Shown in pieces: positions 1 to 32,000 of a DNA stretch of 32,000 nt (position 1 is the stretch's first letter; the number at the start of each line of letters is the position of its first letter). The stretch comes from Candidatus Velamenicoccus archaeovorus (GTDB lineage: Bacteria > Omnitrophota > Gorgyraeia > Velamenicoccales > Velamenicoccaceae), in NCBI RefSeq assembly GCF_004102945.1, contig NZ_CP019384.1:1410001-1442000 (forward strand). The letters run 5' to 3'. A program made the position numbers and the translations under genes. The notes beneath the pieces are model-generated. The model had not been told where the DNA came from. It searched no databases and worked only from the letters and a program-made list of their open reading frames with translations.

Positions 1-1
1 C

Positions 2-520
2 CAAAAACTGAAGTCGGGCGAGTCGTATACCATAGAAGAATTGATCCGAAGAATGATCATTTATTCTGACAATGAAGCAGCAAGCCTGCTGGTTGAAAAC
101 GACAAGACCACCTTCAGCTCTGTCCAAAAAAACCTGGGTATCGAATACTGGGAATACGACCAGCCGCCAGGAACGATGCGCGACAGATCCTACGCCTCTC
201 TCTTCAGGGTCCTCTTTAACGCTTCATATCTCAATGCCGCCCTGTCGGAGAAGGCCTTGGAGCTCTTGAGCGAAACCCAGTTTCCGTTTGGCTTGAGGGC
301 TGGGGTCCCGGCAGAAATCAAGGTCGCCCACAAGTTCGGCGAACGCGGCGAAGGCCTGGTCTTATACCTGCACGACTGCGGCATTATTTATTATCCCCGC
401 CACCCCTATCTTCTCTGCATCATGACAAAGGGGGGCAGCATGAAAAGCCTCGACAAGATCATCCAGGAAATCTCGCGCCTTGTCTATGAGGAAGTGGACA
501 GGCAAGCCTCCGCCTCTTAA
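2..520 (+). CDS. Serine hydrolase, class A beta-lactamase-like (C-terminal part; 5' end lies outside the window)
   Basis: The frame is open from base 2 (QKLKSGESYTIEELIRRM...), so the listed ORF 41..520 is an internal piece. It has an SDN motif (YSDNEAA) and later a KxG motif (HKFG), in the order expected for class A beta-lactamase/PBP-like enzymes. Stop TAA at 518-520. Confidence 0.7.
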   Translation, partial: QKLKSGESYTIEELIRRMIIYSDNEAASLLVENDKTTFSSVQKNLGIEYWEYDQPPGTMRDRSYASLFRVLFNASYLNAALSEKALELLSETQFPFGLRAGVPAEIKVAHKFGERGEGLVLYLHDCGIIYYPRHPYLLCIMTKGGSMKSLDKIIQEISRLVYEEVDRQASAS

Positions 521-594
521 ACTTCTTTCCTTCTGTCTCGGCGAAAAAATCGAATCCTGTCAGCCCATGCAAGCGGCGGCTGATGCACGGCCAA

Positions 595-2144
595 TCAATA
601 AACAAATTTCGCATACAGGTGTTCGACGGGAGCAAAATCGTCCGTCAGAAGGCAGGCATCCTCCCTTTCGGCCTCTGAGACATCACGGGAAAACCGTGCG
701 CACTCCGCCAGGCGGGGCACCTTGATGCGTCCCGAGCGCGCTTGGCCGTCGAGAAGATCGTATAATTCCTGGAATTCCAATCTCTCCCTTTGGCGGCTCG
801 CCACCATAATGATGTTCATAGGCCTGGCCTTGTCCTGCGGAAGATCAGAAAGAACGCCCGGAAAAACATACACCTGCGCGAACACCGATGCCATGGTTTT
901 ATAAACGGAACGGAACAGCGCGCCACCGGCCCCCTCCAGGGGGCTGATCAGATTAAAAGCAACCGCGCCGTCTTCTTCAAGCTTTTCATTTACCTCCGAA
1001 AAAAACTCCCTCGTCAAAAGGTGAAAAGGCACGTGGCCGCCCGCGTTGAATACGTCGATGACCACGACATCGTATTTTTCTCTCGTCTTCTGGACGAACC
1101 TCCTGCCGTCATCGACATAAGTCCGAAGCCGGGGCGCGGGAAAAAAGAAAAAGTAATCACGGCTGGCCTTGATGACCGAAGGATCGATCTCCACGACATC
1201 GATCTCGGCATCCGCATAATCGCACAAATAATTCCTCGGCGCGATCCCCCCGCCGCAGCCGATAAACAACACCCTTTTCATTTTCGGAGAGAAGGCCACC
1301 GGAAGATGCAACAGGCTTGTCGTGTTGTGGATGGAGCCGTATGGAACAGACAACGTGATGCCCGACTGTTCAATCCGATTGTCGAAACGCAGCTTTCGTA
1401 TGCCCGCGGCCGGCTCATCGGTAACAACAAGATGGTTATAGAAGGACCCTTTCTGGAAAACAATCACTTCGCCCGGGGAGGTTTCGACGAGCTGAGGCAA
1501 GGGGACTGTCACAAACAGCCAGGGCAGGGCAAAAACGGAAAGAGACGCCAGGCGCACGGGGCGGGCCGGCATCGTCAAAAAAACGACCGCGGAAACCAAA
1601 AGCAGAACAGAGCCCAATACAATAAAAATAGAAAATACTCCCAGGTGTCCGATCAGGAAAAAAGCCGTAAAGAGCGTGCCCAAGACATTGCCGGCCGTCG
1701 ACCAGGCGTAAAGCTCCCCCGTCACGTTACCGACGTTGGCGATATTTTTGACGCTGAATTTGACGGCAAAGGGAGATATGATGCCCAAGATGAAACTCGG
1801 CAAAAAGAAGATCAGGCAAGAAGAGACCAAAGACCCCAGCCTGTCTCCGATCTGAAAAAGAAGCATCTTGTTGACGGGGCCGGAAACAAAAGGGACGGCA
1901 ATGGTCAAAAGCCCGGCCCCCAGCAGCAAGGCCGCCCAGAGGGCATAAGAAGGTTTCCTGTCCGCCAGACGCCTCCCACGTAATAACCGCAGGCCAACGC
2001 CGTCAATAAAACACTGATGAGGCTGGACCAAACAAAGATCGTGCTGCCGTAATACGGCGCCAGAGCCCTGCTGGCGGCGATCTCCAGACTCATGAGAACG
2101 CCTCCGGCAATAAAGACAACGCCCTTAATCAAAAAAAATCTCAT
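595..2144 (-). pseudogene. Fused polytopic membrane domain / spermidine-synthase-like (class I methyltransferase fold) protein, split by an apparent 1-nt frameshift near 1966-1975
   Basis: ORF 1905..2192 (likely start MRFFLIKG at 2144) ends ...ACGYYVGGVWRTGN. ORF 595..2031 in another frame reads ...RGRRLADRKPSYALWAALLLG and continues through TM helices to VLFIGCGGGIAPRNY...EIDVVEIDPSV...DVVVIDVF, a spermidine synthase-like fold. One extra base after gga ggc would give a continuous YYVGGRLADRKP. Confidence 0.6.
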
Positions 2145-2216
2145 ATGCAGAAGTATCGGAGAGACAACCTGAAGAGATGGACCCGTCATCAAATAATCAA
2201 CCGGTTCTTTTCAGAA

Positions 2217-2480
2217 TCAAAAGAAAAAGGCGTTCCGCGTGTTGAGGGCCGCCAAGACCGCAAAGAGAGGACCAAAAATGGAATGGTTCCTGTGGATCCA
2301 ATCATTGATAAAATCGACCTTGCCTTCCAGGACGGTCACATAGATCCTCGAGTTGAATTCCAACCCAAGAAATTCTTCGATCGAGCGGAAGAGATGAGGC
2401 GAAAGCATGAAAATCAAGCTCAAGACCGTTGCTAAGGCCGAAAAAACAACCAAGAGGGTTTTAAAAATCGCATACGACAT
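2217..2480 (-). CDS. Hypothetical small membrane protein (87 aa, hydrophobic N- and C-terminal segments)
   Basis: ATG at 2480 with only a weak AAGG upstream. Two hydrophobic stretches (LLVVFSALATVLSLIFML; IFGPLFAVLAAL). No family recognised. Confidence 0.4.
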   Translation of the reverse strand: MSYAIFKTLLVVFSALATVLSLIFMLSPHLFRSIEEFLGLEFNSRIYVTVLEGKVDFINDWIHRNHSIFGPLFAVLAALNTRNAFFF

Positions 2481-2622
2481 GCTTGTTTACCTTGCTGAAA
2501 AAATTAGCGGACGACTGACATCGAGTTTTTCGAATATGAATGCCATAGTTTTTGAAAATCGATAATCGAGAATTGACCGCGGTCGAGAATTTTCCACGAT
2601 CAAATTTCGATTCTCGATTGCT

Positions 2623-2653
2623 CCGCCAAAATTTGCAGAGCAAATTTTGGCGG
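2623..2653. other. Perfect 13-bp stem / 5-nt loop hairpin (ccgccaaaatttg cagag caaattttggcgg)
   Basis: Read directly from the sequence. It lies in an ORF-free AT-rich spacer between the tRNA and the 87-aa ORF. No U-run on either side, so its terminator function is uncertain. Confidence 0.5.
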
Positions 2654-2716
2654 ACCCATTTGCAACAGAACTCAAGGGACCACGAATCGAACCCCAAGGG
2701 TTCGAATTGGTATCAA

Positions 2717-2808
2717 TGGCGGAGAGACAGGGATTCGAACCCTGGGGCCCAGTTGCCCAGGCCAACTGCTTAGCAGGCAGCTCCGTTCAACCACTCCGGC
2801 ATCTCTCC
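2717..2808 (-). tRNA. tRNA-Ser (anticodon GCU), long variable arm, CCA encoded
   Basis: The reverse complement reads GGAGAGA-TG-CCGGAGTGGTTGAACGG-A-GCTGC-CTGCTAA-GCAGT-(7-bp variable stem)-CAGGG-TTCGAAT-CCCTG-TCTCTCC-G-CCA. Acceptor stem is 7 bp, anticodon loop is C-U-GCU-A-A, and the T-loop is canonical. Confidence 0.92.
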
Positions 2809-2810
2809 GA

Positions 2811-2835
2811 GAAATTTTCCGACAAGGAAAATTTC
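2811..2835. other. Perfect 10-bp hairpin (gaaattttcc gacaa ggaaaatttc) 2 nt from the tRNA 5' end
   Basis: Read directly. On the minus strand it sits between the transaldolase stop and the tRNA. It could be a weak terminator or a processing structure. Confidence 0.4.
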
Positions 2836-2947
2836 GAGGACACTAAAGCGAACACGACGCATAAGCGCCGCGACCCGGCAAGGGCCGCAGCGAGCGATAG
2901 CGTCTTTTTATTATATCAAAGCCGCAAAGAGCTAACGGTGCGAACAC

Positions 2948-4072
2948 TCAACCCATCTTCTTTTTCAACGTGTCCAAAAGCGACCGGAACGAATTCTCAA
3001 AAGCCTTGAGGCCTTCCACCTGCGTATCACGACAAACCGCATCAAGATTCGCACCGAATTGCGCCACCTTGGCCAGCCAAACAACCACCTCTTCCAGCTC
3101 GCTTTCCAAAGAAAGCCCCAGGCGGCCGTGATCCTCATAAGCCAAGACTGTCTGGTGCGGCATCGTGTTGACCGTCTGGGGACCAATCAGGTTATCCACA
3201 TAAAGACAATCGCTATAAGCCGGGTTCTTCGTGCTTGTGGAGGCCCACAAAGGCCTTTGGACCCGCCCCCCCCTGGTCTTGATATCTCCAAATCTGTCGT
3301 CGGAAAACAATTGCTTGAACCGCTGGTAGATCAGTTTGCAGTTTGCGATCGCAATCTTGCCTTTAAGATCCCTGATGGCGTCTTTCCTGCCGAGATCCAT
3401 CTCTCTGGCCATGATCACGTCCAAGAGACTATCCACCTTCGAGTCGATCCGACTCACAAAAACACTGGCGACGGAAGCGACGCGCGAAACATCTTCGCCC
3501 ATCCGTATCCTGTCGCGCAGGCCGTCCTGGTAAGCCTGGGCTATGAGTTCATATTGCTCCTGAGAAAAAAGAAGGGTCACATTGACGTTAATGCCCTCGG
3601 CAATAAGCGCACGGATCGCATCGGGGCTCGATGCCGTCCCGGGGACCTTGATCATGATGTTTTGCCGGCCGATCTTTTTAAAAATATGCCTGGCGTATTC
3701 GATGGTCTTGTAGGCATCGTGGGCGTATTCCGGCAGGACTTCGATGCTGACATAGCCGTCCACGCCCTGCGTCGTCTCATAGACGCCCGCCAAAAGGGCG
3801 GCGGCGTCACGGACATCATCCGTCGTCAACTCATCATAGATGGCATAAAGGTCTTTGCCGGCGTCTTTGAGGCGCCGGATCTTGTCGTCATAGATGTCGC
3901 TCGACCCGACGGCCTTTTCAAAAATCGTGGGATTAGAAGTCACACCCACGATCCCCCTGTCAATGAGGCTTTTGAGCTCACCGCCGTCGATAAGACGACG
4001 GTCGATGTTGTCATACCAAGGGCTTTGGCCCATCTGGTAAAGTTTTCTCAACTTGCCGTTTTTATATTCCAT
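2948..4072 (-). CDS. tal: Transaldolase (long form)
   Basis: MEYKNGKLRKLYQMGQSPWYDNIDRRLI...GVTSNPTIFEKA...MIKVPGT are typical transaldolase blocks. I prefer the start at MEYKNG (ATG 4072) over the ORF maximum at 4132; the start is uncertain. Confidence 0.88.
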   Translation of the reverse strand: MEYKNGKLRKLYQMGQSPWYDNIDRRLIDGGELKSLIDRGIVGVTSNPTIFEKAVGSSDIYDDKIRRLKDAGKDLYAIYDELTTDDVRDAAALLAGVYETTQGVDGYVSIEVLPEYAHDAYKTIEYARHIFKKIGRQNIMIKVPGTASSPDAIRALIAEGINVNVTLLFSQEQYELIAQAYQDGLRDRIRMGEDVSRVASVASVFVSRIDSKVDSLLDVIMAREMDLGRKDAIRDLKGKIAIANCKLIYQRFKQLFSDDRFGDIKTRGGRVQRPLWASTSTKNPAYSDCLYVDNLIGPQTVNTMPHQTVLAYEDHGRLGLSLESELEEVVVWLAKVAQFGANLDAVCRDTQVEGLKAFENSFRSLLDTLKKKMG

Positions 4073-4221
4073 GGTCGAAATAGGGGCTGCAGGACGTAGC
4101 CGCCGGAATACCTTCCTTCGCACAAGAGGCATTCTGAAAGCAGGACAAAGCGGATAGGCTTAAAAGCTATCCCATTTTACTGCTGAGGTGCGTTTTTTTG
4201 AAGTTTTTTTTCAAAAAAGAC

Positions 4222-5070
4222 TTAGAAAAATTCCTGGAGAATCTGAGTGAGCTTGGAGGGATCGGGCCCCTGGGAAAGAATGGATTTTTCAGCCATCAGG
4301 CCGCAGGCGTCCTCATAAGCCGGGCGGCCATCGCGGTAGATGACACCCACCGGAATGGCATCTCCCCACTGGAGGGCCTTTTCAAAAGCCAGGGCCTTAT
4401 TGTGAGCATCGTAATCCTGGGGTAACGGCTGGATCCTGTGTTTATACCAGGCGAAGTTATTCTTTTTATTGAAAGTCACGCACGGCTGGAGCACATCGAC
4501 GAGCGAAAACCCTTTAAAGGCAACAGCTTGCTGGATCATGGAAGACAGATGAGCCTTGTCCCCAGAAAAACTGCGCGCCACAAACCCGGCGCCCAAGGCG
4601 ATCGCCATCGCCAAAGGATGCACGGGTTCGTTGATCACGCCATGAGGCTGGACCTTTGTAACAAAACCAAGATCGCTGGTCGGCGAAGCCTGCCCTTTTG
4701 TCAAACCATAGATCTGGTTATCATGAACGATCACCGTGATATCGATATTGCGCCTGATGGCGTGGATGAAATGGTTCCCGCCTTCGCCATAGATGTCGCC
4801 GTCTCCGGAGGTCACGATGACATGGAGGTCTTTGTTCGCCAGCTTGATCCCTGTAGCGGCGGGGATGGCGCGGCCGTGCAGTCCGTTGAAAAAATTGCAA
4901 TTCAGATATTGCGGCTCCTTGGCGGCCTGACCGATACCGGAGACAAAAACCGTCTTATGCATATCGATATCCAGCTTGACCAGGGCGTCTTTTAAGGCGT
5001 CGAGAATGCCAAAGTTCCCGCATCCGGGACACCATGCTGTTTCAAAATTTCCGAGGTCTTCAGGGCGCAT
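4222..5070 (-). CDS. korB: 2-oxoacid:ferredoxin oxidoreductase, beta (TPP-binding) subunit
   Basis: N-terminal WCPGCGNFGIL and TPP-binding GDGDxxxxGGNH motifs. Its start overlaps the korA stop by 1 nt (TGATG). Confidence 0.9.
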   Translation of the reverse strand: MRPEDLGNFETAWCPGCGNFGILDALKDALVKLDIDMHKTVFVSGIGQAAKEPQYLNCNFFNGLHGRAIPAATGIKLANKDLHVIVTSGDGDIYGEGGNHFIHAIRRNIDITVIVHDNQIYGLTKGQASPTSDLGFVTKVQPHGVINEPVHPLAMAIALGAGFVARSFSGDKAHLSSMIQQAVAFKGFSLVDVLQPCVTFNKKNNFAWYKHRIQPLPQDYDAHNKALAFEKALQWGDAIPVGVIYRDGRPAYEDACGLMAEKSILSQGPDPSKLTQILQEFF

Positions 5071-6806
5071 CAGCGTCGCCCTCCTTTCTTGCGAAGATCC
5101 TTGTAGGCGTCAACGACCTCCCGCGCGGTAAACGGCAGCCCATTGTACTTGGAGATACGCCGATCCATGACGACACCGGTTGTGCGCGTGATGAGGTTCG
5201 CCAACTGGCCTGTAAAATTATTCTCCGCGACAACGGCCAGCCGCACCTTTTTCAAAAAGTCAAAATGTCTCTTGTCCATCGGCCAGAGATCCTCAAAATG
5301 CGCCAAGGCGACGCTGACGCCGTCTGCCTGAAGGGCGTCGACAGCCTCCTTCAATGCGCCGTATGTCGAGCCCCATCCCACCAGGACTTCTTTGGCATTC
5401 CTGGGGCCGTACCAAGAAGGCCCCTTGAGCTCCCGCAACAAACCTTTCATCTTGCGATTTCTCTTCTCGACCATACGGGGCCGCATCTCGTCTAAGTCTT
5501 CCGTGATCCGGCCGTACTCGTCGTGTTCATCGCTGTCGGCAGCAACAAAACAATAAGGATTCCCCGGCAGGGCGCGTGGAGAGACGCCGGACGGCGTCAG
5601 AAGAAAACTCTTATAGTCTTTGGCCTGCCCCAACTCTCCTTCGGCCATAAGATAACGCTGAATACGTATTTTCTCAGGATGCAAGGCGTCGATCGCTGCA
5701 AAAGAATCCGCCAAAAGCTGATCTGTGAGTATGATGACAGGAATGCGGTATTTATCCGCGAGATTGAAAGCACGTGCCGTCGCGTAGAAACATCCTTCAA
5801 TGTCCGCCGGCGCCATCACCACACGCGGGAACTCGCCGTGGCCCGCGTGGATGGCAAAAAGCAGGTCTTCCTGCGCGGTTCTTGTCGGCAAACCCGTGGC
5901 AGGCGCCGGACGTTGGGCGAGAACGACGACGATAGGCGTCTCGACCATGCCCGCCAGGCTCAGGCCCTCGATCATCAGGGCAAAACCGCCGCCGCTGGAA
6001 GCGGTCATGGCGCGTACGCCGGCAAAAGAGGCCCCGACGGCCATATTGATCGATGCGACCTCGTCTTCAGACTGCTCCACGACAATATGGCACAACTCCG
6101 CCTTGGACGCCAGATACGTCATGATCCCCGTCGATGGACTCATGGGATAAGCAGAAATAAACTGGCATCCCGCGGTCAGGGCGCCAAGGGCAACAGCCTC
6201 GCTTCCGCCGACAAGCATCTTCGGCTTTCCGGCAGGCCGGCTGACATCCGTCGTTTTTACGGCAGGGGTCAGCTTGCGCGCGAAATCATACCCCGCGCGG
6301 GCAACCTTGACGTTTGTCTCTCCGGTCTCTTTGTCTTTTTTACCGAAGCTCTGCACCAAGAACGCAAAAAACTCCCCGGAGTCAAAATTCAAGAGCCCCA
6401 GGACCAGCGACGCGGCAACGGTATTGACCATGAGCTTATTGCCGCCGGCCTTCGATGCCAACTCGGCCATGGGCACATCCAGCATGCGGCCCGCCCCGGC
6501 GGGAAACGCGGCCTGTCTTGAATCAAAAATCACGATAGAGTCTTTGCCGAGCTCTTTTAAATGGCAGGAACTTTCCGTATCGAGGGCGACGAGGATGTCG
6601 GTTTTGAGAGAAGGACTATGGACAGGATGATCCGCAATGCGGATCGCAAACCAGTTGTGCCCGCCCCTGACGCGGGACTGGACGACCTGGTTGGCAAAAA
6701 CATGATAACCTTTACGCGCGAAAAGACGAGACAGAAGGCCGCCGATGGCCTGGAGCCCCTGGCCCGCCTCGCCGGCAATCTTGATCGTCAGGTCGACGTT
6801 AGACAT
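5070..6806 (-). CDS. korA: 2-oxoacid:ferredoxin oxidoreductase, alpha subunit (gamma-alpha fusion type)
   Basis: IKIAGEAGQGLQAIG (gamma-like domain) followed by GSEAVALGALTAGCQFISAYPMSPST (alpha domain). Start chosen at MSNVDLTIK (ATG 6806). The longer ORF start at 6935 would run through the intergenic repeat. Confidence 0.9.
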   Translation of the reverse strand: MSNVDLTIKIAGEAGQGLQAIGGLLSRLFARKGYHVFANQVVQSRVRGGHNWFAIRIADHPVHSPSLKTDILVALDTESSCHLKELGKDSIVIFDSRQAAFPAGAGRMLDVPMAELASKAGGNKLMVNTVAASLVLGLLNFDSGEFFAFLVQSFGKKDKETGETNVKVARAGYDFARKLTPAVKTTDVSRPAGKPKMLVGGSEAVALGALTAGCQFISAYPMSPSTGIMTYLASKAELCHIVVEQSEDEVASINMAVGASFAGVRAMTASSGGGFALMIEGLSLAGMVETPIVVVLAQRPAPATGLPTRTAQEDLLFAIHAGHGEFPRVVMAPADIEGCFYATARAFNLADKYRIPVIILTDQLLADSFAAIDALHPEKIRIQRYLMAEGELGQAKDYKSFLLTPSGVSPRALPGNPYCFVAADSDEHDEYGRITEDLDEMRPRMVEKRNRKMKGLLRELKGPSWYGPRNAKEVLVGWGSTYGALKEAVDALQADGVSVALAHFEDLWPMDKRHFDFLKKVRLAVVAENNFTGQLANLITRTTGVVMDRRISKYNGLPFTAREVVDAYKDLRKKGGRR

Positions 6807-6849
6807 AAATGAACCCTGAAGCCCCACGGACATAACCTCGCCCGCACAA

Positions 6850-6877
6850 GCGGACAGACTCCGTAAGTTATGGCCTC
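6850..6877. repeat. 28-bp perfect direct repeat, copy 1 (gcggacagactccgtaagttatggcctc)
   Basis: Identical 28-mer at 6994..7021. An 8/9 complementary partner (ggacataac, 6828-6836) lies downstream on the minus strand. Confidence 0.9.
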
Positions 6878-6898
6878 CCTGAAAATTACCTCTTTCTA

Positions 6899-6959
6899 CC
6901 CCGATTCGCCAAAGACGCTTCGTGAATTTTTTCAAAATTCACTTCGTTGGCGAACGGGG
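6899..6959. other. Long imperfect inverted repeat (outer ccccgattcgccaa / ttggcgaacgggg; inner gtgaatttt ttc aaaattcac)
   Basis: Read directly. It is centred between the two 28-mers, in the spacer between the 4-OT gene stop and the korA start. Confidence 0.7.
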
Positions 6960-6993
6960 TTAATTCGGCCGGATAACTTACGTCGCTCGTCCT

Positions 6994-7021
6994 GCGGACA
7001 GACTCCGTAAGTTATGGCCTC
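6994..7021. repeat. 28-bp perfect direct repeat, copy 2
   Basis: Identical to 6850..6877. It starts 2 nt after the 4-OT stop codon. A complementary partner ggccggataacttacg at 6967-6982 gives a 10 bp + 4 bp stem. Confidence 0.9.
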
Positions 7022-7022
7022 A

Positions 7023-7199
7023 TTAAAAGAACTTTTCCCCTTGCGCCCAGTTGGCACCATCCACCTCATCAATGACAAGATATGTGGCTTCCTTGGGTTT
7101 GTTGGCGACGCGCAAGAGTGTATCCGAAAACTCCTTGGCGATCTTTTCTTTCTGTTCGCGGGACAGCTTCCCGACGACCTTCAAGTTGATGTACGGCAT
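7023..7199 (-). CDS. 4-oxalocrotonate tautomerase family protein (58 aa; below the ORF-track length cut-off)
   Basis: My own translation: MPYINLKVVGKLSREQKEKIAKEFSDTLLRVANKPKEATYLVIDEVDGANWAQGEKFF*. It has the N-terminal Met-Pro and beta-alpha-beta layout typical of the 4-OT family. Strong RBS aaagagagga lies 5 nt upstream of the ATG. Confidence 0.75.
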   Translation of the reverse strand: MPYINLKVVGKLSREQKEKIAKEFSDTLLRVANKPKEATYLVIDEVDGANWAQGEKFF

Positions 7200-7335
7200 T
7201 GCGTCCTCTCTTTATTTGCAAGAACACAGGGGGTGGACAAAAAAGGCGCGCCTGCCCCGGTCCCTGCTTGCTTTATAGCATATCTCAAACGCGATGGCGG
7301 AGGAAAAACCGGACCCCGCCGATATCGAACCGCTC

Positions 7336-7935
7336 CTATGACGAAGAGTGGATAACAAAAATAGCGCTCAGGGCAAAGAGGTTCGGCCAGATCCGAACCA
7401 GGCGACGGCGGCCCAGATAGTAGGTGTGGAGGATGCGGATGTTCTTTTCGTCGCAGAAATTCCTGAAATCGCTGATACTCAAGAAATGAAGATTCGGCGT
7501 GTTATACCAACGATATGGCAACGAGGGCGTCACCGGCGTCTCCCCCAGGAAGAAAAGCCGCAGCCGCGCGCCGACATACGCGAAGTTAGGAAACCCGACG
7601 ATGACGTTCTTGCCGACGCGCAGGGCCTCCTTGAGGACAAAATCGACTTTCCTGGTCTCCTGCATGCTCTGGTTCAGGATCACGTAGTCGAAAGATTTGT
7701 CGGGATATTCGATAAGACCCGAGTCGATATCGCTGTGAAAGACACTCAGCCCCTTCTCGACGCACCTGTAAATCGCCTCTTCCGAAAGCTCTATTCCCTG
7801 GACATGCGCCCCCTTCTCCTTGGCCAGGAAATAAATAAGGTCTCCCTCGCCGCACCCCAAATCCAGGACCCTCGAGCCGGGCTCCACGATCTGATAAATG
7901 ATCTTATGATCCAGACGGACGGTATTGAATGTCAT
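7336..7935 (-). CDS. metW: Methionine biosynthesis protein MetW
   Basis: [16 protein letters not shown]-MTase-like motif and typical MetW length. Overlaps the metX stop by 4 nt. Confidence 0.85.
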
Positions 7936-9068
7936 CTGACGTTGTACCCCTTATAGGTCTTGTCCAGGAAGTGCTTGATCAGATGCGTCTCTTCCTCAAT
8001 TTCAAGCAGGAACGCATCGTGGCCGTAGGTGGAATTGATCTCACAATACGTGGCGTCGGCATGCCTTCGCTTCAGCTGACGAACGATCTCCTGGGACTGG
8101 TATAAAGGATAGAGCCAGTCCGAACGAAAGGCAATCACGAGGAAACGCGTCTCGGCCCGGCGCTCGGCCGGGATCAGCGAGTCCCCCGCGACATCGAAAT
8201 AATCCATGGCCTTCGTGATGTACAAATACGAGTTGGCATCAAAACGTTTGACAAAGTTATCCCCGCGATACCGCAGATATCCTTCCACCTCAAAATCCGT
8301 CTTGAACTGGAAGCTGTAATCCTTCTCTTTGAGACGACGGGAAAATTTTTCCTCCATGGACTTATCGCTCATATACGTGATGTGACCGATCATACGGGCC
8401 ACAGCCAGCCCTCTCTCCGGCTGTCCGTGGCCGTAATAGTCGCCCTCCCGCCATTCAGGGTCTGCCATGACGGCCTGCCGGCCGACCTCGTCGAAGGCGA
8501 TCTGTTGCGGCGAATGCTTCAGGGCCGTCGCTATCGGAATGGCACATCGCACGCGTTCAGGGTAGGAAGCGACCCATTGAAGCACCTGCATACCTCCCAT
8601 GGAACCGCCGCAGACACAAAGAAGCCTGCCAATGCCAAGGTGATCAATCAAATACCGCTGGGCATTCACCATGTCGCCGATGGTAATAACGGGAAAATCA
8701 AGACCGTAAGGCTTGCCTGCGGCCGGGTTGATCGAGGACGGCCCCGTGGACCCTTTGCAGCCGCCGATGACATTGGAACAGATCACGAAATATTTGTCCG
8801 TGTCAAAGGCCTTGCCGGGACCGATCATGGCATCCCACCATCCCGGATCCTCGTCTCCGGGATGGAACCCGGCCGCATGGGCGTCGCCCGACAATGCATG
8901 GCAGATCAGGACCGCGTTGCTTTTGTCGGCATCGAGCCTGCCGTAAGTCTCATAGGCCAACGTGATGGGCCCAAGCTTCTGACCGCCTTCGAGCAAAAGC
9001 TCGTGCGGCGATTCGGCAAAAGTCGCATATCGAGTCTCAACGTTCCCTAAGCTCTTCTTCTTATCCAT
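7932..9068 (-). CDS. metX: Homoserine O-acetyltransferase
   Basis: Alpha/beta hydrolase with GGSMGGMQ nucleophile elbow. The N-terminal [20 protein letters not shown] and [14 protein letters not shown] blocks are typical of MetX. Confidence 0.9.
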
Positions 9069-9085
9069 CCTTTGTCTTTCTGCTC

Positions 9086-10012
9086 TTATTCATGGAACAA
9101 CCACGTCGACAAATATCTTTCGCCCGTATCAGGCAGGATCACGACGATCGTCTTGCCTCTCGATTCTTTTCTCCTGGCAACCTCCAATGCCGCCCACATG
9201 GCGGCACCGCTGGATATCCCGACAAAAATCCCCTCTTCTTTTGCCAGGCGGCGGGCCACAACGCCGGCCTCCTCATGGGAGACTGTCATGACCTCATCAA
9301 TAATCTCCTTGTCCAACACCTGCGGGACAAACCCGGCGCCGATCCCCTGGATCTTGTGCGCCCCTGGTTTTCCGCCGGAAAGGACAGGCGAATCCTTAGG
9401 CTCCAATCCTATGACTTTAACAGATGGTTTTCTTTTTTTCAAGACCTCGCCGACGCCCGTGACCGTACCCCCCGTGCCGATGCCGGCAATGAACACATCG
9501 ACTTGCCCGTCCGTATCGTTCCATATCTCTTCTGCCGTCGTGCGGCGATGGATCTCGGGGTTCGCCGGATTATTGAACTGCTGCGGCATAAAACTGTCGG
9601 TTAGCGTGCGGGCCAACTCTTCGGCCTTTTCTATGGCGCCCTTCATGCCCTTTGCGCCGTCAGTCAATACGAGTTCTGCGCCAAGGATCTTGAGCATCTG
9701 CCGGCGTTCGATACTCATCGTATCCGGCATGGTCAAGATAAGCCGGTATCCTTTGGCTGCCGCTACAAAAGCCAGGGCGATCCCTGTGTTGCCGCTCGTC
9801 GGCTCGACGATAACAGAACCTTTCTTCAGCTTGCCTGCTTTCTCTGCGGCCTCGATCATGGCGCAGCCGATCCTGTCCTTGACGCTGGAAAGGGGATTAA
9901 AAGATTCTACTTTCGCCAGGATCGCGGCTTCAAGGCCGGCGCCCAGTTTATTGATGCGGACCAGCGGCGTGTGGCCGATAGTCTTGGTGATATCATCGTA
10001 TATTCTAGACAT
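9086..10012 (-). CDS. cysK: Cysteine synthase A (O-acetylserine sulfhydrylase)
   Basis: [20 protein letters not shown] (PLP lysine) and TSGNTG motifs. Start chosen at MSRIYDD (ATG 10012), preceded by an AGGGGG RBS. Confidence 0.9.
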
Positions 10013-10110
10013 AAATGCCCCCTGCTTCAGAGAACAGAGGACAGAACACAGGGAACAGACAAAAAAATCTGTACTCTGTCCTCCGTTTTCTGTGCTCTTC
10101 AATTTATTTT

Positions 10111-11478
<1,368 letters not shown>

Positions 11479-11504
11479 TCATTTGGCGACCTCCCTTTTT
11501 GTCC

Positions 11505-12365
11505 TTAGAACGCGTACTGGGCGCTTAACACAAAACCGTCCCCCAACCCCTGTCTTGTGTTACCGGACTTGGTATAGCTGGCTGTATCCACATAGGCCGC
11601 GATAAGGGTCAGGTTCTTATTCGGCATCCACGCCGCATGCACGTTCCAATAATTGGCGTTTTTATAGCTGGAAAACTGTTCTCCCTGCTTGAATTCATAC
11701 CCCAGCACAAAACCATGGGGAAGGACAAGGTCAATGTTGGCAAACCCCGTCAGTTTTCTGTCGTCATGAAAACCGAGCACCCCGGTCACAAATTCCTGAG
11801 AAGAAAGAAGGCCTCCGGACAAAATAACGGGTACCGGGAAAACCCCGGCAATCGTCTTCGTCGCGACAAGATACCAATCCTGGCCGCTCGTCCTTAAGGG
11901 GAACCCCAGCTCATGGACGCTCTTGTCGCTCGTGGTCTTGTATATCGTTCCCACAGAAACAGCAGGAACGAACTTCGAATCAAAGGAATTCTCCGGAAGT
12001 ATCAAAAACTTGACCCCGACGTTGTTCTTGTGAAATGTAGGGTGGTCCTCCCAGGCGACCGTTTCATATCCATAGGATATCTCCAGCCTCCTAGCCACCG
12101 TCGTCGCCACGCCGAAGGCGGTCCAGTCGATCTTGGCATCCCCCAGATTCACATACCACCCGCCGAATCTCGGTGCGCTGACCTCAACGTTACCAACCTT
12201 GTAATGGGCCCCCTCTTCGCCCGAATCGGCCACATAAGCCAATGGGTTAAAAGCAACACCGCCGACACCTTCCAGATTAACGAAAGGCGGACCCGCGGAT
12301 ACGTCTTGGACGGAAAACACAACAGTCAGCGCAAAGAATACTGCAAATATCATCAACTTTCTCAC
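11505..12365 (-). CDS. Outer-membrane beta-barrel protein of unknown function
   Basis: GTG start. Signal peptide (V)RKLMIFAVFFALTVVFSVQDVSA-G, alternating amphipathic strands, and a C-terminal ...LSAQYAF (terminal Phe typical of OMPs). Confidence 0.65.
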   Translation of the reverse strand: MRKLMIFAVFFALTVVFSVQDVSAGPPFVNLEGVGGVAFNPLAYVADSGEEGAHYKVGNVEVSAPRFGGWYVNLGDAKIDWTAFGVATTVARRLEISYGYETVAWEDHPTFHKNNVGVKFLILPENSFDSKFVPAVSVGTIYKTTSDKSVHELGFPLRTSGQDWYLVATKTIAGVFPVPVILSGGLLSSQEFVTGVLGFHDDRKLTGFANIDLVLPHGFVLGYEFKQGEQFSSYKNANYWNVHAAWMPNKNLTLIAAYVDTASYTKSGNTRQGLGDGFVLSAQYAF

Positions 12366-12483
12366 GTTAAAACCCCCATCTTTCTTTGTGCGCTTTTCCA
12401 GCTGACTGGTTGTGGGGCACGTTCATATTTTAAATAATGTCTCCCGGCTATCCGGCAAGAAAAATCATATTTTTGTGGACTGT

Positions 12484-12672
12484 TTATATCCCACCTCCTT
12501 CCTCGATTTTCCAGGCATCATCAAAGCGCGTTCTTTCTGTCACTTCAATCTGGATGATCCTGGCATCATGGATCTTGATCGTCACCGTACCGTATGTCAA
12601 AGACCGCACCGCGTCATGGATTTCCTTAATAATCGCATCGTTAACGATATTCGGCTGTTGTTTTACGCTCAT
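12484..12672 (-). CDS. DUF2292 / YezD-like small protein (62 aa)
   Basis: SLTYGTVTIKIHDARIIQIEVTERTRF matches my recollection of the YezD-family core. Start at MSVKQQ (ATG 12672), preceded by a GGAGGAGG RBS. Confidence 0.65.
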   Translation of the reverse strand: MSVKQQPNIVNDAIIKEIHDAVRSLTYGTVTIKIHDARIIQIEVTERTRFDDAWKIEEGGGI

Positions 12673-12704
12673 CCCTTCCTCCTCCATCCCCCATACCTCT
12701 ATAT

Positions 12705-12745
12705 AAAGACAAAACCCACTCACCTGTGTCTCTTTTGGTAGTGGG
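12705..12745 (-). terminator. Terminator-like hairpin plus U-rich tract inside the leader of the YezD-like gene
   Basis: The minus strand reads cccactacc-aaaagagacaca-ggtgagtggg (9 bp with one bulge) followed by ttttgtcttt. It ends 33 nt before the ATG. Confidence 0.45.
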
Positions 12746-12865
12746 CTGTCCCGTCCTACGCACCGGATTGTAACAACAGGTTACGCGAACGGGCCCCCTC
12801 TACCCCGGAGACAACGCATCATCCTACACATCATATCCTGCGGATACATGGCCATTTCATCTCTC

Positions 12866-13306
12866 CTAAATCGCATACTCAAGCGCCCGGCGGCGGACGT
12901 CAACCCTTGACGCCAGATCTTCAAAAGTCACATGATCGATAATGCCGGACGTGGCTTGTGCGACATCCTGCCAAATATTTCTAAAAACACACCGATACAC
13001 ATCCAGGCACGCCGTGTATTCATGCCGAACGCAGGCAATAGGTTCTACAGGGCCTTCTATGAATCGGACGACATCCCCGACCGTGATCTTGTCCGGGGCC
13101 TTCGCCAATAAAAACCCTCCCACCTTACCTCGCCGGCTTTCCACAAAACCGCCTTTTTTTAAATCCATCAAGACCTGTTCTAAAAATTTGACAGGGGCGT
13201 CAATGCGTCCGGCCATCTCATGGATCGTCACCAGCTCTTCTCCATAATGAATAGCCAGATCTAAAACAGCTTTAAGCGCATAGTCTCCTCGATACGTAAT
13301 CTTCAT
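12866..13306 (-). CDS. Rrf2-family transcriptional regulator (probable Fe-S cluster type)
   Basis: N-terminal wHTH (YALKAVLDLA...TIHEMAGRIDAPVKFLEQVLMDLKKGGFVESRRGKVGGF). Three Cys at positions 92/100/106, spaced as in IscR/NsrR-type cluster ligands. Confidence 0.88.
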   Translation of the reverse strand: MKITYRGDYALKAVLDLAIHYGEELVTIHEMAGRIDAPVKFLEQVLMDLKKGGFVESRRGKVGGFLLAKAPDKITVGDVVRFIEGPVEPIACVRHEYTACLDVYRCVFRNIWQDVAQATSGIIDHVTFEDLASRVDVRRRALEYAI

Positions 13307-13340
13307 GACTTTTTTCTGCTGGAAAACTAATTTATATAAT

Positions 13341-13385
13341 CTCTATCAACATAGTAGAGTTTATATCACAACAAAAAATTGTCAA
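13341..13385 (-). promoter_or_regulatory. Candidate Rrf2 promoter (TTGACA-16 nt-TAAACT) with overlapping inverted repeat CTCTA-N9-TAGAG
   Basis: -35 at 13385-13380, -10 at 13363-13358, inverted repeat at 13341-13359. It lies in a sharply AT-rich spacer. Pattern match only. Confidence 0.3.
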
Positions 13386-13410
13386 GTTATTTTTTAAAAA
13401 ATTATGGCTA

Positions 13411-14100
13411 CTACTCCCGCGCTCCTTCTTCTCCCTTGAGTTTCTCGTGATGATGCTTGACGACCTTGGCCTCAACCATATAGATGACATCCTCTGCGAT
13501 ATTGGTGGCGTGATCGCAAATGCGTTCAAGATAGCGGGCGATCAAGAGGAGCGGAACGGCCCGCGTGGCGCTCTTCGGGTCTTTAGCCATATAATCGTTG
13601 ATCAGCTTGTTCTGGATCAAATCCCTAAGCTTGTCCGCTTCGGTGTCCGATAAACAAACCTGGCGGGCCAAGGCGACGTCCTTGTTGATGTAGGCGTCGA
13701 TGACATCCTTGATCATCTTCTGGGCGACAGCGGAAAGCTTGGGGATATCGATAAGGGGTTTAAGCAAGGGCTGGCCAACCAGCTCCACCACCCTCTGCGC
13801 GATATCCACGGCCAGGTCGGCGATACGCTCCAGGTCGGCATTGACCTTGAGGGCCGTCATCAGAAAACGCAGATCTGAAGCAACAGGCTGGTGCAGGGCG
13901 ATCATGTTAAAAACATCGTCATCGATGCTGTTCTCAAGAAAATCAATCTGGGCATCGTCCGTGATCACCTTCCCGGCCAGCTCAGCGTTACGCTCTTTTA
14001 AGGCGTCGATGGATTTATGGATCGACTCTTGCGTCAAAAGCGCCATCTTCAGGATCTTCTGGTTCAAGGCCTTGAGCTCTTCATCAAAGAATCTCTGCAT
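13411..14100 (-). CDS. phoU: Phosphate signalling complex protein PhoU (operon 1)
   Basis: MQRFFDEELKALNQKIL... and two PhoU repeats (DDAQIDFLENSIDDD; SDTEADKLRDLI; ERICDHATNIAEDVIY). Confidence 0.9.
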   Translation of the reverse strand: MQRFFDEELKALNQKILKMALLTQESIHKSIDALKERNAELAGKVITDDAQIDFLENSIDDDVFNMIALHQPVASDLRFLMTALKVNADLERIADLAVDIAQRVVELVGQPLLKPLIDIPKLSAVAQKMIKDVIDAYINKDVALARQVCLSDTEADKLRDLIQNKLINDYMAKDPKSATRAVPLLLIARYLERICDHATNIAEDVIYMVEAKVVKHHHEKLKGEEGARE

Positions 14101-14198
14101 TTTATGCCTCTCAATTTCCCGCTGAATTTTTTGTCAAAAATTGACCCCGAGCCTTCTTCAGCGTATAGAGAAAAGGCGAGGGGCCCTTCTTGAGCTTT

Positions 14199-14954
14199 TT
14201 ATCCGTATCTGCCCGTAATGTATTCTTCAGTCTTCTTGTCCTGCGGACGGTTAAAGACGTCTCCTGTCTTGCCGAATTCGACCAGCCTGCCCAAAAGCAT
14301 GAAACCCACGTCATCGGAAATGCGGGCCGCCTGCTGCATGTTATGCGTCACGATGACGATCGTATAATCCTTCTTCAACTCGCGCGCCGTCTCCTCGATC
14401 TTGAGGGTCGCGATCGGGTCCAGAGCCGAGCACGGCTCATCCATGAGGATGATGTCCGGCTTGACGGCCAGGGTACGCGCGATGCAGAGGCGCTGCTTCT
14501 CTTCCAATGACAAAGAAAGGGCACTGGCATAAAGCCTGTCCTTGAGCTTATCCCACAAGAGGACGGCCTTGAGCGACTCTTCCACAAGGCCGCCAAGCTC
14601 ATCCCTGCTTGTGATCATATGATGGACCTTCAGGCCATAGACAAGATTCTCGTATATCGTCAGGGGAAACGGGTTCGGCCGCTGAAAGACCATGCCGACT
14701 TTTTTACGCAGACCCACAAGGTCTATGCCGGGCCCGAGGATGTTCTCGCTGCCGACGAGGATCTCGCCGGTCATCGCAACCCCTTCGATGAGGTCGTTCA
14801 TCCGGTTGAAGGTGCGCAGGAGCGTCGACTTTCCGCAGCCCGAGGGACCGATGATAGCCGTGATCCCTTTTTCCTTGATCGCGATGTTGACATCGATCAA
14901 GGCGTGGAACTTGTCGTAAAACAGGTTGAGGTTCTTCGTTTCGATGATCGGCAT
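14199..14954 (-). CDS. pstB: Phosphate ABC transporter ATP-binding protein with degenerate ABC signature (LSLEEKQR in place of LSGGQQQR)
   Basis: Walker [11 protein letters not shown]-loop [12 protein letters not shown], Walker [13 protein letters not shown] and H-loop [10 protein letters not shown] are canonical. Signature confirmed on the DNA as tca ttg gaa gag aag cag cgc. Confidence 0.9.
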   Translation of the reverse strand: MPIIETKNLNLFYDKFHALIDVNIAIKEKGITAIIGPSGCGKSTLLRTFNRMNDLIEGVAMTGEILVGSENILGPGIDLVGLRKKVGMVFQRPNPFPLTIYENLVYGLKVHHMITSRDELGGLVEESLKAVLLWDKLKDRLYASALSLSLEEKQRLCIARTLAVKPDIILMDEPCSALDPIATLKIEETARELKKDYTIVIVTHNMQQAARISDDVGFMLLGRLVEFGKTGDVFNRPQDKKTEEYITGRYG

Positions 14955-14955
14955 A

Positions 14956-15714
14956 TTATCCGAATTTTCCGACGATATAATCTTCCGTCCTCTTGTCCTT
15001 CGGCGACGTGAAAATCCTGTCGGTCACATCCTCTTCGATCAGGTCGCCCATCAGGAAGAACGCGACGCGGTCCGAAACGCGCGCCGCCTGTTTTGTGTTG
15101 TTCGTCACGAGGACAATCGTATACTTCTTTTTAAGGACCACCATGGATTCCTCGACTTTGGCGGTTGAGATCGGGTCCAGGCCTGAGCAGGGTTCGTCGA
15201 AAAGGATGACGTCCGGCTTGACAGCCAGGGTGCGCGCGATGCAAAGGCGCTGCTGCTGGCCGCCGGACAGCTTCGTGGCTGCAGACTTGAGACGATCTTT
15301 GACCTCCTCCCACAAAAAGGCGCTCCTCAAGCTCTCTTCGACGGCCGCGTCCAGCCGCCTCTTGTCGTTGATCCCCTGCCTGCGGGGCCCAAAAGCGATA
15401 TTCTCATAGATCGAAAGCGGCAGAGGCATGGGCAGCGCGAAGATCATTCCCACCCGGCGCCTGAGTCCTTCGGGTTTAAAATCCTTATTGATATCCCTGC
15501 CTTCCAGGAGGATAGACCCGCTCATCCTATAATTATCCTGCGTCTCATTGAGCCTGTTGAGGGCACGCAAAAATGTCGTCTTGCCGCTATTGGCGGGGCC
15601 GATGGCGCCAAGGATCCCGTTTCTGGCGATATCACAACTCACGCGATGCAGGGCGTGGACCGCCCCAAAGCGGATATCCAGATCCCTGACGGAAAAACAA
15701 ACGTTATGTTCCAT
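14956..15714 (-). CDS. pstB: PstB-like ATP-binding protein with degenerate Walker A, Q-loop and H-loop but an intact signature
   Basis: GPANSGKTT (Walker A), VGMIFALPMPLP (Q-loop Gln to Ala), VTNNTKQAAR (H-loop His to Asn). [13 protein letters not shown] and [11 protein letters not shown] are retained. Start at MEHNV (ATG 15714). Its stop is 1 nt from the next pstB start. Confidence 0.85.
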   Translation of the reverse strand: MEHNVCFSVRDLDIRFGAVHALHRVSCDIARNGILGAIGPANSGKTTFLRALNRLNETQDNYRMSGSILLEGRDINKDFKPEGLRRRVGMIFALPMPLPLSIYENIAFGPRRQGINDKRRLDAAVEESLRSAFLWEEVKDRLKSAATKLSGGQQQRLCIARTLAVKPDVILFDEPCSGLDPISTAKVEESMVVLKKKYTIVLVTNNTKQAARVSDRVAFFLMGDLIEEDVTDRIFTSPKDKRTEDYIVGKFG

Positions 15715-15780
15715 AAACCGCCCCCACCGCCGCCATCGCATTCCGAGTCATTGTTTTTCTCATCCGCATTATCCCCGATT

Positions 15781-16644
15781 TCACCATTTATATTTTCTCC
15801 TGAATTTGGAGCGGATAATGATGGCCACAAGATTCATCAACAACACCATGAGGATCAGGACAAGCGCCGTGCCGTAGCGGTAGCTGTTGGGGATATTCGG
15901 GATCTGCGTCGCGATAATATAGAGGTGATACGGCAAGGCCATGGCCTGGTCGAAAACGGAATGCGGCAAATGGGGAATATAGAACGCCGCGACCGTAAAA
16001 AGAATAGGTGCAGTCTCTCCTGCGGCCCGGGCAATGCTTAAAATGGTCCCCGTCAGGATGCCCGGCAGGGCGAACGGTAAAACAGCATGACGCACGGTCT
16101 GCCAGCGGCTGGCGCCCAGAGACAGGCCGACCTCGCGGAAATAATCCGGCACGGCCTTGAGGGATTCCCGCGTCGAAGTGATAATGACCGGCAGGTTCAT
16201 GATGGCCAATGTCAGAGAGCCTGCCACGATGGAGGCGCCGAACTTCAAAAAGACGACGAACAGACTGAAGCCGAAAAGCCCATAGACGACGGACGGCACG
16301 CCCGAAAGGTTGACGATGGCGAGATTGATCAACCTCGTCAGGGCGTTTTCCTTTGCGTATTCGCTCAAGTAAATCGCCGCCAGGATCCCCAGGGGCAGAG
16401 AACAGACCGTGGCGCCCACCACGAGATAAAGCGTGCCGACGATCGCCGGAAAAATACCCCCTGCGCGCATCCCCTCTTTAGGCATGGCCGTCAGGAATTC
16501 CCAGTTGATCGCTGAGATCCCGTTCTTGAAAATAATCCACAGGACGACGACAACAGGCGCCAGGATGAAAAGCGTAATGAAGAACAGGGCGCCAAAGGCA
16601 ATCTTTTCCTTCGCTGCAACACTGATCAGGTTATTCCATCTCAT
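15781..16644 (-). CDS. pstA: Phosphate ABC transporter permease PstA (operon 1)
   Basis: MRWNNLISVAAKEK... TM protein with the EAA-type loop (SLGASRWQTVRHAVLP). Its ATG overlaps the pstC stop (ATGA). The listed 446-aa ORF N-terminus is an out-of-frame extension over pstC. Confidence 0.9.
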   Translation of the reverse strand: MRWNNLISVAAKEKIAFGALFFITLFILAPVVVVLWIIFKNGISAINWEFLTAMPKEGMRAGGIFPAIVGTLYLVVGATVCSLPLGILAAIYLSEYAKENALTRLINLAIVNLSGVPSVVYGLFGFSLFVVFLKFGASIVAGSLTLAIMNLPVIITSTRESLKAVPDYFREVGLSLGASRWQTVRHAVLPFALPGILTGTILSIARAAGETAPILFTVAAFYIPHLPHSVFDQAMALPYHLYIIATQIPNIPNSYRYGTALVLILMVLLMNLVAIIIRSKFRRKYKW

Positions 16645-17510
16645 TTCGTCCTCACGCGGTGCAGGAAGAAATCGGCCGTGATATTGATCATAAAGGTAAT
16701 GAGGAACAGGATAATGCCGATGGAAAACAGGGCGTGGTAATGGGCGCTGCCGTGAACGACCTCCCCCATTTCGGCGGCGATCGTCGCCGTCAGCGTCCGG
16801 ACCGGCTGCAGGAACGTCCGCGGGATGACGGCGGCATTGCCCGTGATCATCATGACCGCCATCGTCTCGCCAATCACCCGACCCACGCCCAGCATGCAGG
16901 CCGCGATGATGCCGGGCTTGGCCGCGTGGATCGTGACGCGGTACATCGTCTGCCATCGCGTCGCGCCCAGGGCGATGGACCCTTCCTTGTATTGCCGGGG
17001 AACGGCGGTGATCGCATCCTCGGAGATACTGATAATGGTCGGCATAGCCATGAACCCCAGCATGATGGAACCCGCCAGGGCCGTCAGCCCCGTCGGGACA
17101 TGAAAGATGGCCTTGATCCACGGCACCAGCGTGATCATGCCGACGAAACCGAGGACGACGCTGGGAATAGAAGCAAGGATCTCGATGCCGGTCTTCAAGA
17201 AATCCCGTATGCGCGCCGGCGCGATCTCCGCAACATAAAAGGCCGCGCCGATACTCAACGGAACGGCGAAAAGAACAGCCCCCAAGGTAACGAAGAGGGA
17301 ACCAAGGATCAATGGCAGGATGCCGAAGCGCGGAGGCTCAGAGATAGGATACCAGTATTTTCCCAAAAGGAAGGCCGAAAGCTTGACGTCCTTAAAAAAG
17401 GACAAGCCCTCCTTCAGCAGAAAAACGAAGATCAGACAAACAAAGAGAATGACGAGAATGCCGCTCAAAAAGACAAGCTTCTCTATGATGAATTCCTTGA
17501 ATCGTCTCAT
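16641..17510 (-). CDS. pstC: Phosphate ABC transporter permease PstC (operon 1)
   Basis: Typical PstC blocks (YWYPISEPPRFGILPLILGS; ALGATRWQTMYRV). Start at MRRFKEF (ATG 17510), preceded by an AGGAAGG RBS. Confidence 0.9.
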   Translation of the reverse strand: MRRFKEFIIEKLVFLSGILVILFVCLIFVFLLKEGLSFFKDVKLSAFLLGKYWYPISEPPRFGILPLILGSLFVTLGAVLFAVPLSIGAAFYVAEIAPARIRDFLKTGIEILASIPSVVLGFVGMITLVPWIKAIFHVPTGLTALAGSIMLGFMAMPTIISISEDAITAVPRQYKEGSIALGATRWQTMYRVTIHAAKPGIIAACMLGVGRVIGETMAVMMITGNAAVIPRTFLQPVRTLTATIAAEMGEVVHGSAHYHALFSIGIILFLITFMINITADFFLHRVRTK

Positions 17511-17596
17511 GCCTTCCTGACCGATGATACGTTCGCGGCCGCAAAACCGCACCCTTCAGGATATGAATAGAGGATAGCCGCTCAGTATTTCACTCC

Positions 17597-17623
17597 AAAG
17601 AAACCGCGGGTTTCAACCCGCGG
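17597..17623 (-). terminator. Intra-operon hairpin plus U-tract just after the pstS stop (attenuator/terminator)
   Basis: The minus strand reads ccgcgggt-tgaa-acccgcgg (8 GC-rich bp) followed by tttcttt. It starts 4 nt after the pstS TGA. Confidence 0.6.
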
Positions 17624-17627
17624 AGCT

Positions 17628-18485
17628 TCATTTTACAGGGATAAAATCGAGCTTCACCACGATCGCCTGACCTTCGGGAGAAAGGACAAAATCAAGGAAA
17701 GCCTTGATAATCCCCTTCGGTTCCCCGCAGGTGTACATCAGGAGCGGCCGCGAGATCGGATAGGACCCGGACTTGACGGTTGCCATCGTGGGCTCGACGT
17801 ACGCAGAAGACGCGTCCTTGGAAATAGCCAGCGCTTTTTGCTGAGCGGTCACATAACCGATGCCGTAATAGCCGATGGCGTTGACGTTCTGGGCCACCTC
17901 GTCGGCGATCGCCTGGGACGAAGGCAAAAGGAGCGCCGACGGCGAAAACTCGTTGAAATCCTTCTCGCGGCTCAGGACGTGTTCCTTAATATATATGTGC
18001 GTGCCGGAATTGACCTCGCGCGACAGAATGACGATAGGCATGTTGGGGCCGCCCACGTCTTTCCAGTTGGTGATCTTGCCGGTAAAGATGTCGGCCAGTT
18101 GGTCTAAAGTCAGCTTGGAGACGGGGTTTTCGGGATTGACCACGATCGCCACGCCGTCCAAGGCCACTGTCAGCTCAACGGGCTCCACGCCCTTCTCTTC
18201 CAGGAGCGCCTTTTCCTTATCCTCGATGTTCCGGGAGGCCTCGGCAATATCGCAGGTCCCGCCAATCAATGCCGCAAAACCTGTTCCCGACCCACCGCCT
18301 GTCACAGCCACGCTGACCGCCGGATGTTCCTTACTGAACGTCTCAGCCCAAGCCTGGCCGAGGTTCACCATGGTATCCGACCCTTTGATCTGGATCGAAC
18401 CGGAGAGCTCTTCCCCATGCGCAGCCAAACACAGAAAGCCGGTTGACAATATCAGGACAAAAGAAAAAATGATCTTTTTGAACAT
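17628..18485 (-). CDS. pstS: Phosphate-binding protein PstS, short type (operon 1)
   Basis: Signal peptide, then IQIKGSDTM...VTGGGSGTGFAALIGGTCDIAEASR...NWKDVGG, typical of the short PstS family of periplasmic phosphate binders. GGAGG RBS. Confidence 0.85.
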   Translation of the reverse strand: MFKKIIFSFVLILSTGFLCLAAHGEELSGSIQIKGSDTMVNLGQAWAETFSKEHPAVSVAVTGGGSGTGFAALIGGTCDIAEASRNIEDKEKALLEEKGVEPVELTVALDGVAIVVNPENPVSKLTLDQLADIFTGKITNWKDVGGPNMPIVILSREVNSGTHIYIKEHVLSREKDFNEFSPSALLLPSSQAIADEVAQNVNAIGYYGIGYVTAQQKALAISKDASSAYVEPTMATVKSGSYPISRPLLMYTCGEPKGIIKAFLDFVLSPEGQAIVVKLDFIPVK

Positions 18486-18510
18486 GATTCCTCCATTTTA
18501 AACAACCCTT

Positions 18511-18538
18511 AGTGTATCAGATATTCTTTCGTTTTCAA
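18511..18538 (-). promoter_or_regulatory. Candidate promoter for pst operon 1 (TTGAAA-16 nt-TACACT)
   Basis: -35 at 18538-18533 and -10 at 18516-18511, about 25 nt upstream of the pstS ATG. Pattern match only. Confidence 0.3.
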
Positions 18539-18610
18539 GAAGGATTCTGGAAGAAAGCAAAGACAGGGGCCAGTCCGGATGTCCGGAGCCTGTTGATGAG
18601 GAAAATCGCT

Positions 18611-18634
18611 AAAATCTGAGCCCCGCGGGCTCAG
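18611..18634 (-). terminator. Intrinsic terminator after phoU of operon 2
   Basis: The minus strand reads ctgagccc-gcg-gggctcag (8 bp) followed by atttta. A second hairpin, cctgccc-gctt-gggcagg, lies just upstream at 18640-18657. Confidence 0.6.
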
Positions 18635-18675
18635 CCTCGCCTGCCCAAGCGGGCAGGGAATTCTGGCAAACGGGA

Positions 18676-19341
18676 TTAAAATGTTCGGGGACGGTGTTTG
18701 ACGACCTTGGCAGAAACCATATAGATGACATCTTCGGCGATGTTGGTGGCATGATCACAGATACGTTCCAGGTGGCGTGCGACCAACAATAACGGCAAGG
18801 CGCGGCTGACGCAGGAAACGTCTTTCTCCATAAAATCACGGATCAACTCTGTCTGGACAAGGTTACGCAGCTGATCGGCCTCGCTGTCTTTCAGGATCAC
18901 TTTTTTCGCCTGCTCCGTATCTTCCTTGAGAAAAGCCTCAAGGGCATCCCTGATCATCTGCTGGGCGAGCAAAGACAGCCTGGGGATATCGTGCAAAGGT
19001 TTCAACAAAGGCCGACCCGCCAGTTCGATGACCCGCTGGGCAATATCAACGGCCAGGTCCGCCATCCGCTCCAAGTCTGTCGTGATCTTCATGACCATGG
19101 CGACAAACCGCAGGTCGACGGCCAACGGCTGCATGAGGGCCAGGAGCCGCAGGGTCTTCTCGTCGAGGGTCAGCTCCATCTCATCGATCCGCCTGTCCTC
19201 GAGTATGATTTGGTGCGCCTCCTCCGCATCAAGGTTTTTTAACGCCTCTTGCGCCCTGTCGACGGCCTGTTCCACCATCGTCCCCATGATCAGGATTTCC
19301 TGTTTCAGCTCCGCCAATTCTTCGTCAAAATGCCTCTCCAT
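18676..19341 (-). CDS. phoU: Phosphate signalling complex protein PhoU (operon 2)
   Basis: MERHFDEELAELKQEIL... and ERICDHATNIAEDVIY. Start at ATG 19341, preceded by an AGGGAGAG RBS. Confidence 0.9.
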   Translation of the reverse strand: MERHFDEELAELKQEILIMGTMVEQAVDRAQEALKNLDAEEAHQIILEDRRIDEMELTLDEKTLRLLALMQPLAVDLRFVAMVMKITTDLERMADLAVDIAQRVIELAGRPLLKPLHDIPRLSLLAQQMIRDALEAFLKEDTEQAKKVILKDSEADQLRNLVQTELIRDFMEKDVSCVSRALPLLLVARHLERICDHATNIAEDVIYMVSAKVVKHRPRTF

Positions 19342-19385
19342 GTGTCTCTCCCTCTGGGATTGATGATAATAAATCAAGCTGGTCA

Positions 19386-20144
19386 TCAACCAAATCTCCC
19401 CGTAATGTAATCCTCGGTCCTTTTATCTGCCGGCGCTTCAAACATCATCTCCGTCCTGTCGAATTCTATCAGTTCCCCCAGGAGGAAAAATGCCGCGCGA
19501 TCCGACACCCGGGCCGCCTGCTGCATGTTATGCGTCACGATGATGATCGTATAATCCTGCTTAAGCCTGAATATCAGCTCCTCGATCTTCCCTGTCGAAA
19601 TAGGGTCCAAGGCGGAACAAGGCTCGTCGAAAAGGATGATCTCCGGCTTAACGGCCAGGGCCCTGGCAATACAAAGGCGCTGCTGCTGGCCCCCGGAAAG
19701 GCTGACCCCCGAAGCGCCAAGCTTATCCTTGACCTCATCCCACAAAGCGGCCATCTTCAGGGATTCTTCGACAATCCCGTCAAGCTGACCCCTCTTTCTG
19801 ACCCCGTTAAGCTTCAGGCCTGCAGCGACATTGTCATAGATGGAAAGCACGGGGAATGGATTGGGCCGCTGGAATACCATACCGACCCTGTGTCTGATCT
19901 CGATGGGATCGACATCGGGTGCATAGATGTTTTTACCGTCCAGAAAGACCTCTCCCGACAGCCGTGCGCTCGGCACGACCTCATGCAGCCTGTTGATGCA
20001 GCGAATGAATGTCGACTTCCCGCAGCCCGAGGGACCGATGATAGCCGTCACTTGCTTCTGTTCTATGGCTATATTTATACCTTTTAAGACGTGGATGTGC
20101 CCGAAATAGGCGTTCAGATCAATGACATTGACTTGTTCGTTCAT
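19386..20144 (-). CDS. pstB: Phosphate ABC transporter ATP-binding protein PstB (fully canonical)
   Basis: [45 protein letters not shown] and [10 protein letters not shown] are all present. Confidence 0.95.
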
Positions 20145-20153
20145 GGGCTATCC

Positions 20154-21002
20154 TTATTTGAAGGATCTGTAGCGCAGATAAATCACGATCCTGCTGACGA
20201 TGCTGATCAAGAATACCATGGCGATCAACACGAGGGCGCCGGCCCAGGCCTGCCTGTGCCAATCGTCAAACGGAGAGATGGCGTAGACGAATATTTGCAA
20301 CGGCAGGGCCGCCATAGGCTGATCAAGGCCCTGATGCCAGAACCTATTGCCGAAGGCCGTGAACAACAGCGGCGCCGTCTCTCCGGCGATGCGCGCGATG
20401 GCCAATAAAATCCCCGTCAGGACCCCGGGCAGGGCGGTCTTGAGAACGATATTCATGGTCGTGCGGAACTGGTTGATCCCGAGGGCGAACGCGGCCTCGC
20501 GCAGCGTCGCCGGCACAAGCCGCAGCATCTCTTCAGTCGTACGCATGACCGTGGGGATCATGATGATCCCAAGGGCAAAACCGCCGCTGACCGCCGAAAA
20601 ACTCTTCATGGGAACGACGAACAGCGTATAAGCAAAGATCCCGATAACGATAGACGGTACACCGTTCAAAACATCCGTCGTGAACCGGACCGCAGCCCCC
20701 AGCTTTGAATTGCCGAACTCGGACAGATAGACCCCGCCCGCGATCCCCAGCGGGATGGCCCAAAGACAGGAAAGTCCGACCAGAATAAGGCTGCCGACGA
20801 TCGCGTTCCCCATGCCGCCGCCGGGTTCTCCGACGGGTTTCGGCAAATGCGTAAAGAAATCGAAATTGACGCTCGCGATCCCTTTGGAGACGACATAGCC
20901 GAAGATGCTGATGAGGGGCGCGAGCGTCAAAAAAGCGCAGAGAAAAACGACGGCACACATGAGCGCATTGACGACCTTCCTTCTTCTATAAACAGCCTTC
21001 AT
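20154..21002 (-). CDS. pstA: Phosphate ABC transporter permease PstA (operon 2)
   Basis: PstA-type TM protein (ALGINQFRTTMNIVL). Start at MKAVYRRRK; its ATG overlaps the pstC stop (ATGA at 21002-20999). Confidence 0.9.
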   Translation of the reverse strand: MKAVYRRRKVVNALMCAVVFLCAFLTLAPLISIFGYVVSKGIASVNFDFFTHLPKPVGEPGGGMGNAIVGSLILVGLSCLWAIPLGIAGGVYLSEFGNSKLGAAVRFTTDVLNGVPSIVIGIFAYTLFVVPMKSFSAVSGGFALGIIMIPTVMRTTEEMLRLVPATLREAAFALGINQFRTTMNIVLKTALPGVLTGILLAIARIAGETAPLLFTAFGNRFWHQGLDQPMAALPLQIFVYAISPFDDWHRQAWAGALVLIAMVFLISIVSRIVIYLRYRSFK

Positions 21003-21925
21003 GCCCCCCTCCCTCTTCCAGCCTTGCCTGATACCTTCCATATCAAGGCCTGCGCCGCGATATTGAGGATCAGCGTGACAAAAAACAGGATAAGCCCGAT
21101 TTCGATGAGGGCCGAAAGATAGAGGTCGCTGGTGGCCTCGGTGAACTCATTGGCGATCACCGACGCCATGGTGTAGGCGGGCGCAAACAGGGAAGCGGCG
21201 ATCTGGGGCCTGTTACCGATGACCATCGTAACGGCCATGGTCTCACCCAGCGCCCGTCCCAGCCCGAGCATGATGGCGCCCAACACCCCTGAACGGGCAG
21301 ACCCCAAGACGCCCAAACGGATGGTCTCCCACGGCGTCGCCCCTAATCCTAAAGCCGCCTCCCGCTGGGCGAATGGCACGGCCAAAAATACCTCCCGTGA
21401 CACGGAAGAAATCGTAGGAATAATCATGATGCTCAAGATGATGCCCGCCGTCAGCATGCCGACGCCGTAAAAGGCCCCCTGGAAAAGCGGCAAAAACCCT
21501 AAATGGCGAGACAAAAACGGCTGGATGGCATATCTCAAGAACGGCGCCAGAACAAAGATACCCCACAATCCATAGACGACGCTGGGAATGGCGGCCAGCA
21601 ATTCGATAAGAAAACTCAACGGCTGCCGGATCCAGAAAGGCGCCAGTTCCGCCAGATAGATCGCGATGCCCAGTGAGACAGGAACAGCAATCGCGAGGGC
21701 CAGGATCGACGAGACGATCGTCCCGTAGATGAACGGCAGCGCCCCAAAGACCTCTTTGACCGGATCCCAGGTGCTTGTCGACAAAAAACGCCAGCCGAAT
21801 TTCTGGATGGACGGCATGGCGTTTACCACCATGCTGCAAGCCAAAAGGAAGGTCAAGGCGACCACGGACAAGGCTAGCACCGTGGCCGCCCTTCTAAACC
21901 CCCTATCGGCTAACGTCAACTTCAT
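20999..21925 (-). CDS. pstC: Phosphate ABC transporter permease PstC (operon 2)
   Basis: PSIQKFGWRFLSTSTWDPV and GLGATPWETIRLGVL are typical PstC blocks. Confidence 0.9.
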   Translation of the reverse strand: MKLTLADRGFRRAATVLALSVVALTFLLACSMVVNAMPSIQKFGWRFLSTSTWDPVKEVFGALPFIYGTIVSSILALAIAVPVSLGIAIYLAELAPFWIRQPLSFLIELLAAIPSVVYGLWGIFVLAPFLRYAIQPFLSRHLGFLPLFQGAFYGVGMLTAGIILSIMIIPTISSVSREVFLAVPFAQREAALGLGATPWETIRLGVLGSARSGVLGAIMLGLGRALGETMAVTMVIGNRPQIAASLFAPAYTMASVIANEFTEATSDLYLSALIEIGLILFFVTLILNIAAQALIWKVSGKAGRGRGA

Positions 21926-21941
21926 GGGCGATGCGTCTCGG

Positions 21942-22973
21942 CTAATAAGTTATCTCGCCGAGCCTCTTCTCGATCTTCTTGACCATGCTCTGAGGCAAAG
22001 GGGCGTACAGAAGGTCTGCCGCATACCTTTGGCCGTCCGAAACGGCCCAGTACAGGAATTTCACGATCTTTTCGCCCCTGACCTTGTCAGGCTGATGCTT
22101 ATAAACCAGGATCCAGGTCACGCCGGCGATCGGATAGGCATCCGCCCCGTCGGGATTCACCAACGAAACCCTGAAATCGGACGGCATGGAATCGATCTTG
22201 CCGTTGACGGCTGCAGTCGTGCTTTCGATGCTCGGCGTCACAAAATTCCCCGATTTGTTCCTGACATCCGCATACGGCAGGCCGTTTTTGACCGCATAGG
22301 CAAGTTCCACATAGCCGATCGCCCCCTCTGTCTGCTTCACCAGGCCCGCCACTCCCTCATTGCCCTTACCGCCTAAACCCACCGGCCAATTCACGGAAGT
22401 GCCCTTACCGACCTCGGACTTCCAGACAGCAGATACAGAAGAAAGATAATCCGTGAAGATATTTGTCGTCCCGCTGCCATCCGAACGATGCGCCACAATG
22501 ATATTTTCAGCGGGCAGGTCAACCCCCGGGTTGTCCTGGGCGATCCGGGGATCATTCCACCGGGAGATCTTGCCGAGGAAAATATCGGCGATCACATCCG
22601 GGCTGAATTTTAAGTTTTGGCTGACCTGCGGCAGATTGTAGGTGATAACAACGGCCCCCGCCGTCATCGGGATATGCAACAGTTCTCCCGGAGCCGTCTT
22701 TAACTGTTCGTCGGTCAAGGCCCCGTCGGAGGCGCCGAAATCCACCGTCTGGGCCGTGATCTGTTTTATGCCGCCGCCGGAACCGATGGACTGATAGTTA
22801 AAATTCACGGTCGGGTCGACCTTGGTGTATTCATAGAACCACTTTGAATAGAGCGGATAAGGAAAAGTCGCCCCCGCCCCGTTGATCAAAAGCAGTTTTC
22901 CTGCGAGGGCCGCCCCTGCCGCAAGGCTCAGGGCCAGGATCCCCGTCATGCATCCTAAAAGTATCCTTTTCAT
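21942..22973 (-). CDS. pstS: Phosphate-binding protein PstS, long E. coli-like type (operon 2)
   Basis: Signal peptide, then INGAGATFPYPLYSKWFYEY...YQSIGSGGGIKQI...FGASD. Start at MKRILLG (ATG 22973), preceded by an AAGGAGAG RBS. Confidence 0.9.
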   Translation of the reverse strand: MKRILLGCMTGILALSLAAGAALAGKLLLINGAGATFPYPLYSKWFYEYTKVDPTVNFNYQSIGSGGGIKQITAQTVDFGASDGALTDEQLKTAPGELLHIPMTAGAVVITYNLPQVSQNLKFSPDVIADIFLGKISRWNDPRIAQDNPGVDLPAENIIVAHRSDGSGTTNIFTDYLSSVSAVWKSEVGKGTSVNWPVGLGGKGNEGVAGLVKQTEGAIGYVELAYAVKNGLPYADVRNKSGNFVTPSIESTTAAVNGKIDSMPSDFRVSLVNPDGADAYPIAGVTWILVYKHQPDKVRGEKIVKFLYWAVSDGQRYAADLLYAPLPQSMVKKIEKRLGEITY

Positions 22974-23009
22974 ATCAACAGCTCTCCTTTGCTTGTTAAA
23001 CACATATCC

Positions 23010-24299
23010 TTAGAATTTCATGTTCCAATCGACCTGGACAAGGGTCTCGGGATTCTTGGGATCCGATATGCTCCACGAACGATAGATATCGACGCCGAGG
23101 AACGTATTCTTGCCCAACCCGTAGGTGAATTCGCATTCATGGCTTCTCATGTTTGTCGCCCCGCCGTAACGGTCCGAATCCGGCAACACGTCGAGCACCG
23201 CATCCTTGCCCAGCATGGCATAGATATACTTGATCTGCCAATCGCCCCATTTGGAGACCTTGTCGTGGCCCAGCTTGAAACCCACGGCAAAACCGCTCGA
23301 CCCCTTGGATACGTCGAGATTATTGACGTATTCGCCGAAGAATTTCACCATCTCGATCTTGGAACCGACGGCGCTGAACGGTTCTTTGATCGTCAACTCC
23401 ACGGCCGGACTGAACATCTGATAGTCATAGATGTAACTCGAGGCCCCTTTTGTCGTATTGCCCGTGTTGCTGGCCGAAGAATACTTGCTGGAGGTATGCC
23501 CTTTGACATTATCAAAAGATTGATAAGATACGCTCCCCTTCAATGACATGTCTTTGTTAAATTTATAGGTAGCCCCTGCCTGGGCGAGATAGGCCATGGG
23601 CGAGTCGGCGTCCGAGCTGGTGTCGGCATCCACGATCAACACCCCTGTGTTCAAGAATGCCGAAGCGCGGGATCCCAACTTCTTGTTAAGGCTAAAAACC
23701 CCTCCCTCGGGCGTTATGTCCGTATCCCAGATCAGGTCGGTCGGCTCCCAGAGCGCATCGCCCAAGAGCATCTTGCCGCCGACGGCAGTAAACCAGTCCG
23801 ACGGGCTGTATTTGCCATAGGCGTAATCAAGGACGACGGTCTTTTTCTCATTGTAGCCGCCCAGCGTGATATTCGTAGAGCGGGGATCCCCCGAACCGCT
23901 TGCGATCCCCACGCCTGCCATCAGCTTATCATTGACCTTGGCGTCCAATCCCAGGCGCAGACGGATGCGTCCGATGTGGGTGTCTTTTGCCGCATCATTC
24001 GTCGCTTTTTCATGCTTATACTGGTACCTGAGCCGGAAATCACCTTTCAATTTTATGTTCTTGACCCAATCGGGCATGCTGCCTTTGGCTATTTCCTTAT
24101 AATCCTCCTGTTTCTGTTTTTCCGTTTTGGCTATCTCTTCGTTCGTCTCCGTCCTTATCTCCTGCGCCTCCGAGGCGTTTAAAACGCCTTTCTCCACCAA
24201 TTTCTGGAGCAAGACATCCACCTCGCCGGCCCATGCCGCGCGGAAAGACGACAACCCCAGCAGCATGCTCGCTAAAAATACAAATACCGTTTTCCTCAT
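23010..24299 (-). CDS. Putative outer-membrane porin with N-terminal coiled-coil segment (phosphate-regulated by context)
   Basis: Signal peptide MRKTVFVFLASMLLGLSSFRAAWA, a charged helical stretch, then strand-like repeats and a C-terminal ...VDWNMKF. Start at ATG 24299, preceded by an AAGGAGGAAAG RBS. It sits 36 nt upstream of pstS. Confidence 0.65.
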   Translation of the reverse strand: MRKTVFVFLASMLLGLSSFRAAWAGEVDVLLQKLVEKGVLNASEAQEIRTETNEEIAKTEKQKQEDYKEIAKGSMPDWVKNIKLKGDFRLRYQYKHEKATNDAAKDTHIGRIRLRLGLDAKVNDKLMAGVGIASGSGDPRSTNITLGGYNEKKTVVLDYAYGKYSPSDWFTAVGGKMLLGDALWEPTDLIWDTDITPEGGVFSLNKKLGSRASAFLNTGVLIVDADTSSDADSPMAYLAQAGATYKFNKDMSLKGSVSYQSFDNVKGHTSSKYSSASNTGNTTKGASSYIYDYQMFSPAVELTIKEPFSAVGSKIEMVKFFGEYVNNLDVSKGSSGFAVGFKLGHDKVSKWGDWQIKYIYAMLGKDAVLDVLPDSDRYGGATNMRSHECEFTYGLGKNTFLGVDIYRSWSISDPKNPETLVQVDWNMKF

Positions 24300-24427
24300 C
24301 TTTCCTCCTTTTCCCCGCCGTGCGGGCCCTGTCCCGCTCAGGCAGGCGTTGTTGAATGGATCCCGTTGGTCTTTTTTTTGTTCGCTCCTGCCCGCCGTGG
24401 GCGGGCGGAAAAGTCTGGCAAAGGGGA

Positions 24428-24619
24428 TCAATTTTCTTTCCATATCTTGCGGACCTGCCGAAGGCTCGCCTCTACCTTCTTTAAATTATCTTCCGCCCAA
24501 CTATCGCTGATCATGTGATCCTGTTCCACCTGATCAAGAAGGCTTCCCAAGACACGGATCTGCGCCCTCAAATGGCTTGCAATGAAATCGGAGCGGATGT
24601 TCGACATCTTCTGAAACAT
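24428..24619 (-). CDS. Hypothetical 63-aa soluble helical protein, first ORF after the Pho-box-like promoter
   Basis: MFQKMSNIRSDFIASHLRAQIRVLGSLLDQVEQDHMISDSWAEDNLKKVEASLRQVRKIWKEN. Strong GGGAGGA RBS 4 nt upstream of the ATG at 24619. No family recognised. Confidence 0.45.
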   Translation of the reverse strand: MFQKMSNIRSDFIASHLRAQIRVLGSLLDQVEQDHMISDSWAEDNLKKVEASLRQVRKIWKEN

Positions 24620-24816
24620 GAGGTCCTCCCTGCTGCTTGCGTTCACGCCCGGCCGCAATAAAGATCCAGGATCCGCGTTTCCTCGGCAACCAGCAGTCTC
24701 AAGATCCTGCTGATATGCCGCCAGGCCCGAAGGACATGCGGATAGCTCATTTTTGCGACGGATAAAAAGCGTTTCGCGAATCTCTGGATGTTATCTGCTG
24801 GCGTCATCACGCCCAA

Positions 24817-24872
24817 AATATAAAATATGCGGATGACAATTGTGTGGAGGGAATGTGAACTTTGGGTGAACT
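24817..24872 (-). promoter_or_regulatory. Pho-box-like array: four heptamers at exact 11-bp phasing, then a -10-like TATATT
   Basis: The minus strand reads AGTTCAC ccaa AGTTCAC attc CCTCCAC acaa TTGTCAT ccgcatattt TATATT. Heptamers start at 24872, 24861, 24850 and 24839. The layout matches the 7-bp repeat plus 4-bp spacer of PhoB/OmpR-family sites; TTGTCAT is 6/7 to the E. coli CTGTCAT. Confidence 0.55.
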
Positions 24873-24906
24873 CTAAACCTGTGAGGTCTTGTGGGAAAAA
24901 CGGCCA

Positions 24907-24979
24907 CAGCCGCCCTGCAGGGAGGCTGCCGGCGCGTTACCCCGCGCCAGAAAGCCCCGGCTTGCCTGCCGGCAGGCAA
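24907..24979. other. Cluster of GC-rich palindromes, including the 18-bp perfect palindrome ttgcctgccggcaggcaa (24962-24979)
   Basis: cagcc-g-ccctgcaggg-a-ggctg (24907-24928, followed on the minus strand by tggccgttttt); ggcgcg-ttaccc-cgcgcc (24931-24948); perfect palindrome at 24962-24979. All read directly. Confidence 0.6.
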
Positions 24980-25054
24980 TTGCACAGAAAGATGAAGGTT
25001 TGATGCGGGATTTCGCTGGGCAGAGACAAAAAAGAAGCCGCCAGCCGGGTCAAC

Positions 25055-25128
25055 CTGCCTGTTTCGGCCTGATTCGGCCCTGACCTTGGCCTACGGCCAG
25101 GCCAAGGTCAGGCCAAACAAACAGGCAG
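25055..25128. other. Nested hairpin downstream of phoR (outer 10-bp stem, inner perfect 13-bp stem)
   Basis: Outer stem ctgcctgttt (25055-25064) / aaacaggcag (25119-25128). Inner stem cctgaccttggcc (25079-25091) / ggccaaggtcagg (25100-25112), loop tacggcca. On the minus strand a T6 run follows about 20 nt later. Confidence 0.6.
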
Positions 25129-25146
25129 ACGTGCCGGCGAACTTCA

Positions 25147-26334
25147 TTATTGGGGAGAGGCGATCGGAAGCGTGAAGCTGAACGTCGAGCCGCGGCCATG
25201 GACCGACTGGACCCAGACGCGGCCGCCGTGCGCCTGGATGATGTGTTTGACGATGGATAACCCCAGCCCTGTCCCTCCCAATTCCCTGGAACGGGCCTTG
25301 TCGACGCGGTAAAACCTTTCGAAAATGCGGGGCAGATCTTCTTCGGGTATTCCTATGCCGGTGTCCTTGACATCCACGCGAACAAAGCGATCCGAGACAG
25401 ACGCCGAGACCTCCACGGAAGCTTTCTCGCCTGAATATTTGATGGCGTTATCCATGAGATTCAAGAGGACCTGGGAAAGACGCGCCTCGTCGGCCATAAC
25501 CAACGGGAGATCCGGCGGGACAACACATGTGACAACGATGGACTTGGCGCGGGCGGGATTATCGAGTACCGCCATGCACCGCTGGACGACGGCGGAGAGC
25601 TTTACCGGCAGAAAAGACATCTTCATCTTGCCCGACTCGATCTTGGAAAGATCCAAAAGATCGTCGATAAGCTTACTAAGACGCTCGCTGTCCCGCAAGA
25701 TGATCTGGATGAAATCCCTGGCATGGGCCTCGTCTTCCAGGGCCCCCTCCAGGAGCGTTTCGGCATAACCTTTGATGCTCGACAATGGCGTACGTAATTC
25801 GTGGGACACATTCGCCACAAGGTCCTGCCTGACCCTCTCCAGGCGCCGGAGTTCCGTAATATCATGAAAAACAAGGACCGCGCCTTCAACGGCCCCGCTC
25901 CTCACGACGGGAACGCCGTTGACCCGGAAAGTCTTTTCCTGAGGCACGACCAGAGAGATCTCTTCAGAGATCAAGACCTGGCCGGCGCCTTGCAGCGTCC
26001 TGTCAACAATATCCTGGACAGCGACGTTCCTGATAACTTCAAGCGGTTTCTTGCCGTCAGCCGCCCCCTCGATCATGAAGTTCTTGCGTAAAGAAGGGTT
26101 CAAGAGAAGGATCCCTCCCCGGCGATCCACAACCAAGACCCCCTCGACCATGCTCGAAAGGATCGCCCCCAATTTGGCCTCTCCGGCGCCTCCGGCTTCC
26201 TCGACCTGGACGAGACTCGTCTTGGCTTCCTGCAGGAGAACGCGCAAACGACGATGCTGGCGGCTTATCCAGGACAGGTATGCGAGGAGCCCCGCAACGG
26301 CGATGGAAAGTATCCATAAAAAAACAGTCGTCAT
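25147..26334 (-). CDS. phoR: PhoR-type sensor histidine kinase
   Basis: One N-terminal TM helix, a PAS-like region, HisKA (VSHELRTPLSSIKGY) and HATPase_c (DTGIGIP...GGTGLGLSIVK). Overlaps the phoB stop by 4 nt. Confidence 0.88.
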   Translation of the reverse strand: MTTVFLWILSIAVAGLLAYLSWISRQHRRLRVLLQEAKTSLVQVEEAGGAGEAKLGAILSSMVEGVLVVDRRGGILLLNPSLRKNFMIEGAADGKKPLEVIRNVAVQDIVDRTLQGAGQVLISEEISLVVPQEKTFRVNGVPVVRSGAVEGAVLVFHDITELRRLERVRQDLVANVSHELRTPLSSIKGYAETLLEGALEDEAHARDFIQIILRDSERLSKLIDDLLDLSKIESGKMKMSFLPVKLSAVVQRCMAVLDNPARAKSIVVTCVVPPDLPLVMADEARLSQVLLNLMDNAIKYSGEKASVEVSASVSDRFVRVDVKDTGIGIPEEDLPRIFERFYRVDKARSRELGGTGLGLSIVKHIIQAHGGRVWVQSVHGRGSTFSFTLPIASPQ

Positions 26335-27023
26335 CCGATATTCTCCCTGAATCGATAACCGATGCCGCGGACGGTCTCGATGTGTCTGCCCATCGGGCCG
26401 ATCTTTTTACGCAGGCGCTTGATATGCGTATCGATCGTGCGCGTCGTCACGTCGGCCGCGATGTCCCAAACGTCCGAAAGCAAACGCTCGCGCGTCTGGA
26501 CACGGCCCTGGCGCTGGATGAGGGTCAAAAGGAGCTTGAACTCCATCGGCGTCAACGCGGCCTCTTTATTGCCGACGGTCACCTTGTGGCGCGTCACATC
26601 CACGGCCAGACTCTTGACCGTGTAGATGTCGCCGGGGGTTTCCTGCACCGTGCCGCGCTTCAGGATCGCCCTGATCCTCAGCGTCAATTCCCTCGGGGAG
26701 AACGGCTTGACGATATAATCATCCGCGCCAAGTTCCAGTCCGACGATCCGGTCGACCTCTTCTCCCTTGGCTGTCAACATGATGACGGCAATGCCCTTCA
26801 GGCGGTCATCCTGTTTGAGGGCGCGACAAACCTCAAATCCGTCCATGCGGGGCAGCATGACGTCCAGAACAATCAGGTCTACGGCCGACTGGCGCAAAAC
26901 CGACAACGCCTCCTCGCCGGAAAAAGCCGTAAGGCAATCGTAGCCGGCTTTCTCCAGATTGTATCTGACAAGCTTGGAAATGTTCTTATCGTCTTCGACG
27001 ATCAAGATGTGCGCTTTTGTCAT
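26331..27023 (-). CDS. phoB: PhoB-type response regulator (OmpR family)
   Basis: Receiver domain (ILIVEDD...DLIVLDVMLP...LTAKGEE...ADDYIVKPFSPREL) plus a winged-helix output domain (TRTIDTHIKRLRKKI...IETVRGIGYRF). Confidence 0.9.
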   Translation of the reverse strand: MTKAHILIVEDDKNISKLVRYNLEKAGYDCLTAFSGEEALSVLRQSAVDLIVLDVMLPRMDGFEVCRALKQDDRLKGIAVIMLTAKGEEVDRIVGLELGADDYIVKPFSPRELTLRIRAILKRGTVQETPGDIYTVKSLAVDVTRHKVTVGNKEAALTPMEFKLLLTLIQRQGRVQTRERLLSDVWDIAADVTTRTIDTHIKRLRKKIGPMGRHIETVRGIGYRFRENIG

Positions 27024-27091
27024 AAATCAGCTCCGTACCTTTAAGAATATTATATCCCAAAACAACAAACCGCCCTTCAAAAACTGATACA

Positions 27092-28153
27092 TCAAGAAAA
27101 CCCCGGGGTCCGCCGCAGCACCTTGACCGTTCCTGCAGGCATGGGATATTTGTCCAGTTTCTTTCGCTGCACCCACCGGTGGTTTGCGTCCTGCCTCGGG
27201 ACAGGCGCCACATCACACTCCCAGGCAAAGAGCCTAACCTGGAACCGCGTGTAGGCATGACGGACTGTTGCCGCTGGACGGGCGGCCAGGACACGGACGC
27301 CCAATTCCTCTTTGAGCTCCCGCGCCAAGGCCTTGCGCGGCGTCTCTCCTTTCCTTACTTTTCCGCCGGGCAATTCCCAGAGACCTGCAAGCAATCCCGT
27401 CGACGGACGTCTCTGCAAAAAAATCGCATTTTTGCGGCGGATGATGCCAACGACAGCTTCGATCCTTTGGGTGGTCTTTCTTGTCTTTGGAGGAAACTCT
27501 TCCGGGATACCCTCTGCGCAAGCCCGGCAATCGCTTTTTATCGGACACGCGGGGCAGGCAGGGCCCTCGGGCTTGCAGACCAGCGCGCCCAATTCCATCA
27601 AGGCCTGATTGAAAATTCCCGGCTGCCGGGCCGGCATGACCTCCTGAAGAAATGAATAGATGCGCTGATCAAGGGCGGAGGTTTTTCCTCTCAGCATCAG
27701 CAGGCGGCAAATCACCCGGCGGACGTTGGCATCGACAACCGGCTGGCGCTGCCCAAAGGCGATGCTCAAAACGGCGCCTGTCGTATAAGGCCCAAAACCG
27801 GGAAGCTTCTTCAATGATTCCCGATCGGCCGGTAGGCGACCATCGTATTCCCGCACGATGACCCCGGCCGCCTGATGCAAATTCCTGGCGCGGCTGTAAT
27901 ATCCCAACCCTTGCCATGATGCCAGCACATCTTCCAGCGAGGCGCGGGCCACGTGGCGCAGGGACGGAAAACGATGCAACCACCGTTCATAATACGGAAT
28001 GACCGTCCCGACAGTCGTCTGCTGAAGCATCACTTCGGAGACCCATATCTTATAAGGATCACAGGTCCGGCGCCAGGGAAGTCTGCGGTGATTTTTTTGA
28101 TACCAACGGGTGAGCTTACTCGTCCAGCCGGAGGTCTTCTTGAGGCTTCTCAT
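27092..28153 (-). CDS. mutY: A/G-specific adenine DNA glycosylase MutY
   Basis: PWRRTCDPYKIWVSEVMLQQT, an HhH-GPD region, a Cx6Cx2Cx5C Fe-S loop (CKPEGPACPACPIKSDC) and a C-terminal NUDIX-like domain (GLWELPGGK). Its start shares 1 nt with the upstream stop (TGATG). Confidence 0.9.
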   Translation of the reverse strand: MRSLKKTSGWTSKLTRWYQKNHRRLPWRRTCDPYKIWVSEVMLQQTTVGTVIPYYERWLHRFPSLRHVARASLEDVLASWQGLGYYSRARNLHQAAGVIVREYDGRLPADRESLKKLPGFGPYTTGAVLSIAFGQRQPVVDANVRRVICRLLMLRGKTSALDQRIYSFLQEVMPARQPGIFNQALMELGALVCKPEGPACPACPIKSDCRACAEGIPEEFPPKTRKTTQRIEAVVGIIRRKNAIFLQRRPSTGLLAGLWELPGGKVRKGETPRKALARELKEELGVRVLAARPAATVRHAYTRFQVRLFAWECDVAPVPRQDANHRWVQRKKLDKYPMPAGTVKVLRRTPGFS

Positions 28154-29016
28154 CAGTCCTGAATCTCGAAAGTCTTCATGTTCTTCTGCGTATTGCTCAG
28201 CTTGTCCAGAAAAATATTAATCTCCTTGACGCTCTTGTCGTCGCCCCGCTTTTCAAAAAGATCCCTGGCTTCGACAAGGCAGGAACGGGACTTGGAATAT
28301 TCTTCGTCCATGAAATAAGCCACGCCCAGGCTATAAAAGGCCTTCGGATCCTGCGGCGCAAGCTTTGTCGCTTTCAGATAAGCGTTGATGGACTCGGGAT
28401 ATTTTTTTAAAGACGAATACGAAGCCCCCAGGTTCATATAAGTATCGACGCCGCAAGCGCCGTTCTTGACAGCCATTTCAAAATATGTCGCTGCGTTCTG
28501 AAAATCCCCCGTACCATAATACAACGAAGCAAGGTTATAACTGGCCTCGCTCAGGTTCGGATCGAGGTCCAGCGCCTTCTGGAAATCAGTCCTGGCCTGA
28601 AGTGTATCGCCGCCCAGCGAGTGAACGATCCCCAGGAGATTATACGTTCGGGGATAAGAAGGCTCCATGATGATGGCCTTGCGGAGCTCTTCTGCGGCGT
28701 GCTCCAGCATGCCCTGCCGCAGATAATTCAACCCCTTGAAGAGAAGCGCCGCATACGTCGAACCGATCCTCCTGCGATCAAGATCGTCGATGACCTTGAG
28801 CGAACTCAACAGCGTCGCATTCGAAGGATCTTCTTTAAGGCTCTCCTCAAATTCCTTGCGGGCCTCATCGAATGCCCCCTGTGAAGCCAGCTCCATCCCC
28901 CGGACGAGGTGAAGCGAGGCCTGGGATTGTGCCTCGCCCATGGCCGCGCTGCACAGAAACAGGATATAAAAAATAACCAGCAGGCCGATGCCGCGCCATT
29001 TTCTCATCTTCATCAT
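28153..29016 (-). CDS. Secreted TPR-repeat protein
   Basis: Start chosen at MMKMRKWRGIGLLVIFYILFLCSAAMG (signal peptide), preceded by an AAGAGGAG RBS. Repeated TPR-like A/Y/G patterns (AxxxxxxALxLDPNxxEAxYNLG). Confidence 0.75.
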   Translation of the reverse strand: MMKMRKWRGIGLLVIFYILFLCSAAMGEAQSQASLHLVRGMELASQGAFDEARKEFEESLKEDPSNATLLSSLKVIDDLDRRRIGSTYAALLFKGLNYLRQGMLEHAAEELRKAIIMEPSYPRTYNLLGIVHSLGGDTLQARTDFQKALDLDPNLSEASYNLASLYYGTGDFQNAATYFEMAVKNGACGVDTYMNLGASYSSLKKYPESINAYLKATKLAPQDPKAFYSLGVAYFMDEEYSKSRSCLVEARDLFEKRGDDKSVKEINIFLDKLSNTQKNMKTFEIQD

Positions 29017-29129
29017 CAATACTCCTCTTGAAACCTGCGGTCTGCCCTCGGGGAGGCTCGGAGGATTGCCCCCCTTTTTTTCTTCCACACAAAGGAAGGA
29101 TCTGATCTTCGCCGCATCCTGCGGCTCGA

Positions 29130-30050
29130 TCAAAATTTATTAATGACCTGCCGGATACCCTCTTCCATGAAAGACGACCCGCCTGCCGGCCTCCTCTCGC
29201 CGCGAGCCTCTGCCGCTTCGTCCGCATAAAGCTGGGCTTTCTGAAATTCCGCGACGCCATCGTTCTCGCGGCCGAGGGCATAATAACAAGCGCCCAAAAA
29301 GCCGTGGGCGTCAGGATCAGAGGGATCAAGAGCCAAATATCTCTCGAAAAGGCCGGCGGCCTTCTGGAATTCCTGGGCAGAAAAATAAGAATAGCCGAGG
29401 CTGAAAAGGACCTCTGTGTCCATGGGATTGGCTTTCAATAGTTTCTCAAAAAAAGGAATGGCCTCACGGTAAAGTTTCCTGGCATTATAAAGGGTACCGA
29501 GGTTGTAATACAGCTCCATCGCATCGGGCTTGATGTCGAGCGCGCGCTGGAAAGCCTTTGTGGCGGCCTCATAGCGCATCTTCAGGAATAAAAGCGTCCC
29601 CTCGAACAACGCCTGGGCGAATTCCGGGCTGATCCTCCCCTGCCGAAGGTCTTCAAGGATATGGAGGGATTCCGCTGTGTTGCCGTCTTCGGGATTCTTT
29701 TTGAGGTTTGCCTCGAAGGCCCGGACGGCATCCTGGAATTTCCCCTGGGAAGCCAGAAAAAGCCCTTCTTCAAAATCACCGCTCACCTCGTCTTTAGTGA
29801 TCGAAATGGCCCGGAGTTGGAATTCCGCCGGGGGCTTGCCGTCGATGGTCTCGATGAGGCGGGTCTCGTAATAAAGCGGGCGGCCGTCGAGATCGATGCA
29901 GACCATATTGTCCGTTTTGGCGTCAATGCGCCCTTCAAGGACCTTGCCGCTTTTCAAAATGACCGTCTCGGCAGGGCACGGCCCGCACGCCGCAAAAAAT
30001 GAAAACAACGAAACCAAAACGAACAAATCCCTCAAACGGCCCTTATCCAT
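29130..30050 (-). CDS. TPR-repeat lipoprotein with a small N-terminal beta-rich domain
   Basis: Signal plus lipobox-like FFAAC. Then ETVILKSGKVLEGRIDAKTDNMVCIDLDG..., followed by TPR repeats (YYNLGTLYNARKLYREAIPFFEKLLKANP). The start abuts the BASS stop with no gap. Confidence 0.75.
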   Translation of the reverse strand: MDKGRLRDLFVLVSLFSFFAACGPCPAETVILKSGKVLEGRIDAKTDNMVCIDLDGRPLYYETRLIETIDGKPPAEFQLRAISITKDEVSGDFEEGLFLASQGKFQDAVRAFEANLKKNPEDGNTAESLHILEDLRQGRISPEFAQALFEGTLLFLKMRYEAATKAFQRALDIKPDAMELYYNLGTLYNARKLYREAIPFFEKLLKANPMDTEVLFSLGYSYFSAQEFQKAAGLFERYLALDPSDPDAHGFLGACYYALGRENDGVAEFQKAQLYADEAAEARGERRPAGGSSFMEEGIRQVINKF

Positions 30051-30974
30051 TTAATCTGCGCTCCTCCGGCTCCAGATTTCAGCCAGGATGGCGGCCGTCA
30101 CAATGCACCACGTCGCAAACAACGCATTGGGCAAAGCGGCCTGGTCGGAAAAATGTTTAAGGGCCAAGACAGCTCCCAGCCCCGCATTTTGCATGCCGAC
30201 CTCCAAAGACAAGGTACGGCGTCTCTTGGTGTCGAACCGATAAAGAACAGCCGCCCCGTATCCCAACGACAACCCCAGGGCGTTATGCAGGAAAACAGCG
30301 GCAAAAATGATTGCGCTGACGCCGGCCAGATAATCCTTGTTGAGGGCGACGACCAAGCCGCAGATAAATGCAATAAACAACGTCGAGAGCGCAGGAAAAA
30401 CGGCGATGAAATTGCCGATCTTATCGCGCAGCATATGCTTCAACCCCATCCCCGCCGCCAAAGGCACGATGACCATCTTGAAAATACTCAAAAACATCGG
30501 CCAGAATGGGACATGGAAATACGTCCCCGCATAAAGATACGTCAAAAGCGGCGTCAGGACCGGAGCCAGAAAGGTGGACATCGACGTCAGGGCGATGGAA
30601 TACGCCACATCTGCGCGCGCCAGATACGATATGACGTTTGAGGCCATGGCCCCTGGAACGGCCCCGGTGAGGATGACGCCGAGCGCCAGCGCCGGAGGCA
30701 AATGCAACAGACGCGCCACCGCAAATCCGGCCGCGGGCATGATGGCGAACTGCGCCAGCGTCCCCAAAAGCACAAGATGCGGCTGGATGAAGATGGGCTT
30801 GAAATCCCTGGCATCCAGGATCATACCGATACCCAGCATCGTCAACGTGAAAAACCACTCCATCCCGAAACGGCAGACGATAAAGGCGCACGGAAAAAAA
30901 TAAGCGATGACACCCGCCAACACCACCCAAACCGCCAAAAGCCGCGTAAATTTTTCACAGATGCGTTGGAACAC
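30051..30974 (-). CDS. Bile acid:sodium symporter (BASS) family transporter
   Basis: LGIGMILDARDF, GVILTGAVPGAMASNVISYLARADVAYS and EVGMQNAGLGAVLA are typical BASS blocks. I prefer the GTG start at 30974, preceded by an AAAGGAGGAAAG RBS. It overlaps the rSAM 3' end by 20 nt. Confidence 0.78.
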   Translation of the reverse strand: MFQRICEKFTRLLAVWVVLAGVIAYFFPCAFIVCRFGMEWFFTLTMLGIGMILDARDFKPIFIQPHLVLLGTLAQFAIMPAAGFAVARLLHLPPALALGVILTGAVPGAMASNVISYLARADVAYSIALTSMSTFLAPVLTPLLTYLYAGTYFHVPFWPMFLSIFKMVIVPLAAGMGLKHMLRDKIGNFIAVFPALSTLFIAFICGLVVALNKDYLAGVSAIIFAAVFLHNALGLSLGYGAAVLYRFDTKRRRTLSLEVGMQNAGLGAVLALKHFSDQAALPNALFATWCIVTAAILAEIWSRRSAD

Positions 30975-31929
30975 CTTTCCTCCTTTTGCGTATCTTTCCG
31001 GCCAGGCTGCCGTAAGCTTCGCAACCAAAACAAGGCACGGCCGGCGAAAGGCGCCTCTTCCCGACGATAACATCCTGCCATGCCCGGTAAGACGGATCAG
31101 CCATGCAATCGCGCAAACCCGAATGGAAAACGTTTCCAAAAGCCGTCCGCTGATTCATGCAACAACCAAGAAGCTTCCCATCCCAATTGATTTGGGGCGA
31201 ATTCCAGACCTGAAGACAAGGCGCAAAATACGACTTCCCGTAAGTCTCGAGGAATTCCTTTCTCGAGGCAACGCCCAGGCCGGATTCCCTGACAACATCC
31301 TGACGGTTCCTGACAGGAGAATAATCGGCGCCCCAGGACAAACGCGTCAAAAAACCCATCTTTAGCCCAAAGGCCATGACCCTGGCGCGGGCGATCTGGT
31401 GCTCGTTATGACCGAAGATCACAAACTGCCACGTCAGGGCCGGAGTGTCTGAGCGGCAAGATTCCTTAAAATGATTGATGAGGCGGATATTCTTAATAAC
31501 ACGCAGAAGATTGCCCCCGCGCCGATATCTCTCATATGTGCGCTGGTCCGCTCCGTCAATGGCCACCGTAAGCCGGCTGAACCCCGAACGCACCAGGCAT
31601 TCGGCCATCGACGGACTGAGCGTATTGAGGTTGGAGATGCCGCTCAGTTCTACTCCTTTATCCGAGGCGTACGCCACGATCTTCCTCAGCTCCGGATTCA
31701 AAAATAGTTCACCGTGGGTAGAAAACCCGATATGTCCGATCTGCGGATGCCCGTCGAGAAAACGGCGAAAATGGGCCAATGTCAAATGCCCCCATCCGAT
31801 GATCCCCGGCCTTCTTTTCCGGCCGGGCGTATCGCATAAAGGACAGCGAAGCTGACACCTGCTTGACGCTTCAAGAAAAACACTTTGCGGCATATCCTTG
31901 CGTCCGATCATGTCCTTGTGCCGAAACAC
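30955..31929 (-). CDS. Radical SAM protein with a C-terminal SPASM/twitch-like Cys region
   Basis: CxxxCxxC (SRCQLRCPLC) near the N-terminus. C-terminal C-x12-G-x4-C (CLQVWNSPQINWDGKLLGC) and CFGC. The first codon at 31929 is GTG; ATGs at 31911 and 31893 are alternative starts. Confidence 0.78.
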   Translation of the reverse strand: MFRHKDMIGRKDMPQSVFLEASSRCQLRCPLCDTPGRKRRPGIIGWGHLTLAHFRRFLDGHPQIGHIGFSTHGELFLNPELRKIVAYASDKGVELSGISNLNTLSPSMAECLVRSGFSRLTVAIDGADQRTYERYRRGGNLLRVIKNIRLINHFKESCRSDTPALTWQFVIFGHNEHQIARARVMAFGLKMGFLTRLSWGADYSPVRNRQDVVRESGLGVASRKEFLETYGKSYFAPCLQVWNSPQINWDGKLLGCCMNQRTAFGNVFHSGLRDCMADPSYRAWQDVIVGKRRLSPAVPCFGCEAYGSLAGKIRKRRKGVPTHL

Positions 31930-31930
31930 C

Positions 31931-31999
31931 TTACATGGCCTTCAGATAAATGAACCTCAGGATAAAAAGCACGGCCAGGAAATAAACCAGCCAGGAGAC
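31931..31999 (-). CDS. 3' end of an upstream, probably membrane, protein (partial)
   Basis: An open frame runs off the window edge and ends ...VSWLVYFLAVLFILRFIYLKAM* (TAA at 31933-31931), 1 nt before the rSAM ORF. Only 22 codons are visible. Confidence 0.3.
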   Translation of the reverse strand, partial: VSWLVYFLAVLFILRFIYLKAM

Positions 32000-32000
32000 T

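Follow-up and report, generated by a model that had tools for sequence, protein, structure and literature searches.

Complementary and conserved motif lesions in tandem PstB proteins of an Omnitrophota bacterium suggest a phosphate importer with one consensus and one degenerate ATP site

The window, a stretch of 32,000 nucleotides from Candidatus Velamenicoccus archaeovorus (Omnitrophota; contig NZ_CP019384.1, positions 1,410,001 to 1,442,000), contains two pst operons on the reverse strand, each with its own phoU (Table 1). Operon 2 encodes a canonical Pst system and served as the comparison set. In operon 1, two pstB genes lie in tandem downstream of pstS-pstC-pstA, where the ATG of pstA1 overlaps the stop codon of pstC1, and upstream of phoU. 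The terminator-like and promoter-like sites between phoU2 and pstS1 were located by consensus matches only, and operon 1 probably has a transcription start of its own.

Table 1 Features of the two pst operons in the window
Feature	Coordinates	Strand	Remarks
phoU1	13411..14100	-	TIGR02135, 206.6 bits
pstB2	14199..14954	-	251 aa; downstream copy, predicted catalytic subunit
pstB2 signature LSLEEKQR	14490..14513	-	Gly-Gly replaced by Leu150-Glu151
pstB1	14956..15714	-	252 aa; upstream copy, putative donor of the degenerate site
pstB1 H-loop VTNNTKQ	15088..15108	-	His replaced by Asn205, Gln by Lys208
pstB1 Q-loop FALPMPLP	15418..15441	-	Gln replaced by Ala93, Phe by Leu98
pstB1 Walker A GPANSGKTT	15574..15600	-	residues 39-47; positions 3-5 deviate; Gly, Lys and Thr retained
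pstA1	15781..16644	-	permease, 287 aa; TIGR00974, 296.3 bits
pstC1	16641..17552	-	permease; TIGR02138, 296.7 bits
pstS1	17628..18485	-	phosphate-binding protein; NCBIfam TIGR02136, 269 bits (cut-off 206.6)
phoU2-pstS1 intergenic region	18486..18675	-	terminator-like hairpin followed by a T-run; promoter-like site 18538-18511
Operon 2	18676..23003	-	canonical pst system, comparison set
phoU2	18676-19389	-	operon 2
pstB of operon 2	19386-20144	-	reference copy, every motif canonical
pstA2	20154-21041	-	operon 2
pstC2	20999-21925	-	operon 2
pstS2	21942-23003	-	operon 2

The genes pstB1 and pstB2 are two separate reading frames, not fused into one polypeptide; their junction reads TAA-T-ATG, a stop codon followed by a spacer of 1 nt, and this close abutment fits a co-translation in equal amounts. 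For pstB1 the start at 15714 was preferred because of the upstream Shine-Dalgarno-like run GGTGGGGG and the length of its homologs (250-255 aa). In a comparison with the PstB equivalog model of NCBIfam (TIGR00972, phosphate ABC transporter ATP-binding protein; curated cut-off 343.2 bits), the canonical PstB of operon 2 reached 389.9 bits and PstB2 359.1 bits. PstB1 scored 334.2 bits, slightly below the cut-off, with TIGR00972 still by far its best match. In its AF2 monomer model (pLDDT 90.8), PstB1 is a complete nucleotide-binding domain with the PstB fold intact. The best matches in the PDB were the E. coli PstB structures 9k3x and 9k3s (TM 0.90-0.96), and superposition on 9k3x gave a TM of 0.93-0.96 at an rmsd of 1.2 A.

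A preliminary description of this stretch had reported the tandem at 14199-15714, the 1-nt spacing, lesions in both copies and a canonical PstB in operon 2; all motifs were reread, and both the coordinates and the state of the reference copy proved correct. In PstB1 the A-loop Phe16, Walker A Lys45, Walker B Asp173-Glu174 and the signature LSGGQQQR are kept, and the replacements of the Q-loop Gln and the H-loop His stand as described. Its Walker A, formerly listed beside these replacements, is deviant but not broken, since it still matches GxxxxGK[ST] and its Lys and Thr are invariant among B1 sequences, as we call the orthologs of PstB1. Two further changes fixed in B1 had been overlooked, namely a D-loop that reads SGLD and a Lys three positions after the H-loop residue. 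In PstB2 the Walker A, Q-loop, Walker B and H-loop (VTHNMQQ) are all canonical and only the signature is degenerate; its codons, read directly on the DNA, are ttg tca ttg gaa gag aag cag cgc (14513-14490).

Gene adjacency and motif class were compared in 160 related loci. The check proposed with the preliminary description, whether the Q-loop and H-loop changes of the first copy accompany the loss of Gly-Gly in the second, held in both directions: all 74 B1-type genes with downstream DNA were directly followed by a B2-type gene, and B2 was directly preceded by B1 in 74/74 cases. The only four exceptions were genes cut by contig ends. A further 87 canonical PstB genes stood alone, with no partner of either type. 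The gene order pstS-pstC-pstA-B1-B2(-phoU) was invariant; a pstS of the TIGR02136 type lay upstream of every pair and a phoU downstream of most. One locus (L161) has, in the position usual for phoU, a third PstB-like gene that is even more degenerate.

Motif counts were made in non-redundant sets of 69 B1, 72 B2 and 76 canonical PstB sequences. The H-loop residue of B1 is Asn in 69/69 (also in 120/120, and in 120/120 in the PVC clade) and its Q-loop residue is Ala or Ser in 69/69, while the Gly..Gly-Lys of Walker A, the Asp-Glu of Walker B and LSGGQ are each present in all 69. An aromatic A-loop residue (Phe or Tyr) occurs in 63/69, the D-loop change from SALD to SGLD in 68/69 and the Gln to Lys change after the H-loop in 60/69. 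In B2 the second Gly of the signature is replaced in 72/72 sequences, by Glu in 60 and by Asp in 12, and the other motifs are canonical. The same columns show 100% Gln, His and Gly-Gly in the 76 canonical sequences, and both lesion sets are fixed in homologs down to about 40% identity; the claim of a non-random pattern is thereby confirmed. Inspection by eye of the per-locus motif tables showed no covariation of B1 Walker A position 4 or Lys208 with the signature variants of B2.

Pairs of B1 and B2 were found in Omnitrophota, Planctomycetota (including Kuenenia), Kiritimatiellia, Verrucomicrobiota and others. Within 70 pairs, B1 shares 42-58% identity with its own B2, and across 70 genome pairs the p-distance was 0.377 for B1 and 0.356 for B2 (ratio 1.06). 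The best 150 matches of a representative-library search with B1 comprised at least nine B1-type and at least four B2-type cluster representatives along with other odd variants; such a search cannot give the size of the family, as all PstB proteins score high. A cluster look-up and a homology search with a Kiritimatiellia B1 returned metagenome-assembled genomes only and no cultured host, and a plasmid collection yielded canonical PstB only, all below 60% identity, and neither of the two types.

A neighbour-joining tree was built with the motif columns removed and with the tandem pstB of Firmicutes counted as canonical PstB. B2 formed one clan (bootstrap 0.52) and B1 together with two odd sequences another (bootstrap 0.67), which suggests a single old origin for each class, with bootstrap support for monophyly that is only moderate. 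A sister-group relation of B1 and B2 received a bootstrap of 0.005. A simple recent tandem duplication as the origin of the two classes is therefore unsupported.

The ATP sites in the head-to-tail dimer of ABC ATPases are composite, an arrangement also present in E. coli PstSCAB: one subunit supplies Walker A, Walker B, the Q-loop and the H-loop, the other the LSGGQ (PMC12976172; also PMC7756269). Mapped on this geometry, the class-specific substitutions fall almost exclusively in the motifs of one composite site and leave the other fully consensus, in agreement with the preliminary description; the single change outside is the Ala to Gly replacement in the D-loop of B1. Site 1 would be formed by Walker A, Walker B, Gln91 and His204 of PstB2 with the LSGGQ of PstB1, and is predicted to be fully canonical and hydrolytic. 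Site 2 would combine Walker A, Walker B, Ala93 and Asn205 of PstB1 with the LSLEE of PstB2. In such a degenerate site the residues for gamma-phosphate sensing and catalysis would be gone, and an acidic side chain would take the place of the signature Gly that usually touches the gamma-phosphate. All residues for nucleotide binding would remain (an aromatic residue in the A-loop, Lys-Thr of Walker A and Asp of Walker B).

The catalytic ABC motifs are incomplete in both subunits: B1 has neither the Gln of the Q-loop nor the His of the H-loop, and B2 is without the Gly-Gly of the signature. If B2 paired with itself, both signatures would be defective, and two B1 subunits would form two sites without Gln and His. 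An obligate heterodimer, the only combination that would give a complete site, appears to be the best reading. We thus consider it probable, from the distribution of the motifs, that operon 1 encodes a PstS-PstC-PstA phosphate importer powered by an obligate PstB1-PstB2 heterodimer with one consensus and one degenerate site. With the catalytic contacts missing from site 2 and its nucleotide-binding residues retained, each turnover would likely consume one ATP, hydrolysed at site 1. A nucleotide would stay bound at site 2, which may serve as a structural or allosteric hinge like the degenerate sites of exporters. Classical degenerate sites usually lose the catalytic Glu of Walker B (PMC7756269, PMC3971661). 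This frequent, though not universal, mark is missing here, as the Glu is kept in 69/69 B1 sequences, and a residual hydrolysis at site 2 is hence possible.

The invariance of this Glu, of the Walker A Lys and of the Walker B Asp in B1 would also fit a heterodimer with two working, non-equivalent sites, in which each cycle would still cost two ATP and the substitutions would do no more than adjust the kinetics of site 2, and in NBD2 of MRP1 an exchange of the H-loop His for Asn or Gln indeed kept wild-type-like transport (PMC7756269). We regard this as unlikely, since the Q-loop Gln, the H-loop His and the second signature Gly, three independent gamma-phosphate or catalytic contacts that are invariably conserved in canonical PstB, are altered jointly, the Gly to an acidic residue in every B2, and since the non-hydrolytic site of Pdr5 is characterized by the same combination (PMC7756269). 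The two proteins might instead act as separate homodimers on different complexes, e.g. B2 on operon 1 and B1 elsewhere. The tandem PstB proteins of E. faecalis have non-equivalent roles, and an excess of PstB2 can replace PstB1 there (PMC12096839); the motifs of that pair, however, are fully canonical, whereas either homodimer here would have two defective sites. Together with the strict reciprocal adjacency, which argues for a joint unit, this renders separate homodimers highly implausible.

Non-consensus motifs, and nothing more, would speak for a redundant duplicate in decay, with one or both paralogs degenerating without a joint function. We reject this explanation: identical residues are fixed in every ortholog across several phyla, co-occurrence is strict (74/74), the reading frames are intact, the model of B1 is confident and B1 evolves as slowly as B2. 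The fixed lesions, the retained nucleotide-binding residues and the equal rates of both classes likewise exclude the random decay that had been named earlier as a refuting scenario. A mainly regulatory role of PstB1, with a pocket that senses the ratio of ATP to ADP or is linked to PhoU and the signalling of the Pho regulon, is very improbable in our view. PhoU reportedly interacts with PstB in E. coli, an observation ascribed to Gardner et al. 2014, a work cited in PMC12976172, and the phoU gene in each operon of the window and the third PstB-like gene in place of phoU at L161 would accord with such a role. On the other hand, none of the present results provides a link to signalling, B1 retains the whole PstB fold and it always resides in a transporter operon at a gene dosage of 1:1 with B2. 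A sensor function would, moreover, be compatible with the heterodimer with one consensus site, so that the two are not mutually exclusive.

The heterodimer proposed here shares several traits with the heterodimeric exporters TM287/288, TAP1/2, BmrCD, MRP1 and CFTR (PMC7756269, PMC3971661): two different NBDs, deviations confined to one composite site (the Walker side of one and the signature of the other), retained nucleotide-binding residues and a pattern conserved among orthologs. The likeness to TAP1/2, TM287/288 and CFTR drawn in the preliminary description holds for this conserved one-site asymmetry and fails for the catalytic Glu, which PstB1 retains; the hallmarks of the Pst pair are instead Gln to Ala in the Q-loop, His to Asn in the H-loop and Gly to Glu or Asp in the signature. 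Furthermore, the NBDs of the exporters are fused to membrane domains, while PstB1 and PstB2 are free ATPase subunits of a type I, binding-protein-dependent importer. An acidic residue in place of the second signature Gly also characterizes the degenerate site of yeast Pdr5/Cdr1 (LNVEQ, compared with LSLEQ/LSLEE), where the H-loop His is replaced as well, by Tyr (PMC7756269). Pdr5 belongs to the full-size eukaryotic exporters (ABCG/PDR type) and, unlike PstB1, has also lost the Lys of Walker A and the Glu of Walker B; the resemblance is convergent.

Among importers, E. coli PstSCAB (cryo-EM structures 9k3s, 9k3x and 9k3y) has the same operon components and PstB fold, but two identical PstB subunits with two consensus ATP sites (PMC12976172). 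RbsA and NupO are importers with a built-in degenerate ATP site; they belong to another transporter family with other substrates (sugars or nucleosides), each carries both NBDs on a single polypeptide, without the Lys of the second Walker A (PMC11466899). Two adjacent pstB genes after pstA also occur in Firmicutes (PstBA/PstBB of B. subtilis, E. faecalis and the Shouchella loci L066 and L074), pairs which had been set apart as something else. Rightly so, as both copies have canonical motifs in Shouchella and E. faecalis (PMC12096839), and this is not the case in the window. Outside these groups, tandem pstB genes are present in cyanobacteria (Synechocystis sll0683 and sll0684).

The one-site design as such is known from ABC exporters, and degenerate sites are seen as an exporter feature (PMC3971661, PMC7756269), while textbook schemes of importers assume two consensus sites (e.g. 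PMC7034087). We could not find the same design described for a Pst phosphate importer, and a search of open-access papers yielded no description of degenerate PstB pairs, an absence that is not proof of novelty. It is conceivable, and we propose it with some reserve, that these operons represent natural, ancient and widespread type I ABC importers that run on a single catalytic ATP site, and the first degenerate-site heterodimer of free ATPase subunits in a binding-protein-dependent importer, often directly next to a canonical Pst operon of their genome that serves the same substrate with two sites. We take the hosts (Omnitrophota, anammox Planctomycetota, Kiritimatiellia, Aminicenantes and Hydrogenedentota) to be mostly anaerobic, energy-limited lineages. 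If the proposal is true, the ATP cost of phosphate uptake may be halved in such hosts, or the ATPase dimer may be permanently latched. The number of ATP per cycle of an ABC importer and the purpose of the second site are long-standing questions, and a putative one-site importer beside a two-site paralog with the same substrate in the same cell would permit a direct comparison of ATP/phosphate stoichiometry, kinetics and regulation.

The two types also differ in their annotation. As B1 scores slightly under the PstB equivalog cut-off, its relatives carry the generic source name 'phosphate ABC transporter ATP-binding protein', whereas the named relatives of B2 are mostly called PstB.

The window carries two complete pst operons in head-to-tail order; all genes treated here are on the minus strand, and the types of PstS differ between the operons. 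The phoU2-pstS1 spacer (18486-18675, 190 nt) contains a promoter-like site as well as a hairpin that, with its T-run, resembles a terminator (consensus matches only), and hence the operons are probably separate transcription units. Just after pstS1 (17604-17623), a further hairpin, strong and GC-rich (CCGCGGGTTGAAACCCGCGG), precedes a T-run; at this hairpin and the spacer elements, expression of pstS and of the two operons may be set differently.

Genes of the two pst operons, in order of transcription
Feature	Operon	Position	Strand	Remark
porin-like ORF	2 (upstream)	23010-24443	-	477 aa, directly upstream of pstS2
pstS2	2	21942-23003	-	TIGR00975
pstC2	2	20999-21925	-	
pstA2	2	20154-21041	-	
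pstB, canonical	2	19386-20144	-	
phoU2	2	18676-19389	-	
pstS1	1 (downstream)	17628-18485	-	TIGR02136 type
pstC1	1	16641-17552	-	
pstA1	1	15781-16644	-	
pstB1	1	14956-15714	-	
pstB2	1	14199-14954	-	
phoU1	1	13411-14100	-	

The PstB equivalog TIGR00972 was the best match for all three PstB copies; the canonical one scored 389.9 bits, PstB2 359.1 and PstB1 334.2 (cut-off 343.2). Alignment of the three proteins and codon-level reads bore out every motif quoted in the preliminary description. PstB1 has the Q-loop FALPMPLP, with Ala93 replacing Gln, and the H-loop VTNNTKQ, with Asn205 replacing His; its signature LSGGQQQR is intact. Its Walker A, GPANSGKTT, was correctly quoted as well and, although deviant, is not broken, still satisfying the pattern GxxxxGK[ST]. 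Two fixed changes of PstB1 had not been listed: SALD to SGLD in the D-loop and Gln to Lys at H-loop+3. PstB2 is canonical in Walker A, Q-loop, Walker B and H-loop; its signature reads LSLEEKQR (14513-14490). The junction of the two genes is TAA-T-ATG, a spacing of 1 nt.

These states are conserved. For each copy, the 120 top-ranking homologues from the databases (65-97% identical) agreed with it: those of PstB1 had Ala in the Q-loop and Asn in the H-loop (120/120 each) and LSGGQQQR (119/120); in those of PstB2, the second signature Gly was replaced by an acidic residue (120/120), and the remaining motifs deviated little or not at all from the canonical state. The B1 pattern recurred in 120/120 members of a further B1 clade, which comes from Kiritimatiellia, Verrucomicrobiota and Lentisphaerae. 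Removal of sequences >95% identical left 76 canonical, 69 B1 and 72 B2 proteins. In this non-redundant set, Gln, His and Gly-Gly occupied the three positions in 100% of canonical PstB. B1 had Ala (67) or Ser (2) in the Q-loop and Asn in the H-loop (69/69), and retained the Walker A Gly..Gly-Lys, the Walker B Asp and Glu, and LSGGQ (each 69/69), along with the A-loop aromatic residue in 63/69. The second signature Gly of B2 was Glu (60) or Asp (12) and the first mostly Leu. Class-fixed residues differing from canonical PstB were almost confined to these ATP-site motifs.

Every PstB-type ORF in 80 genome loci (query B1) and 80 metagenome loci (query B2) was classed via alignment to the canonical copy. 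All 74 B1-type genes were directly followed by a B2-type gene, and all 74 B2-type genes directly preceded by a B1-type gene; the co-occurrence of copy 1 changes with copy 2 signature loss across syntenic pairs, which the preliminary description had put up as a test of an asymmetric Pst importer, thus held in both directions. Each of the four apparent orphans of B1 or B2 type was truncated by the end of its contig. Canonical PstB stood alone in 87 cases and formed canonical-canonical tandem pairs in two (Shouchella). The gene order pstS(TIGR02136 type)-pstC-pstA-B1-B2(-phoU) was invariant in related loci, seven of which (L001, L004, L011, L016, L022, L023 and L042) share with the window a canonical pst operon immediately upstream. 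Because the class-specific changes are fixed and almost confined to the motifs, and divergence was equally slow in B1 and B2 (mean p-distance 0.377 vs 0.356 across 70 genome pairs), a redundant copy in random decay is ruled out.

Each ATP in an ABC ATPase dimer lies between the two subunits, of which one contributes Walker A, Walker B, Q-loop and H-loop and the other the signature (PMC7756269), and the ATP-bound E. coli PstSCAB structure displays this geometry for PstB (PMC12976172). Mapped onto it, all lesions fall in one composite site and the other site is complete, as had been proposed. The complete site would combine the Walker-side motifs of B2 with the LSGGQ of B1, the lesion-bearing site those of B1 with the LSLEE of B2. 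Both signatures would be defective in a B2 homodimer, and both sites would be without Gln and His in a B1 homodimer. Since only the heterodimer would yield a complete site and adjacency is strict, an obligate PstB1-PstB2 heterodimer is the best reading. The confident B1 monomer model (pLDDT 90.8) superposes on E. coli PstB (TM 0.93-0.96, rmsd 1.2 Å), so B1 is, as modelled, a complete, folded nucleotide-binding domain.

Since B1 keeps all nucleotide-binding residues and has lost those sensing and attacking the gamma-phosphate, we expect ATP to be bound at the degenerate site, with hydrolysis absent or very slow. A heterodimer whose sites are both active, though unequal, is conceivable, because the degenerate site keeps the catalytic Glu, which classical cases have mostly lost, and His-to-Asn in the H-loop was tolerated in MRP1 NBD2 (PMC7756269); in view of the altered gamma-phosphate-sensing residues, we consider it improbable. 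In the preferred heterodimer with one consensus and one degenerate site, the latter would act as a hinge or allosteric site, as in degenerate-site exporters (PMC7756269). Speculatively, the acidic residue at the second signature Gly of B2 might pair with Lys208 or Asn205 of B1 and latch the dimer. This Gly is also the position of the CFTR gating mutation G551D. The asymmetric importer passes its comparative test; the feature is a conserved, widespread Pst importer variant, with one consensus and one degenerate site predicted for its ATPase module.

Degenerate-site ABC systems are already known, frequently among exporters (PMC3971661); what appears new is a Pst importer with a predicted site of this kind. 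The invariant acidic residue of B2 parallels the signature LNVEQ of the degenerate site in Pdr5 (PMC7756269). Among importers, only the fused-domain RbsA and NupO were found in the literature with reported degenerate sites (PMC11466899), and full-text searches of open-access papers found no description of degenerate PstB pairs, which supports novelty without proving it. In contrast, E. coli PstSCAB contains a PstB homodimer (PMC12976172), and the tandem pstB genes of E. faecalis encode identical canonical motifs in both copies (PMC12096839). Tandem pstB genes have been studied experimentally only in the latter work (2025), which states that no earlier study of such paralogues existed (PMC12096839). 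Two operons for the same substrate in one genome offer a natural one-site versus two-site comparison and would therefore be notable to ABC-transporter specialists.

In a neighbour-joining tree built without the motif columns, all B2 formed one clan (bootstrap 0.52) and all B1 plus two odd sequences another (0.67), the two not being sister groups; we read this as a single old origin for each partner, with moderate support. By the labels of database records, the pair occurs in Omnitrophota, Planctomycetia (including Candidatus Kuenenia stuttgartiensis, L048), Phycisphaerae, Kiritimatiellia, Lentisphaerae, Verrucomicrobiota, Hydrogenedentota, Aminicenantes, Auribacterota, Ignavibacteriae and some Deltaproteobacteria and Clostridia MAGs. 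No cultured isolate was among the named matches. The closest genome record to the window is L001, a MAG labelled Planctomycetia (97% amino-acid identity).

The pst operon at L161:2465-4765 (Logan SRR9674389_1869) has three consecutive PstB-type genes after pstS-pstC-pstA: a B1-type with intact LSGGQ, Pro for the Q-loop Gln and Asn in the H-loop; a B2-type (LQLEQQQK); and a heavily degenerate one, with Arg for the Walker A Lys, the signature LNRGLQYR, Ala in the Q-loop and Asn in the H-loop. The array is not followed by phoU; the gene called next has GMP-synthase Pfam domains. A milder variant with non-adjacent genes, L037:2656-6759 (Deltaproteobacteria MAG JBBITW010000070), has a PstB with signature LTLGQQQR before pstS and, after pstA, another that has Asp in the Q-loop, SGLD in the D-loop and VPHN with its His intact, and that falls in the B1 clan; this arrangement may be an intermediate or alternative form of asymmetry. 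In a Chloroflexia MAG (L078:6031-6744), pstSCA is followed by just one PstB, with Ser in the Q-loop (FSRP) and APHN in the H-loop region; the locus has no second pstB. The representative library contains further PstB-like proteins with partly degenerate motifs (P0257, P0302, P0311, P0324, P0331, P0353, P0358 and P0367), e.g. in the signature (LS[LIV]GQQQR), in Walker A (Met for Lys) and in the H-loop. Asymmetry between PstB paralogues seems to have evolved in several different forms. Among PVC-clade B1 homologues (P0400-P0519), 9/120 also have a replacement of the Gly that precedes the Walker A Lys (GPSGSAKTT or GPAGSAKTT); the predicted degenerate site has drifted further in some lineages.

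The porin-like ORF had no match in NCBIfam; from its position and sequence character we suspect an outer-membrane porin. Its homologues adjoin pstS genes in five related loci (L002, L010, L017, L018 and L021). Just downstream of phoU1, an Rrf2-family regulator gene (TIGR00738, CymR/IscR-like; 12866-13306, minus strand) adjoins cysteine and methionine biosynthesis genes (7932-11469) and is probably unconnected with the pst genes.
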